DNA from: a virus | IMG/VR virus record: IMGVR_UViG_3300035670_000164 | Location: 6,356-70,355 of that record | DNA length: 64,000 bases | Reading direction: 5' to 3' (one strand) | Shown here: one piece after another, positions 1 to 64,000 of the stretch | Layout of the letters: each line of letters begins with the position of its first letter | Numbering within the stretch: position 1 is the stretch's first letter | Translations under genes and position numbers: made by a program | The notes under the pieces: model-generated | What the model was told of the DNA's origin: nothing | Seen by the model: only the letters and a program-made list of their open reading frames with translations | Database searches by the model: none

Positions 1-2
1 TT

Positions 3-329
3 AATAGCATATTTATTAACAATAATCTTACACTTTATGTACCTTACCCAGTTGTAGGTCAAGAATTAACTTTAAATTATAAAGCTAGTCCAGTATTAAT
101 AGCAGAATTTGAATTAGATACTGATATGCTTGTAGCTAATCAGTATTTAAATCCATTAATGATGTATGTAACATATCTTGGATTCTTACAGAATGGTGGA
201 AGTAGTATTCCTGAGATTAAATCTTCATTACAATTATATGAAGAAGCTTGTAATTCAATTCTAATGTCAGGTAACTATATTAATCATACTGGATATGATA
301 ATAAATTTGAAGAAAGAGGATTTGTATAA
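3..329 (+). CDS. 3' part of head-tail adaptor protein (N4 gp67-like), truncated by the window start
   Basis: Frame is open from position 3. The C-terminus (YEEACNSI...NKFEERGFV) resembles N4-like adaptor ends, and the gene precedes the tail and portal genes. Confidence 0.65.
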   Translation, partial: NSIFINNNLTLYVPYPVVGQELTLNYKASPVLIAEFELDTDMLVANQYLNPLMMYVTYLGFLQNGGSSIPEIKSSLQLYEEACNSILMSGNYINHTGYDNKFEERGFV

Positions 330-1417
330 TGGCTACATCATCTGAAAATGCTACATTAGCTAATCAATATGCCACACATGCAGAACAAGATGCTGTTGCT
401 GCATTACAGGCATCAGAAGATGCTTATCAAGCTGCTGCTTTAGAGGTATCTTTATATTGGGATTTTGAAACTAACGAATTTAAAGCATATAACACTGATA
501 CAGCTTCTTGGGAAGTAGTTCATGTAGATTCTTTTCAAGGTTCAATAGATGGTGGAACAGTATCAGTTCCAAATCATTTAATTCAAATTAAAAGAGATAC
601 TGCTGGAAATTGGTTTAGTAATAATCCAATATTAGCAATAGGTGAAGTTGGTTTTGAAACAGATACAAAATATTTAAAAGTAGGTAATGGAACATCTGCA
701 TGGAATGATTTATCTTATATTCAAATTCCTAGTGCTAATGTTATTGGATTTGAGAATGTAGATAATACTGCTGATATAGACAAACCAGTATCTACTTTAC
801 AACAAACTGCTATTGATGATTCTTTACAATTAGCTAAAGATTATTCAGATGTATTAAGATTAGAAACATATATTGATAAAGGTGAATATGATGCTTCTGG
901 TGATGTATTTCCTACTACTGCTTTAAGAGGGGATACTTATTTAATTTCTGTAGGTGGAACATTAGGCTCATTAATAGTAGAACAAAAAGATACTCTTAGA
1001 GCATTAATAGATGATCCAGGTCAATCAGAAAGTAATTGGTTAGTTATTCCAGCAAAAGAAAATATAGTTTATCCATATATTGTTAGTGGATTTATATATG
1101 ATAAACCTCAAGAAAATGATTTAGTATTATTACACGTATTTGTTACTAATGTATCTTTTCCACAAGATTTAGTTGGAAGTAAAGTAATTTGTAGAGATGT
1201 GATATTAACAACCTCTACTACTAAAGAATTTAAGTTATATAAAAATTATTTAGAAATTGGTTCAATTAATTTTACAACAGATAATTTAGAAGCAACATAT
1301 ACTTTTAATAATTCAGTATCATTTATTGCTGGGGATACATTACAAATTATGTCTCCAACATCTCAAGACCCAAATTTAAAACATATAGCAATATCACTAT
1401 TAGGAACGAGAACATGA
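329..1417 (+). CDS. tail fibre / tail-associated protein with Mtd_N (hyaluronidase N-terminal-like) motif
   Basis: IQIKRDTAGNWFSNNPILAIGEVGFETDTKYLKVGNGTSAWNDLSY motif; ENVDNTADIDKPVS fibre motif. Confidence 0.75.
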   Translation: MATSSENATLANQYATHAEQDAVAALQASEDAYQAAALEVSLYWDFETNEFKAYNTDTASWEVVHVDSFQGSIDGGTVSVPNHLIQIKRDTAGNWFSNNPILAIGEVGFETDTKYLKVGNGTSAWNDLSYIQIPSANVIGFENVDNTADIDKPVSTLQQTAIDDSLQLAKDYSDVLRLETYIDKGEYDASGDVFPTTALRGDTYLISVGGTLGSLIVEQKDTLRALIDDPGQSESNWLVIPAKENIVYPYIVSGFIYDKPQENDLVLLHVFVTNVSFPQDLVGSKVICRDVILTTSTTKEFKLYKNYLEIGSINFTTDNLEATYTFNNSVSFIAGDTLQIMSPTSQDPNLKHIAISLLGTRT

Positions 1418-1899
1418 AATTTAGTAAAGAATTAAGAGATTCAATGATTGATGCTGCATTCAAAACTTCTGGTTTAGTATTTAATCAATTTGTAATTAGT
1501 TTTTATGGACCTGCTACAGATATAACTACAGTTATTCCTACATTACCTACAGATTTAGCTGTAGCTGGTGGTAATATATTATTAGGAACATTTACTGTAA
1601 ATAATGATGGAACTACTCCATTAACTTGGGAAGCTTCTGTAGATGGTACAGTACAACGTACTGCTAGTGAATCAGTATCTACTACCTGTGTAGCTACAGG
1701 TTATCCTAGATTTTGTAGAATACATTTATTAGCTGATACTGGTGGTAATGCTGCTGATACTACTAAATTAAGAATACAAGGTACTTGTGGTACAGCTATT
1801 ACAAATGATTTTGTATTAGATAATACATTTTATCCAATGACTGCAACACAAACATACTCTTTTGGAAATTTAACTCTTACATTTGGTGCTGGTAGCTAA
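1414..1899 (+). CDS. putative virion structural (tail) protein
   Basis: Thr/Gly-rich, beta-type sequence; translationally coupled within the tail module. Confidence 0.55.
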   Translation: MKFSKELRDSMIDAAFKTSGLVFNQFVISFYGPATDITTVIPTLPTDLAVAGGNILLGTFTVNNDGTTPLTWEASVDGTVQRTASESVSTTCVATGYPRFCRIHLLADTGGNAADTTKLRIQGTCGTAITNDFVLDNTFYPMTATQTYSFGNLTLTFGAGS

Positions 1900-1901
1900 T
1901 A

Positions 1902-2819
1902 ATGTCTTGTTTCTGGACTAATGAAGTTAATACTGAATGCTGGGAAGAAAATATTACTACTATAGGAACTACTTGGATACCTCAACCTAATAGTGGAACT
2001 GGGCTTTGGCGAGGAATTTCTTGTTCTAGTGATAGATCAATTATACTTGCTTGTGGAATATCAATACCATTAAAACTTTCAACAGATTCTGGCATAACAT
2101 GGTTTAATAAAGAAACAAGTCGTCTTTGGACTGATGTTGCTGTATCTTCTGATGGTACTAAATTATTTGCTATAGTAGCAGGAGGTAAAATATATGTATC
2201 AACAGATTCAGGAAATACTTGGGTTGGAAAAGATTCTAATAGAAATTGGTTAGGAATAGCTTGTTCAAGTACAGGACAATATGTAGTTGCTACAGTAAAT
2301 AATGGATATATTTATGTTTCTTCTGATTATGGAAATACTTGGATTCAAAGAGGTAATTCTTTGCAATATTACAAAGTAGCTATATCTTCTGATGGTTCTA
2401 AAATAGTTGCTAGTGTTATAGGTATTCCACAAATTTCATTAGATTATGGAAATACTTGGTCTAATATGAATTTAAGTGGGGATTATAGGACAATATCAAT
2501 ATCTAAAGATGGAACATATATTTTTGTTGGTGGTTATAATGCACAAAAAGGAATTAAAGTTTCATTTACTAATGGAAGTACATGGCAAAGTATTTTTGCA
2601 GCATCTAATGTATATGGAATTGCTTGTTCAGAATTTGGACGATATATAGTTGCAGTAACAAGTCAAGGATTTATTTATGTATCAAAAGATTTTGGAGTTT
2701 CTTGGGAAGAAACTCAAGGGTATACAGGTTACACTTGGGATGGTGTTTGTATGTCAAATTCAGGACAATATTTAGCTTCTCCACGGAATAATTATAATAT
2801 TTATACAAGTGACTATTAA
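1902..2819 (+). CDS. BNR/Asp-box beta-propeller protein, probable receptor-binding tail protein
   Basis: About 6-7 repeats of W-x-x-I-A-C-S-S-D-G ... S-x-D-x-G-x-T-W. Confidence 0.8.
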   Translation: MSCFWTNEVNTECWEENITTIGTTWIPQPNSGTGLWRGISCSSDRSIILACGISIPLKLSTDSGITWFNKETSRLWTDVAVSSDGTKLFAIVAGGKIYVSTDSGNTWVGKDSNRNWLGIACSSTGQYVVATVNNGYIYVSSDYGNTWIQRGNSLQYYKVAISSDGSKIVASVIGIPQISLDYGNTWSNMNLSGDYRTISISKDGTYIFVGGYNAQKGIKVSFTNGSTWQSIFAASNVYGIACSEFGRYIVAVTSQGFIYVSKDFGVSWEETQGYTGYTWDGVCMSNSGQYLASPRNNYNIYTSDY

Positions 2820-4456
2820 TGCCTAATAATACATTAACTAAAATATTTACAGAAGTAACAATACAACCAGAATCTCATCAAGAATATGTACCTGGTTATA
2901 GTTATAAAGCTGATGTATCTCAAACTGAGTTATCAGATTCAGGTAAAATTTATTTAGTTAATCTTCTTAAAAGCCAAGGGTATAAAGTTACTACAGAAAA
3001 TATTAGTAATTATATTTATATCTTTTATAAGGAAGAACCTGGATCAATTACAATAGATGGAAATATTTATCTAACATACATTGGATACAATATCTTTTTT
3101 ACTTATACACCTAAACAAGATGGTTCATTAAGTATTCCTAATCCAGTATATACTACTAATGCTGGTTACTTTACTATTCCACCAGAAGGTAAAACTATTA
3201 ATGTACCTGGACAATGGACTACAGTTACTCCAGATAGTTATTTAACAAATCAATCCTTAATAGGTTGGAATGGTGGAGCTATATCAGAACAATTATTTAA
3301 TACAGGAAGTATTTCATTTTCTATTAAACAAACTTCTGTAGGAATTGTAATAGGTATAAGTGAACAATCAAGTGCAGTGGCAGATGAATACTATTCAAAT
3401 ATCTTATATGGATTCTACTTTAGTAATAATACATATAAGATATTTATTGAAAATTCTTATAAATCTTCTGAAATAGAATTTCAAGAATCTGATGTATTTA
3501 AAATTAATGTACTAACAGATAAAGTTTCTTTATACCAAAACAACACATTAGTTTATACACAATCAATTAATACTAGTAATAAGATATTCTGTGTAGACTG
3601 TAGTATGTACTATAGTGGAGATCAAATAAAGAATATATCTTATGAAGCTTTAACATCTAGTGATGGTATTAGTTATTCTGTAAGTAATATTATTTCACTA
3701 GACTCTTCTACTATTAATACAGCAACAAATATTTTTACTTATACAAATGGGAATACTTTATATACCGTTCAGAATACATCTCAACAATTAATTTTAAATT
3801 TATATAATTTACAAATTATAACTTCTAAAGATAGTATTCTAGTTCTTGGATTAATTCCAGAATATTTAACTATAGAAACTATAGGTTCAGGAACTAATAC
3901 AACAATAATAATTACAGATAATATTACTGGAATAGTAATAGTTCTTTCTAATGTATCTGGAAGTCCTATAATTAATTTTATTGATGGGACTACTTTAACA
4001 ACTATTACTTTAGAATCTATTTTACAAAATAATATTATTGTATATAATTTTGGTGCAGAATCTTATAGTACATTTGTAATAGATGGTAAATCTTATAATA
4101 AGATGTTATCATCTGGAGAAATTAACTTTACTGGTTTAGGACAATCATTAATATCTGCTTCTGGTACTATTGATATTAATGGTAAAGCATTTAAAGATAC
4201 TCTTTCTTATGGTGAAATAACCTTTACAGGTTATAGTAATAAATATCCAATGTCTGCTTCTGGAATATTTACTATTACAGGCATTGGATTAAATAAAAAT
4301 GGTTCTGTATCTAGTGGAATAATGTCTTTTACTGGAAAAGGGTTTGGAGGTGGAATAATCCCATCTATTCCAGCAATTGGTGTAGGACAATTTAATTTTA
4401 CTGGTTGGAGTAGAGAACGATATAAACTTCCTCCACAAATTATGATAAATATGTGA
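2819..4456 (+). CDS. putative tail/structural protein
   Basis: Ser/Thr/Ile/Gly-rich, with C-terminal S-G-x-x-x-F-T-G repeats; lies in the tail module. Confidence 0.5.
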   Translation: MPNNTLTKIFTEVTIQPESHQEYVPGYSYKADVSQTELSDSGKIYLVNLLKSQGYKVTTENISNYIYIFYKEEPGSITIDGNIYLTYIGYNIFFTYTPKQDGSLSIPNPVYTTNAGYFTIPPEGKTINVPGQWTTVTPDSYLTNQSLIGWNGGAISEQLFNTGSISFSIKQTSVGIVIGISEQSSAVADEYYSNILYGFYFSNNTYKIFIENSYKSSEIEFQESDVFKINVLTDKVSLYQNNTLVYTQSINTSNKIFCVDCSMYYSGDQIKNISYEALTSSDGISYSVSNIISLDSSTINTATNIFTYTNGNTLYTVQNTSQQLILNLYNLQIITSKDSILVLGLIPEYLTIETIGSGTNTTIIITDNITGIVIVLSNVSGSPIINFIDGTTLTTITLESILQNNIIVYNFGAESYSTFVIDGKSYNKMLSSGEINFTGLGQSLISASGTIDINGKAFKDTLSYGEITFTGYSNKYPMSASGIFTITGIGLNKNGSVSSGIMSFTGKGFGGGIIPSIPAIGVGQFNFTGWSRERYKLPPQIMINM

Positions 4457-4463
4457 GATATAA

Positions 4464-6704
4464 ATGATAGATTTAGATGAAGTAAAAACTATAAAATTTA
4501 ATGATTGGAAGAATCCACCTAAGTTAGATGATCTAAAGAATGATTTATTATCTGCACAATCAGATCATGACAAACAAGTTGCTAAAATAAATACTTGGTT
4601 AGATAATCTAAATATTACTGGTTCAGCTAAAGTAAATAATGGAAAGAATAGAAGTAATGTTGTACCTAAACTTATTCGTAAACAAGCTGAATGGAGATAT
4701 TCAGCATTAACAGAAGCATTCTTATCTACAGAAGATTTATTTAATACTGACCCAGTTACCTTTGAAGATAGAAAAGCTGCTGTACAGAATGGATTAGTAT
4801 TGAATAATCAATTTAATACAAAACTTAATAAAACTGCTTTAGTAGATGAAGCAGTAAGAACTTTTGTAGATGAAGGAACTCTTATTGGTAGAATTGGTTG
4901 GGAATACCAAGAAGAAATAGTAGAAGAAGTTATTAATGATTATGAATTTATTCCTTCTAATGATCCAGAATATATACAAAAATTACAAGAGTTAATTCAA
5001 GGTAAACAAGATGATCCTATTAACTTTCAACAAACAGTTCCAGAAGAATTTCAACAAGCAGTAGAATTATCTCTACAAAATAATGTTCCTATTTATCCTA
5101 ATCTAATTGGTTCTCATATAGAGAAAAATGTAAAAGTTATTAAGAACCAACCTACAGTTAAAATATGTGAATATCAAGATATTATTATTGATCCTTCTTG
5201 TAGAGGAGATTTAGATAAAGCTAATTTTATTATTTATAAGTTTGAAACATCTTTATCTGAATTAAAGAAAGAAGGTAAGTATTCTAATTTAGAAGCTATT
5301 GAACCAAGTGATGCTTTACCATTACATGATGATTCATATAGGAAGGAATCTTATACATTTCAATTTAAGGATAAACCAAGACAAAAATTAACTGCTTATG
5401 AGTATTGGGGTTATTGGGATATTAATGGTGATGATTTGGTTAAGCCTATTGTTGTTACCTGGATTAATAATACTATTATTAGAATGGAAGAAAACCCATT
5501 CCCTTTTAAAAGTTTACCATTTGAAATAGCACAATACTTACCTGTAAGAAAGAATTGTTATGGTGAACCTGATGGTTCACTATTAGAAGATAACCAAAAG
5601 ATTATTGGAGCTATTACAAGAGGAATGATTGATCTTATGGGTAGAAGTGCTAATGCTCAACAAGGAATTAGTAAAGATGCTTTAGACCCAGTAAACAAAA
5701 AGAAATTTAAATCTGGTGATGATTATGAGTTTAATCCTAATAAACATCCATCAGAAGCTTTCTTTATGCACCAATATCCAGAGATTCCTAAATCTGCTGA
5801 ATATATGATTAACTTTCAAAACTTTGAAGCAGAATCTCTTACAGGAGTTAAAAGTTTTAATCAAGGTGTAAGTAGTCAATCTCTTGGTGATGTAGCTGCT
5901 GGTATTAGAGGAGCATTAGATGCTGCTAGTAAAAGAGAATTAGGAATACTTAGAAGATTAGCAGATTGGTTTATTCGTATTGGTAGAAAGTTTGTAGCAA
6001 TGAATGCTGAATGGCTTTCAGAAGAAGAAGTAATAAGAATTACTAATGAAGAGTTTGTAACCATTAGAAGAGATGATTTAGCTGGTAATATAGATATTAA
6101 ATTAACTATATCTACAGCAGAAGCAGATGAACAAAAAGCTCAAGAATTAAGTTTTATGCTTCAAACTATGGGTAATACAATGCCTCAAGATTTCAGTCAA
6201 ATGATTCTTGTAGAAATTGCTAGACTTAGAAAGATGCCTGATTTAGCTAAGAAGATTGAGAAATATGTTCCTCAACCTGATCCAATGCAACAACAAATGC
6301 AACAATTACAAATGCAATTACTACAAGCTCAAATTGCTGCTGAACAAGCTAAAGCTGCTGAGAATCAAGCACAAGCAATGTTACAACAAGCTCAAGCTCA
6401 AATGTTAGGTTATAAAGCAGAAAATACTAAAGCTCAAACAGATAAAACTAATTTAGATTTTGTAGAACAAGAATCTGGAATAGCACACCAAAGAGCTATA
6501 GAAACTGCTCAAGCACAAGCTCAAGGTAATATGCAATTAGAAGCTCAAAAGCATCAACAAGCTATTGAGAAAGATTTACTTAAACATTCTTTAGATAAAG
6601 ATTTAGAAGCTACTAAAGATGAAATGAACACTAAGAATAAAATGATGGATCATATTTCTTCTATGGAACAGATTAAAGCTAAACCTCAACCAAAAGGTAA
6701 ATAA
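4464..6704 (+). CDS. portal protein (N4 gp59-like)
   Basis: PKLIRKQAEWRYSALTE, GIRGALDAASKRELGILRRLA and a Gln-rich C-terminal barrel. Confidence 0.95.
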   Translation: MIDLDEVKTIKFNDWKNPPKLDDLKNDLLSAQSDHDKQVAKINTWLDNLNITGSAKVNNGKNRSNVVPKLIRKQAEWRYSALTEAFLSTEDLFNTDPVTFEDRKAAVQNGLVLNNQFNTKLNKTALVDEAVRTFVDEGTLIGRIGWEYQEEIVEEVINDYEFIPSNDPEYIQKLQELIQGKQDDPINFQQTVPEEFQQAVELSLQNNVPIYPNLIGSHIEKNVKVIKNQPTVKICEYQDIIIDPSCRGDLDKANFIIYKFETSLSELKKEGKYSNLEAIEPSDALPLHDDSYRKESYTFQFKDKPRQKLTAYEYWGYWDINGDDLVKPIVVTWINNTIIRMEENPFPFKSLPFEIAQYLPVRKNCYGEPDGSLLEDNQKIIGAITRGMIDLMGRSANAQQGISKDALDPVNKKKFKSGDDYEFNPNKHPSEAFFMHQYPEIPKSAEYMINFQNFEAESLTGVKSFNQGVSSQSLGDVAAGIRGALDAASKRELGILRRLADWFIRIGRKFVAMNAEWLSEEEVIRITNEEFVTIRRDDLAGNIDIKLTISTAEADEQKAQELSFMLQTMGNTMPQDFSQMILVEIARLRKMPDLAKKIEKYVPQPDPMQQQMQQLQMQLLQAQIAAEQAKAAENQAQAMLQQAQAQMLGYKAENTKAQTDKTNLDFVEQESGIAHQRAIETAQAQAQGNMQLEAQKHQQAIEKDLLKHSLDKDLEATKDEMNTKNKMMDHISSMEQIKAKPQPKGK

Positions 6705-6705
6705 T

Positions 6706-7167
6706 ATGGATTTAACTAAATGGTATGATAAACAAGCATTACTTAATACTTTATCTGGGTTTGGTTCACAAACAGGTCCAGGAGGAGCTTCTGTACAAGG
6801 AATGTATAATTCTATTACTGATCCATTTAGAATAGCTGCACATGGTAGTAATAAATTACAAGAACTAACTGGTTTACGATCTAATGCAGAAGCACAAAGA
6901 GCTGCAAATCAGATACAACAAGCTTTTACTACAATACCTTTTGTTTCAGAAAACACTAATAATGTATTTAGACAATCTACAAAAGAATATCCAATTACAA
7001 ATTTTATTGGTAATGTAACTCCACAATTACTTGGAGGACAATTATTACTTAAAAGTGGTTTAAAAGGGTTATCTAAACTAGATCACTATAATGCTTTAAA
7101 ACAATCTATAAATAGACAATTCTTTGGAGATTCATTAAATGAAGTATCCAATAATTCTAATAGATAA
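6706..7167 (+). CDS. hypothetical protein
   Basis: 153-aa ORF directly after portal. Confidence 0.6.
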   Translation: MDLTKWYDKQALLNTLSGFGSQTGPGGASVQGMYNSITDPFRIAAHGSNKLQELTGLRSNAEAQRAANQIQQAFTTIPFVSENTNNVFRQSTKEYPITNFIGNVTPQLLGGQLLLKSGLKGLSKLDHYNALKQSINRQFFGDSLNEVSNNSNR

Positions 7168-7196
7168 ATACTTTCACTTAACTAAGGAGAACTTCT

Positions 7197-7253
7197 ATGA
7201 CTAAGAAACCATCTAAACCAATGCCTAAACCAGGTAAATCTAAAAAATGTTAA
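7197..7253 (+). CDS. 18-aa basic micro-ORF (MTKKPSKPMPKPGKSKKC)
   Basis: Strong RBS (TAAGGAGA) just upstream of the ATG; fills an intergenic gap. Confidence 0.5.
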   Translation: MTKKPSKPMPKPGKSKKC

Positions 7254-7271
7254 TTTATTTAGGAATATAAA

Positions 7272-7640
7272 ATGGAAACAAAACAAAGTATTGATAAAAA
7301 AGTAAAACTAAATCTAACCAATTCAGTTGAGAATAATATTACTGCTCATGCTGGTGGAACTCAAGCTGCTGCATTTGCTTTAGATGCAACTAAAACAGTG
7401 CATAATGTAACTGTTGTTGGTACTGCTGCTGATTCAATTAAATTACCTTTAGCTACTGGTTCAGGAATCCAACATTGGATTAAAAACTCTGATGCTGCTG
7501 AATCATTACAATTATTTGGTTCAGGTACAGATACAATTGATGGTATTACAACTGCTACAGGAGTAGCTGTTGGTAATGGTAAATCACGCTTAGTAGTAGA
7601 TATTGCTCCAGGTAAATGGGTTAGTTTACTAGGTGCTTAA
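7272..7640 (+). CDS. putative capsid decoration / structural protein
   Basis: Ala/Gly/Thr-rich, with RBS; lies in the head module. Confidence 0.45.
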   Translation: METKQSIDKKVKLNLTNSVENNITAHAGGTQAAAFALDATKTVHNVTVVGTAADSIKLPLATGSGIQHWIKNSDAAESLQLFGSGTDTIDGITTATGVAVGNGKSRLVVDIAPGKWVSLLGA

Positions 7641-7674
7641 TAAATAATTATATATCTCTTAATGAGGACACACG

Positions 7675-8040
7675 ATGAATGAAATTAAAGAAATGAAAGA
7701 AAAATTAAAATTTGTAAAGAATGAATTAAAAATTAGAGATGCTTTACAAAGATTACTTAAAAATAAAGATTTCAAAACTGTATTTCAAGATGAATACTTT
7801 GAGAAAGAGCCAGTAAGAATTACTATGTTACAAGCTAGTCCACAAATTGATCCTTTAATTAAAGCTCAAATGTTAAATGATTTTCAAGCTATTGGCGCAT
7901 TGGATCAATTCTTTAGACGTATTATGCAAAGAGGTAATCTTGCTGAGATTGAATTACAAAGTATTGTAGAATATTTTGATAATCCAGAAGAATATAAAGA
8001 TTCAGAAGAAGAATTAATTGAATCAGAATTAGAAGGTTAA
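7675..8040 (+). CDS. conserved N4-like head-module protein (gp58-like)
   Basis: ALQRLLKNKDFKTVF..EYF motif and synteny. Confidence 0.65.
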   Translation: MNEIKEMKEKLKFVKNELKIRDALQRLLKNKDFKTVFQDEYFEKEPVRITMLQASPQIDPLIKAQMLNDFQAIGALDQFFRRIMQRGNLAEIELQSIVEYFDNPEEYKDSEEELIESELEG

Positions 8041-8041
8041 T

Positions 8042-9073
8042 ATGAACACTGAACAAGATACTACTATTCAAGAAGAAACTACTCAACAAGAGAAAGATTT
8101 CTTAAATATGTCTGATGATGAGTTTTTACAACAATCTGAAACAGATTCTACTGTTTCTGAATCTAATGAAACAGAAGATGAAAACCAAGAAGAAGAAGAA
8201 GAAGTAAGTGATGAATCTAATGAAGAAGTAGAAGAATCTACTGAATCAGAAGAAATAGATTATAAAGCTGCTTACGAACGTATTCTTGGTCCTATTAAGG
8301 CTAATGGTAAAGAGATTCATGTAAATAATATTGATGATGCTATAACTCTTATGCAAAAAGGAGCAGATTATCATCGTAAAACTACAGAACTTAAACCATT
8401 AAGAAAAGTGTTAGCAACACTTAAACAAAATGATTTACTAGATCAGGATAAACTTAATTATTTAATAGACTTAAATAATAAGAATCCAGATGCTATTAAA
8501 AAATTAATTAAAGATAGTAATTTAGATGTATTTGAAGAAGATTTATCAGAAGTAAATTACAAACCAAATAGTTACCAAGTAGATGATAAAGTAATTGAGT
8601 TAGATGAAGTATTAGATAGTATTCAACATACTCCTCAATTTGAAACTACAGTACAAATTTTAGCTAATCAATTAGATCAAGTTAGTAAAAATACTTTAAG
8701 TGAAAATCCTCAAATAATTCCAGTATTAAATGAACATATTGGTAATGGCATTTATAAAACTATTATGGATGTTGTACAAAATGAAAGAACATTTGGACGA
8801 CTTAATGATGTATCGGATTTAGAAGCATATAGATTAGTTGGTGATTGGATTCAAGCCAATGGTGGTTTTAATACTAATACTAATACTGCTACGCAAGAAC
8901 AACCAGTAAAACAATCCATTAAAGCTAAACCCGTACAAGATAATAAAGAAAAAAAGAAGGCTGCTAGTATTACTAATACTAAGCCAACACCAAAAATTAA
9001 TGTAGATTCTATAGACTTTTTAAATATGTCTGATGAAGAATTTGCTAAACTCGATAAATCATTATTCACATAA
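8042..9073 (+). CDS. scaffold-like protein (N4 gp57-like, often mislabelled tape measure)
   Basis: Acidic N-terminus, IKANGKEI...LMQKGADY, and a FLNMSD(D/E)EF motif at both ends; immediately before the MCP. Confidence 0.85.
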   Translation: MNTEQDTTIQEETTQQEKDFLNMSDDEFLQQSETDSTVSESNETEDENQEEEEEVSDESNEEVEESTESEEIDYKAAYERILGPIKANGKEIHVNNIDDAITLMQKGADYHRKTTELKPLRKVLATLKQNDLLDQDKLNYLIDLNNKNPDAIKKLIKDSNLDVFEEDLSEVNYKPNSYQVDDKVIELDEVLDSIQHTPQFETTVQILANQLDQVSKNTLSENPQIIPVLNEHIGNGIYKTIMDVVQNERTFGRLNDVSDLEAYRLVGDWIQANGGFNTNTNTATQEQPVKQSIKAKPVQDNKEKKKAASITNTKPTPKINVDSIDFLNMSDEEFAKLDKSLFT

Positions 9074-9083
9074 GGAATAAATT

Positions 9084-10571
9084 ATGACACAAGTATACGG
9101 TACTGGAAGTAATTCTTCCATTGGTTCTCAAATTAGAACTGATTACTATGAAAAACAAGCATTAATTGAAGCTGCTAAAGAAGAAGTATTTGGTCCTTTA
9201 GCTTCTACTAAAGAAATGCCTAAAAATATGGGTAAAAAGATTAAACAATACCATTTATTACCTATGTTATCTGATGCAAACATTAACGATCAAGGTATTG
9301 ATGCTAGTGGTGTATCTACCGCTAATGAAGCTACCATTGAACTTCGTCCACCAGATTTAGAAAATACTGGTAATGAATGGGTATCTTTATGGATTGTAGG
9401 TAATGGTACCGATGGTACTGATGCTTTAGGTGCTACTTCATTAGGTTATGCTTCTAATACTGCTGCTCAATTTGCTTCTGCAAGATGGAAAGCATGGAAA
9501 GTATTAACTACTGCTATGGGATTAGATGGTTCTTTAGCTGCTAATGATACTTATGCAGAAGTAAAAGTATTAGCAGAAGCTGCTGGTTGGACTGTTACAG
9601 AAAATACTGCTGTTAGTGGTGCAGGTAACTTATATGGTTCTAGTAGAGATGTTGGGTATATTACGGGTAAATTACCTACATTAACTGAAACTGGTGGTGT
9701 AGTAAACCAAGTAGGTTTTAAACGTATTGAATTAGAAGGTACATTTGCTAAATATGGTTTCTTCTATTCTTGGACTCAAGAATCATTAGACTTTGATTCT
9801 ATGCCAGATTTGTATAGTAAAACTTATACAGAAGCTATTAAAGGTGCATCTGAAATCCAAGAGGATATGATTCAGATTGATTTATTAAATTCTGCTGGTG
9901 TAATTGTTTATGGTGGTACTGCTACATCTAAAGCCACTATTTCAGGTGAAACTGGTTCAGAATCATTATTAAGTTATGATGATTTTGTACGTTTAGGTGT
10001 AACATTAGATAGTAATAGATGTCCTCGTAATACTACTATTGTTAGTGGTAGCCGTATGACTGATACTAAAACTATTCCTGCTGCTAGATTTATGTATTGT
10101 GGTCCAGCATTAGTACCTCAATTAGAGCGTATGGTTGATAACTTTGGAAACCAAGCATTAATTAAAGTACAACATTATGCTGCTGGTACTAATATCATGA
10201 AAAATGAATTAGGTAGTATTGCAGGTTTTAGAATTATTGTATGTCAAGAAATGTTACATTGGGCTGGTGTAGGTGCTACTGTATCTAATAATGCTGGTTA
10301 TCGTTCATCTATTGCTTATGGTCAAACTGCTGAGAAATATGATGTATATCCTTTGTTAGTTGTAGGTGATCAATCATTTACTACTATTAGCTTTAAATCT
10401 GGTGGTCAAGGTAGTAAATTAAATATCCATACTGCTAAACCAGGTAGTCCAGAAAGTTATGCAAATGATAAATACGGTACTACAGGCTTTACTTCAATTC
10501 AATGGTATTATGGATTTATGACACTTAGAAGTGAACGTATTGCTTTAATGCTAACTGTAGCAGAGATTTAA
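9084..10571 (+). CDS. major capsid protein (N4 gp56 family) with a ~100-aa insertion
   Basis: NDQGIDASG...GNLYGSSRDVG..GKLPTLTETGG; YDVYPLLVVGDQSFTTI; SIQWYYGF. Confidence 0.95.
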   Translation: MTQVYGTGSNSSIGSQIRTDYYEKQALIEAAKEEVFGPLASTKEMPKNMGKKIKQYHLLPMLSDANINDQGIDASGVSTANEATIELRPPDLENTGNEWVSLWIVGNGTDGTDALGATSLGYASNTAAQFASARWKAWKVLTTAMGLDGSLAANDTYAEVKVLAEAAGWTVTENTAVSGAGNLYGSSRDVGYITGKLPTLTETGGVVNQVGFKRIELEGTFAKYGFFYSWTQESLDFDSMPDLYSKTYTEAIKGASEIQEDMIQIDLLNSAGVIVYGGTATSKATISGETGSESLLSYDDFVRLGVTLDSNRCPRNTTIVSGSRMTDTKTIPAARFMYCGPALVPQLERMVDNFGNQALIKVQHYAAGTNIMKNELGSIAGFRIIVCQEMLHWAGVGATVSNNAGYRSSIAYGQTAEKYDVYPLLVVGDQSFTTISFKSGGQGSKLNIHTAKPGSPESYANDKYGTTGFTSIQWYYGFMTLRSERIALMLTVAEI

Positions 10572-10587
10572 TTATAAGTACGAGTTC

Positions 10588-10710
10588 TGAGTGCTTCTAA
10601 AATGCACCAGGATTCGTTTTAAGGACATATCGTTTCTAGGTATACAAATAGATAACTTTTTAGCTAACGTTGCTTAGAAACGATTCTCGAATGATTTAGA
10701 GGCATATTTA
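10588..10710. repeat. dispersed bipartite inverted element, copy 1 (others at ~18950-19065, 29840-29950, 39978-40090, 51316-51366, 61545-61661)
   Basis: Arm consensus cATTCTCGtgcaatTTAGAGGCATATTT; inverted arm cores are 75-78 bp apart. Confidence 0.75.
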
Positions 10711-10725
10711 AGAGGTATTTAAAAC

Positions 10726-11283
10726 ATGAATACAAATGAAGGTTTAGATTTACTAAAACAACAAGCAAAAGAATTAGGTATTACACATTCACCTAATATT
10801 GGTATTGAAGCTTTGCAACAAAAAATATTGGATGCAACTAATATACAATCTTCTACTGAAATTAGATTAGTAGATGGTTGGTTAGATAAAGTAAAACATT
10901 TAATTGCTTCACCAGAACAAGTAAAAATTATTAAAAAGAAACAAGCTGAAAAACTTGTACGAGTTAGAGTTACTTGTATGAATCCAGCTAAGTCTACAAT
11001 GGAAGGTGATATATTTACTGTAAGAAATAAACTTACTGGAGATATTAAACGATATATTCCATTTAATGCAGAAGCATGGCATATTCCACAAATTATGTTA
11101 GATATGCTTAAAGAAAAAGAATATACACATCACTATCAAGTTAAAGGTCCTGATGGAACTCCTGTAACTAAATCCAAACAAATGAAAGAATATAATATTG
11201 AAATTTTACCTTCTTTAACTAAAGAAGAATTACAAGAATTAGCTAAAGAACAATTAGCTACTGGTAGAATTGCAAACGCATAA
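10726..11283 (+). CDS. N4 gp55-like protein
   Basis: LGITHSPNIGIEAL; KLVRVRVTCMNPAK; EILPSLTKEELQELA. Confidence 0.85.
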   Translation: MNTNEGLDLLKQQAKELGITHSPNIGIEALQQKILDATNIQSSTEIRLVDGWLDKVKHLIASPEQVKIIKKKQAEKLVRVRVTCMNPAKSTMEGDIFTVRNKLTGDIKRYIPFNAEAWHIPQIMLDMLKEKEYTHHYQVKGPDGTPVTKSKQMKEYNIEILPSLTKEELQELAKEQLATGRIANA

Positions 11284-11292
11284 GGATAAATT

Positions 11293-11613
11293 ATGTTTGT
11301 AGTAGGAACACCAATTACAATAACTGCATCAATATCAACAACACCTAATACCTATATTGTTTCTGATTTTGATATTAGAGTTATGTTACCTAATAAAACT
11401 GTAACATATATTAATGCAGTAACAACTATTTCATATACTGCACCAACAGTAACAACTACTGGAAGTATATCTTTCTCATATACACCAAATAGTGCAGGAT
11501 TACATGAAATAGTAATATCAACAGGAACAGCAGATAATCATATTGTTCGAAGTAAAACTTTATTAAATGTTATTGGTGTTTCAACTACAAAATTATTTAA
11601 TATTAAACTTTAA
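11293..11613 (+). CDS. small Ig-like / beta-sandwich structural protein
   Basis: Thr/Ser-rich beta pattern, FSYTPNSAGLHEI. Confidence 0.5.
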   Translation: MFVVGTPITITASISTTPNTYIVSDFDIRVMLPNKTVTYINAVTTISYTAPTVTTTGSISFSYTPNSAGLHEIVISTGTADNHIVRSKTLLNVIGVSTTKLFNIKL

Positions 11614-11622
11614 GGAATTATT

Positions 11623-12558
11623 ATGACAGTATCATACGGAGAAGTAGCTGCATTATATGATCCATTAATGGAAAATATTAATGCTAAATTAGTTATTGAA
11701 TTTGAAAAGAATAGACTTAAAGGTGCTGATTATGCTGCTGTATATGCTAAAGCATTAGAATCTACTTTAGCAGAAGTAGTTAAATTATTACTTGGAAGAG
11801 ATGATGATTTAATTGCTGCACAAATAGAAGCTACTTTAGCTGGTGCAGATAAAACTAAACAAGAAATTACTAATTTATCTCTTGAAGCTAATAATATTCC
11901 AAAAGAAGGTTTAATATTAGATGCTAAATTACCTAATACTATTAAAGAAGGATTAATACTAGATCAACAAAAACTAAATTTAATTGCTGAAAGAGGTAGT
12001 ATTAATGCAAGTACAGATAAACTTGTTGCTGAATTAACATTAGTACCTAAAGAAGGTAATAAATTAGATGCTGAAACAGCTAATATTAATGGTAAAACTG
12101 GGTTAATACCAAAAGAATCCGAATTAATGGATGCTAAGATTGTTAATCTATTAAGAGAAAATGATAAATTAGAGCTTGAAAAAGATATACTTACAATACA
12201 AAAAGATAATTTAACTATTGAAGGTGATAATGCTGAAAAAGTTGGTAAGAATTTAGACCAAGATTTACTAATTAAAAAAGAAGAAGTTAAAGCTAGTAAA
12301 GGTAAGGTAAAACTTACTTGTGCTGAGACATGGCTTAAAAGGGCGCAAGCATACCAAACAGATAAAGTTACTGCTTTAAAACAATGTCAAGCTGAAACAG
12401 GTGTATTAAGTGTTATGGTTGGTGCTTATTCTAGTGCAATGAATCATGACCCAGATTTAACTACACCATTTAACCAATATTCTTTAGTATCTTTAGCTGG
12501 TCAAGCAGCAGCGTCAGCTAAGAATATGGTAGATACATCAATTCAATGTAACGAATGA
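11623..12558 (+). CDS. N4 gp54-like virion (tail) protein
   Basis: EFEKNRLKGADYAAVY; repeated (I/V)PKEG..LD coiled-coil units; synteny. Confidence 0.75.
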   Translation: MTVSYGEVAALYDPLMENINAKLVIEFEKNRLKGADYAAVYAKALESTLAEVVKLLLGRDDDLIAAQIEATLAGADKTKQEITNLSLEANNIPKEGLILDAKLPNTIKEGLILDQQKLNLIAERGSINASTDKLVAELTLVPKEGNKLDAETANINGKTGLIPKESELMDAKIVNLLRENDKLELEKDILTIQKDNLTIEGDNAEKVGKNLDQDLLIKKEEVKASKGKVKLTCAETWLKRAQAYQTDKVTALKQCQAETGVLSVMVGAYSSAMNHDPDLTTPFNQYSLVSLAGQAAASAKNMVDTSIQCNE

Positions 12559-15074
12559 GTTATTTAAAAGAAGAATATCCTATATCTATTACTACAAATA
12601 TTAATTTATGTAACAATATTAAAAATATAGCAATAGATTCACAAGAGAGAATCAATAGAGAATCTATTGATTCTCTTTCTGCTTATAACAAAACAGTAAA
12701 ATATATTAATTTTGCTAATGAACATAAGTTAAGTTATAAATATGAAGATCAATTTAAAGAACTTCAAGTAAATAAGTTGGAATGTAATGCAACTTATTTA
12801 GATGTAAATCTTGATATGGATTTATTAAAGAAAGATTGCTTAACTTATATTCGTAAACAAATATCTAAAGTATTAAGTAAACAACAAGCTACTAAAACAC
12901 TTATTCAAACTGAAAAAGAAAAAAGATATACAGAAGATTATATTTCACAGTTAGAAGCATTGACTGATCCAGATGAAATTATTGAATTTAAAGATGCAGA
13001 AAGAGATTCTTATTCTATTTTTATAGATGGATATATAGAAACAAATACTTCTTTAATTAATGAACATAAAAATAAAATAAAAGAATATCAAACTAAATTA
13101 AATAAAATTGCATATTCTAATGCAGAATTATTAAATAAGTTTGAAACTATTCCAGAAGAAAATACTTCTAAAATAAATGAATACCAAACTCTTATTGCTA
13201 ATTTAGAATTACAAATAGAAGATTTATACTGGCAGAATTATTCTTATTCATTAACTAAAGTATGGGCAACACAGCTAGAAGATTTAATTACTACATATAA
13301 TTCTATTATTAATTCTTATGAAGCATTACTTAAACAAGAATTAAATTTTACAATTACAGCTTGTATTAAATCAAAATTCTATGCACCATTTTATGTAATG
13401 AAAAGACACTTAGAAAAATATGGTCACATAGCTTATTGGAATAATTTACATTTAAATATAGGAAATACTCAATACATATTTCCTTATGAAAACTTATGTA
13501 CATATACTCCAGATATTATTTATTTAAATGAGCAATGTAGTTCAATAATTAAAATAAGAAATCAAAGAAAAGTTTATACTCCAACTGATCCCACAATAAC
13601 TACTACATCAAATTTTGAAGAAGAGTTCTATGTAGAAGATAAAGAAGATTTTCTAATTACTATAGAATTTCCAAGCATATATTTAGATTATAATTATGGT
13701 TCTCTTAGTTATCCAATCTATTTAACTAGTAAAGACTGTCCATCATTGCAAGAACTAGAACAAGATTTAGATTTAAAGTTTCATTCATCTATTCCTATTA
13801 TTCAAAATAATTCTTATATTTTAAATAAAGATGAATTACAAACTTTAATTTTAGATAAACTTAATCGAATATTATATGTAAACCAAGATAGAATAAAATC
13901 TTCTTGGTTTAAAGAATGTGAACGTACACATGAAATAGAAACTGACTTTGATATAACAGAATTAACTTTAGATAATTATATAAATAATCTTTATATAAAC
14001 TTTGGAATACCATTAACTACAACAGAGTATTCTTCTATCTATTATTTATATTCTTTATTTAAATCATTTCCTCAAGGAGATAAAGATTTATTTGATGAAT
14101 ATTTATCTAAAATTGGAACTACATATTTAACTAATCCTGTTCCTTATATAAATGAAAGACAGATTATAATAAAAAATAGTTTATATGAAACAATTATTAA
14201 ATACTCCTATATAGAAGAAGAAACTGAATCTGGAGATATAGAATGTACTGGTAGACATAAAGGTAATATAGGAAATGCTACAATAGAAGCAGTTCCAGAT
14301 GAAAGTAAAAATATTCCTTATGCAAAAGATAATAGAAATATTCATTTTAGTAGACTTGGTTCATATCCATCTATCATTCATGGAATACCTATTAGTATTA
14401 ATAAATCTTATTTAGAAATAAAAGTACAAACAGATAAAAATGAAATAAGTATTCTAAAAATACATGGTTTAAATATTGAAACAACATATCTACCAGCCAT
14501 TCCATTAAAGCCAAGAGAGGATTCACAATGGATGATATTTACTTATAAACCTCCTGGATTTGATTCTTATACTACTTATAGAAAAGATACTTTTACTTCT
14601 TATTTTAATTTAAGTAATCTGTCTGGGTGTGTTATACCTTTAGCAAATCATGACTTGTATAATAATAGATATAAAGATTCTAACTATTCTCTATTAATTA
14701 TTGATAGAATGTGTTATGAAGCTTGTAATTTAAATGTAATTACATCTCTTACAGATGATCAACGTTATCCATATTTTTTTGGTAAACCTGATCCTTGGAT
14801 ACCTAAAGAATCCAGACAACAAGTATTAGAAGAAATTACTAATAATTTTTTACAAGATAATACATTTAAAAATACTAATACTATTGCATATAATATAAAT
14901 CAATTTAGATATAAACCTTTAAGATTAATAGATAAAGATAATGAATCTCTTAAAGAAGTAAGAACACCTATAAACCAAGATAGATTATCTAAAGATTTTG
15001 ATATATACAAACCTAATGATTTTAGAGAAGTATTAGTATCAAATATTTATAAACCAATTAAAGAAGGTAAATGA
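12555..15074 (+). CDS. N4 gp53-like virion protein
   Basis: Synteny; YINFGIPLTT...YLYSLFK motif. Confidence 0.55.
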   Translation: MSYLKEEYPISITTNINLCNNIKNIAIDSQERINRESIDSLSAYNKTVKYINFANEHKLSYKYEDQFKELQVNKLECNATYLDVNLDMDLLKKDCLTYIRKQISKVLSKQQATKTLIQTEKEKRYTEDYISQLEALTDPDEIIEFKDAERDSYSIFIDGYIETNTSLINEHKNKIKEYQTKLNKIAYSNAELLNKFETIPEENTSKINEYQTLIANLELQIEDLYWQNYSYSLTKVWATQLEDLITTYNSIINSYEALLKQELNFTITACIKSKFYAPFYVMKRHLEKYGHIAYWNNLHLNIGNTQYIFPYENLCTYTPDIIYLNEQCSSIIKIRNQRKVYTPTDPTITTTSNFEEEFYVEDKEDFLITIEFPSIYLDYNYGSLSYPIYLTSKDCPSLQELEQDLDLKFHSSIPIIQNNSYILNKDELQTLILDKLNRILYVNQDRIKSSWFKECERTHEIETDFDITELTLDNYINNLYINFGIPLTTTEYSSIYYLYSLFKSFPQGDKDLFDEYLSKIGTTYLTNPVPYINERQIIIKNSLYETIIKYSYIEEETESGDIECTGRHKGNIGNATIEAVPDESKNIPYAKDNRNIHFSRLGSYPSIIHGIPISINKSYLEIKVQTDKNEISILKIHGLNIETTYLPAIPLKPREDSQWMIFTYKPPGFDSYTTYRKDTFTSYFNLSNLSGCVIPLANHDLYNNRYKDSNYSLLIIDRMCYEACNLNVITSLTDDQRYPYFFGKPDPWIPKESRQQVLEEITNNFLQDNTFKNTNTIAYNINQFRYKPLRLIDKDNESLKEVRTPINQDRLSKDFDIYKPNDFREVLVSNIYKPIKEGK

Positions 15075-16258
15075 TTATGACACCAGAACAATTTAATAAA
15101 GCTTGGAAAGAATTTACTAGAGGAAATAGAATATTCACACCAGATGAACAACAAAAAGTTAATGCAGCTAAGCAAAGAAGAAAAGCTGCTTTTAAACCAG
15201 TAAACATTGCTACACAAGAACCGTCAATATTTAATTCAGTAAAAAATTACAGTAAAAATATTTTAAACCATCCTATAACTAAAAATGTAAAAACAGGTTT
15301 AGGACCTTTAGGATTAGCTTTAGACACAGCCTATGAAGGTAAATCCTTGTATGATGATTTACAAGTTTTACCTGATGATAGAAAATGGGATAGAGCAGGT
15401 GAAACAGTACTTAATTTAGGAACTACTTTAGGTGGATATAAAGTAGGAGGTACTTTAGGTGGTATTGTTGGTTCACAACTTCCATCAACTTTTGAAACCT
15501 TTACTGGAAGAACTTTTCCATCTACAGAAGGAGATGATATAAGATTAAAACAAAGATATAATGAAATTATAAACTCACCTAATTTTGGGATACAAACAGC
15601 AAATAATTTATCTAATAAAGAAATGGTTGCTAAAGTACAAGATCAATTTGAAATTAACCCATTTATATCAAATGATTTACAAGAGTTAAATAAAAATAAA
15701 ATATATAATCCAAATCAATTTATAAGTAAAGGCTTAGATAATTTAAATAATATTAATCAATATACAATTGATAAGCCAAGAGAGGTTAAAAATACATTTA
15801 CCTCTCAACCATTATTACCTATAGAATTGCAAGGACAAGATACTGGAATTAAATTAGGAAGTCTTAGTAATGCAGAACGAAATTCTGCTCATTTAGCTAA
15901 TTTATCTGCATATAAATATAATAACAATGGTAAAACTATTTATACTGATAAAGCTTCTATGTCTCCTACAGACACAATACTTACTGGTCCAGTAGATGCA
16001 CAAGGTAATCCTAGAAGTAAAGAGTGGATAGCTAAACAAGCTCAAGCTCTTAATAATCTAGGTAAAATAGAGGTAGATGGTAAATTAATGAGTCAAGATG
16101 AAATTCAACAACAAAAAGTATTAAATCAATTAGAAGCAGATAGATTACCAATCCGTACAGTTAATCCTGGATTACAAGATAAATACTATTATTCTAATCC
16201 AAAATCTAATATGAGTAATAAAGATTTATATAATTTAACTAATTATAAATGGGTATAA
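15071..16258 (+). CDS. putative internal virion (ejection) protein
   Basis: Gly-rich hydrophobic helices; position before vRNAP. Confidence 0.45.
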   Translation: MIMTPEQFNKAWKEFTRGNRIFTPDEQQKVNAAKQRRKAAFKPVNIATQEPSIFNSVKNYSKNILNHPITKNVKTGLGPLGLALDTAYEGKSLYDDLQVLPDDRKWDRAGETVLNLGTTLGGYKVGGTLGGIVGSQLPSTFETFTGRTFPSTEGDDIRLKQRYNEIINSPNFGIQTANNLSNKEMVAKVQDQFEINPFISNDLQELNKNKIYNPNQFISKGLDNLNNINQYTIDKPREVKNTFTSQPLLPIELQGQDTGIKLGSLSNAERNSAHLANLSAYKYNNNGKTIYTDKASMSPTDTILTGPVDAQGNPRSKEWIAKQAQALNNLGKIEVDGKLMSQDEIQQQKVLNQLEADRLPIRTVNPGLQDKYYYSNPKSNMSNKDLYNLTNYKWV

Positions 16259-16261
16259 GAC

Positions 16262-17191
16262 ATGAGTAGACAACAACAACAACATCAAGAGCAACAATTA
16301 CCAGCAGAATTGTCTTATGCTTTACAAGGTGAAGCAGCATTAGCTAATGAGTTAAATCAAAGACAATTAGATATAGCTAGAATGCGACAAAATGATATAT
16401 TAGCTTCTCAAGGTATTACTGGTCCAAGTGCATTAGATGCTTGGATTACTCGTAATACTCCTAGAATGCAAGCAGAAAGAGAACAAGCTAAACAACAAGG
16501 GTATATAAAACAACTAGGTGCTTTACTTAATAATACTAAAGATAAAGATGGTAATTTTCACACAGATATAGCTATGAATAATGCTATGCAATATGGTAAT
16601 CCATTGGCTTTAGCTCTAGGCAGTCAACTAATGACAGCTAAACAAGACGGTTCTCAAAATGATTTTGTTAAAGCAATATTAGAGCATAAACTTAAACTAA
16701 TAGAAAATGAAAAGAAAGCTGGATATGATATGGAAGTTGAAAAAATGAAAGCACAACATGGTGAAGATAAGTTAAATAATAAACCCTATATGGAAATGAA
16801 AGATTTAAATGCTTTTATTCAACAATATCAAAATTCAAGAAATTCAGATGTAACAAATAATGCTATTGCAACTCAAGCAGGTCAAATGAAAACTAGAGCA
16901 GACCAAGATGCTTTAGTTCAAGCAATTGCTGCTTCTCAATCAGACCCAATAGAATCTGCTGCAATAGATTCTTCTATTGGACTTGGGTTAGGTGGTGGTA
17001 TTGGTGCAGGTATAAATCAATTTTTACATAATAAAGGTAAATTTAACTATAAAGTATTAACCAGTAAAAAAGCTTTAGCAGCAGCAGCATTAGGTGCAGC
17101 ATTAGGATTTGGCTATGATCGGTTAAGAGGACCATATACAAATGAAAATAAATTTATGGTAAACCAAGCTGATTTAAATAATTCTAAGTAA
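16262..17191 (+). CDS. putative internal virion (ejection) protein
   Basis: Gln/Ala-rich, with glycine-zipper-like GLGLGGGIGAG and ALGAALGFG; directly upstream of vRNAP. Confidence 0.45.
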   Translation: MSRQQQQHQEQQLPAELSYALQGEAALANELNQRQLDIARMRQNDILASQGITGPSALDAWITRNTPRMQAEREQAKQQGYIKQLGALLNNTKDKDGNFHTDIAMNNAMQYGNPLALALGSQLMTAKQDGSQNDFVKAILEHKLKLIENEKKAGYDMEVEKMKAQHGEDKLNNKPYMEMKDLNAFIQQYQNSRNSDVTNNAIATQAGQMKTRADQDALVQAIAASQSDPIESAAIDSSIGLGLGGGIGAGINQFLHNKGKFNYKVLTSKKALAAAALGAALGFGYDRLRGPYTNENKFMVNQADLNNSK

Positions 17192-17207
17192 TTAATAGGA
17201 AAAATAT

Positions 17208-20200
17208 ATGGCATATATAAATGGTTATGTAAATGGATATAACAATGATACCAATACAGAAGAGTTAGATAATTTATTTCAAAATAGTTTAGTAGAAGAT
17301 AAAAAGAAGTCTTTATTAGATTCTGTATTAGCTAAAAGAACTGAATTAGGTTTCTCTACAGCAGATGTAACTGGTAGGTTTGTAGAAGCATTAGATGCAG
17401 ATACAGTTAAAATACATCCATCTCAAAGAGATTATATTGAAAATCCAAATGCACAACCATTTAGTGTTAGATTAAAAAGTAATTCACCTATTGAAAGTTA
17501 TAATTCTTATGAACTTAATCATGGTAATGAATCCGATCCTAAAGTAGCTGCTAGATTAGCTAAACAAAGACAAGCTATTGAAGATGATGAAATACTTAAA
17601 GGTTGGTTTAATCCTGCTACTAATGAAGATGTATATGCTAGAGGTGAAAAAGCTAAGAAATTACTTCAAGATAAACTTAATCTAGTAAACCAGGGTAAGT
17701 CTACATTAAGTATGGCTCTTACTGGTAAACAAGATAAATTTAAAAGAGAATTAGGTGATATTAAATTTAATAATGAATTACCTATTTCAGATCAACTTAA
17801 TACACCTGAACTAAACTCTTCATATAATTCTCAATTTAATATAGGTAAAAGAACTAGAGCTGGTGATAACTTAGAAGGTATGGCTACAGACTTCTTAGGT
17901 ACAGTAGCTAGTAGATTCCCTACTGTTATGAGTAATATTGGAGTTGGTACAGTAGATACTATTACTGGATTACAGCAGTATGGTTATAACAAATTAGGTG
18001 ATTTAGTAGGTGGTGATTCTGGTGAAGTATTAAAGAAAATAGGTAATATAGCCAGAGAACCAAGTAATATTCTTCATGGTAGAACACATTACTTAGATGA
18101 TTATATTAATAGTTTAAATATTTCTGATGCTGCTAAAGATACCTTTAAAGCTCTTAAATATGATCCAAATGAATTAGATAAGATTACTGCTAATTTATAC
18201 GAATCAGAAGCTTTAAAACAATCTCGTAGAGATTATGAAGAAATAGCTTCTAAACCAGAAGAACTTAGAAAAGCATTAGGACATAAAGCTAATACCTTAT
18301 CAGAACATTTATCTGATTTAGGTGAAGATATGTTTGCTGTAGGTGAAGGATTTATTAACCATCCTAGATCAATGCTTACAAGTGATTTACCAGCTAATTT
18401 ACCACAATTATTATTACCTATGGGAATAACAGGTAAAGCAGCAGAAAGTATTGCTATGAAAGCTGCTGCTAAAGTTGGTGGTATTGAAAACGGTATTATT
18501 ACTAATGCTGGTAAAAAAGCTATAGCAGAAGAATTTGCTAATAAAGCTACACAAGATAAATTAATAGCTTTAGGTGCATTAACAGAAGGTACTCAAGCTG
18601 CTTCTTCAATTGTAAACCAAGCAGAAGATGCTGGTAGAAAGTTTGAAGATTATGCTTTACCTGCTATTGCTGGTGGAGCTATTACAGGTCTTATTGGTGG
18701 AGCATCTAATAAAATTTTTGGTACAAATGCTGCTGATATGATTAGAGGTGTTAGAGGTAATTCTAGTATAGCTAAAGCTATTGCTACAGAAGGATTTGCA
18801 GAAGAATTACCACAATCTACGAATGAAGCTTTTGCTACTAATTATGCTTTAGGTCAAGACCTTTGGAAAGATGTAGGTAGACAAGCTGCTGAGGGAGCTA
18901 TTCTTGGAGGTTTAATTGGTGGTGGAATGGAATCACCTAAAGCTACAGCAGAATCCTTACGAGGATTAGCTAGAAAAGCATTAACTTCTAACCAATCCAA
19001 TCAATCACCTGAGAATGCTTCAAATCAATCTGAGGCATTCTCGAACGATTTAGAGCATGTTTCAGAGACTATTCCAAATGAAGATAACAATTTTGAACTA
19101 CCAGAAGAAGCTATAGACTATTATGGAATTGATCCAGATAAACATAAAGTTGCTCATGATTTAGTATCAGATGAACAAGCATTAAAAGATAGACTTACTG
19201 ATATTGAATCTAAAAATAATTTAATGGAAGAGGTAGATAGTCTTAGTATTGGTACAGTAGGTAAAAAAGCTTTAATTGGTTTAAAAGCTATTTCAGATAA
19301 ATTTGCAAATGATTATGTTGTAAGTGATGAATTTTCTGACCCTTATATAGCACAAACTACTGGATTAAATACTGCTTTATTATCTGAACAAGATACTCAT
19401 ATAGCTAAAAGATTAGCTGATAATAATACAGATTCATTGGTTGCAGATATTACATCTTTAAACGAAAGTTTAGTAGAACCAAGAGATGATGAAGATCAAG
19501 TTAATGAAGTGGTAAAGCTTAATAAACAATTATTAAGTAAATTTACAGAATCTAATTTAGATACATTATCTGATGTAAAAACACAAGAATTAATTAAAGA
19601 AAATTTAAATAGACTTAGAACTATACAAGAAGGAAATATTCCAGTAATTACAGAAGATACTTCTATAGAAGAATTAGGTAATATTTTACAAAACAATCTT
19701 GGTTCTATTAAATTAACTCCAGCAGAAGAAGCTATAGTTAGTAAAAAGCAAGCAGAATTAGCATCTAAACCAGATAAAACTAAAGAAGAAGATCAATTGT
19801 TAAAAAGATATGAGTTATATAAAGGAACTCAACAACAATTAAAATCTATTCTTAAAACAGGGGAAGAGGTAAATAATGAAGTAATTAATGGTGGTGGAAA
19901 TAAATTAGGTGCTAATCAATGGGTAGATTTAATTGATGCTAATTTACAATCTAATAGACCTGATTTAGCTAAAGCTGCATTAGACACTTTTACTAATTGG
20001 GCAAATTACCATGCAGAGAAAGCTAATCAATTATCTGTAGTAACTCGAATGCTTCAAAGTGATAAGTATAAAAACTTATCTATGGATGAGTTATATGCTA
20101 AAGCTCATAAAGATAAATTTGATCCTCTATATCAAGAATTTAATAAATTAAATGCAATCCAAGCACATGGAAATAGTATTGAAATTGATGGAGAACAGGA

Positions 20201-23200
20201 TTGGAGAACTACAACAGGTGTAAATTATCAATTAGTAAGAAAACCTAGTGATACTTCTTCTGCTGATATGATTGGAAGATTTTCTAATTTAACTTCTCAA
20301 GTTAATACTGAATCTGAATACTTAAACAATAGAATTGCAGAAGCTAATTTAAAGATTAATGGTTCTACTAAACCAACTAAAACTAAAGTTAATAAGAAAC
20401 CTAGAGTATATAATTTAGCTTTAGATAATCTTGCTAAAAACTTTGAAAGACGTAAAGGTAATGAAGCTACTAAAGCACAAGTTTCTAAAAATAGAAAAGA
20501 AGCTGAAAATGCTGCTAGAAAAGAAAAGCAAGAACAAGAAGAGAGAAAGAAAAATCCCATACCAGAATCTCCTCCAGTAAAAGATGATGATAAAACTAGG
20601 GATATGTTTTCAGAAAATGAAGAAGAATTTAATATAGTTTATGAACAAAATGAAAAATATCAAGAATTAAAAAAACTTTTATTTACAAAGGATATTACTT
20701 TATATAATGTATTATTATTCATTAGTAATAATAGCAATAGATTAGGTAAGTTAGCCAAACATTTATTAGAAATAATACCTAAAGACTTAAAGTTTATTGT
20801 AAATGAAAGTAAAGAAGATTTAGGATTTGGTGGTACATATATAAATAATAATAAAACTATTTACATTAATCCTAATATAGATTTTTATACTAAAGATAAA
20901 AATGCTTTTACTAAAATAATGGGAACAATTATTCATGAAACACTTCATGCAATTACAGAAGATAAGATAGATTCTAACCCTAAAATACAAGATCAACTTA
21001 GAGCTATTTTAAATAAATTAGAAGAACATGCAAAAGATGGTTGGATTATTAGAACTATTGGTGGTAAACGCTATGAATACAATACTGCTTGGATTTCTAA
21101 TTATCCACCTATAACAGACATACATGAAATAATTACTCATGGATTTACTAATTATCATTTAAATATGATTTTAAATGATATTGAAGGAATTGGTAAGGTA
21201 TCTTTATGGGATAAATTTATTTCAGCAGTATCTCAATTATTAGGATTTTCTCCTAAAGAAAATTCATTACTATCAAATTTAATTGAAACATATTTAGAAA
21301 TAGTAAATGAAGAAGTTTCATCTAATGAAGATCAAAAAGAAGATATTAAAGAAGATACTTCTGATAAAGATGAAAAATTAAGTAAATTACAAAAAGACAT
21401 TATTAATCTTAGAAATAAGATTAAAGATAATTATTCTGATACACGCAAAGAAATTCAAAATAATATAAATGAACTAAATTCTGAAATTGAAGAATTAAAA
21501 AATAAAATTGAAGAATTAGAAAATAATTCAACTAAAGATAATGATACATTTGGTTCTATTAAAAAAAATAAAAAAATAGGTGATAGAGGTACTGGAGAAT
21601 TTGTCCCAACTAAGGCAACAAATGAACAATTGATTTTGACGTATAATTATCAAATAGATAAATTAAATGAAAAACTAGATAAATTAAATAAAAAATTAGA
21701 TAAATTAAATGAATACCATGAAGAAAACAAAAAAACTTTATTAAGTAAATATAAGGAAGTCCAACAATTAGATAGTACAGTATTTGATAAAATTATATTT
21801 CCATCATTGTTGAAAGATAATAATTATAATACTGCTACTATAGAAGAATCTGGATTAGAGCTAAATGAAGTACAGCAACAGAAATTATTTGTTAAAGAAA
21901 ATCCAATAGATAAATTTGATAAAGATGATAGTTTAATTTCTAAAGCTGTACAGCTTACTAATAAAGAATTTTTAACTAATATTGTTTCACTTGGAAAATC
22001 TACTCTATTAAACAAATATAAAAATGTAATTAAAAATTGGTATAAGATTCCTGAATTAAGCAATAAACTTCAAACAGAAGAAGAACTTTATAGTTTAGAA
22101 ATAATTCAAAATTTTCAAGAGGATTTTAGGAAAGCATTTTTAAATAAAATAAAATTAAATAATCCTTTCCATGATTCTATTGGTTATGTATTACAAGAAA
22201 ATGGTACTACTCCCAATGAAAATGTAATAGCTGCAATGGCTTTAAGTAGTTTAGCTTATTTAGTTCAAAATACTAAATCAGTATATAACACTCATGACAT
22301 GATTCGTTCTATCTTTGGTAAAGATGAAGAATTTAACGTAACAGATGAAATGGTAGAATTATTTTCTTCTGTAGGAAAAGTATTAAACCATGAGACCCCT
22401 ACTCTTGGCAGTAATATTGCTAATTTACTTGGATTTAAAAGAAAAGATGAACATAAAGGTAAATTACTAGAAGCTGCTTTAGGTAATATGGCATTTCAAA
22501 CATTAATTGATATGGGATTACTTAATTTACATTTTATCCCTGAAAATGTTATGAAAGCTGTTTCAAAAGAAGAAGAAATTCCTTCACAAACTAAACCAGA
22601 TGCTTCTAATGCTCATTCATTTATTAAGTCTGGTACATATTTTATAAGTCCAAGTTCTCAAATAAATGATGAAGGTTATCCAAAAGTAAGTGATGAAATT
22701 CAAGAATATATTGATGCAGTAAAAGCAACTAAAGATATATTAGAAGATACTTTAGAATTAGATTTCTTCTCTAGTACATTTAGCACTAAAGAATTTACTA
22801 AAGAAAAGGTGGATAAACTGTTAGGTAATAAATGGAAGAATACCTTTACAGATTATACAAATTCAGAAAAAGAAGTCTTATTAAAGTATTCTAATACCAA
22901 ATACACTAATCAAACTAGATTAGCTAAATTAGATTTAGAAGAAAATATTCTAAAAGAAATTGGTTTAGGATATAACTTAGATACATTTATTTTAGATGTA
23001 AATGAAAAGTCTCACAAAGGATCATTAATACAAGTTACTAGAAATATTGAAGAAGTAAACCAAGCTAAAAAAGCTTTAAGAGATGTAGATGGTTTATATT
23101 TCTTTAATGAATTAGTTAAATCAGGTAGAGAACAAATGACTGGTGGAGGACAATCTAATAAATATATTAGATGGTTTTTAGTACCAGAAGGTTCTGAAAG

Positions 23201-26200
23201 AACTCTTACATTTGATCCTAAGGATGAAAATAATTTCTTATTTAAGATAGCTGTATTAGCTTCATTTGGAGAAAAAGTTCATAAGAAAAATATTAATCAA
23301 TTAGATACCTTATTTGAAGAACGTATTAATTCAAACCAAGATATGTATGAATTATATAAATCTTCTAATGGTTTTAAAGAATTAACTTCTGAACAACAAA
23401 AAACTCTTAGAAATAGAATATATACATTAGGTGAAGGTTATCACTCATTAGCTGGATTAACTGAGTTAATGGCTTATATGCAAGCTAAAGAAAATAATGA
23501 TAAATCTTTTTCTACTACTTTATTAAGAGAAGATGATGGTATAACCAATGGACCATTTATAGGATATTTATTGTATGGAGATTTTGATGGTTCAGAAGAT
23601 AATCAAAAATCATTAAATAGCTTTGCAGTATCTACTACAAACCATAATTTTACTTATAGTGACTTTGCTAATAATAGTGGATTAGATTCTTATGAATTAG
23701 TTAAAGATGAAATTCTTAATGATACAAGTATAAAGAATGCTGATAAATCATTACTTAATTTATTAGGTAATATAAATAGAAACTTTACAAAGAATCCAGT
23801 AACTAAAAATATTTTTGGAGCAAATATAAATAATATTGCTAAAGCAATAGGAGATCATTCAATTTATGGAAATGCTTTTTATGATGGTTTATATGATTTC
23901 ATTCAAAAGAAAGTTAATGAAATTATTAATACATCTGATCAAAAAATTAAAAAGGAATTAGTTAATGAAATTCAAGATAAAATACAGCATATAGATAATG
24001 TTTTACATACTAAATATGTAGAACAATTATTTATTAACGAACCAATTTCAAACTTAAAAGAAAATTTAAAAAAATTTAAATTAACTAAATGGCAAGAAAA
24101 AAGATTAAGTAGAGATATACAAGAACTTATTACTAAACCCTTAGAAAATGCTGTAATTAAGTATTGGGGTTCTGTAATGGAAAATAGACAAGAATTTAAT
24201 AATGTCTATGCCATAGGAAATGCTGTAGCTAACAAACTTTTAAAAGAAAAAATAAATGATATTGTAGAATCTAAATTTCAAGAAATGGAATCTAAAGGTT
24301 TACTTAATTCTTCTTTTATTGTACTTACTAAAGCTGATTTAGCTAAAGTTATGGAAGAATTAAAAGATATTCTTCCTCACATGGAGATACCTAATTTTGA
24401 TAAAACTTCTCACAAGGTGTACTTTTGGGATACAGAGAAAACACCTAAATACAATAATAAATTTTATATTGCTCAAGTAAAATTTAAAGAAAATAAAGAC
24501 AAATCGTTTACAGCTTATTATAAAAATTCAAGTGGACAAATTACAAAATTTAATATAAATAAAAATATTAAATCTCATGCAGCTACAATTTCATCTTTAA
24601 TATTAGATGATATTAGTGTAAGAGTACCAATTGGGTCTATTCATAATTCAGACAGTATCCCTATAAAAGATATTATGGCTAGTATGTATAAAGCATTATT
24701 AGTTCATGATGGGCAAAATTCCCCATTTACAGATACAGATGAAATCTCTTATGAAATGAATAAATCTATGTTTAATCATATTCAGAGATTTAATCCATAT
24801 AATTCATTACTTAAATATATTGATGAAATAAATAAATATTTAGATAATTCAATGGATGTAGCTATAACTGCACCTGGAACATTAAAAGATGACGTATTAC
24901 AAGATAGAACTGATCCGAAGAATATAATTAATATGTCTGCATCAGAGAAATTAACTAAAGTAACTACTTGGGCAAAAGAAAAAGCTATTGCTAAAGATAA
25001 TAGCATATCTCAAATTAAAGCATTAGGTAATTATGGTGGTAATTTTCCTTTTAAACCTAAAGTAGCTGAATATGTTAAAACTCATTTAAATGATTCTATT
25101 CAAGACTTTATTAAAGAAGAATTTGGTGATAATGAAAATACTATTTCAATATTAACAGAAGAATTTACTAATAGATATTTGCAGCCTAGACAAAATACTG
25201 TTGATATGGTTGTTAATGAATTAGGTAATATTACTAAAAAAGAATTAAATGAAAAAATAAGTAATATCGAAAAAAGTATTACTACTATTTTAAATACAGA
25301 AGAAGAAGAAAATTCTAAACCTACTCAAGATTCAAATCAAGAATCTAATATATTTTCAGTTAAAAATCTTTTTACAGTTAATCCAATACAAAAAGCAGAT
25401 ACTAAGGCAATTAGTAAAGCCAGTATTGCTACACAATTTATTGGATATGGTTCTGGTATTCCAAACTCTTCTACTGAATTATATAGACAACAAGCAGGGC
25501 AATATGCTAATACAGGAAAATATTCATCTAATGATGTAATTTTTGTTTCAGTACCAGGTAAAAGAGGAAATGAAAACATAAGACATAAACAACAATCTCT
25601 TACCATTAAAGAAGCAGAAAAAGCATTATTAGCAGGAGCTACTTTATTAACTGATAATAAAGAATATACTGAAAAATCTAACTATAATGAAGGCGAAAAG
25701 AGATTACTTAAATACTTTACAAATAAAGGATATTTTTATTCAGAAATTAATATAAATAACGAAAAAATAGGTGTATGGAATTTAAACCAAGAATCTAATA
25801 AAAATACTTTTGGTTCTATACCAGGTAGTTCTGTATTTACTGGTACACCTACAGAATTAAATTCAAGTAATGTAGAATCCACATTAAATGAATTAATAGC
25901 TAATGATGATAATCCAGATACACTTAAATTTACTCAAGTACAAGATACTCCAGAACATCAATCTTATTTAAAAGATTTAATGAAGAATCTTGTATCTAAA
26001 GTGATTAAACCATTAGAGTATTATTACAATGTAGATGGTGATTTAACTCATGGTTTCTTTAATATGAATGCTCCAGATAAGCTTAAAGTAGCTGTAACAA
26101 TTGCTAATAAAGTAAACCATTCATATTCTGGTATTCGTATGACTGGAGCTACTACTTATGCTCATGAGTTATTACATGCTGTTACAGGTATAGCTTTAAC

Positions 26201-29200
26201 TGATCCTAATAACTTTCATTTATATAGAGAAGTAGTAAAACTCTTTAATCATGTAAAAGCTAATCTTACTCCAGAACAATTAGCTAAATATGAATATGTA
26301 TTCTTAAATGATGAAAATGAAAGAAAGACTTATACAGATACTAAAGGTCTTTCTCATGAACATATTTATAATCATGGAATATTAGAATTTATTGCTTATG
26401 CTAAATCTGAACCAGAATTAATAAAAATAATTGATTCTATTCCAGATATGAAAATAGAGAGATTTAAAGACTTACCATTAGGTCACATGGTTACTGATCT
26501 TATCAATAGAGTGTTTGATTGGTTTGAGAAAGCTATACTTCATAAAGGTACTTCTACTAAAGCTAGAATAGATGCTATTACTATTACATTGGCTTATGCT
26601 CATGAAAAACGTAAACCAAGTATTATTTCTAAAATACAAATACCACAAGAATGGAATGAGGAAGTAAATAAATTAAGAGATAAAGTAATAATAGAACCTT
26701 TAAAAGATTTAAATAAACTTATTAATAAAAAGACTTCTAACTCTTTTGTTAAAGATGTAACTTCTACAATTGATAATATGACTCATTTAAAGTGGAAAGA
26801 AATTAATACTTGGATTAGAACTATGACAGGTATTAAAAACCAACTAAATGATGATTTAGTTAAATCAGTTATATCTGAAATAGCTGGCAATACCCCTGAT
26901 ACAAATAAATTTCATAAACAAGTATCTATTAGAGCTATTCTTAGAGACCATGTAGTTAATAAAATATTAGAAGTAGTATCTCAATTTCTCAATAATCAAA
27001 CTTCACGAAAGCTTACTAAACAAGAGAAGAAAGCTCTTACTAAAGTAGGTATTAAAGGTAGTCTATCAGATTTAAATATGTCTTTAGATCAATTCAATAC
27101 TCTTCTTACTAATGATGAAGCATTACAAGATGAGATTAGAAATACTAAAGATATGTTAGTTGGTTCTCAGTATCAAAGATATTGGAATAACCAAGCTAGA
27201 AATTTAGCTTCATATATGATTAATAATACCTTTATAAAAGGGGAAGAAATTAATGCACATAATGTACATCTAATTGTAAATAATCTTAAATGGTATGATT
27301 CTAAAGCAGATATTCCAGATAATATTATTGAAGTATTAACTAAATTAAGTAGACTGTATACTATTACTTTTATGGATAAAGAAGATAAAGCTTCTTTTAG
27401 TAAATTAATCCAAGAAGAACCTAATGTAGTACAAGCTACCCTTGATGGACATGCTTTATACAAAAAGGATTATTTAGAAAGAATACTTAAAGATAATAGT
27501 TTATTAGTTATGGATGGTACTATTCATGAAGCTATTAATCCAAGTACAGTATTAACTATTGCTTCTATGAAAGAGGGTAAAGAATTAGTTAAACAGGGTT
27601 ATTATGATAATCCAATTAAATTAAAGAAAAGTCCTGCTGATAATACAGATTCAGAATTATATATTTGGTTTGCTGATAGTAAGATGTTGCAAACATATCA
27701 ACAATCTGGTACTTCATTTACTGAGTTACAAGATTCTCTTTCTAATTTTATGTCTGGATATACTTCATCAGAAGGTACTAAGAATATAATGAGTAAACTT
27801 GGTTCATCTGCTGTACCTAGAAATGCTATGAGACAAGCTATAACTAATTCTATTGCTAGAACTAATAGAAATAATCCAGAAGAACAAGCTTCGTTTACTC
27901 CTAAGTATAATCATGCTGGAAGAATGGTAGGATTTACTTATTTACTTAATGAAAAAGTAAAAGATAAATATCTTGAAAGAGCTATGGATTATGATTATGT
28001 ATTAAGTTCTATGATGGCTAATATAGAAGATCAATTAGCTTCTAAACCAATTAATGAAAAGATGGTAGATGCTTTACTTTTAGATAAAAAAGAGTTTGCT
28101 AGGTATCCTAAATTATTTGTAGAGATTGGTCCTAATTCCAAAAAGAAAGAACATCAAGATATTTGGTTTAGATTACCTACAGCTACTAGAGAATACATTA
28201 AAGAGAAAACTGGGCAAGAGTTTATATCAGTTCGTAAAGAAGTATTAGATACAGTATTTGGATATAGACAATTATCTATTACTAACTGGATTAGACCTTA
28301 TACAGTAGATGAATTGAAGAACCATAAACACATTAAACAATTAGGTGAATGGATATTTAATCATTTAGGTCCTAATAATCCTATTATGAATATGCGTAAT
28401 CTTCGTAAATTTGAAGCTGGTTGGCAAGAAGCTATTAAGATGGCTAAAGATACAATTGTAATTAAATTACCAAAAACTCTTATTGCTAATGAAGTAAGTA
28501 ACTCAGCTACTCTTTTAACTAGAAGTATTCCTTTTAATTTTATTTCTAAAGAGAAATCAGAAGTATTTAAAAATATGTCTTTATATTTTAAGACTACTAA
28601 AGAGATTTCTGAACTAGAATACATGATTCAAGTTAAACCAAGTTTAAATACTAAAGAGAGTCAAGTAAAGTTAGATCAACTAAAGACTTTACAAAACATG
28701 AATCCAGTTCATGAATTAATTGAAGAGGGTAAATTTCAAACTATTGTAGAAGATATTACTGCTAATGAAGGATTATGGAATTGGAAAAGTAAATATGAAG
28801 ATAAACTTATAGCTATGGGTGAAAAACTACCTAAAGTAGTTAAAGAGACAGGTAAATTTATAGCATTAACTCATGATACTAAAATGTATAAATTCTTACA
28901 TAATGCCACTATGATGAGTGATTTATCTGCTAGATATGTATTGCATAAATGGAATATGCAGAATGGTATGAGTAAAGAAGAATCTTTACAAGATATTACA
29001 GAAGCTTTTGTAAATTATGAAATACCTACCCATAGATTTATTGAGTATGGTAATGAAATGGGATTCTTAATGTTTACTAAGTATTTCTTTAGAATACTTA
29101 AACCAATGGCTAAAGAAACACTAAAGAATCCAGTAAATGTATTAGCATTAAACTTACTACAAATGTTCTATACATTTGAAAATATTCATAATATTGATAT

Positions 29201-29288
29201 TACAGATTTCTTTAATAAAGTTAATAATCCTTTTGGTTCTGTATTTAGTATTATTGATGCTAATCCTTTTTATGATGCAATGAAATAA
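17208..29288 (+). CDS. virion-encapsidated RNA polymerase (N4 gp50-like polyvalent protein)
   Basis: 4026 aa; motif A REDDGITNGP, motif B RNFTKNPVTKNIFG, motif C LVHDGQN; C-terminal FVNYE...GFLMFTKYFFRI. Confidence 0.95.
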   Translation: MAYINGYVNGYNNDTNTEELDNLFQNSLVEDKKKSLLDSVLAKRTELGFSTADVTGRFVEALDADTVKIHPSQRDYIENPNAQPFSVRLKSNSPIESYNSYELNHGNESDPKVAARLAKQRQAIEDDEILKGWFNPATNEDVYARGEKAKKLLQDKLNLVNQGKSTLSMALTGKQDKFKRELGDIKFNNELPISDQLNTPELNSSYNSQFNIGKRTRAGDNLEGMATDFLGTVASRFPTVMSNIGVGTVDTITGLQQYGYNKLGDLVGGDSGEVLKKIGNIAREPSNILHGRTHYLDDYINSLNISDAAKDTFKALKYDPNELDKITANLYESEALKQSRRDYEEIASKPEELRKALGHKANTLSEHLSDLGEDMFAVGEGFINHPRSMLTSDLPANLPQLLLPMGITGKAAESIAMKAAAKVGGIENGIITNAGKKAIAEEFANKATQDKLIALGALTEGTQAASSIVNQAEDAGRKFEDYALPAIAGGAITGLIGGASNKIFGTNAADMIRGVRGNSSIAKAIATEGFAEELPQSTNEAFATNYALGQDLWKDVGRQAAEGAILGGLIGGGMESPKATAESLRGLARKALTSNQSNQSPENASNQSEAFSNDLEHVSETIPNEDNNFELPEEAIDYYGIDPDKHKVAHDLVSDEQALKDRLTDIESKNNLMEEVDSLSIGTVGKKALIGLKAISDKFANDYVVSDEFSDPYIAQTTGLNTALLSEQDTHIAKRLADNNTDSLVADITSLNESLVEPRDDEDQVNEVVKLNKQLLSKFTESNLDTLSDVKTQELIKENLNRLRTIQEGNIPVITEDTSIEELGNILQNNLGSIKLTPAEEAIVSKKQAELASKPDKTKEEDQLLKRYELYKGTQQQLKSILKTGEEVNNEVINGGGNKLGANQWVDLIDANLQSNRPDLAKAALDTFTNWANYHAEKANQLSVVTRMLQSDKYKNLSMDELYAKAHKDKFDPLYQEFNKLNAIQAHGNSIEIDGEQDWRTTTGVNYQLVRKPSDTSSADMIGRFSNLTSQVNTESEYLNNRIAEANLKINGSTKPTKTKVNKKPRVYNLALDNLAKNFERRKGNEATKAQVSKNRKEAENAARKEKQEQEERKKNPIPESPPVKDDDKTRDMFSENEEEFNIVYEQNEKYQELKKLLFTKDITLYNVLLFISNNSNRLGKLAKHLLEIIPKDLKFIVNESKEDLGFGGTYINNNKTIYINPNIDFYTKDKNAFTKIMGTIIHETLHAITEDKIDSNPKIQDQLRAILNKLEEHAKDGWIIRTIGGKRYEYNTAWISNYPPITDIHEIITHGFTNYHLNMILNDIEGIGKVSLWDKFISAVSQLLGFSPKENSLLSNLIETYLEIVNEEVSSNEDQKEDIKEDTSDKDEKLSKLQKDIINLRNKIKDNYSDTRKEIQNNINELNSEIEELKNKIEELENNSTKDNDTFGSIKKNKKIGDRGTGEFVPTKATNEQLILTYNYQIDKLNEKLDKLNKKLDKLNEYHEENKKTLLSKYKEVQQLDSTVFDKIIFPSLLKDNNYNTATIEESGLELNEVQQQKLFVKENPIDKFDKDDSLISKAVQLTNKEFLTNIVSLGKSTLLNKYKNVIKNWYKIPELSNKLQTEEELYSLEIIQNFQEDFRKAFLNKIKLNNPFHDSIGYVLQENGTTPNENVIAAMALSSLAYLVQNTKSVYNTHDMIRSIFGKDEEFNVTDEMVELFSSVGKVLNHETPTLGSNIANLLGFKRKDEHKGKLLEAALGNMAFQTLIDMGLLNLHFIPENVMKAVSKEEEIPSQTKPDASNAHSFIKSGTYFISPSSQINDEGYPKVSDEIQEYIDAVKATKDILEDTLELDFFSSTFSTKEFTKEKVDKLLGNKWKNTFTDYTNSEKEVLLKYSNTKYTNQTRLAKLDLEENILKEIGLGYNLDTFILDVNEKSHKGSLIQVTRNIEEVNQAKKALRDVDGLYFFNELVKSGREQMTGGGQSNKYIRWFLVPEGSERTLTFDPKDENNFLFKIAVLASFGEKVHKKNINQLDTLFEERINSNQDMYELYKSSNGFKELTSEQQKTLRNRIYTLGEGYHSLAGLTELMAYMQAKENNDKSFSTTLLREDDGITNGPFIGYLLYGDFDGSEDNQKSLNSFAVSTTNHNFTYSDFANNSGLDSYELVKDEILNDTSIKNADKSLLNLLGNINRNFTKNPVTKNIFGANINNIAKAIGDHSIYGNAFYDGLYDFIQKKVNEIINTSDQKIKKELVNEIQDKIQHIDNVLHTKYVEQLFINEPISNLKENLKKFKLTKWQEKRLSRDIQELITKPLENAVIKYWGSVMENRQEFNNVYAIGNAVANKLLKEKINDIVESKFQEMESKGLLNSSFIVLTKADLAKVMEELKDILPHMEIPNFDKTSHKVYFWDTEKTPKYNNKFYIAQVKFKENKDKSFTAYYKNSSGQITKFNINKNIKSHAATISSLILDDISVRVPIGSIHNSDSIPIKDIMASMYKALLVHDGQNSPFTDTDEISYEMNKSMFNHIQRFNPYNSLLKYIDEINKYLDNSMDVAITAPGTLKDDVLQDRTDPKNIINMSASEKLTKVTTWAKEKAIAKDNSISQIKALGNYGGNFPFKPKVAEYVKTHLNDSIQDFIKEEFGDNENTISILTEEFTNRYLQPRQNTVDMVVNELGNITKKELNEKISNIEKSITTILNTEEEENSKPTQDSNQESNIFSVKNLFTVNPIQKADTKAISKASIATQFIGYGSGIPNSSTELYRQQAGQYANTGKYSSNDVIFVSVPGKRGNENIRHKQQSLTIKEAEKALLAGATLLTDNKEYTEKSNYNEGEKRLLKYFTNKGYFYSEININNEKIGVWNLNQESNKNTFGSIPGSSVFTGTPTELNSSNVESTLNELIANDDNPDTLKFTQVQDTPEHQSYLKDLMKNLVSKVIKPLEYYYNVDGDLTHGFFNMNAPDKLKVAVTIANKVNHSYSGIRMTGATTYAHELLHAVTGIALTDPNNFHLYREVVKLFNHVKANLTPEQLAKYEYVFLNDENERKTYTDTKGLSHEHIYNHGILEFIAYAKSEPELIKIIDSIPDMKIERFKDLPLGHMVTDLINRVFDWFEKAILHKGTSTKARIDAITITLAYAHEKRKPSIISKIQIPQEWNEEVNKLRDKVIIEPLKDLNKLINKKTSNSFVKDVTSTIDNMTHLKWKEINTWIRTMTGIKNQLNDDLVKSVISEIAGNTPDTNKFHKQVSIRAILRDHVVNKILEVVSQFLNNQTSRKLTKQEKKALTKVGIKGSLSDLNMSLDQFNTLLTNDEALQDEIRNTKDMLVGSQYQRYWNNQARNLASYMINNTFIKGEEINAHNVHLIVNNLKWYDSKADIPDNIIEVLTKLSRLYTITFMDKEDKASFSKLIQEEPNVVQATLDGHALYKKDYLERILKDNSLLVMDGTIHEAINPSTVLTIASMKEGKELVKQGYYDNPIKLKKSPADNTDSELYIWFADSKMLQTYQQSGTSFTELQDSLSNFMSGYTSSEGTKNIMSKLGSSAVPRNAMRQAITNSIARTNRNNPEEQASFTPKYNHAGRMVGFTYLLNEKVKDKYLERAMDYDYVLSSMMANIEDQLASKPINEKMVDALLLDKKEFARYPKLFVEIGPNSKKKEHQDIWFRLPTATREYIKEKTGQEFISVRKEVLDTVFGYRQLSITNWIRPYTVDELKNHKHIKQLGEWIFNHLGPNNPIMNMRNLRKFEAGWQEAIKMAKDTIVIKLPKTLIANEVSNSATLLTRSIPFNFISKEKSEVFKNMSLYFKTTKEISELEYMIQVKPSLNTKESQVKLDQLKTLQNMNPVHELIEEGKFQTIVEDITANEGLWNWKSKYEDKLIAMGEKLPKVVKETGKFIALTHDTKMYKFLHNATMMSDLSARYVLHKWNMQNGMSKEESLQDITEAFVNYEIPTHRFIEYGNEMGFLMFTKYFFRILKPMAKETLKNPVNVLALNLLQMFYTFENIHNIDITDFFNKVNNPFGSVFSIIDANPFYDAMK

Positions 29289-29411
29289 TTAACCTTTACT
29301 ACATTCACTTGGATTAGAAGAAAATTGGCTACAAGGATTAGTAGCCATAACTTCTATATTAATCCAAAAGCAAAATAGTATTACAATTAAAAATATTAGA
29401 AATTCTTTCAT
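29289..29411 (-). CDS. small membrane/secreted peptide (40 aa)
   Basis: MKEFLIFLIVILFCFWINIEVMATNPCSQF...; translated by hand; overlaps the upstream ORF's stop. Confidence 0.45.
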   Translation of the reverse strand: MKEFLIFLIVILFCFWINIEVMATNPCSQFSSNPSECSKG

Positions 29412-29578
29412 AAAAAGTTCTCATAATTATATGTTTCAAAATTATCTAAGTTTAATTCTTGAATGTTAGCTCCATATCTAAATGTACTTTTATTAATCCA
29501 AGATTCTGCTAATTCTCTAGTAGAAAATATTCCTACTAAAGCAATATCTCCATCATATACTGCATATATTATTCTCAT
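29408..29578 (-). CDS. hypothetical protein (56 aa)
   Basis: MRIIYAVYDGDIALVGIFSTRELAE...; ATGA overlaps on both sides. Confidence 0.55.
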   Translation of the reverse strand: MRIIYAVYDGDIALVGIFSTRELAESWINKSTFRYGANIQELNLDNFETYNYENFL

Positions 29579-29838
29579 CTTCTTTGTTCCTCTAGTATTT
29601 CTTTAAATACTGCTTCTACTTCAACTATTCTTGGTATATCTAATCCTTTTAAATATCTATCTTCATAATACTTTGGATCAATACCAATACGTCTACAAGC
29701 TTCAATACCATTTTCAATATTACTTCTACTTCTCATTGGATACTGTTCCATAAGAAATATTACATAAGCAAACTCAAATCTATTTATAGCTTCATCTTGT
29801 GTTAGTACTTTAATACTACTTGCACTGTAAGTATCCAT
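29575..29838 (-). CDS. hypothetical protein
   Basis: 87-aa ORF within the operon. Confidence 0.6.
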   Translation of the reverse strand: MDTYSASSIKVLTQDEAINRFEFAYVIFLMEQYPMRSRSNIENGIEACRRIGIDPKYYEDRYLKGLDIPRIVEVEAVFKEILEEQRR

Positions 29839-29912
29839 TAAATATGCCTATAATTCTTACGAGAATGCCCTACATTGAACGAAACAATGTAAGGCATACA
29901 TTTAAGTGTATT

Positions 29913-30092
29913 TTACTTATTCCCTTCTTCTGAGGAATCCTCATCAGTTTGAATAATATAGAACATACAACTAAAAATAAATAAACCCAGGACTAATGTA
30001 ATAGCTACTCCAAATATGTAAATACATATTAAAAATGCTAATAATAGTCCTGCATAAAAAATAGATTTTAAGCCAGTAAGGAATTTATTCAT
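29913..30092 (-). CDS. small membrane protein (59 aa)
   Basis: MNKFLTGLKSIFYAGLLLAFLICIYIFGVAITLVLGLFIFSCMFYIIQ...; long hydrophobic stretch. Confidence 0.55.
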   Translation of the reverse strand: MNKFLTGLKSIFYAGLLLAFLICIYIFGVAITLVLGLFIFSCMFYIIQTDEDSSEEGNK

Positions 30093-30397
30093 TAACCAAA
30101 TAACTCATCATCATCTTCTGGTTCAATATCTTCTACTTCTTCTTCATCTAAAGAAGTTTCTTCTACTTCTTTTTCCTCTTTTGGTAGAATACTCGCATCT
30201 ATTAGAGGTTTAATTTGCTCTTTAATAGATAAATCTTCTGGTTTTAAGTCAATAGTTGCATAAGTACCATTATCTTTTCTACCTGCAATGATATTAACTG
30301 TAGCAGTCATACCATCAAATTTAACACCATGTTTAGAGGCGTACTCAATTATTGCTTGTTCTACTTCTTGTTCGTTTAAAGTTACTGTCTGCTGCAT
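30092..30397 (-). CDS. conserved N4-like protein with acidic tail
   Basis: TLNEQEVEQAIIEY...AGRKDNG motif; located downstream of SSB. Confidence 0.6.
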   Translation of the reverse strand: MQQTVTLNEQEVEQAIIEYASKHGVKFDGMTATVNIIAGRKDNGTYATIDLKPEDLSIKEQIKPLIDASILPKEEKEVEETSLDEEEVEDIEPEDDDELFG

Positions 30398-30582
30398 TAT
30401 TTAGATTCCTCTGTTAAAAATTTACCTGTATTACAAAAATGTACTAAAGATTTCAATTTCCATTTTTCATGAAAATTAAAATGATCTACTGTACGGTCTA
30501 ATAGTCTATCTACTATTATTTCTTTTTCTTTTGAACTTAAATAATCATTTTCTGGTAAAGTTACTTTATAATCTATTTGCAT
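30397..30582 (-). CDS. hypothetical protein
   Basis: Overlapping operonic ORF. Confidence 0.5.
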   Translation of the reverse strand: MQIDYKVTLPENDYLSSKEKEIIVDRLLDRTVDHFNFHEKWKLKSLVHFCNTGKFLTEESK

Positions 30583-30956
30583 ATTTCCTCTATTATTATT
30601 TCACACCTTGGTTTAAGTTTATCAATATCCCCAAATCTAAATGTAACTTCTGGAATAAAATTATAATTATCATCTTCTAAGATATTTAATTCTACAAGAG
30701 TATCTTCAAAGAATTTACTTATAACTGATCCATAATTACTTATATCTCTATCTCTTTTATCTTTAAAGAAAAAAGTATAAGTAAGTTTGCATTTAGATAT
30801 TAGAGGTAATTGAATTAATTGAGATTTAACTTCATTCTTGAAATTAATCTTTGCTTGGTTTAATAAATGGTAATGAAGATTTCTAAATATATTAAGTGAT
30901 AAAGAAATCTTCTTTTTACCCACTTGGATTTGAAGTGGTACTATTATTTTAATCAT
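30573..30956 (-). CDS. RusA-like Holliday junction resolvase
   Basis: RDRDISNY....KFFEDTLVE..ILEDDN...PRCEIII. Confidence 0.8.
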   Translation of the reverse strand: MIKIIVPLQIQVGKKKISLSLNIFRNLHYHLLNQAKINFKNEVKSQLIQLPLISKCKLTYTFFFKDKRDRDISNYGSVISKFFEDTLVELNILEDDNYNFIPEVTFRFGDIDKLKPRCEIIIEEICK

Positions 30957-31158
30957 CTATTAATACATCAGTTATTATATTAACTTCTTTAATAACTAAT
31001 GTTTCATAATGCCTAAGATAATGAAATTTTTCTAACATATCTTGCATAAAAAGTTCAGGACTGTAATCTAATTCATCTTGTAGTCCTGAATTTTGAATAG
31101 CTAAAATTACATCATAATTACCATCTTCACGTTCTCTACATAAACATTTAAATGACAT
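30949..31158 (-). CDS. hypothetical protein
   Basis: Operonic ORF. Confidence 0.5.
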   Translation of the reverse strand: MSFKCLCREREDGNYDVILAIQNSGLQDELDYSPELFMQDMLEKFHYLRHYETLVIKEVNIITDVLIDD

Positions 31159-31886
31159 TATGCAAATGGATCAAGATTGTTAGAAGAATTTGTAGATGTA
31201 GTAGAACTACCAGCTACAGGTTTATAACGGTCAATTAATTGTCCTTCATATTTTTCTAACCAAGCAGTAGCATATTCTGGAGTAGATACTTTAGTTTCTA
31301 CTTCTTTAGCAGTTAATCTACCTGGATGATAGACTTTATGAATTTCATTAATAACCTGTTCTTCTGGACCATCAATCCAAATACCTTGAGAGTTTTGTAC
31401 TTGTTTATTAACTTTACATTCTTGAATACCTAAAATAATTTTTGCTGATGGTGCAACTAAATCCATTAACATATCTACTTCTGTAAGAACATCAATTTTT
31501 TGACTAAAGTCTCTAATTTTAATTTTCTTTTTAGCTACAGATTTATATACTTCTTCTAAAGATTTCCCTACAGATGCTTGACAAATTGAATTGACTTCTA
31601 AATATCCAGGTAATGCTACTTTCTTACCAGCATTATTTCCAGATTTACCAATATAAAATGTTTCACCTTTTTTATTAGTAATATAAATTGTTTGTCTTAA
31701 AGATTTTCCATCTTTAGTTTCAAAAGTAAAATTTACTGCTGTTGCTCCACCTTTAGATTGTGATAGATATGCAAGTTTAATAACCATATCATAGATTCCA
31801 GTATCTAAAGTATATTTACCAGAACCTATTCTATCTTGTTCTTGTTCTACTACTACATCATTATCTAATTTTAAATTTAATTCCAT
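31158..31886 (-). CDS. single-stranded DNA-binding protein (N4 gp45-like)
   Basis: LDTGIYDMVIKLAYL.QSKGGA; LRQTIYIT; LPGY; synteny. Confidence 0.85.
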   Translation of the reverse strand: MELNLKLDNDVVVEQEQDRIGSGKYTLDTGIYDMVIKLAYLSQSKGGATAVNFTFETKDGKSLRQTIYITNKKGETFYIGKSGNNAGKKVALPGYLEVNSICQASVGKSLEEVYKSVAKKKIKIRDFSQKIDVLTEVDMLMDLVAPSAKIILGIQECKVNKQVQNSQGIWIDGPEEQVINEIHKVYHPGRLTAKEVETKVSTPEYATAWLEKYEGQLIDRYKPVAGSSTTSTNSSNNLDPFA

Positions 31887-31895
31887 AATTTCCTC

Positions 31896-32621
31896 TTAAC
31901 TGTTTGTATAATATTGATTGATTCTATCTAAAACTAATTGAACGTCATTATTTATAAAAGTTTCATTGGTTTTCCACAGACCAATATGGCTTCTAATTCT
32001 TTCATTGACTGTATCTTTAGTTAATTTAGTTTGAAATACATATTTATATCCAAGTATTTCATCTTCTTCTGTAATATCAAGCAATTGGTTTGTATATGAA
32101 GCCAATTTAGTTAATGGTAATTTCTTTGCACTAATAACTGTATTAAAGTAACTTTCTAAACCAACTCCTTTAAGTGAACCTTTGACTGTAGCTTGAGTTT
32201 CTGTAACCATTTCTGATTCATTCATTGAATCCATTGTATGGGTAAGAAATACAATATTCTTTTCAGATAAAGCTACAGATTGATTCATAAGTTTTTTAAA
32301 ATACTGTGCATAATCTGACCATGCACTCATTTTATTTGCTGCTGTTAATACATAATTGCTTTCAAACATTTCCATAAGAAAGCTTAGTGAATCAATAACA
32401 ATTGTATGTATATCTTCTCTTTTAGACCAAGCTTCTATTCCAGTTGGAACAGTCAATGGATCAGTAACTATTCGTTCATGAAATTTATGTAGAAAGCTTG
32501 TTGCTTTTCCTGCTTCACAATTTAAATATAATACTCCTTCTGGATTTCTTATATTTCTAAGTGAAGTAGTTTTACCACAACTACTCTTTCCACCTATTAA
32601 AATAACATTATTTTTTTGCAT
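31896..32621 (-). CDS. Sak4-like AAA ATPase / ssDNA annealing protein (N4 gp44-like)
   Basis: Walker A GKSSCGKT; YLNCEAGK; IVIDSL. Confidence 0.88.
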   Translation of the reverse strand: MQKNNVILIGGKSSCGKTTSLRNIRNPEGVLYLNCEAGKATSFLHKFHERIVTDPLTVPTGIEAWSKREDIHTIVIDSLSFLMEMFESNYVLTAANKMSAWSDYAQYFKKLMNQSVALSEKNIVFLTHTMDSMNESEMVTETQATVKGSLKGVGLESYFNTVISAKKLPLTKLASYTNQLLDITEEDEILGYKYVFQTKLTKDTVNERIRSHIGLWKTNETFINNDVQLVLDRINQYYTNS

Positions 32622-34759
32622 TAATTTCCTCTTTTTGCTATTGCTTTGATTACTGTCTTCATGATGGTAGTTTGAATTTCTAATTCATCTAGTGGGTTAG
32701 ATAATTTATTATTAAATCCAATGATTTTAGATTGAATGGTATCTTCATCTAAATTCATATCTACTAAGAGTAGAGCATATTTAATAAGTACATTATTTCT
32801 ATTACCTTCTTCCATTTGATTACTAAACCATCTTTCAAGATTAGAAAGACTAGATGAATCTACATACTTTTTCTTATTTTCATCTGCTTTAGATGTTTTA
32901 GGAATAAATTGTAAAGCATCTAATATCTCACCATCATTGTAGTAATGAGTTCCTTTATTAGATAGCCATTTCTTACTTCTTTGATGTGTATTATCAACTT
33001 CAAATGGAAGCCAATTACATACATTTTTCATGAATTCAGAAAAATCTTTATCATTTAATTTTACTTCATGGCTTATAGGTAAGATTAATCTAAATCTATG
33101 AGTTTCTTCTGAATGTCTTTTAGTTGTATAAGTTAAAAAAGTATAATCTTTTAATAAGATATGAACCAAGTTTAATGAAACTGATCCATCTATATCTAAT
33201 ACAATTATGTTAAATCCAGGAATAGCATTTTTTTCTAGTCTATAGTCTTCAACAAAGTGATGATTACACCAATGAATATTGTCTGCTTGGAAACCTTTAT
33301 AAAGTTTATTCCATTCAGTAAATCTTGGCTTATATCCTTCTGCTAATTGAGTAGAATAAGATAAAATTATAGAATCCAAATTAGTTTCTTTTAATGATTC
33401 ACCTAGTAGAAAATCTATACCATCAATTGAAAATCTTTTAATGATAATATTATTTTTATAACCATAAGCCGTAGCTAAAGTTATTAATTCTCTTTTTTGT
33501 GATTCAGTTCCTTTAAGTACACCAGCTTCAATTAAATCTACTTGAGTTACTTCTGAATTAATAGAAGATAAATATTTAGCTAATCTTACATAAGGTCTTT
33601 CTCTAGTAAGAATTTTTTCAAATGCTTCACCAGAATCTTCTACTAAACTAATAGCTTGTTGAATATGTTTTATAGATATTTGATATGAACTATCTACAAA
33701 AGCATAGGCTCCAGCTAATTTAAGAGTTTTCCAATATCTATGTTCTAATTCTCTTTTTTTAAGTGTCTCATGTTCTCCTAATGTAAAAGATAAATTTTCA
33801 CAATCTAATTTATATTGATGTAAAAGGATTTCTGCTTCTTCATCAATTAAAATCTTTTTATTGTAATTTAATGGATTAGCTAATATTTCTAATTTTTGAG
33901 ATATATTATATAAGCTAGTAGAATGTTTTGGGTCTTTAAGATATTCAAATAACTCTTTAGCAGATAAATCTTTTGGTTTAATGTTTGTTTTACCAAAACC
34001 AAAAATACATCTTCTTGCAAATCCAGTACCTAATAAAGTATCAAATTCTTCTTCTACTTTATTACCATCTAATAGTTTAGTTGGTTCACCAAAAGCTAAT
34101 AAATTACATGGAACTCTTCCTTTACGTTCTTTAGTTCTTTGATTATCTTTGGTATTCATTTTTAATTTTTCTCTTATTTCTCCTGTATCATAAGCTTCTA
34201 AAAATGCAGTTAATAACTCATTATTACCTGAAAGATTACTTCCAATTTCATCCATAATTAAGTTTAAACTTCCAATAGGTACAAGAAGCATTTTAGCTCT
34301 ATATTGTTTGAATGCTGGTTTAGAACCAGAATCAAATGAAGATAAAAATTCTCCATAACTTTTATATTCTTTTTGTAATTTATCTAACTCTTCTTGTTGA
34401 TCTGTATTATTTTTAATAGCTTCATTCATAGCTATTTTATTTAAAGTATCATCAACTATTATTGGAAGAGTTTCTTCAAGAAATCTTTTAGTAAATAAAT
34501 GAGTAACTTTATCATTAATAATACCTAATGATTTATTCTTACTATATCCTTGGATTGCTAAATTAATTACATAACCATTAATAGGAATATGTGTTCCAAA
34601 TGATTGAGTATAAATTGTAGCTCTCATCATTGATGCTAATTGCCAAAATGTAAATGAAACTAAGTTTCTAAAGAAACCTCTATCATCTACTTGTGTAATG
34701 GCACATTGAGCATCAACAATTTCTTCTGCAATAGGAAAATAAGTTTTTTCTTGATTCAT
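32621..34759 (-). CDS. DNA primase (N4 gp43-like)
   Basis: DEIGSNL; VLDIDG; YTTKRH...RFRLILP; C-terminal PriCT-like GNRNN.L. Confidence 0.88.
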   Translation of the reverse strand: MNQEKTYFPIAEEIVDAQCAITQVDDRGFFRNLVSFTFWQLASMMRATIYTQSFGTHIPINGYVINLAIQGYSKNKSLGIINDKVTHLFTKRFLEETLPIIVDDTLNKIAMNEAIKNNTDQQEELDKLQKEYKSYGEFLSSFDSGSKPAFKQYRAKMLLVPIGSLNLIMDEIGSNLSGNNELLTAFLEAYDTGEIREKLKMNTKDNQRTKERKGRVPCNLLAFGEPTKLLDGNKVEEEFDTLLGTGFARRCIFGFGKTNIKPKDLSAKELFEYLKDPKHSTSLYNISQKLEILANPLNYNKKILIDEEAEILLHQYKLDCENLSFTLGEHETLKKRELEHRYWKTLKLAGAYAFVDSSYQISIKHIQQAISLVEDSGEAFEKILTRERPYVRLAKYLSSINSEVTQVDLIEAGVLKGTESQKRELITLATAYGYKNNIIIKRFSIDGIDFLLGESLKETNLDSIILSYSTQLAEGYKPRFTEWNKLYKGFQADNIHWCNHHFVEDYRLEKNAIPGFNIIVLDIDGSVSLNLVHILLKDYTFLTYTTKRHSEETHRFRLILPISHEVKLNDKDFSEFMKNVCNWLPFEVDNTHQRSKKWLSNKGTHYYNDGEILDALQFIPKTSKADENKKKYVDSSSLSNLERWFSNQMEEGNRNNVLIKYALLLVDMNLDEDTIQSKIIGFNNKLSNPLDELEIQTTIMKTVIKAIAKRGN

Positions 34760-34761
34760 AT

Positions 34762-35097
34762 TTAAAATGGAATTGTAATTTCAGGACCATCAGGTAATTC
34801 ATCTCTATTTAATTTACCTGTCCATACTTTAGTTAATTTACTTCTACTAAAATTAGTACCAAAACACATATTTAAGTAATCACATAATTCCTCTGTAGTT
34901 TCATAAAGTTGTGGAGGAATTTTATTGATATTATATTCATCTTGTTCTTCTTTTTTTAGAAGAATGAAATCATACATTTGTTTAGTAATTTTAGTAGTAT
35001 CAGATGGCTTTCTATATTTTTTAAATTGTAAGTCAGAAACCGTAGTTTCAATAGATTTTGGTTTGCTAAACCAAGTAAATGGATTATACCAAGTCAT
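34762..35097 (-). CDS. hypothetical protein
   Basis: ORF with RBS (AGAGG). Confidence 0.6.
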   Translation of the reverse strand: MTWYNPFTWFSKPKSIETTVSDLQFKKYRKPSDTTKITKQMYDFILLKKEEQDEYNINKIPPQLYETTEELCDYLNMCFGTNFSRSKLTKVWTGKLNRDELPDGPEITIPF

Positions 35098-35124
35098 TTA
35101 TATACCTCTTTATTTAATGTATTG

Positions 35125-35146
35125 TAAAAAAGCGTCCAAAGGATGC
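35125..35146 (-). terminator. probable intrinsic terminator (GCATCC-TTT-GGACGC + T6)
   Basis: Hairpin plus U-tract right after the nuclease stop codon. Confidence 0.6.
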
Positions 35147-36148
35147 TTAAATTAAATTTTGAATTAACAATTGTTGAAATTGTTTACATGAAGTTGTTGC
35201 AGAACAGTATGAACAATATTTAGCTTTACCTTTAAATTCTACTACTTTACCTGAACTACCTTCTTTATGATATTGAGTCCAAGCAGTAACAGAATCTTCA
35301 TATACTTTTGTAGCTTTAATAGCATTTTTACTTTTATAATATTTCCATTTAGATTTACTCATCCATAACTCTTCTGGAGTACATTCTGGTAATTCTATTT
35401 CTGGATTATCTAAGTAAAATTGTATTTGATTAAGTTTATTCTTAATATACTGTTTTGTATCTTCTATAGATTTAAGAATAAGATTTTGATGAAATATTTG
35501 TTCAGGATAATTAGGGTCTTTTAAAGATTCTATTTCACTCCAATCTGTAATATTCCAAATAATTTTCATAACATCAGAAGTAACTATATCTGGATTTAAC
35601 CATCTATAAATACTTCCTTGAAGAATATCTTTTTCTTTATTAGAAGAATGTTTATAAGCATAAGCTTTTCTATTCTTTAAATCTTGTATTTCACCATCAA
35701 TGATAAGATCATATTTACCTGATATAGTCCAACCATTAATTTCTTTCTCCACTCTTTGTTCTACATATACTGGAATAAAATTTTTATATTTATTAAAGTA
35801 GTATTCTAAATCCTCTTGTAAAGGGTTAATAACAACATCTTTCCAATTATCAAATCCAAGTGATGCTAATGCTTCATAAGGATTAAGCCAAGCATCTTCT
35901 AATGCAGTATGTATTGCTGTACCAATAGTTGAGGGTATACGTTCGGATATGTCCTGAGAGCCACTAGATTGACTTCTAAGGCTTAAAACTATTTCTCTAA
36001 TAGACTTTTGTAAAGTGGTAGCAGAAATAGTTTTAGAACCCGTTTTAACATCATATCTATTAGTTGCTAGTAATACAGCAAATGCTAAAGGAATATTCTT
36101 TTTATTCGTATATTTCAACTGAATTAACTCCTTGTTCATATATGTCAA
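35147..36148 (-). CDS. PD-(D/E)XK exonuclease (N4 gp42-like)
   Basis: IGTAIHTALE; ISGKYDLIIDGEIQDLK; QGSIYRWL; C-terminal Cys cluster. Confidence 0.88.
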   Translation of the reverse strand: MTYMNKELIQLKYTNKKNIPLAFAVLLATNRYDVKTGSKTISATTLQKSIREIVLSLRSQSSGSQDISERIPSTIGTAIHTALEDAWLNPYEALASLGFDNWKDVVINPLQEDLEYYFNKYKNFIPVYVEQRVEKEINGWTISGKYDLIIDGEIQDLKNRKAYAYKHSSNKEKDILQGSIYRWLNPDIVTSDVMKIIWNITDWSEIESLKDPNYPEQIFHQNLILKSIEDTKQYIKNKLNQIQFYLDNPEIELPECTPEELWMSKSKWKYYKSKNAIKATKVYEDSVTAWTQYHKEGSSGKVVEFKGKAKYCSYCSATTSCKQFQQLLIQNLI

Positions 36149-36332
36149 TTAACATTTGTTCTAAACAAATTAAAGCTTCTCGTATATCTTCTAAATCACA
36201 ATAAGAATACATGTCTTCAAGAATTTCTAACTCATTTAATTCTTTTTTATATTTAACAAAGTCTTCCCAAGTTGTATCTAGGTAAGTATTGAAATATTGC
36301 TGTAAAGCATAATCTTGAAATTCTGTATTCAT
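36102..36332 (-). CDS. hypothetical protein
   Basis: Operonic ORF. Confidence 0.5.
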   Translation of the reverse strand: MNTEFQDYALQQYFNTYLDTTWEDFVKYKKELNELEILEDMYSYCDLEDIREALICLEQMLIDIYEQGVNSVEIYE

Positions 36333-36703
36333 AATAATTTACGAATAGATTCCATCATCTTTTGTTTAGCTAATTTTGAAGCTTCACTTTTTTGTATTTT
36401 ACCATTTTCATCTTTAACTACAGTTTCATTTACTTTATTCATATTATTTGCATGAACCAAATTCCATACATCATTTGGGTTTACACCATGAGACCAAATA
36501 TAACCTAAAGTAACTACAAGTAAATCTGTAGCTTCTTTAAGTATATTTTCATCACCTTCATCATTTTGAATTGCATTAAATAATTCATTAATTTCTTCTT
36601 CAATTAATTGAGAATATAAATAGATTTGATCTGGATTATATGTAGTAGTAGTTTGATTACCCATATACATAAAATCTCTTTGATCTTGTGCCATATCTAT
36701 CAT
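36329..36703 (-). CDS. MazG-like NTP pyrophosphohydrolase
   Basis: LIEEEINEL...LKEATDLLVV...VHANNMNK...DENGKIQK. Confidence 0.85.
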   Translation of the reverse strand: MIDMAQDQRDFMYMGNQTTTTYNPDQIYLYSQLIEEEINELFNAIQNDEGDENILKEATDLLVVTLGYIWSHGVNPNDVWNLVHANNMNKVNETVVKDENGKIQKSEASKLAKQKMMESIRKLL

Positions 36704-36939
36704 TATTTATCTCCATAAAGTTTAACAATAATTTGATTTGCAAGAGTAAAAGAATGTTCTATTGAATGCCCATACCCAATACACTCTGCAATATATACCT
36801 TTCTCCAGTATTCTTTTTCTTTTGCTACATTAATTTCTTCTTGTTGAATTAACATAGATTTAAGTAATTCAGAATTTTCTTTTGCTAAAGCTTTTGCATT
36901 AATTTCTGCAAATTCTTGTTGTGATAGTTCATCTGCCAT
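36703..36939 (-). CDS. hypothetical protein
   Basis: Operonic ORF. Confidence 0.5.
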   Translation of the reverse strand: MADELSQQEFAEINAKALAKENSELLKSMLIQQEEINVAKEKEYWRKVYIAECIGYGHSIEHSFTLANQIIVKLYGDK

Positions 36940-36944
36940 AAAAT

Positions 36945-37544
36945 TTATCCTTTAAATGATGTTCTAAATTTAGTTTTACCTGAACTAGAAGCAAAATACA
37001 AAATCTTACTTTTAGTTTTAGGAGAATAATGTTTTACTACTGTAAGAATTTCTTTATATTTTTTTAAATTTTTAACCGTTCTTAATTTATATGTTTTATA
37101 GTGTTTTGAATGGACTACATCACATAAATTAGAACTTTTAGCTTTAAATTGTTTTGGATGTTTACTACGATTAATTGCCACTTGGTACATATTTTCCCAA
37201 GTAGTTTTAGATTCACTTCTACCCTCAAAATAAATTGATTGAGCTATACAAATTTCTTCTTGCGGTGTTACAGCTTTAGCTACTTTTCCAAAAGTAAATT
37301 CTAAAAGTATTATTGCTATAATCCACCAATATAGAAGATGAAGAATTTTTTTATCTAATTTTAATTGAGAAATTTCATCAGATAATTTTTCATTAATTCT
37401 TCTTTCAGTAAAAGATTCATTTTTACAGCTTTGAATTATTTGTTTAGTAATTTGTTGTTCATGGATTATATCTTCATGTTTAACCCATTCACCTGTATTA
37501 GATTGTTCCATTAATCCAATAAAACTTCTATGATAGCGATTCAT
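36945..37544 (-). CDS. SleB/Hydrolase_2-like cell wall hydrolase with internal transmembrane helix
   Basis: CIAQSIYFEGRSE...VAINR...LCDVV; TM segment LLYWWIIAIILLEFTF. Confidence 0.7.
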   Translation of the reverse strand: MNRYHRSFIGLMEQSNTGEWVKHEDIIHEQQITKQIIQSCKNESFTERRINEKLSDEISQLKLDKKILHLLYWWIIAIILLEFTFGKVAKAVTPQEEICIAQSIYFEGRSESKTTWENMYQVAINRSKHPKQFKAKSSNLCDVVHSKHYKTYKLRTVKNLKKYKEILTVVKHYSPKTKSKILYFASSSGKTKFRTSFKG

Positions 37545-37713
37545 AATGTTTACTCTATTTTAACTGGAAGTATTCTATACTTATGTTGTGGATCGTTCTC
37601 TACATATTCTTTTCTTCTTTGATTAGCTTCTTTTTTATCTTCTTCTATACAAACGGTTTCCCATTGATGAAAGTTACTAAACCAACCTTGAATATGATAT
37701 TCATATTCTGTTT

Positions 37714-37905
37714 TCATAATAATTTCTCTAATTCTTCTTCAAAGTTATAGTAAGTAAGTAAAAATTCACACTGTTCTAATAATTTTTTATAAGCTTTAAG
37801 TTCTGATTTACTTCTTTCAGAAATACCATTATTTTCTAAACTATTTAATACTTGTTGTAAATCTTTACTTGTATTTTCAATTTCACAATAACTCATATTA
37901 CTCAT
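37714..37905 (-). CDS. conserved small phage protein
   Basis: MSNMSYCEIENTSKDL motif. Confidence 0.6.
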   Translation of the reverse strand: MSNMSYCEIENTSKDLQQVLNSLENNGISERSKSELKAYKKLLEQCEFLLTYYNFEEELEKLL

Positions 37906-38780
37906 TTTTTTAATTCCTCTTCAATTTGATGTCTCATTTGATTCCAACCTTTAAGATTACCCTTACCAGAATTACCTGGTGTACAAACAAATTCAAAGGG
38001 TGAAGCATGAAGTACGTCTGAACCAATCAATTTATTATAAATAGATTTAGCTTTTTCAATAGATGTATCTGATGTTCTATATGATGTTTGAGCGCAACAA
38101 GATACAGATATTTGTTTAAAATGTTCTAAAGTACAATTTGAAGAAAATACATAACTTCCTTTATATTTACCAAATTGTTCTCTTGGAAGTGTTACATAAG
38201 GGGTATGCCATTCACCATTTTTAAGTAATTCTGGGTTAGATTTACTTACTACTTCTTTAATTTGATAAGCTAATTCTTGAAATTCTGGTTGAGCATCTGG
38301 ATGTAATCTAAGTTTAATCATATTATTAAATGTATTACCTTGGCTTAAACATTTTACATAAGAAATATATTCACAATTTCTATTAGCAAGTTGTTTATGT
38401 AATCCAAGGAATGAATACCACCAACTAAATCCAAGATTGATATATCCATTAATAATCCAAGATATTCTAGCAATTCTTTTAATATTGGGATGAACCTCTT
38501 TATGAGCTTGCATTCCTTTTTGTTCTTTACCCCAATACCAAGGAATGAACATCTTATTGCGAATATTCTTTCTCATGGTTTTAGCTGGTATAGCTCTTGA
38601 TGAACTTACTGCATTAGAGAACTCTCTATGTCTTAACCATTCACTATGAATAATTCTAGGATGTTCATGTTCTATACAAATTACTTCATCACCAGATTCA
38701 TTAACTGAGTGAGCAATTACTTTTGCTGTTATATGTTTATCTTTTTTCATTATCTTTAAACCATAGTAAAAATAAAGCAT
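37902..38780 (-). CDS. thyX: FAD-dependent thymidylate synthase
   Basis: HSEWLRHREFSNAVSSSRAIP; LRLHPDAQPE; HASPFE. The true start may be the Met at 38750. Confidence 0.9.
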   Translation of the reverse strand: MLYFYYGLKIMKKDKHITAKVIAHSVNESGDEVICIEHEHPRIIHSEWLRHREFSNAVSSSRAIPAKTMRKNIRNKMFIPWYWGKEQKGMQAHKEVHPNIKRIARISWIINGYINLGFSWWYSFLGLHKQLANRNCEYISYVKCLSQGNTFNNMIKLRLHPDAQPEFQELAYQIKEVVSKSNPELLKNGEWHTPYVTLPREQFGKYKGSYVFSSNCTLEHFKQISVSCCAQTSYRTSDTSIEKAKSIYNKLIGSDVLHASPFEFVCTPGNSGKGNLKGWNQMRHQIEEELKK

Positions 38781-39198
38781 TACAAATTAGATGTGCTAAA
38801 TGGGGTAAGTTAGATTCTTGATCTAACCACTCTTCATTAAAGTAAGCTGTAAGATGTCTCATACAAGCTTCTTTATAATCTTCTGGATTACAATTTTTCC
38901 AATTATCTTTTGAATACTTTTTAGCACCAAACATCATTACTTGAACTACATATTCAAGCTGTTTAAATGGGAGTAAAGTCCAAAGTAATTTATCTTTAGT
39001 TTCTTTAATTCCAGCTAATTCAAACCATTTAGCATCTATTAAATTATCAAAATTTGAATTAATTTTTATACCTCTTTCACATACAGCGTAAATAATATAA
39101 ATATCATTATGATTTAAGTGTAAAGCAGTATGAAACCAATCTTCATTTAATACTTCTGGTTTAAATTTAACCTTATCCCCAACTTTAAAATTCATCAT
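38737..39198 (-). CDS. dATP/dGTP diphosphohydrolase domain protein (DUF5664-like)
   Basis: LLPF..LE.V..VM.FGAKKY...NW...RHL...DQESNLPHLAH..CN. Confidence 0.85.
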   Translation of the reverse strand: MMNFKVGDKVKFKPEVLNEDWFHTALHLNHNDIYIIYAVCERGIKINSNFDNLIDAKWFELAGIKETKDKLLWTLLPFKQLEYVVQVMMFGAKKYSKDNWKNCNPEDYKEACMRHLTAYFNEEWLDQESNLPHLAHLICNALFLLWFKDNEKR

Positions 39199-39415
39199 CT
39201 TCTTCCTCGTCTGTTAAACCAAATGCACATCTTTTACACTCGACTGCATTAAGTAATTTAAGTCTTTCATGTTCAATTAATCTTCCACATTTTTTACATT
39301 TTTTATCTTTACCATCCCATTTATTAAATTTTACTCTTTGTTTATAACGAAGTTCCATTTCCATAAGTTCATATTGACTTCCTTGGTCTGCTTTTACTAT
39401 ATCTTCAAATGACAT
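39185..39415 (-). CDS. TraR/DksA-type C4 zinc finger protein
   Basis: CKKCGRLIEHERL....AVECKRC with N-terminal D-x-x-x-x-D. Confidence 0.7.
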   Translation of the reverse strand: MSFEDIVKADQGSQYELMEMELRYKQRVKFNKWDGKDKKCKKCGRLIEHERLKLLNAVECKRCAFGLTDEEEDDEF

Positions 39416-39417
39416 AA

Positions 39418-39666
39418 TTATTCCTCATCAAATTTAATATTTGTTTCAATATATCCATAAGATAATGATCTAATTATTCTATGAAATTTAATATGAAAAA
39501 ATGTAAATCCAAATTGTATTTTGTATTTATATCCTAATTGTATTTTAGCTTCTTCTTCTGTTAAATTAGGTACTCTATCTTCCGATACATAATAAATATC
39601 TATCCAAGGAGTAAAGCTTTTAGAGAAGTAGTTTATACATTTTGGTAAATTATCTTCATTACACAT
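39418..39666 (-). CDS. hypothetical protein
   Basis: Operonic ORF. Confidence 0.5.
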   Translation of the reverse strand: MCNEDNLPKCINYFSKSFTPWIDIYYVSEDRVPNLTEEEAKIQLGYKYKIQFGFTFFHIKFHRIIRSLSYGYIETNIKFDEE

Positions 39667-39675
39667 TGTTATTTC

Positions 39676-39960
39676 CTAAATTTTATTCCAACCATCTAAC
39701 ATTTCTTTACCATTTAAATACCATATAAAATTTTTTTGTTGGATATGGACTCCAGGTATTCCATTTAATCTTTCTTTAGTTGTATTAGTTATATATCCTT
39801 GATGATTTACTTCTAAACCTTGAGAAGTTAATCTAGCAATACAATTACCATGTAAGTACATCATAGATACCCTTGTAGAATGTTCTACAGATGTATTTCC
39901 TTTATGAAAATTATATTTATTTGTAAAAGCATCTATTGCTTCTTGTGTTATTTTACGCAT
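39676..39960 (-). CDS. conserved phage hypothetical protein
   Basis: YLHGNCIA...TNTTKERLN motif; RBS GAGGT. Confidence 0.65.
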   Translation of the reverse strand: MRKITQEAIDAFTNKYNFHKGNTSVEHSTRVSMMYLHGNCIARLTSQGLEVNHQGYITNTTKERLNGIPGVHIQQKNFIWYLNGKEMLDGWNKI

Positions 39961-40055
39961 AGTTTTCTTTATACCTCAAATATAGCTCTAAATTGCACGA
40001 GGATTCGATTTAAGCCACTTTATTAATATAAATAATACATTTGAATGACTTACAT

Positions 40056-40088
40056 AAAAAAGAAAGCCAGTAAGTGATTACTGGCTTT
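40056..40088 (-). terminator. intrinsic terminator ending the tRNA region
   Basis: AAAGCCAGTAA-TCAC-TTACTGGCTTT followed by CTTTTTT. Confidence 0.75.
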
Positions 40089-40164
40089 GAGTGTGCCTTA
40101 CGGCAATCTTAGGAGTTTATCATGTATGAGCATGATTCTTGGATTAGGTATTAACCTAAAAATT

Positions 40165-40241
40165 TGGTACTCCCCATAGGATTTGAACCTACATATTACA
40201 TATTATGAGTATGCTGCATTAACCTATTATGCTAAAGGAGT
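40165..40241 (-). tRNA. tRNA with CAT anticodon (Met or Ile2), CCA encoded
   Basis: ACTCCTT...GCATA-CTCATAA-TATGT...GTAGG-TTCAAAT-CCTAT-GGGGAGT-A-CCA cloverleaf. Confidence 0.88.
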
Positions 40242-40247
40242 TTAAAT

Positions 40248-40340
40248 TGGTGGATAATAAAAGATTTAAACTTTTAACTCTTAATAAATTAATAGAAATT
40301 CTACTAATCCTAAGCGTGTTCTCAATTACACTAATTATCC
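40248..40340 (-). ncRNA. tRNA-like RNA with an extended hairpin in place of the anticodon loop
   Basis: Acceptor stem GGATAAT/ATTATCC + ACCA, D stem GTGT/ACAC, T arm AAAAG-TTTAAAT-CTTTT; no 7-nt anticodon loop. Confidence 0.65.
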
Positions 40341-40482
40341 AAATTTAGCTGTATTGATTAGCTACAATACATTAATTGCTGGTTACGTTATCCAGCTTCT
40401 TAAGAAACACACACCACTATAAAACTTAAGAACGTATTTACAATAAAGACACTAATCACAATACATTTATTGTAAAATTAGT

Positions 40483-40632
40483 TTACTTTTTACCTTTATT
40501 TCTGTCAATACTTCTTTGGTATCTAAAGCTACCTTTAGAACCTTGTTTCATTGTTCGAGTTCTATTCAAGAAATAATTCTTTCTTGATGAACCATATTTT
40601 TGTTTACTACCTTTGCGATTGTCTTTAGCCAT
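40483..40632 (-). CDS. 49-aa highly basic protein
   Basis: MAKDNRKGSKQKYGSSRKNYFLNRTRTMKQGSKGSFRYQRSIDRNKGKK; start overlaps the upstream stop (TAATG). Confidence 0.6.
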   Translation of the reverse strand: MAKDNRKGSKQKYGSSRKNYFLNRTRTMKQGSKGSFRYQRSIDRNKGKK

Positions 40633-40841
40633 TACAGAATTCTCTCAATTAATTGTTCTATTTCAAATTGTTCTTTATTTAATAAATTTCTAATAAATAA
40701 GTTTAGTCTAATAGACATTGGTTCATAAATACACTCTTGTAGATATTCTTTATAATTTCTATTACCAAATTCTATAATTAAACCAATATCTATTAAAATA
40801 CCTTTTGCTTCTTTAATATCTTCTCTAGTTAATCCTTCCAT
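40632..40841 (-). CDS. hypothetical protein
   Basis: Operonic ORF. Confidence 0.5.
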   Translation of the reverse strand: MEGLTREDIKEAKGILIDIGLIIEFGNRNYKEYLQECIYEPMSIRLNLFIRNLLNKEQFEIEQLIERIL

Positions 40842-41941
40842 TATTCTCCTTTAGTTAATTTTTGTAATTGTCGTTTAGTTGCATTAATTGGTACTTTAAT
40901 TGAATAGGACCAATTAGGATAATTTATATCCATTTCTGCATTAATTTTTACTATATCATGTTGTAATTCTGGTAATTCATTCCAACACATACATTCAATA
41001 AGATTTTTATTAAACCACTCTACACAGCCATAAGTATTTCTAATAAGAAAATACTGAGCATCATGGATATGTACCATAGGTCTAATATCATACTTGTATT
41101 TAGAATTTAATACTCTTTGTTGTAATTCTATTGCTGCTCTATTATTAAGTAATCCATAAGATTGTCCACCAATAGCATTACCTACAGTTCTTGCTTCGGA
41201 TTTAGCTTCATAAGGTGTATTTTTAGAACCAAGAATTACTTGTTTAAGTATTGGTGTTCTTACTCTTAAACCAAATGCAGTAGTACAATATCCAGTATAT
41301 GTAGCTTCTTCTATTTGTTTATTAATCCAATCTTCACTTACTTTATATAAATTATGATAGTTGGCTTCAATAGCTTTAGCTTCATGTTCTGGAATACCAT
41401 TATCAGCAAATGTTCTCCATGTTCCACCATATTGTGCTGCAAAAGAAATTGTTTTAGAATCTTGTCTTATTGTTGAATATTTATCTTTAATTAAATTAAT
41501 ACTTTCTTTTGTATTTTCTATATCTTTTAATTTATCTGGATAATAGTGATAAGCATTCCAACAATGAGAATCAATACCTTCAATCATAGGTCTAAGTTTA
41601 TTCGGGTCTTTAGTTAATAAAGCATTAACTACAGACTCGAGAGCGTTAAAATCACTAGATACCATTAACCAACCTTTAGGTGCTACAAAGCAAGATTTAA
41701 TTAATTTTGCATGAGTAGATGTGGAAGGTATCTGTTGCATGTTAGGATCAGATGAACTTAATCTACCTGATACAGTTCCACCTAAATTCATAGAACCATG
41801 TAAATAGTAATACCCATCATCTTTTAATATAGACTTGGTTTTAAATGCTTCAATGAATGTACCAAGTATTTTTTCTACAGCAGCATATTCTATTAAAGCA
41901 TCTAATAGTTTAATAATTTCTATTGCTTCTTGTTTATTCAT
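40841..41941 (-). CDS. family A DNA polymerase, C-terminal (polymerase) part
   Basis: GTVSGRLSSSDPNMQQIP; motif A DFNALE; motif B RQDSKTISFAAQYG; motif C IHDAQYF. Confidence 0.93.
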   Translation of the reverse strand: MNKQEAIEIIKLLDALIEYAAVEKILGTFIEAFKTKSILKDDGYYYLHGSMNLGGTVSGRLSSSDPNMQQIPSTSTHAKLIKSCFVAPKGWLMVSSDFNALESVVNALLTKDPNKLRPMIEGIDSHCWNAYHYYPDKLKDIENTKESINLIKDKYSTIRQDSKTISFAAQYGGTWRTFADNGIPEHEAKAIEANYHNLYKVSEDWINKQIEEATYTGYCTTAFGLRVRTPILKQVILGSKNTPYEAKSEARTVGNAIGGQSYGLLNNRAAIELQQRVLNSKYKYDIRPMVHIHDAQYFLIRNTYGCVEWFNKNLIECMCWNELPELQHDIVKINAEMDINYPNWSYSIKVPINATKRQLQKLTKGE

Positions 41942-42116
41942 TTTCTATAGAATCTTTTAAAAGCCTTGCATACATATAAATATGGTTTACTTTATTTATA
42001 TTTTCTTTAATCCACTCTATATCTAAACAAGATTCATCTTTACATTCTACAGATTCTAAATAATGTTCTTCTTCTGTATAAAGTACATAATCTAAAATAT
42101 CAGTTAAATATTGCAT
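41934..42116 (-). CDS. hypothetical protein between the DNA polymerase halves
   Basis: Acidic 60-aa ORF overlapping the C-part start. Confidence 0.55.
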   Translation of the reverse strand: MQYLTDILDYVLYTEEEHYLESVECKDESCLDIEWIKENINKVNHIYMYARLLKDSIENE

Positions 42117-42120
42117 TTAT

Positions 42121-42369
42121 TTAAATCCCCTTTTGTAACAAATTTTGAATAATTTTTTCTTTTAATGAATCATATAAAATAGATTTAATTTCTTCATTAA
42201 ATTCTTCATTATATTGAATATACTCTTTTACATATTCTTCTAGGTATTCTCGAGTAAAAATCTCATTAAATACTCTTAGAACTTCTTTCTCTCTACTTTG
42301 AATTTCTTTCTTAATAGTTTTTCGTATTACTTTAACTAAAATAGAATTAATTGATTCTTCTATATTCAT
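42121..42369 (-). CDS. hypothetical protein between the DNA polymerase halves
   Basis: 82-aa helical ORF. Confidence 0.55.
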   Translation of the reverse strand: MNIEESINSILVKVIRKTIKKEIQSREKEVLRVFNEIFTREYLEEYVKEYIQYNEEFNEEIKSILYDSLKEKIIQNLLQKGI

Positions 42370-42716
42370 TCTAAATTCTCTTTTGCAATATTAATTGGTG
42401 TCCAAAGTTTATTTAATAAATTCCAATGTTTTTGTAAATACTTTTCTAATCTTTCACTTTCTGTTTCAGGATTATATGATTTACAACAAACATACCAAAA
42501 TCTACCTTTACGTTGGTGCATAATAAAAATTTCTACGTAAAGTTTCGTACTTCTATCATATTCTCTAATATCAAACCTAAAACATAAATTTAAATCTGGA
42601 TCAGAATATTCCATTTCATTTAAAAATTCTGACACTGAATCATATATCGTTTCTGCTTCATTGGAATAATAGTTACTATCACTACAATAGTATGGGTGTT
42701 CAGTTTTTTCTAACAT
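42366..42716 (-). CDS. conserved phage hypothetical protein between the DNA polymerase halves
   Basis: HPYYCSDSNYY...DLNLCFRFD...QRKG...LWTP. Confidence 0.65.
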   Translation of the reverse strand: MLEKTEHPYYCSDSNYYSNEAETIYDSVSEFLNEMEYSDPDLNLCFRFDIREYDRSTKLYVEIFIMHQRKGRFWYVCCKSYNPETESERLEKYLQKHWNLLNKLWTPINIAKENLE

Positions 42717-44221
42717 AAATCCTCTTTTGTAATATCATACTTATTCATTAATTGTAATTTCTTTTTCTTAATTACATCTGCTCCAGTAGCAGGTAATCCT
42801 GTTTCAGTTGTATCTGTAATAGGTAATCCAAGTACATCATAAAGTAATGTACTTAAATGATTAGGACTATTAGGATTAAATATTACTTTCTTTTTTATAG
42901 CTTTAGGAAGAATCTTATCTGGATTCTTAGCTTTACTTTTTCTATCTTCATAATCTTTAATCCAAGCTAATTCAGTTAATTGTTCTTCTGTTTGTTTAGT
43001 AAATATAGAGTTATTAATAGTATTAAGAGCTTTATCTTTTATTTGAGATAGTTCCTTTTCTACTTCTAATACTCTACTCATATTTAAACACAATCCAGTT
43101 AATTCCATTTGCATAATTACTTTTATAGATGGAATAAAGATTGTGTTATAGATTTTTAATTGTTGATCTTGAATCATCTTAGGATAATTCTTTTTAAAAA
43201 GATACATCGTTGCAAGAGTATCAATTAAATTATAACGTAGTAAATCTTGTTTAGGTATTAACCTAATATCATGTATATCTGACATTGCATAATTGCCTGT
43301 AAATTCATGAGTATTTGGTTTTAAACCAAGTGTATTACCAGCACAAGAATTAGTAGCAAGGTATGTAATAAGTTTAGTATCATGAATATTTCTAGTCATA
43401 ACTTCTAAACCATATAACATACCTTGTTGATCTAAAAGATTATTCATAAACAACTCATAACAAAGAACTTTACCATCATAACCAATATTATGATATATGA
43501 GTGTTCCTTTATAATTCTCAAAAAATGTACGAAGTACATTCCTTCTAGGAATATTTTTCTTTGAATGTTTAAGACAATCTATTTGAAATGCAATTCCATT
43601 ATGTTCATCCCAAGCAAATGCAATAGTACCTATTCCAGCTTTATCAAAAGATAAACTAAATGCTTCAAGATCGACTGTAAGAGCTTCATATTGATGTAAC
43701 TTATCCAACCACATTGCTATGTCTTCTAAAGTGTCAGGATAAGCTTCTGAGTGGATTATATCGCTACCTAATTCTTTATGAGAACCAAGTAAATGATTCT
43801 TTAAAGTTTGAAGGGATAAATCTAATTTAGATTGTAAATCTGGATTATAAAATAATGCTTGATAATTGATTGATAAAATACAATTAATATGTTCATATCC
43901 CTTAATTTTACAAGGAAGAACATAACCATAATAAGGCTCTACTTTACCTACACCAGTAAGAAATTTAAAGTATTCACTAGAACATACTAACAATGTAGTA
44001 ATACCTAATTTATCTAATATTGGTAATAATTGGTTTAAATATGTTTTACCTTCTGTAGCATTAATTTTATTTCCATTAAATTTAAGATTGAAAGCATAAA
44101 TAGATTCATTTAAGTTTAATGGATTTATATAGTATTGTTGAATAGATTCTTTATGAAGATTTCTAATAAATATTGCAGATGAAGCTGGATTAGTCTTTTG
44201 ATAATGAATATTCTGTATCAT
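42710..44221 (-). CDS. family A DNA polymerase, N-terminal part (3'-5' exonuclease and start of thumb)
   Basis: ExoI DLEAFS, ExoII HNIGYD, ExoIII YNLID; FNPNSP..L..LLY..LGLP...TETG.PATG. Confidence 0.92.
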   Translation of the reverse strand: MIQNIHYQKTNPASSAIFIRNLHKESIQQYYINPLNLNESIYAFNLKFNGNKINATEGKTYLNQLLPILDKLGITTLLVCSSEYFKFLTGVGKVEPYYGYVLPCKIKGYEHINCILSINYQALFYNPDLQSKLDLSLQTLKNHLLGSHKELGSDIIHSEAYPDTLEDIAMWLDKLHQYEALTVDLEAFSLSFDKAGIGTIAFAWDEHNGIAFQIDCLKHSKKNIPRRNVLRTFFENYKGTLIYHNIGYDGKVLCYELFMNNLLDQQGMLYGLEVMTRNIHDTKLITYLATNSCAGNTLGLKPNTHEFTGNYAMSDIHDIRLIPKQDLLRYNLIDTLATMYLFKKNYPKMIQDQQLKIYNTIFIPSIKVIMQMELTGLCLNMSRVLEVEKELSQIKDKALNTINNSIFTKQTEEQLTELAWIKDYEDRKSKAKNPDKILPKAIKKKVIFNPNSPNHLSTLLYDVLGLPITDTTETGLPATGADVIKKKKLQLMNKYDITKEDLC

Positions 44222-44636
44222 TTAATAATTCTAAATTTTCATAAATATTACCAATAACTATGGCTCTCCCTTTATCTTTTGAAATTTGAATACCAATATG
44301 ACTATCATATTCACAATTAATATATTTTGCTCTAAATCCTAAATATGAATTTTTCCAAAATACAACAAATCTTTCTTTTGATATAGGATGTTCTAATATA
44401 TCTCCTTCATAAATTTCTTTATCATTTTTATCTTTTAAACCTGTATATTGCATTAGTTCAACATCTTCTAATAAACATGCAGAACTCCAATCCCATAATT
44501 TTATCCATGTTTTGTTAGTATTAGAAATACTAATTTCTTTTACTTTACACATTCCATTGATGGTACCAGGATAAAATTCACGTTCTTTGGGCGACCATTC
44601 TTTATGCCATGCTCTAAATTTAAATTCTCTATTCAT
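44190..44636 (-). CDS. YopX family protein
   Basis: REFKFRAW...LMQYTGLKDKNDKEIYEGDIL...VIGNIYEN. Confidence 0.9.
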   Translation of the reverse strand: MNREFKFRAWHKEWSPKEREFYPGTINGMCKVKEISISNTNKTWIKLWDWSSACLLEDVELMQYTGLKDKNDKEIYEGDILEHPISKERFVVFWKNSYLGFRAKYINCEYDSHIGIQISKDKGRAIVIGNIYENLELLNDTEYSLSKD

Positions 44637-44638
44637 AA

Positions 44639-45136
44639 TTACTCCAAAAGTTTTTGTAACATAAATCTTTCTGCTATTAATTCAATTATATTTTCATTTT
44701 CCTTTACATATTCATCTATTTCACTTGGATAAGGTACACTTAATTTCCAACAAAATTTACAATCTTGATGTAAAAATTTAGGAATAATATATTGTACTTG
44801 ATCAAATTGAGAACATAAAAGAAAACCTATTGAGAAATATTTAGATATTCTTTCTTTTAATTGTATTTCTTTATAAGATGTACTTAAAGAATTTAAATCT
44901 AAAGATTCTTGAATTATATGTAATAGCATTAAATAAGCTACTTGATCTGAGATAGGACTTTCTGAATGTTTTACTTGTATTTTCATAAATCTCCTTATGT
45001 TATATACATAAAAAATGAGTAGTTTTACTTCATACTCAGGAAGTTTTATTTCTTGTAAGAAATCGTCCGAAGGACGATAATTACTTAATGGGACATGCCC
45101 CAGAAGCACACTCATCTGAACTAATTTCATTATCAT
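44639..45136 (-). CDS. hypothetical protein (start uncertain, probably downstream of the listed start)
   Basis: ORF upstream of the DNA polymerase; the listed start overlaps the end of nrdJ. Confidence 0.45.
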   Translation of the reverse strand: MIMKLVQMSVLLGHVPLSNYRPSDDFLQEIKLPEYEVKLLIFYVYNIRRFMKIQVKHSESPISDQVAYLMLLHIIQESLDLNSLSTSYKEIQLKERISKYFSIGFLLCSQFDQVQYIIPKFLHQDCKFCWKLSVPYPSEIDEYVKENENIIELIAERFMLQKLLE

Positions 45137-46091
45137 TTGAATCTAATTCAGGAAATTTAAATGGTTTAAGTTTAGAAATATAATCTTCATACACTTCTTG
45201 TGTTACTACTTCTTGTGGTAAATATAAGTAACCCAAATCTTGTGCTGTTTTAGTAGGATCAGCTTTATAAAGAAAACTTACACCTACATAAATATCCCAA
45301 TTATTAAGTAACCAATTAATAATATCTTTTACTTCTTTTGGTTCATAAGAAATAGTACAAGATACATTTTGTTGACACCAATGTACCTGATATTTCTTAT
45401 ATCTTTCTAATTGTTCAGTAGCTGTTTCTTGGTTTACTTCTACAATACCATGTGAAGTTTTTACTTTAGTAAAAGGTACATTTTCCCATTTAACAGGAAA
45501 TGTTACTAATACACCTTCTGGGTCTAATGGATTATTCCATACTTTATATCCAGCATCTTTTAATGCAGGTAATAGTGGATCATGTTTTCCAAAATTTACA
45601 TTATTAAAGATATATTTACCTAATGGAGTATGTAACCCTTCTGTACAACCAAATATTTTACTTAATGTACCACTAGGTTTAACACAACTTATATTTTTAG
45701 GTCTTTGTAAACCTAATTCATCAGCCATTGAATATGCTGCTGATATAGCTTCACGTTTCATTAGTTCTAAATCATATTCAGATAAATCAGGTCTTTGTGC
45801 AATACCTGTTAATCCAACACCACATAATCTAAAAAACTCATTATTTAAGTGCCAAGCTTCTTGTAAAATACCATCATTAAGATTAACTAGTGTTTGTCTA
45901 TAATTAGCTCTAGCAACATAATAAATTGTTTTAAGTAATCCAGACGTATCCCCAATAAATTTTGATACATCAATTTCTGTTAGGTTACAAAACCCCTTAT
46001 TTGGTAACAGTATTTCCATACACGGATTACCTGTATTAAACCAAGGCGCACGAGTTAATGCTGTTGTTGCACATATCATACCTGGTTCACT
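45081..46091 (-). CDS. nrdJ: class II (B12-dependent) ribonucleotide reductase, exon 2
   Basis: SEPG...NPCMEI...CNL; KPSGT; C-terminal CASGACPIK. Confidence 0.92.
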   Translation of the reverse strand, partial: SEPGMICATTALTRAPWFNTGNPCMEILLPNKGFCNLTEIDVSKFIGDTSGLLKTIYYVARANYRQTLVNLNDGILQEAWHLNNEFFRLCGVGLTGIAQRPDLSEYDLELMKREAISAAYSMADELGLQRPKNISCVKPSGTLSKIFGCTEGLHTPLGKYIFNNVNFGKHDPLLPALKDAGYKVWNNPLDPEGVLVTFPVKWENVPFTKVKTSHGIVEVNQETATEQLERYKKYQVHWCQQNVSCTISYEPKEVKDIINWLLNNWDIYVGVSFLYKADPTKTAQDLGYLYLPQEVVTQEVYEDYISKLKPFKFPELDSNDNEISSDECASGACPIK

Positions 46092-47040
46092 CATCATATC
46101 TACTATTTTCATAGTAGGATGGACTATCTCTTCAAATACTTTAAGTATTTGTCTACTATTTCCATTAACGTACTAATAGTTAATGTACTTCCCTACAAAG
46201 GGAATAGTCTCTACACGTTCAAATAACATTTTTATATACTTTATTATGTTTAATTTGTGAAATAGTTGTAGCATGAGCATTAAATTGTTTTCCAATTTGA
46301 GCATAAGATAAATTAGTTTCTTGTAATAATTTACGAATTTCTCGTATATTTTCTACAGTTAATTTTCTATTAGCATGAGATTTAGTTATAGTTTCTGGTT
46401 GTAAATGTTTCCAACTTATACCTAACCAAATAGATTCCATACCTGTCCTTTTTAATAAATGTTTATAATCTTTATAAACACTTGAAAACAATTCATTATT
46501 CTCTCTTCTAGTTATAATATCTTTAGCTTGATCTTCTGATAAAGTTGCATTTCTATTTTTTGCTCCTTCACTTCCAGTATGATCTCCGCCTTTAGTAATA
46601 TTATATCCATGTTCATGCGATAAAGTTTTTAATTCTTTAATTAACTTTATCTCCAACTTCTTACCTTCTTCAATAGATAAATTTTGTTGAATAAGTTCAA
46701 ATTTAAAATTTTCTATTCCGTACTTTCTAAATGCAGAATAAAGAACTTTATTATATTCTTTAGAAGTTGGTACTCTATTTCGTTTATGATACTTCCATCT
46801 AACTAAATAGTTATTTGTAATACCAATATAAACTTTTTTATTTACTAAATTAGTAATTTTATATACATCCATAGTTATTTGCTTCGTTCGGGATTGTCAT
46901 GTTATATTTATTATACCAGGTTTTGTTTATAAATCCAGGTTTTTAATATAATTTAGATTTCCCCGATGCAATTACACTATTTTTTGCTTGTTGTAATTAC
47001 AGGCTTAGTTAGCCTTAAATAGATAGTGGCAGTGTTACTT
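46092..47040 (-). mobile_element. group I intron in nrdJ (949 nt)
   Basis: Exon 1 ends ...GGTGGT (U at the splice site, P1 with ACTGCCACT); P7 elements GAGACTA and AAGAGATAGTCC; terminal G. Splicing restores EAGG|SEPG. Confidence 0.88.
46219..46872 (-). CDS. intron-encoded GIY-YIG homing endonuclease
   Basis: VYKITNLVNKKVYIGIT...RW..H...GYNITKGG; C-terminal HTH-like repeats. Confidence 0.92.
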   Translation of the reverse strand: MDVYKITNLVNKKVYIGITNNYLVRWKYHKRNRVPTSKEYNKVLYSAFRKYGIENFKFELIQQNLSIEEGKKLEIKLIKELKTLSHEHGYNITKGGDHTGSEGAKNRNATLSEDQAKDIITRRENNELFSSVYKDYKHLLKRTGMESIWLGISWKHLQPETITKSHANRKLTVENIREIRKLLQETNLSYAQIGKQFNAHATTISQIKHNKVYKNVI

Positions 47041-48003
47041 ACCACCTGCTTCTTGCATTAAATTAAAGATATATTCTAATTCTTTCTTAGAAGGTTTTTT
47101 ATAAAATACTAAAGAATTATTAGATTGACTTCTTTGAATATTTCCATTCCAAAATTCTTTTTTAGCTACAGCAAATTCTTCCCACTCAGGTTGATCATAT
47201 TCAAATAATGCAATTTGTGCTGATCTACGAGAACTAAGAATAGTTCCAAGCCAATTAATAATATCCAGAATATCTATCCTAGTTAATAATTCTCCAGCTT
47301 TTTTATTCATGATTTCTGCAATAGCTACAAATGCTTTAGCAATTGCTTCATCACCAGAACTAATCCAACCATAGCCTTTTAATCTACTTCCTGCTGGTCT
47401 TAATTCAGAGAAGTCAAATACAAGTTTATCTGCTGGATATTTACCTGCAAGAATTTTACCTATAGACTTACTCCAAGCTTCTGCACTATCTCCAACTTTA
47501 ATAGTCCATATACCATTTTCAAATGTTTCTACATTATGTTCTAAACCCCCTTTAGTAGTTCGTTTAGTTCTAATTACCTCAATATCTTTTATTGGTTTAA
47601 AGAAGCCATTAAGAGTACCTACTTTTGGTTTAAAACCTACACCACAACCTTGCATTAATAACCATAATACATCAACTACATCATATACTGTTTCAACAAC
47701 AATACCTGAACAGTTAAACATTGATGATTCTCTTACTTTAGATAAATTTGTACCACCTAACCATAGAGTTCTACCAGATACAGAGCATTTTTTTTGAACC
47801 ATAAGACTATAAAACTCATCTAATTCATTTTCTTCTGTATTAAGTAGTTCTCTACCTAAAGCTCTTTCCCATAACCATTTTTGATGTTTAAATACTCTCT
47901 GACAAATATCTTCCCAAGACTCAAACTTAGTTTCTTCTTCGTTTAGTGGTCTTGAATATGTTCTTCTAATAATAATTTCACTTCTATCATTTAATGTATT
48001 CAA
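47041..48003 (-). CDS. nrdJ: class II ribonucleotide reductase, exon 1 (probable TTG start)
   Basis: RRTYSRP; GRTLWLGGT; FNCS; GCGVGF; SSRRSAQIAL; RBS TAAGGAG before the TTG at 48003. Confidence 0.9.
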
Positions 48004-48013
48004 TAGCTTCTCC

Positions 48014-48211
48014 TTATTCCCAAATACCAATTTCTATAAATTCACCATCTTCTGTAAAAACATATTCACAAATAAATCCTGAATACCCTTCTACATTTTT
48101 TGTTTTAGTTTCTAAAATAATTTTTATATTTTCCTCTTTAAATTCTACATTAAAACTTAAAAGTAATTTTTTTAATCTTTCTTTATCAGTCATAATAAAT
48201 AATATCTCCAA
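48014..48211 (-). CDS. hypothetical protein
   Basis: Ends F..DG.FIEIGIWE; operonic. Confidence 0.55.
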   Translation of the reverse strand: MEILFIMTDKERLKKLLLSFNVEFKEENIKIILETKTKNVEGYSGFICEYVFTEDGEFIEIGIWE

Positions 48212-49256
48212 ATGTTATTGCTTTATCATAAAACGAAGTAAGAATCCAAAGTACAGAATAATTAGGTTTAATATCCATTGGATAAAATTCTCCATCAGTA
48301 AATACAATAACTAATGTTGGTTGTTTGGTTTTAAGAAATTCAAATACACATAAAGGTTCAGTACCCCCATACCCTTTAATAGGTTTAAATGGTATATCTT
48401 CATGTATTTGAAATGTTTGTTGTTGGGTAATTTTAGTATCAAAAGATAGTAAGATAGTTTCTCTTGGGTTAAGCTTTCTTCGTATTTCTTTAAGTTCAGT
48501 AATCCCTTTATTAAAATCTTCTTGAGTTATTGATCCAGATACATCAGAAGCAAATACTAAACAATCTATTCCTTCTGAATATAAACTAGGTAGGTAAATA
48601 TCTGGTATTCTTTTATTTGGTTTAGACCAAGAGTAATCTTCTTTAATAAATGTATCTACATAATTTTGTAGAATTACATTCCAAGGAAGTCTTGGATTAA
48701 GATATTCTTCTATTTCTCTACCATATAACCCAGACATAATAGAGGAAGATTCTTTAGCCATTTTACTAGCTAATGCAGCTTTAGAAATAAGATTCTTTAT
48801 TTCTTCTGAATTAGAATTTTCTGATTCTATAATATCTATTTCTATTTGAGGTAAATCCTCATCAGAAAGTAAGTTATAAACTTGTTCTGTAGTTAAATTA
48901 TTGTATTGATAATCTAATAATCTACCAGCAGGAAGTTCATACCCATCTTTATCTAATAAAAGATTAATTACATAATCTCCAGCAATATTATATTTTTGTT
49001 TATTGTAATTTTTACTTCTATGTAGATGATCTAAAGCTATGTGTCCTGCTTCATGAGCTAATAAACCTATAGCTTGATCTATTGTAAGATTACAAAACCA
49101 TTCTTCATTAAGAAATAAATTCTTACCATCAACTGCTGCTGTAGGAATAGAAGTATCCCATACAGTTTTAAGATTAAAAATGATAGTAGAATAGAAGATT
49201 GCTTTCTTTTGTACTAAACCAATCTTGGCTTTATTAAGAAATTTGTCTTTATTCAT
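48186..49256 (-). CDS. vWA-like / metallopeptidase protein (DUF2201, N4 gp25-like)
   Basis: TAAVDG..L..N; HEAGH; MIDAS DVSGS; GGT; FTDG. Confidence 0.9.
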   Translation of the reverse strand: MNKDKFLNKAKIGLVQKKAIFYSTIIFNLKTVWDTSIPTAAVDGKNLFLNEEWFCNLTIDQAIGLLAHEAGHIALDHLHRSKNYNKQKYNIAGDYVINLLLDKDGYELPAGRLLDYQYNNLTTEQVYNLLSDEDLPQIEIDIIESENSNSEEIKNLISKAALASKMAKESSSIMSGLYGREIEEYLNPRLPWNVILQNYVDTFIKEDYSWSKPNKRIPDIYLPSLYSEGIDCLVFASDVSGSITQEDFNKGITELKEIRRKLNPRETILLSFDTKITQQQTFQIHEDIPFKPIKGYGGTEPLCVFEFLKTKQPTLVIVFTDGEFYPMDIKPNYSVLWILTSFYDKAITFGDIIYYD

Positions 49257-49770
49257 TTAATTTAATTTGTTGTACTTTTGGTGGGTATTTCATTGTTAAT
49301 AAAGAAATAGGACAATCAAATTCTTTGTTAAATAGTTTAAATCCAATTATTTTGCCTTGTCCTGATGAGCATTTCCATTTTTCAGCATTTGAGAAATCAG
49401 CATTTTCTAAAAGTTTTTTGTTGAATAATACCTCGTCACCAGCCTTAGCACGTTCTAAATTAAAAGGTAATTCAGCAGATTGTTTGATTCTGAATTTGTT
49501 AGTAGGAAAATAAGACCATCCTTCACCCATTACTAATACTTCAACAATACCATCATCATAATTAGTAATTTCTACTGCATAATCAGCAATATCAAACCAT
49601 GTATTGTCATCAGCTAATTGTTCAATCATGAATCTAGCATTATCACCATAAAGCGTTTTTAGTTCTTCCCATTTTTCAGGGGTTAGTTGTTCTTGCATTT
49701 TTAACCCTCGAATTTTGGTAGTGGTAGCCATTTTATAGGCTTTATTTCCGGTAAATAGTTGGCTAGCCAT
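49249..49770 (-). CDS. hypothetical protein (likely start MQEQ at 49698)
   Basis: PFNLERAKAGD motif; RBS GAGGG before MQEQ. Confidence 0.55.
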   Translation of the reverse strand: MASQLFTGNKAYKMATTTKIRGLKMQEQLTPEKWEELKTLYGDNARFMIEQLADDNTWFDIADYAVEITNYDDGIVEVLVMGEGWSYFPTNKFRIKQSAELPFNLERAKAGDEVLFNKKLLENADFSNAEKWKCSSGQGKIIGFKLFNKEFDCPISLLTMKYPPKVQQIKLNE

Positions 49771-50039
49771 TTTTTATCAAAATACAAAAGCCGTATTCTA
49801 TCGTCAGAGCAAAGCATTAAAACTTTTTGTCTTAAAGGCACTGTTTCAATTGGCTGCCAAGGTGCGAATTGCCACCATTCTTCTGCTGTTGCTGGTCTTG
49901 CATGACTAATATCAGTGTCATCGTCTATGACAGCTTTAGTGATTACCGCAAAAGGTACTATTTGCCGTAAATTGGTGTCCAAGTTTTTTATTAACATTCC
50001 ACGATTTGGTATGTTTTCCCACCACTTATCATTACTCAT
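49701..50039 (-). CDS. DUF551-like protein
   Basis: WQPIETVP...VL...PIKWLPLP. Confidence 0.6.
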   Translation of the reverse strand: MSNDKWWENIPNRGMLIKNLDTNLRQIVPFAVITKAVIDDDTDISHARPATAEEWWQFAPWQPIETVPLRQKVLMLCSDDRIRLLYFDKKWLANYLPEIKPIKWLPLPKFEG

Positions 50040-50682
50040 TTTTGCCTCTCAAAATTTCAAGAATTGCATCAAGCACTGCTTGAGCGTCTTCTTGTGTTGC
50101 AAAACAAACACCTAATCCAAGATATTTATAATCAAAATCAAACGTACCAGTTCCATGCCATTTATTTTTATCTACCTCATTGTTAGATACGTCCATAAAA
50201 TAATAATAAGAGCCTTGTTCAGGTGCTATGCGCAAGGGTGCAGGATATTCTTTATTGTTGATTGTGATGGTGTCTGGTTTAATGCGGTATAACACTTCTT
50301 CTTTAAATTTAGGAGGTTCTTTACAATCAACCCATTCTTGCACACCAGAAGTATTACATTTATAAAACCACTGCCATTTAGCATCCGTATTTTTATGAAA
50401 CAAAATCATAGAATCTGCATGTGGATGGCGGCGGTAATCTACTCCTTTTTTAAATAACCCAATATCTTTTATATCAATCCATTCATTTTTATTTTTAACT
50501 TGCCACAACTGCCATGCATTCAACCCGTCAATACTTTTGCATGTTTCATTGTCTTTATAATAAAGCTCTTTTAATTCTTTATGCTGGTCATCTTGCTTTA
50601 AGCTGTCTAGCTCTTTTTGCAATGCAGTTATTCTGTTTTGCAGTTCATTAATTTTGCTATCTTCTTGTCCGTAGTTTGTCAT
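50032..50682 (-). CDS. hypothetical phage protein
   Basis: YRIKPDTITIN...PAPLR.AP..G...G.CFAT.EDA motif. Confidence 0.6.
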   Translation of the reverse strand: MTNYGQEDSKINELQNRITALQKELDSLKQDDQHKELKELYYKDNETCKSIDGLNAWQLWQVKNKNEWIDIKDIGLFKKGVDYRRHPHADSMILFHKNTDAKWQWFYKCNTSGVQEWVDCKEPPKFKEEVLYRIKPDTITINNKEYPAPLRIAPEQGSYYYFMDVSNNEVDKNKWHGTGTFDFDYKYLGLGVCFATQEDAQAVLDAILEILRGKNE

Positions 50683-50861
50683 TTTACACCTACCTTATTT
50701 TTATAGATTTATTTATTTCTTTTTCCCAGTATAAACAAGCTGGACTAATAGAAGATACATTATTCTTCATAAGTACACATATTCTATTAGGGCTAACTAC
50801 TTCTAACACTTTAAAGAATCTACAAGTATTACATTGATTTTGTTGTTTCTTTTTATTCATA

Positions 50862-51215
50862 TCACCACCAAGAGGTATAATAGATAAGATTATCTTTATC
50901 TTTTATTAATTCTAATGCTTCATTTACAAAGTTTAAGTCACCACCCTGATATATCTCTTTATATTCTTGCATATATTCAGTATTACCAAAGAAGAATCCA
51001 GAAGTACATTCTAAATTACAATTAAGAATATCTTCTTTTAATTCTTCTAATAATTCTTTAGTTAAATAAAATCTAATACAATTAAACTTATCTGCATCTA
51101 TACCTGAATGTTGTTGCATCCAGTTATGTAATGCATTATGTTTTCTCCAATAGGCAATTTCTGTTGTTTCATCATCATTCTGCTTGTGAAAACAAGCATA
51201 CATATCTAATCCCAT
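50862..51215 (-). CDS. conserved phage protein
   Basis: MGLDMY...EIAYWRKHNALHNW...GFFFG...YYTSWW. Confidence 0.75.
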   Translation of the reverse strand: MGLDMYACFHKQNDDETTEIAYWRKHNALHNWMQQHSGIDADKFNCIRFYLTKELLEELKEDILNCNLECTSGFFFGNTEYMQEYKEIYQGGDLNFVNEALELIKDKDNLIYYTSWW

Positions 51216-51374
51216 TTTTATTTCTCCTCTAACAACAAAAGACTTACAGCAACTACGGCTCGTAAACTCGCCTTGTTGCTTACAGTCTTTTGTTTAAGTA
51301 TTTATATGAATTTATTTGTTTCGTTGAATGTAGAGCATTCTCGTGCATTCTAGGGGCATATTTGAAGACTATCT

Positions 51375-51620
51375 TTAATTTAGTTGTACAAACCAACTAT
51401 CTTGAGTTTGAAAATCTAATATATCAGTATAATCCAATAAACATGAAATCATATTTTCTTGGTACTCTACCCAATATAAAGGTTTTCCAAAACCTTTTGT
51501 TTCGTATAGTTTAATTTTTCTTTTTTTATTAATAATTGTATATCCTTTTGTTAAAGAATTAATAATATTAAAAAATAGAACTAAACTATTTTTAGGATTA
51601 TATTTAAGTTGTGCTAACAT
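51375..51620 (-). CDS. hypothetical protein
   Basis: 81-aa ORF following the duplicated ATPase stop codon. Confidence 0.4.
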   Translation of the reverse strand: MLAQLKYNPKNSLVLFFNIINSLTKGYTIINKKRKIKLYETKGFGKPLYWVEYQENMISCLLDYTDILDFQTQDSWFVQLN

Positions 51621-51654
51621 AATTATTCTTCAAGTAACATTTCTTTAGAGAAGT

Positions 51655-52272
51655 TTATCTCATCCAATTATCAATAATTCTTTCTCCACCGTTTCCTCTA
51701 CCTTTTTTGATAACAGTTTTATGCCCTATATCCTCTGTATTACCTGTTTTACCTCTAGGAAGTATTGAATCCATATAAATATATTCAGCACAGTTTCTAG
51801 CTAAATATTTATTGTCTTTAAATACCCCATCTTTGCCAACATAATCCTCTGGATGTCCAATAACAATTACTGTACATTTAAAATTATGTGCTAAATCTTC
51901 AAATGCTTTAGCAATCTTTTCCTTAGATTTTTGAGAATCATCGTAATCTAATATTTCTGATACTCTTTGATATGTATCAAAGATTATTACATGATTTTCG
52001 ATTCCCTCAATATCTTTAGTTATTAAACAAGCTTGAACTAATTCTTTTCCGTATTGATCTGCTCTTAGATTTCCTATAGGAGAATAATCTAAATTAACAT
52101 GAATTGGGATTATGTTTTCTGAATTTAAAAATTTAATAAGAGAATAAGTTTTTCCTGTTCCTGGTAAACCAGCAAGAAGTGTTACTTCATTTTTTGGAAT
52201 TATTCCACCAATAAAGGTGTAATTTGGGATAACTAATTTAGTCATTTTTGATATATCCATTAATAGTCTCAC
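51655..52272 (-). CDS. P-loop ATPase (RecA/AAA_25-like)
   Basis: Walker A GLPGTGKT, Walker B VIIFD, CTVIVIGH. Confidence 0.8.
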   Translation of the reverse strand: MRLLMDISKMTKLVIPNYTFIGGIIPKNEVTLLAGLPGTGKTYSLIKFLNSENIIPIHVNLDYSPIGNLRADQYGKELVQACLITKDIEGIENHVIIFDTYQRVSEILDYDDSQKSKEKIAKAFEDLAHNFKCTVIVIGHPEDYVGKDGVFKDNKYLARNCAEYIYMDSILPRGKTGNTEDIGHKTVIKKGRGNGGERIIDNWMR

Positions 52273-52354
52273 TATTTATTTTATGATATTTATAACCTTC
52301 TCAAGGTTATAATATTTAGATTTAAGCTACTGCCTTAGCGTGACACGCGGGCGT

Positions 52355-52383
52355 AGCTTATCTTATTTTTTTTCAAAAGTCAA
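52355..52383 (-). promoter_or_regulatory. sigma70-type promoter of the ATPase cassette
   Basis: TTGACT-17 bp-TAAGCT on the - strand. Confidence 0.55.
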
Positions 52384-52385
52384 GT

Positions 52386-53066
52386 CTATTCTTCAAGTAA
52401 CATTTCTTTAGAATATTTTTTATTCCATTCTTTAAAAGAAGAATGAGTCATAAATTTAGGATTCTTTTTAAGAATAGCTTTACCAGTAAGATATTGAAAT
52501 TCTGTTGGTAATCTACCAAGATATTGCATAATAGGTCCTAAATTGTCTTCTGTAGTTATATCATAAAGTAAACCATATACTGCATATAGTGTACTTGGTT
52601 CATTAGGTACTACTACATCTAGTGGTTTATTAATAATTTCTTCTTTTGTAGGCAAGTCTGTAAAGATTTGACAATAAGAATAAAACTCTCTTCCTACAGC
52701 TTCTCCTATAGCCCCACATATAAGAGCTAACATTGGTTCTTGTATTCCTTTAATTAATTTAGATACAAATTCCCAAGTTCTAAGAGTAGGAAATGTACAA
52801 TCATTATGTATTAGATCAAAGCTAAATAATGAATTTGGTTTAAATTCAATATAAGAGATAATTCTATAATCTATATTATTATCTCTAGCCCAAACTAACC
52901 ATTCTTTATTTTCTACTTCAAGAAACAAGTGAATTAATCTACTTTGCATTGCAGTAGATAATCTATTAGTAATAGCATTATCTGTAGATTTATTTCCTGC
53001 ACACATAATGTAACATTTATCATGAAGCTTATGTTGTCCTATTTCCCTATCTAAGCAAAGTCTATA
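52386..53066 (-). CDS. MoxR-like AAA ATPase (N4 gp24-like), exon 2
   Basis: YRLCLDREIG..KLH....MCAGN..TD.A....LSTAMQSRL.H; RTWEF. Confidence 0.88.
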   Translation of the reverse strand, partial: YRLCLDREIGQHKLHDKCYIMCAGNKSTDNAITNRLSTAMQSRLIHLFLEVENKEWLVWARDNNIDYRIISYIEFKPNSLFSFDLIHNDCTFPTLRTWEFVSKLIKGIQEPMLALICGAIGEAVGREFYSYCQIFTDLPTKEEIINKPLDVVVPNEPSTLYAVYGLLYDITTEDNLGPIMQYLGRLPTEFQYLTGKAILKKNPKFMTHSSFKEWNKKYSKEMLLEE

Positions 53067-53948
53067 CCTTTTTGTTCAATAAAGTTCGTTAAGCTTTATC
53101 CGTAATAACCGATAGTAAGTTATTACCGCTATACATTTCTGTATAGAGCAGACCATATCAATCTCTACAACATAACTTGTTTAGAGAGTTACCGTTTCCA
53201 CTCACTTGAGTGTACACCTTGCTAAAGGTTGGTCGTTAAACATTTAAGGAAAATTACGCAATCGTTCAGTATCATTTATAGAATCTAAAAGTTCATCTGC
53301 ATACTTTGCAGCTTCAATTTCAGTCATAAATGTTTTCCAACCGTAACTTGATTTACCATTATGTCGAATACATACAGCCCATCGAGCTTTTGCTCTAGGA
53401 TTATTTATATAAGATACATGGTGATACTTTGATACCCCTTGAGGGGATTTTAAACCAATTCTTATTGCATGAAGTTGATTATGTGAAGGATTACTTATTT
53501 CTAAGTTATTAATAGAATTATTTCCTGGATTTCCATCAATATGATTTATTTCCATTCCTTTTATAAAATTTGGTAAAAAAGCTTGAGCTACTAATTGATG
53601 AACTGAAAATGTTTTTGTTAATTCACTTGTACAAAGGGTAGCAATTATATAACCTCGCTTTTTTATTTGAGGTTTCCTAATTCTTTCTTTTATTAAACGA
53701 AATGTATTATCTCTACGTTTAACTTTTCTTTCCAAATTTTTTATTCTACCTAAATTTGAAACTTGATAATTTCCTTCAAATTCTAAAATATCTTTCCAAA
53801 TCTCTTGCATAATTTTACCTATTTAGTAATGAATTGTCTTATAGATTATACCTGCTTGTACTTATACAAGCAATAATAATTTATGAAGAGTTTTTCATTT
53901 TAGGTAACTTTAAATATAAAATTTCTTTTATAAGTGCCTATTTTGTTA
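53067..53948 (-). mobile_element. group I intron in the AAA ATPase gene (882 nt)
   Basis: 5' exon ends GCU with P1 TGCT/GGCA; P3 GTTACC/GGTAAC; P7 GACCA/TGGTC; terminal G. Splicing restores VQAAA|YRLCLDR in frame. Confidence 0.85.
53244..53810 (-). CDS. intron-encoded NUMOD4-HNH(-AP2-like) homing endonuclease
   Basis: EIWKDI..FEG.YQVSNLGRI; VHQLVA..F; INHIDGNPGNN...NLE; AP2-like C-terminus. Confidence 0.92.
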   Translation of the reverse strand: MQEIWKDILEFEGNYQVSNLGRIKNLERKVKRRDNTFRLIKERIRKPQIKKRGYIIATLCTSELTKTFSVHQLVAQAFLPNFIKGMEINHIDGNPGNNSINNLEISNPSHNQLHAIRIGLKSPQGVSKYHHVSYINNPRAKARWAVCIRHNGKSSYGWKTFMTEIEAAKYADELLDSINDTERLRNFP

Positions 53949-54284
53949 AGCAGCAGCTTGTACACTTAATGGTGCAGAATTAAACTCATCAAGAAGTAAT
54001 AACCATCCTTTATACCCATCAGGAATAGGTGTATTAATTAAAGGAAATACATCAAAAGGAATCCAAGTAGCAATACCATTTTCTATTTTAGGAAATCCAT
54101 TTAGATCAACACTATCACATTGAGATAATCTTAAATCTATTAATTTAAGTTTTTTTTCATCTGCTATTTGTTTAGCAATAGAACTTTTACTACAACCTGG
54201 GCTAGATTGTACAAAGGGTACTAATTTATTTTTAAAGCATTGAATTAATGCTTCTTTACATTCTTTTATATTAACTGTAATCAT
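53949..54284 (-). CDS. MoxR-like AAA ATPase (N4 gp24-like), exon 1
   Basis: SSPGCSKS; LIDLRLSQ...DL.GFP; LLLLDEFNSA..SVQAAA. Confidence 0.88.
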
Positions 54285-54306
54285 TTTTTTTTACAACTAA
54301 CCATTA

Positions 54307-54876
54307 TTAGTTAAAAGTATTGGAAAAAGCTACAAATTTTACTTTGTCTTTCCAGTATTCATCAAACCATTTACGTTCACCACGTCTGATTGTTACTTCA
54401 TTATTTTTCTCATTTACCCATTTAATAAAGCAATAACTTCCAGAGGGTAAACTAGGTATTTCATCATAGTTAGTATTCCAGACAATTTCAGAACACTTAA
54501 AAACTTCTGATTCTTCCCAAGTATCTGAACAAGTCCCATCTTTACAAACTTCAATACTTTCATTAGTAATAATAAGCCAACTATGAAATTTCCAATCTTT
54601 AACGTAATCTTCGAGAAATGTTGGAATGAATTGTTTTCGCAGCTTTATAAAATCTTTTCGATAGTTATTAGCATTTCTATTATTTACAAGCTTTATGTCT
54701 GTAACAGTTACTTCAAGAAAGCCATCATATCTACTTTCAACAAGAACTTTATCGCCCATTACAACTTTACAAGGAAGTAAAACATATTCTTCACACATTT
54801 CAGCAATAGATTTTCTAGTATGCTCAAATCCACATATTTCACATTGATATGTATCTGGGTGTTTAATTATTCTCAT
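54307..54876 (-). CDS. hypothetical protein with N-terminal Cys motif
   Basis: YQCEICG.........CE. Confidence 0.6.
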   Translation of the reverse strand: MRIIKHPDTYQCEICGFEHTRKSIAEMCEEYVLLPCKVVMGDKVLVESRYDGFLEVTVTDIKLVNNRNANNYRKDFIKLRKQFIPTFLEDYVKDWKFHSWLIITNESIEVCKDGTCSDTWEESEVFKCSEIVWNTNYDEIPSLPSGSYCFIKWVNEKNNEVTIRRGERKWFDEYWKDKVKFVAFSNTFN

Positions 54877-54879
54877 TTT

Positions 54880-55500
54880 TCAATCCTCTAAAGGTTTAAA
54901 GATAAATTCTTCAATTTCTTCTTTGGTTAAAGGTATTGCAAAGGTCCAAATATCATTTTCATTAACATCCCTAAAACCGTATGAATCTTTAACAACAATC
55001 CCACAATAATTGTATTTTCCTTCATTATTTAATACATCCCCATACCAACATAAAGTAGGTTTATTATCATTAAGTTCCCACCATTCTTTTTGTTTTGGTT
55101 TGTAGAGTTCAGAAGATGGTTTCCAAACAGTAGGTTCCATAAAAGATATATTAGAACTACGATTATTTTTAATATCCCAAAGTTTTCCACCTAATATACT
55201 AAGAGTTTCATTATATCCAATACATTCAACAACATTTCCCTCATTACTTATAAGAAATTCCCAAACCTCTTTTTGAGTTTTGAAAGGAATTTCATCAATA
55301 ATTTGAAGTTGTTCTAAAACATGATTTTGTATATATTCTTTTATTCCTTCTTGAGTATAGCGATAATCTTTTTTATTATCTTCAATTAACACACAATAAA
55401 TCTTTTTGTTATCTGGAAAGATTTGTAATGATTGTTCTGGTGTAACTTCAAACCAAACATTATTTTGATTTAAAGCATTGTTAAGTGTTAAAACTCTCAT
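54880..55500 (-). CDS. hypothetical protein
   Basis: ORF with RBS AGGAG. Confidence 0.6.
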   Translation of the reverse strand: MRVLTLNNALNQNNVWFEVTPEQSLQIFPDNKKIYCVLIEDNKKDYRYTQEGIKEYIQNHVLEQLQIIDEIPFKTQKEVWEFLISNEGNVVECIGYNETLSILGGKLWDIKNNRSSNISFMEPTVWKPSSELYKPKQKEWWELNDNKPTLCWYGDVLNNEGKYNYCGIVVKDSYGFRDVNENDIWTFAIPLTKEEIEEFIFKPLED

Positions 55501-55648
55501 GTTAAGCTCCTAATAAAGCAAATAAAAAGATGAATGCTAATATAAATACAAACATTAATGGTACAGCACAAATATATAAAAAAAAGTTACGCATAATACA
55601 CTCCTATATTTTTCTTTTAATAGTCTACAAAACCGTCCGAAGGACGGC

Positions 55649-56080
55649 TTAAGATAATGCTATAAAAATAGTTTTTGTAGCATCTGTTTTAGTAATTAAT
55701 CCATGATAATTAAAGTCATTAATTGTATAAATCTTGAAAGGTTCAATAATTAAACTTCTATTTTCTTCCCATAAAATAGTGCTTTTATTACACTTTATAG
55801 GTATTAAAATAAATTGTTTAGATTCACTATCCCTATGACTATCAATTGTTCCTTCTACAATAATTAACTGTAAATCTAAACTATCTTTATAAAGATGATT
55901 TGGTAAACTATCTAATACTTCTTCCTGATATTTTAATAGTTGAGGAAAATCATTATTAAAATATTGTTTAACAATTCCATTAAAATGGAATGTGTGGCTT
56001 GATACATTAGGTAATTTTTTTATTAAACTCTGTATTCCATATAATTTAGGTTTATTCTTAAATAAATATTGTCTTAGCAT
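55649..56080 (-). CDS. putative 2OG-Fe(II) oxygenase / cupin-fold protein
   Basis: H-x-D (HRD) and a distal H (NYHG) in a beta-rich context. Confidence 0.5.
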   Translation of the reverse strand: MLRQYLFKNKPKLYGIQSLIKKLPNVSSHTFHFNGIVKQYFNNDFPQLLKYQEEVLDSLPNHLYKDSLDLQLIIVEGTIDSHRDSESKQFILIPIKCNKSTILWEENRSLIIEPFKIYTINDFNYHGLITKTDATKTIFIALS

Positions 56081-56137
56081 ATAGTCTATCTATAGTATTT
56101 TTTATCAATTTTTAGGAAATTAGTATTTAGGTTTTTG

Positions 56138-56171
56138 AAAAAATAATAGACCTCAAAAGAGGTCTATTTTT
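56138..56171. terminator. intrinsic terminator after the RNAP II genes
   Basis: AATAGACCTC-AAAA-GAGGTCTATT with T-tracts on both strands. Confidence 0.7.
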
Positions 56172-56176
56172 AGTGA

Positions 56177-57181
56177 TTAGCAGATAGGATAATCTGCTTC
56201 TAAGATTAAATCTTCTAAGCCATATTCCATTTTTTCTACTTCAACTTCATAACCTAAAAGTTGAGTAGCTATATCTTGAAGTAGATTACTTTTACAAATC
56301 TCATAACAGATTTGTAAGTAGTTTCTTCTCATTTTGTTTGCATTATTTACATGACAATACATTGCGTCATGTATTGTTAAAATATGAAACCCATCTTTAT
56401 GACATCTTCCAATCATTTCTTGACAAACATACGCATCAATGGATTGAATTATGTTAGCTATGATAGGTGTATCATAATTACTACAAATACCTATCTTTGT
56501 GTACTGATATGTGAAGGTTATTCCCATACCATATACTTCATGGATTCTTAATTTAGTTGGTTCTTGGTCCTTAACCATACATTTTGCTGTATGACCATTA
56601 GGTAAAGTCCATGTATATTCAGGACTATTACTATTCCATAGACTTCTTATGTCATCTGAAACTATAATAGTTCCAGGTAATAAGTTTTGTCTAGCTTTAT
56701 AAAAAGCCTTAAGTTCTGGAGTATTTTCTCCAAAGAACAACTTAGGACTAGCTTTACTACCATATCCTAATGGCATAAGAACATACTTAATATCTTCCCT
56801 ATCGTACTCAATTTCACTACCAAGTAATCTATTTAATTCAACAGTTACATTGGTATACGGGTCTTGAACTTTACCAGTATTAATCAAATTGGTTTGTTCA
56901 AGAGTCTTACGACAACCAATTAATAGTCCCATGATACTTATGCCACTAGCACAAGCATCCAAACCAATTAAATGATTGGTTTGTTTATCTGCGTGTACTG
57001 TATTCAAAGCATTAATAGCTTTAGCAAATAAATATGGTTTCTTTGCAGAATCTATCATATCTTCTAATACATCGAAATTACTAAGAGTCCATTCAATCCT
57101 TTCTTCCCATAATAATTTATCTTTACCATATTGATTAGCAATATCAATAAGGATATATTCATATCCACTAAATTCTTGCAT
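56177..57181 (-). CDS. phage RNA polymerase II subunit 2 (N4 gp16-like)
   Basis: YILIDIANQYGKDK; LDACASG; R...K...M...YGS; IHD. Confidence 0.93.
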   Translation of the reverse strand: MQEFSGYEYILIDIANQYGKDKLLWEERIEWTLSNFDVLEDMIDSAKKPYLFAKAINALNTVHADKQTNHLIGLDACASGISIMGLLIGCRKTLEQTNLINTGKVQDPYTNVTVELNRLLGSEIEYDREDIKYVLMPLGYGSKASPKLFFGENTPELKAFYKARQNLLPGTIIVSDDIRSLWNSNSPEYTWTLPNGHTAKCMVKDQEPTKLRIHEVYGMGITFTYQYTKIGICSNYDTPIIANIIQSIDAYVCQEMIGRCHKDGFHILTIHDAMYCHVNNANKMRRNYLQICYEICKSNLLQDIATQLLGYEVEVEKMEYGLEDLILEADYPIC

Positions 57182-57201
57182 GATAAATCTCCTAATAATT
57201 A

Positions 57202-58152
57202 TTATTTATATTTTTCTGGAATACTTACTTCTTCATAAATATTCATAGATACCAATGCTCTGTCATACTCACCACTCTGATAATTAATTTGAAATCCTTT
57301 ACAATACATTCTTCCTCTACTATCAAACCTATGAAGTAGATAAAATTGTTTATAGCTTAATAATTCATTATATGTTTCAACAAATTCTTTTTGTTGATTT
57401 ATGAATGCTTCTTTAATTAATTGCAATTCTATTTCATCTTTATCTGAGTATTTTTCTTCTTTAAATTCCTTTTCAAACTGTAAGATAAACTCATCTAAGA
57501 TAAGTGGAATAGAATTTTGAATGTTTAAAACATTCAAATTAATTGGAAGATCATGTTGATTGTATGATTTAAGAACACAATGTTCTCTAATAGTTATAAA
57601 TCCAGCATTACTATTACTTCTAATGGGTTCTGGTTTAACTATCATTGGTGGTAGAAACTTTACTCTATTAATAGCAGCAATGGTCTCTTGTTGCAGTTTA
57701 TAATTAGATTTGCAAACCACAGATTTATACTTCTTTCCCTCATATAATCTTTCTTTGAAGTACAAGTCATACAAGTCTGAATCAGCCATAACAGATATTA
57801 AATCTGCTGCAACTTTAACTCCGTCAAGAATATCTTCATACTCAAGATGTGGGGCAAACAAGGATGCAAGAACTGTAAATTCTTGCTCATGTTCTGTGAT
57901 AAGAATAATACTTAACAAATCTAAAATTATTCTATCCATATCAATTAATTCTGAATTGATACGATAGATAAGATTCTCAGCTCTATCTGCTCTGGAGAAC
58001 TTAAATTCTTGAGCTAAATAATCTGCTACTAATCTTTTACACTCAAGTAATTTATTACAATTAGTTTCAATATCTCGTTTAAGTATTTTTCTCATTTCCT
58101 TACGAGAATACTTCTCTTCCATGAGTATCTGTTCTAATTTATTTAATAACAT
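57202..58152 (-). CDS. phage RNA polymerase II subunit 1 (N4 gp15-like)
   Basis: LPPMIVKP; HRFDSRGRMYCKGFQINYQ. Confidence 0.92.
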   Translation of the reverse strand: MLLNKLEQILMEEKYSRKEMRKILKRDIETNCNKLLECKRLVADYLAQEFKFSRADRAENLIYRINSELIDMDRIILDLLSIILITEHEQEFTVLASLFAPHLEYEDILDGVKVAADLISVMADSDLYDLYFKERLYEGKKYKSVVCKSNYKLQQETIAAINRVKFLPPMIVKPEPIRSNSNAGFITIREHCVLKSYNQHDLPINLNVLNIQNSIPLILDEFILQFEKEFKEEKYSDKDEIELQLIKEAFINQQKEFVETYNELLSYKQFYLLHRFDSRGRMYCKGFQINYQSGEYDRALVSMNIYEEVSIPEKYK

Positions 58153-58212
58153 ATTAAACTCCTATAGTGGTAAAAGAGTGTCCGAAGGACACCCTATATT
58201 TACTTTTAATTG

Positions 58213-58422
58213 TTATTTAATTTCACTAATAATAGTGTCTTCCTGCCCAACAAAATTGCTATTCCAACCAATTAAACAAATATTGTCTAATTGATCATCA
58301 ATCCAAGCTTCTTGACAAGAAACCCTGTCTGCAACAGAGTTATTTGCTAGAAATAAGCAAGTAGTTTCTAGCGGATATTTGCTGAGAACATTGATTACAT
58401 CAGCTACAGTTGTATATTTCAT
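58213..58422 (-). CDS. hypothetical early protein
   Basis: RBS GAGG. Confidence 0.6.
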   Translation of the reverse strand: MKYTTVADVINVLSKYPLETTCLFLANNSVADRVSCQEAWIDDQLDNICLIGWNSNFVGQEDTIISEIK

Positions 58423-58444
58423 GATAAATTCCTCATATTTATTT

Positions 58445-58642
58445 CTAAACTAATTGATGATGTTTTTCTAATATAGATTTATTAATATTAGAGTTAAATT
58501 TTGATGGACAATGGGATAAGTTTCTTGATGTAATATTTAATTTACATCTAAACCCTAATTCACCAGAATTAGAAAATTCATGTATTTTTAGAAATACACA
58601 ATTTTTACAAATATTTGCTGTTGTTTCAGTATAACGTTCCAT
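58445..58642 (-). CDS. small Cys-rich protein
   Basis: CKNC...C...C; RBS GAGG. Confidence 0.55.
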   Translation of the reverse strand: MERYTETTANICKNCVFLKIHEFSNSGELGFRCKLNITSRNLSHCPSKFNSNINKSILEKHHQLV

Positions 58643-58660
58643 AAATTTTCCTCGTTTGGG

Positions 58661-59608
58661 TTAGATTAACTCTTTTATACCTCCATTACGGTTGTAATTA
58701 GGTATATAATTAATACCTGTTAATTGGTTTAATCTTTTATACCAATTTGAATTAGCCATATTAATAACTGGAATTTGGTTTTGAATAGCTAATCTAATAG
58801 CTTGTCCAGTACCACCAGTATTAATAGTTGTACTTGTTTCTGCTCCATCTGGAGTCCAACATAGAACAAAATCAACTGGACTATTTAAATCTTCACCTAA
58901 GATTTGGTGACAGTTACGAGCCATCAACTTCTTAGCACCCTGAGATAATCTACCCCAAGCTGGGTGTAAAGATTTAGCTAAATTCATAGCTTGTTCTGAT
59001 GTTGTTACTACACCAGATTTACAATTATTAAATCCATTCCAAGGAATGAACTCAATTTTATTTGCTGTATTCCAAGCGAATGCACTATCAGCACCTTCTG
59101 CTGCACCTGAATATAATTTATATCCAGATTGTTCTAATAACTGAGCTATTTCAGTCATTACTTTCATTACAGATACAGGAGTTTTTCTCGAACCAATTCC
59201 TGAATAAGTCATACTTTTTATTTCAAACATATCCATTGTTTGAGTATCTGTTTTAGTTTTCATTTCATTTACTCCTAATTGTTGATCTAAATATTGTTTA
59301 ATAGTATCTCCATGACACCTATTAGGTTTACAGAAACAACCTAATTTAATAGGTCTTTTCTTTGCTTCCAAGACTATCTTAGTTAAATATTCTTTAACTA
59401 ATTTTTTATCTTTATTAGCTTCAAACCATATCTCATATTTATCACAAGCTTCATCTCTAGTATTTACTAAATATTCTGCTTTAGTATTTTCTAAATGTGA
59501 ATATGGATTACCTAAAGGACTACCTCTACCAATGTAGAAGTCATAATCCTCTTTGTACTTATTAACTACAGTAATCCTTTCTGTAGTATTACTTTTTCTT
59601 CTAATCAT
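58661..59608 (-). CDS. DUF4326 domain fused to a DprA/SLOG-like Rossmann domain
   Basis: YIGRGSPLGNPY...LGCFCKP..CHGD; YSGIGSRKTP...SGAAEGADSAF...ARN..QILG..VLCWT...GGTGQA. Confidence 0.85.
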   Translation of the reverse strand: MIRRKSNTTERITVVNKYKEDYDFYIGRGSPLGNPYSHLENTKAEYLVNTRDEACDKYEIWFEANKDKKLVKEYLTKIVLEAKKRPIKLGCFCKPNRCHGDTIKQYLDQQLGVNEMKTKTDTQTMDMFEIKSMTYSGIGSRKTPVSVMKVMTEIAQLLEQSGYKLYSGAAEGADSAFAWNTANKIEFIPWNGFNNCKSGVVTTSEQAMNLAKSLHPAWGRLSQGAKKLMARNCHQILGEDLNSPVDFVLCWTPDGAETSTTINTGGTGQAIRLAIQNQIPVINMANSNWYKRLNQLTGINYIPNYNRNGGIKELI

Positions 59609-59677
59609 TAATTACTCCATATAATAAATATTACATGGATAATAATTAGTAGAACCAAGATTAATAGTAGTCTTAAA

Positions 59678-59908
59678 CTATTCATAACTTACTCCTTCTT
59701 CTAATTCTGGGTATTTATCCAATCCAGAATTAATAGTTGAAAATTTCTCTAGCTCATTAAAAGTTATAGAAACTCCATTAATAACTATGGAATCTATGTT
59801 TATTAATAATTCTTCTTTATTTAGAGAAATCCAATTATAGATATTCTCTAAATCTTTAAATCGTAATTGGGTAAATCCAATTGATGAATCTAAATAACAG
59901 ATATACAT
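59678..59908 (-). CDS. hypothetical early protein
   Basis: RBS AGGAG. Confidence 0.55.
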   Translation of the reverse strand: MYICYLDSSIGFTQLRFKDLENIYNWISLNKEELLINIDSIVINGVSITFNELEKFSTINSGLDKYPELEEGVSYE

Positions 59909-59919
59909 AACACTTACTC

Positions 59920-60066
59920 CTAATTAATTTTTTGTTGTTGATAAACTTTTAGTATTTCTTTAATACTATTAAAGCTACCTAGATACTTTGTATTGCAACC
60001 CACACACAGATATGCAATAAACTTATCCCCTTTCTTGAAGATACTTAACATTTTTGTTGATACCAT
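59920..60066 (-). CDS. hypothetical early protein (48 aa)
   Basis: MVSTKMLSIFKKGDKFIAYLCVG...; RBS AGGAG; translated by hand. Confidence 0.5.
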   Translation of the reverse strand: MVSTKMLSIFKKGDKFIAYLCVGCNTKYLGSFNSIKEILKVYQQQKIN

Positions 60067-60138
60067 AATTAACTCCTAATTTATTTTTATGAAGCCAGGC
60101 AAAGCAAGGCAGTGAGAGGAGAGCAAGCAAACTAACCC

Positions 60139-60164
60139 AATACATAAAAGAAAAACCATGAGAA
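60139..60164 (-). promoter_or_regulatory. repeated early-region motif (also at 60693, 61532, and partially at 62176)
   Basis: + strand AATACATAAAAG-N9-GAGAA, each copy upstream of a - strand early ORF. Confidence 0.6.
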
Positions 60165-60239
60165 AGCAGTGGCACGATAGTACGCAGAAGTAAGACTATC
60201 TTTCTAATTTTTAAATAAACTAATATTTATTTTATTAGA

Positions 60240-60274
60240 AAAACTAAAGCACCATACCCGAAGGTATGATGCTA
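60240..60274 (-). terminator. intrinsic terminator with cUUCGg loop
   Basis: AGCATCATACC-TTCG-GGTATGGTGCT-TTAGTTTT after the 60281 ORF. Confidence 0.7.
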
Positions 60275-60280
60275 TTAGGT

Positions 60281-60601
60281 TTAAATTAAATCTTCAATAT
60301 TGTTACTAGATTTAGATATGACTAAATGATAGAAACCTGTTGAATCTTTTTCAGGGCTTTTCAACAATCTATATGTTGAAAAATCCTCTTTTGGTCCAAT
60401 CAAGTATTTATTTTTATTGTCTACATCACTTGCAGACATTTGAATAGATACTTCAACACCGTTACTGTTAAGAACAGTAATGGTTTGTTTAAATCTAGTT
60501 CCATCTTTAATAATGGAATTAGCTTTAACAATTTTGAAGCTTAAGTATTTACTGTAATCACGTTTAGTTTTAATTACAGTATTAGATTTTAAACCAGCCA
60601 T
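60281..60601 (-). CDS. hypothetical early protein
   Basis: RBS AGGAGG; has its own terminator. Confidence 0.7.
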   Translation of the reverse strand: MAGLKSNTVIKTKRDYSKYLSFKIVKANSIIKDGTRFKQTITVLNSNGVEVSIQMSASDVDNKNKYLIGPKEDFSTYRLLKSPEKDSTGFYHLVISKSSNNIEDLI

Positions 60602-60970
60602 GATACACCTCCTAAGGTATATAATTTTATGAATGCAGTTGCTTTAGCTATGAGCAACTACAAGTAATCAGGTGAGCAGGATTGCTTTACCTAATACATA
60701 AAAGAAAAACTTCGAGAACTCTAATGGTTGATAGGAACTAATAGTTCCCATAAGGAAAGAATAGTCATTGACTATTAGTTTTTAGTGTAGATTTAGTAAT
60801 TAAACAGTGTTTAATAGAGTTGATAGTATTACTATCATTTAAAATAGTATTACTACTACTAGATATAGTATTTACTACTATTTATCTATATTTACCGCAT
60901 TACTTGCAGTAATAAGAATAACTAACTACTTGATTCTATTACATATACTATTGGCATGAATATTGATGTA

Positions 60971-60999
60971 TTGACTTTTACTTAAAAATATGTTATTAT
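60971..60999 (+). promoter_or_regulatory. sigma70-type promoter, antisense to the early genes
   Basis: TTGACT-17 bp-TATTAT. Confidence 0.65.
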
Positions 61000-61005
61000 T
61001 GCGAA

Positions 61006-61378
61006 GCGTATTTACTAGCGAGCTTTACAAGTAACTAATAAATATTAATAATAGTTAGCTTCACAATAATACCACTCCTGGTTGTGTTCGGATTCCCTAA
61101 CATACCTTCATTACATTGAGTATCTATTCACTCAACACAAAGCCTTGATGTATAACCCTTAATACATAAGTAAGATGAACCATAACTGATTGGACTCTTG
61201 GCTTGTATACAAGGCTTTGAATCGTTTCGTAAATAGATACTCAACTCCAATCAGGTATGTTGTAAACTTTTAGGGTTTAGTTATGCCTGAAAGTAGTATA
61301 AAGACTATCTCTCTTGTGTATGTGTATGCTTTAAAACTTTAAGACCTAATACTCTTCGGAGTATTGGGTCTTTTTATT
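61006..61378 (+). ncRNA. candidate structured non-coding RNA (~370 nt)
   Basis: Bounded by a promoter and a terminator, no ORF of 60 aa or more, nested long-range helices over 61095-61275. Confidence 0.6.
61341..61378 (+). terminator. intrinsic terminator
   Basis: AAGACCTAATACTC-TTCG-GAGTATTGGGTCTT-TTTATT. Confidence 0.8.

Positions 61379-64000: not shown

Follow-up and report, generated by a model that had tools for sequence, protein, structure and literature searches.

Introduction

Early in infection, N4-like phages do without the host RNA polymerase, and they are the textbook example of such independence. Phage lambda, for its part, makes OOP: the host polymerase reads this short RNA from a dedicated promoter to an intrinsic terminator, against the direction of early transcription, and the RNA overlaps the 3′ end of a defined gene. 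As outlined in PMC4496689, the left-end early genes of N4 are read by an injected virion polymerase, in the early direction and from small DNA hairpins, with the phage RNAP II serving the middle genes and the host sigma70 polymerase the late ones. For the N4-like Pseudomonas phage LUZ7, PMC9163698 describes three putative small RNAs (sRNA1–3), intergenic and without coding potential: transcripts of <250 nt that show up late in infection and map between orf69 and orf70. RNA anti-CRISPRs, in turn, are presented in PMC10651486 as phage-encoded solitary repeat units, i.e., small RNAs. Our literature search found no description in N4-like phages of a unit such as the one treated here, though the mapped transcription starts of LUZ7 could include an early antisense start.

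Here we analyze a 64-kb stretch of viral DNA (“the window”) that comprises bases 6356–70355 of a virus record of 70,355 bp, for which completeness is put at 95% and the GC content is 28.3%. Its early region holds what, by sequence comparison, is a real and conserved gene-less transcription unit, most likely representing a new phage small-RNA family made by the host polymerase. If true, the host enzyme would be used from the start of infection, and for RNA rather than protein. The unit gives phage RNA biology a small, defined and testable object, built of promoter, rod, loop, motif array and terminator.

Phage and Genome Setting

The window encodes a 4026-aa ORF of the size of a virion RNA polymerase, and a split T7-like RNA polymerase ends its block of − strand genes. 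One part of the latter, the 316-aa RNAP1 (57202–58152, −), matches 420 phage records; the best among the matches listed are N4-like phages at ~24–31% identity, mostly annotated as RNA polymerase or RNAP1. Because of the virion-polymerase-sized ORF, the split polymerase and the RNAP1 matches, we assign the window, on gene content, to a distant and uncultured N4-like phage.

Early and middle genes occupy the − strand from ~62.1 kb downwards, and a + strand gene cluster starts at 62446 and continues past the end of the record. Since the gene-direction switch and the cumulative GC-skew minimum both fall at ~61.9–62.2 kb, the physical left end of the genome probably lies near that point, which would put the unit ~1 kb in from the end. 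The 70,355-bp record showed no terminal repeat. In the early region, the motif CTTTTATGTA occurs four times on the − strand (at 62187, 61543, 60704, and 60150), each time before a small ORF with a ribosome-binding site, and its 9-base core has one further copy elsewhere in the whole window. The 116-aa and 106-aa early ORFs are followed by hairpin terminators listed by a consensus scan. These motif–ORF units look like phage early cassettes, and the unit under study lies between cassettes 2 and 3 in the opposite orientation.

Anatomy of the Unit

The features of the unit and its immediate surroundings are as follows.

60734..60913, no strand assigned: promoter-upstream DNA with five hairpins (6–7 bp stems, 3-nt loops)
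60971..60999, +: sigma70-type promoter, TTGACT-17-TATTAT, with TG before the −10 (consensus scan, 10/12)
61006..61378, +: predicted non-coding transcript of ~370 nt, its start placed from the −10
61099..61261, +: rod made of three nested helices with 9, 13, and 10 bp (sequence, repeat search, folds)
61099–61107 / 61253–61261, +: outer helix, AACATACCT / AGGTATGTT (sequence read, repeat search)
61116–61128 / 61232–61244, +: middle helix, TTGAGTATCTATT / AATAGATACTCAA (sequence read, repeat search)
61138–61147 / 61210–61219, +: inner helix, CAAAGCCTTG / CAAGGCTTTG (sequence read, repeat search)
61173..61197, +: 25-nt apical sequence AGATGAACCATAACTGATTGGACTC, containing a hairpin CCA-(8 nt)-TGG
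61291..61340, +: 3′ core, made of GTAGTATAAA, GACTATCT (61303–61310) and a GU-rich tract ending in GTGTATGCTTTAA
61341..61378, +: intrinsic terminator with a 14-bp stem, TTCG loop and T-run (consensus scan)
61377..61496, −: convergent early ORF of 39 aa, ribosome-binding site AGGAG (ORF list)

The initial annotation, made from the letters of the DNA, had proposed a promoter, a terminator, nested helices and the lack of a sizeable ORF, and direct reading, the repeat search and the consensus scan located every one of these where it had put them. Specifically, the promoter is the best of 11 promoter-like sites in 59500–63000, though sites of this kind show no overall enrichment (11 vs. 21.1 ± 5.2 in shuffles). 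Terminators number 4 against 0.9 ± 1.0 in shuffles, and that of the unit is listed by the scan at 61341–61372 on the + strand only. No ORF inside 60971–61378 exceeds 27 aa on the + strand or 40 aa (with a TTG start) on the − strand. The rod has internal loops of 8 × 8 and 9 × 12 nt and an apical region of 62 nt, and the repeat search reports its inverted-repeat arms at 61099–61136 and 61224–61261.

The convergent 39-aa ORF belongs to the second early cassette and is preceded by an early-promoter-like motif at 61535–61543; it stops within the T-run of the unit’s terminator, the hairpin of which is thus common to both. Upstream of the promoter, the five hairpins are accompanied by a 21-bp tandem repeat (60823–60880, 2.7 copies), and this DNA may contain operators, polymerase hairpin promoters or origin-like sequence.

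Conservation of the Unit

Single-protein searches for relatives found none. A protein search with RNAP1 found nine, one at 62% identity and the rest at 44–46%, and alignment of the RNAP1 relatives recovered four IMG/VR loci (L004–L007). A fifth contig, L019, was reached by a motif scan, and its membership in the clade was confirmed by an independent protein search. With the conserved acidic 40-aa early protein as query, exactly these five contigs were returned. No further relatives emerged from metagenome contigs (RNAP1 alignment and loop pattern) or from genome contigs (loop-pattern scan), and the loop and core patterns in viral contigs returned only the five already known; in one core-pattern scan of viral contigs, 16 of 20 stretches were unrelated coding sequence.

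The unit was found in all five relatives obtained by protein queries (4/4 loci by RNAP1 alignment, 5/5 contigs by the 40-aa protein), in the same place and orientation. Each has the same layout: a host-type promoter, 150–330 nt without a frame and a hairpin with a T-rich tail, directed opposite to the early genes, with the hairpin abutting the stop codon of the upstream early ORF. The earlier proposal, a unit without genes that stands alone between its promoter and terminator and runs antisense to the early genes, is thus borne out, and extended to a clade.

At the nucleotide level, blastn of the locus against L004–L007 matched three parts of the unit: the rod (61112–61198 against L004, 76% over 89 nt; 61166–61197 against L007, 97%), the region before the terminator (61302–61345) and the promoter (60971–60998). 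When 14 kb of the window, covering the early and neighboring middle region, were compared with all five loci, 12 matches had E < 1e-3; 10 lie in ORFs (RNAP1, RNAP2, a DprA-like domain and small + strand genes) and the other 2 are the rod, making the unit the sole non-coding sequence held in common at this level. The early ORFs that flank it, including the one at the position of the 39-aa ORF, differ among the six phages. Because the rod matches at the nucleotide level while its flanking ORFs differ, the unit is a conserved island within a variable region. RNAP1 of L004 is ~44% identical to that of the window over its full length, and that of L007 is 36% identical over the 172 residues compared.

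Contigs from two other studies extend this pattern to close variants. Contig X5 covers 61099–61288 with 1 difference in 190 nt and X6 covers 61132–61282 with 2 differences in 151 nt, and in the other-study contigs the promoter-upstream DNA shows 11 differences over 145 positions and the 5′ part of the unit shows 8 over 146, along with an insertion of 5 nt; in these contigs (X3, X5, and X6) an uncovered stretch is no evidence of absence, and starts, ends and strand are not readable from them.

A Modular Family With Compensatory Changes

The promoter block, AAAATATG-n-TAT..., stands at the matching place in L004, L007, L006, and L019. In L005 the promoter is a perfect consensus (TTGACA-17-TATAAT, 12/12) and the best of 28 sites in 6.5 kb, and L006 and L019 have TTGATT-18-TATGGT with TGn. 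The promoters of L004 and L007 (TTTACT-17 followed by TATTAA and TATTTA, respectively) also have TGn, but their −10 is without the usual last T and they are not listed by the promoter scan; the missing T weakens the promoter argument.

Downstream, the family is modular. A 3′ core directly precedes the terminator in 6/6 units and consists of GACTATCT, a GU-rich stretch and GTGTA(N)GCTTTA. The cores of L005, L006, L007, and L019 hold two to three CTATC(T/C)-like copies each (in L005 the copy nearest the terminator is GTCTATCT, beside a second GACTATCT), and in every predicted fold at least one CTATC(T/C)-type copy, in one case ACTATCC, is half or more unpaired. The rod, by contrast, occurs in the window, L004, and L007 and is absent from L005 and L019. 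The same distribution holds for the 25-mer AGATGAACCATAACTGATTGGACTC, which is identical in the three rod-bearing phages and absent from L005 and L019; L006 carries a 19/25 variant of it in a separate hairpin where CCA/TGG has become CTA/TAG, i.e., both sides have changed.

Within the rod, the inner helix reads CAAAGCCTTG/CAAGGCTTTG in the window, CAAAGCCTT/AAGGCTTTG in L004, and CAAACGTCTTA/TAAGACGTTTG in L007, with at least three pairs changed on both sides between the window and L007, and the next helix reads TTGAGTATCTATT/AATAGATACTCAA in the window and TTGTATTTGTATCAT/ATGATACAAACACAA in L004. The changes in the arms are compensated: in the consensus fold of the three rod-bearing phages, 9 of 44 predicted pairs are compensatory, a count from three sequences, two of them close relatives, that gives qualitative support and no statistic.

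A small peptide encoded through the 25-mer was considered and ruled out. The 25-mer is unchanged while the proteins are ~44% identical and its flanks change compensatorily, and the frames through it are short, that on the − strand ending after different lengths in L004 and L007.

That a 25-mer stays unchanged while proteins drift to ~44% identity makes its partner worth finding. One candidate partner is a conserved host factor or defense system: the RNA would be a decoy made by the host at once from the first DNA to enter, with the invariant loop displayed on a rod as a mimic of a host RNA (e.g., a CRISPR-repeat or antitoxin-RNA mimic). The host-type promoter fits this idea, as does an invariant 25-mer on stems that vary across divergent phages, within a hypervariable early region where the neighboring genes differ in every phage. 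The end of the motif may resemble a CRISPR repeat handle. However, the rod is dispensable in two family members, and genome searches gave little to match the loop. In 185,579 species genomes, two exact-pattern scans revealed no CRISPR array or repeat with the 25-mer sequence and no exact copy of it: a two-fold degenerate 24-mer had 0 matches, and a pattern with N at variable positions yielded 11 single matches in unrelated taxa, with no similarity beyond the pattern and no array. We regard such a host decoy as decidedly unlikely.

Folding and the Strand Question

As a + strand RNA, the 373-nt unit folds to −102.4 kcal/mol, compared with −71.5 ± 5.7 for shuffled sequences (z −5.4; 0/100 as good). 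Because the fold beats all shuffles, the structure is real and beyond chance. The complementary strand reaches −104.3 kcal/mol (z −6.5), and the window sequence alone is silent on which strand matters.

The relatives sharpen the question. In all three rod-bearing phages the rod folds better in the early sense (−) than on the + strand: −48.9 vs. −39.7 kcal/mol in the window (z −6.1 vs. −5.3), −49.9 vs. −38.1 in L004 (z −8.0 vs. −6.0), and −51.5 vs. −41.0 in L007 (z −9.1 vs. −7.2), with consensus folds of −35.5 and −24.0, respectively. At ~4–5 rod positions an A.C mismatch on the + strand is a G.U pair on the − strand, and the small hairpin of the 25-mer gains three pairs there (65–85, 66–84, and 67–83). 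In the relatives the terminator could by its form work in either direction, its tail being T-rich both ways, so that there it leaves the strand unfixed.

These observations lend weight to the view that it is in the early-sense RNA that the rod has its role, or in the RNAs of both strands, with the + RNA as its cis-antisense partner. A phage polymerase reading through the shared terminator would produce an RNA with a near-perfect ~45-bp hairpin, which could be an RNase III-type processing or stability signal, and the + RNA would pair with it loop to loop and trigger cleavage as lambda OOP does, insulating the early cassettes from one another. Yet no early-promoter motif (TTAAAAGCATTTWATGTA in the relatives, CTTTTATGTA in the window) lies between terminator and rod, so that an early-sense RNA would require read-through. 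Moreover, only about five positions create the strand bias, among three sequences that include two close relatives; an invariant 25-nt loop would be superfluous in an RNase III site; and L005 and L019 keep the unit without the rod. We judge an early-sense role of this kind rather unlikely.

A + strand RNA is favored by the aligned host-type promoter, by the orientation of the window’s terminator (the scan lists it on + only and the two neighboring early terminators on − only) and by the lack of a − strand early promoter before the rod. In searching for the latter, the one phage-type candidate considered, TTTATACTAC, was rejected as a poor match to the motif family. On these grounds we consider it quite likely that the unit gives rise to a + strand RNA; early RNA that reads through may be a second place where the rod works, or the two RNAs may meet.

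A third possibility is that the locus acts as DNA near the genome end—as an origin, cruciform or operator—and that its likeness to a promoter and terminator is secondary. The three helices of the window (32 pairs) are perfect Watson–Crick and therefore fit a DNA-level role equally, and DNA folds are significant on both strands (z −4.9 to −7.3). The tandem repeat and five 3-nt-loop hairpins lie directly upstream, the GC-skew minimum and gene-direction switch lie within 1 kb, and GACTATCT behaves as a DNA regulatory motif (see below). Against this, the helices of L004 and L007 hold A.C/G.T mismatches that weaken a cruciform on both strands; L005 and L019 have no rod in a unit whose promoter, 3′ core and terminator are kept in 6/6 phages; and L005 has a 12/12 consensus promoter. 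A purely DNA-level element thus strikes us as improbable.

The GACTATCT Motif and Target Searches

The + strand of the window carries six copies of the octamer GACTATCT and the − strand one, and five of the six + strand copies fall in the 7% of the genome outside ORFs. For the shorter CTATCT, 8 of 28 copies are intergenic on the + strand vs. 1 of 27 on the − strand; conversely, its complement AGATAG(TC) is enriched in early-sense intergenic DNA. In the relatives the octamer has the same orientation as in the window, and its complement AGATAGTC often stands 15–47 nt upstream of the clade’s repeated promoter motif TTAAAAGCATTTWATGTA. The head of the late-direction cluster shows GACTATCT, then 18 nt, then TATACT. 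Given the strand and intergenic bias and the spacing to the promoter motif, GACTATCT is, to judge from its distribution, a regulatory word of these phages.

What the word does inside the unit can be read in two ways. In the RNA sense it would be complementary to early and middle transcripts and could be a seed or decoy; equally, it may serve early-sense transcription as a DNA element and not function as a seed in RNA. The predicted accessibility of the core motif copies is moderate. Target searches gave no common answer: within the phage’s own genome the 25-mer forms no duplex stronger than −19.7, a value inside the range of 20 shuffled controls (−17.6 to −25.5), and a whole-RNA scan of translation-start regions in five phages found no target common to the phages, its top matches being mostly doubtful small ORFs (the first early gene of L004/L006 had z ~−2).

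The internal GACTATCT was also tried as a second sigma70 −35 box and rejected, as no consistent −10 follows it in the relatives.

A further reading combines this word with the polymerases of the phage. N4-type polymerases and their cofactors recognize single-stranded template DNA, and GACTATCT would mark the template strand upstream of the clade’s early and middle promoters. The host-made RNA, carrying one to three single-stranded copies of a GACTATCT-type motif, would on accumulating soak up a phage single-strand-binding cofactor or the phage polymerase and thereby turn down early and middle transcription. The RNA would then be a decoy for the phage’s own transcription machinery, a timer linking host and phage polymerases; we consider this a long shot.

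Proposed Explanation

The reading that we favor, tentatively and with somewhat less than even confidence, is that the unit is a stand-alone gene for a new non-coding RNA family in a small AT-rich N4-like clade, regulatory and acting through its motifs. What the sequences show is how the unit is built, that it is conserved, that its helices change in a compensatory way, that it lacks coding potential and that it belongs to no known family; + strand expression, the transcription start and the whole mode of action are what we infer.

In this model, the host sigma70 polymerase would start at 60971–60999, read the + strand away from the next early gene, and stop at the hairpin 61341–61378, which would also terminate the convergent upstream early cassette. 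The resulting RNA would be modular. Every member would carry the 3′ core (one to three CUAUCU-type motifs, the GU-rich tract, and the terminator), three members the rod and a fourth an altered form of it, with the invariant 25-nt sequence held at the tip. It would act as a regulatory RNA via these conserved stretches, which would be exposed. The complement of the 3′ core, AGAUAG(UC), is found in this phage almost only in the intergenic stretches of early and middle transcripts, these running in the opposite orientation, and the core could either pair with those transcripts or compete with them, or with their DNA, for a factor. The tip of the rod would be recognized by a second, conserved partner. 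As the fold of the opposite strand is better still, the unit may instead act on both strands or as DNA.

Comparison With Known Systems

Among known RNA families, the initial annotation had singled out 6S RNA. The unit and 6S RNA have in common a rod interrupted by internal loops and an association with the host sigma70 polymerase. A 6S-like RNA would bind the sigma70 holoenzyme as an open-promoter mimic, which would suit a phage that is predicted to make the RNA with the host polymerase and later depends on that same enzyme. The details point elsewhere. Covariance-model searches of Rfam, including 6S (RF00013), matched no family in the whole window at the gathering score; at E ≤ 10 for 60600–61800 there were 8 sub-threshold matches, all chance-level hairpins and none 6S, and at E ≤ 1 the four relatives searched likewise gave chance-level hairpins and no 6S. 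In 6S RNA the closing stem is formed by the transcript ends and the central bubble is conserved as single-stranded. Here, the rod spans nt ~94–256 of the 373-nt transcript, its internal loop is 9 × 12 in the window, 7 × 10 in L004, and largely paired in L007 (as TCAAACA/TGTTTGA), and L005 and L019 dispense with the rod altogether. A pseudoknot had also been suggested between CTGATTGGA in the apical region and TCCAATCAG. The complementarity is present in the window, where the repeat search reports it as the pair 61181–61194 / 61246–61259 (14 nt, 93%), but the partner TCCAATCAG is absent from L004 and L007 despite their identical apical sequence. With no model match, an unconserved bubble and rod, and a missing partner, neither the 6S nor the pseudoknot reading is supported, and we hold a 6S-like function to be very improbable.

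The units of the window, L004, and L006 had no blastn match among 50,697 phage records. With neither an Rfam family nor a cultured phage in that set sharing it, the RNA family predicted here is most likely new.

The RNA anti-CRISPRs would offer a parallel insofar as a conserved short sequence in the unit would, like theirs as described, mimic a host RNA. Nearest in the published record, as far as the source describes them, are the late intergenic sRNA candidates of LUZ7. Both they and the unit are non-coding, intergenic and found in N4-like phages; the unit, however, lies in the early region, antisense and behind a host-type promoter, and shares no sequence similarity with them (blastn, 50,697 records), so that position and sequence alike set the two apart.

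The likeness to lambda OOP is confined to logic: the unit, too, has a predicted promoter and terminator of its own and an antisense orientation. Whereas OOP overlaps the 3′ end of a gene, the unit overlaps only the terminator hairpin of its neighboring ORF, and it spans 160–370 nt with conserved motifs that a pure cis-antisense RNA of the OOP type would not need. Finally, the unit shares with the early units of N4, as outlined in PMC4496689, a place in the left-end early region; unlike those virion-polymerase units, it points the opposite way and is headed by a sigma70-type promoter.

Facing promoters and a short frame in the RNA unit

In one related IMG/VR locus (L005), the predicted non-coding RNA unit is served by one of two near-consensus sigma70-type promoters and the next early gene by the other:

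L005 4801-4829, plus strand: predicted promoter, 11/12 consensus positions
L005 4870-4842, minus strand: predicted promoter, 12/12 consensus positions

The pair is convergent, with start points about 1 base apart and each lying inside the other's transcribed region, an arrangement that could possibly act as an either-or switch for host polymerase. The invariant 25-nt apical loop of the RNA unit itself contains a four-codon frame (ATG, three codons, TGA):

Window 61175-61189: frame within the invariant loop
L006 6652-6666, minus strand: the corresponding frame in the variant loop of a relative

The L006 variant retains the start and stop with all three inner codons changed, and the frame has no ribosome-binding site; it is probably meaningless.

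Other genes

Two further features concern genes elsewhere in the window:

40251-40340, minus strand: predicted second tRNA (Rfam, 39.8 bits), adjoining tRNA-Met at 40165-40241
58661-59608, minus strand: protein of 315 aa, early or middle, whose N-terminal part is a DUF4326 domain and whose C-terminal part is weakly DprA-like

The second tRNA is absent from ARAGORN's calls, and the C-terminal part of the DUF4326 protein occurs as a stand-alone 176-aa protein in the related locus L004.

Repeats, hairpins and the probable genome end

Several repeated elements stand out in the window:

60734-60913: five hairpins within 180 nt (stems 6-7 bp, loops 3 nt)
60823-60880: 21-bp tandem repeat, 2.7 copies, overlapping the hairpins
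62338-62406: 33-bp tandem repeat, 2.1 copies, in the gap separating divergent gene blocks
46122, 51367, 59372, 60194, 61303 and 62429, plus strand: motif GACTATCT

The hairpins and 21-bp repeat fall in the space that separates the next early cassette from the promoter of the RNA unit; the hairpins may serve as N4-type hairpin promoters or as operators, or may belong to origin-like DNA. The cumulative GC-skew minimum (61900-62200) falls near the 33-bp repeat; this is the probable site of the genome ends or of a terminal repeat, collapsed in assembly. Five of the six GACTATCT copies sit in intergenic DNA, which makes up 7% of the sequence, and the motif is orientation-biased, in the same orientation in all relatives; it may be a promoter element, a factor site or an RNA target.

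A promoter-like motif of the early ORFs

Each small early ORF, in the window and at many sites in L004-L007, is preceded by a repeated promoter-like motif:

62179-62187, 61535-61543, 60696-60704 and 60142-60150, minus strand: CTTTTATGTA, in minus-strand sense

The window form is TTTTTCTTTTATGTATTGG (n = 4). The relatives carry TTAAAAGCATTTWATGTA(A/G)T(A/G)G at no fewer than 20 sites (at least 20 across L004-L007); a short hairpin comes next, and an ORF starts about 45 nt further on. These motifs probably act as promoters of early or middle genes in this clade, read by a phage polymerase. They look unlike the promoters of N4, which are hairpins with a 3-nt loop.
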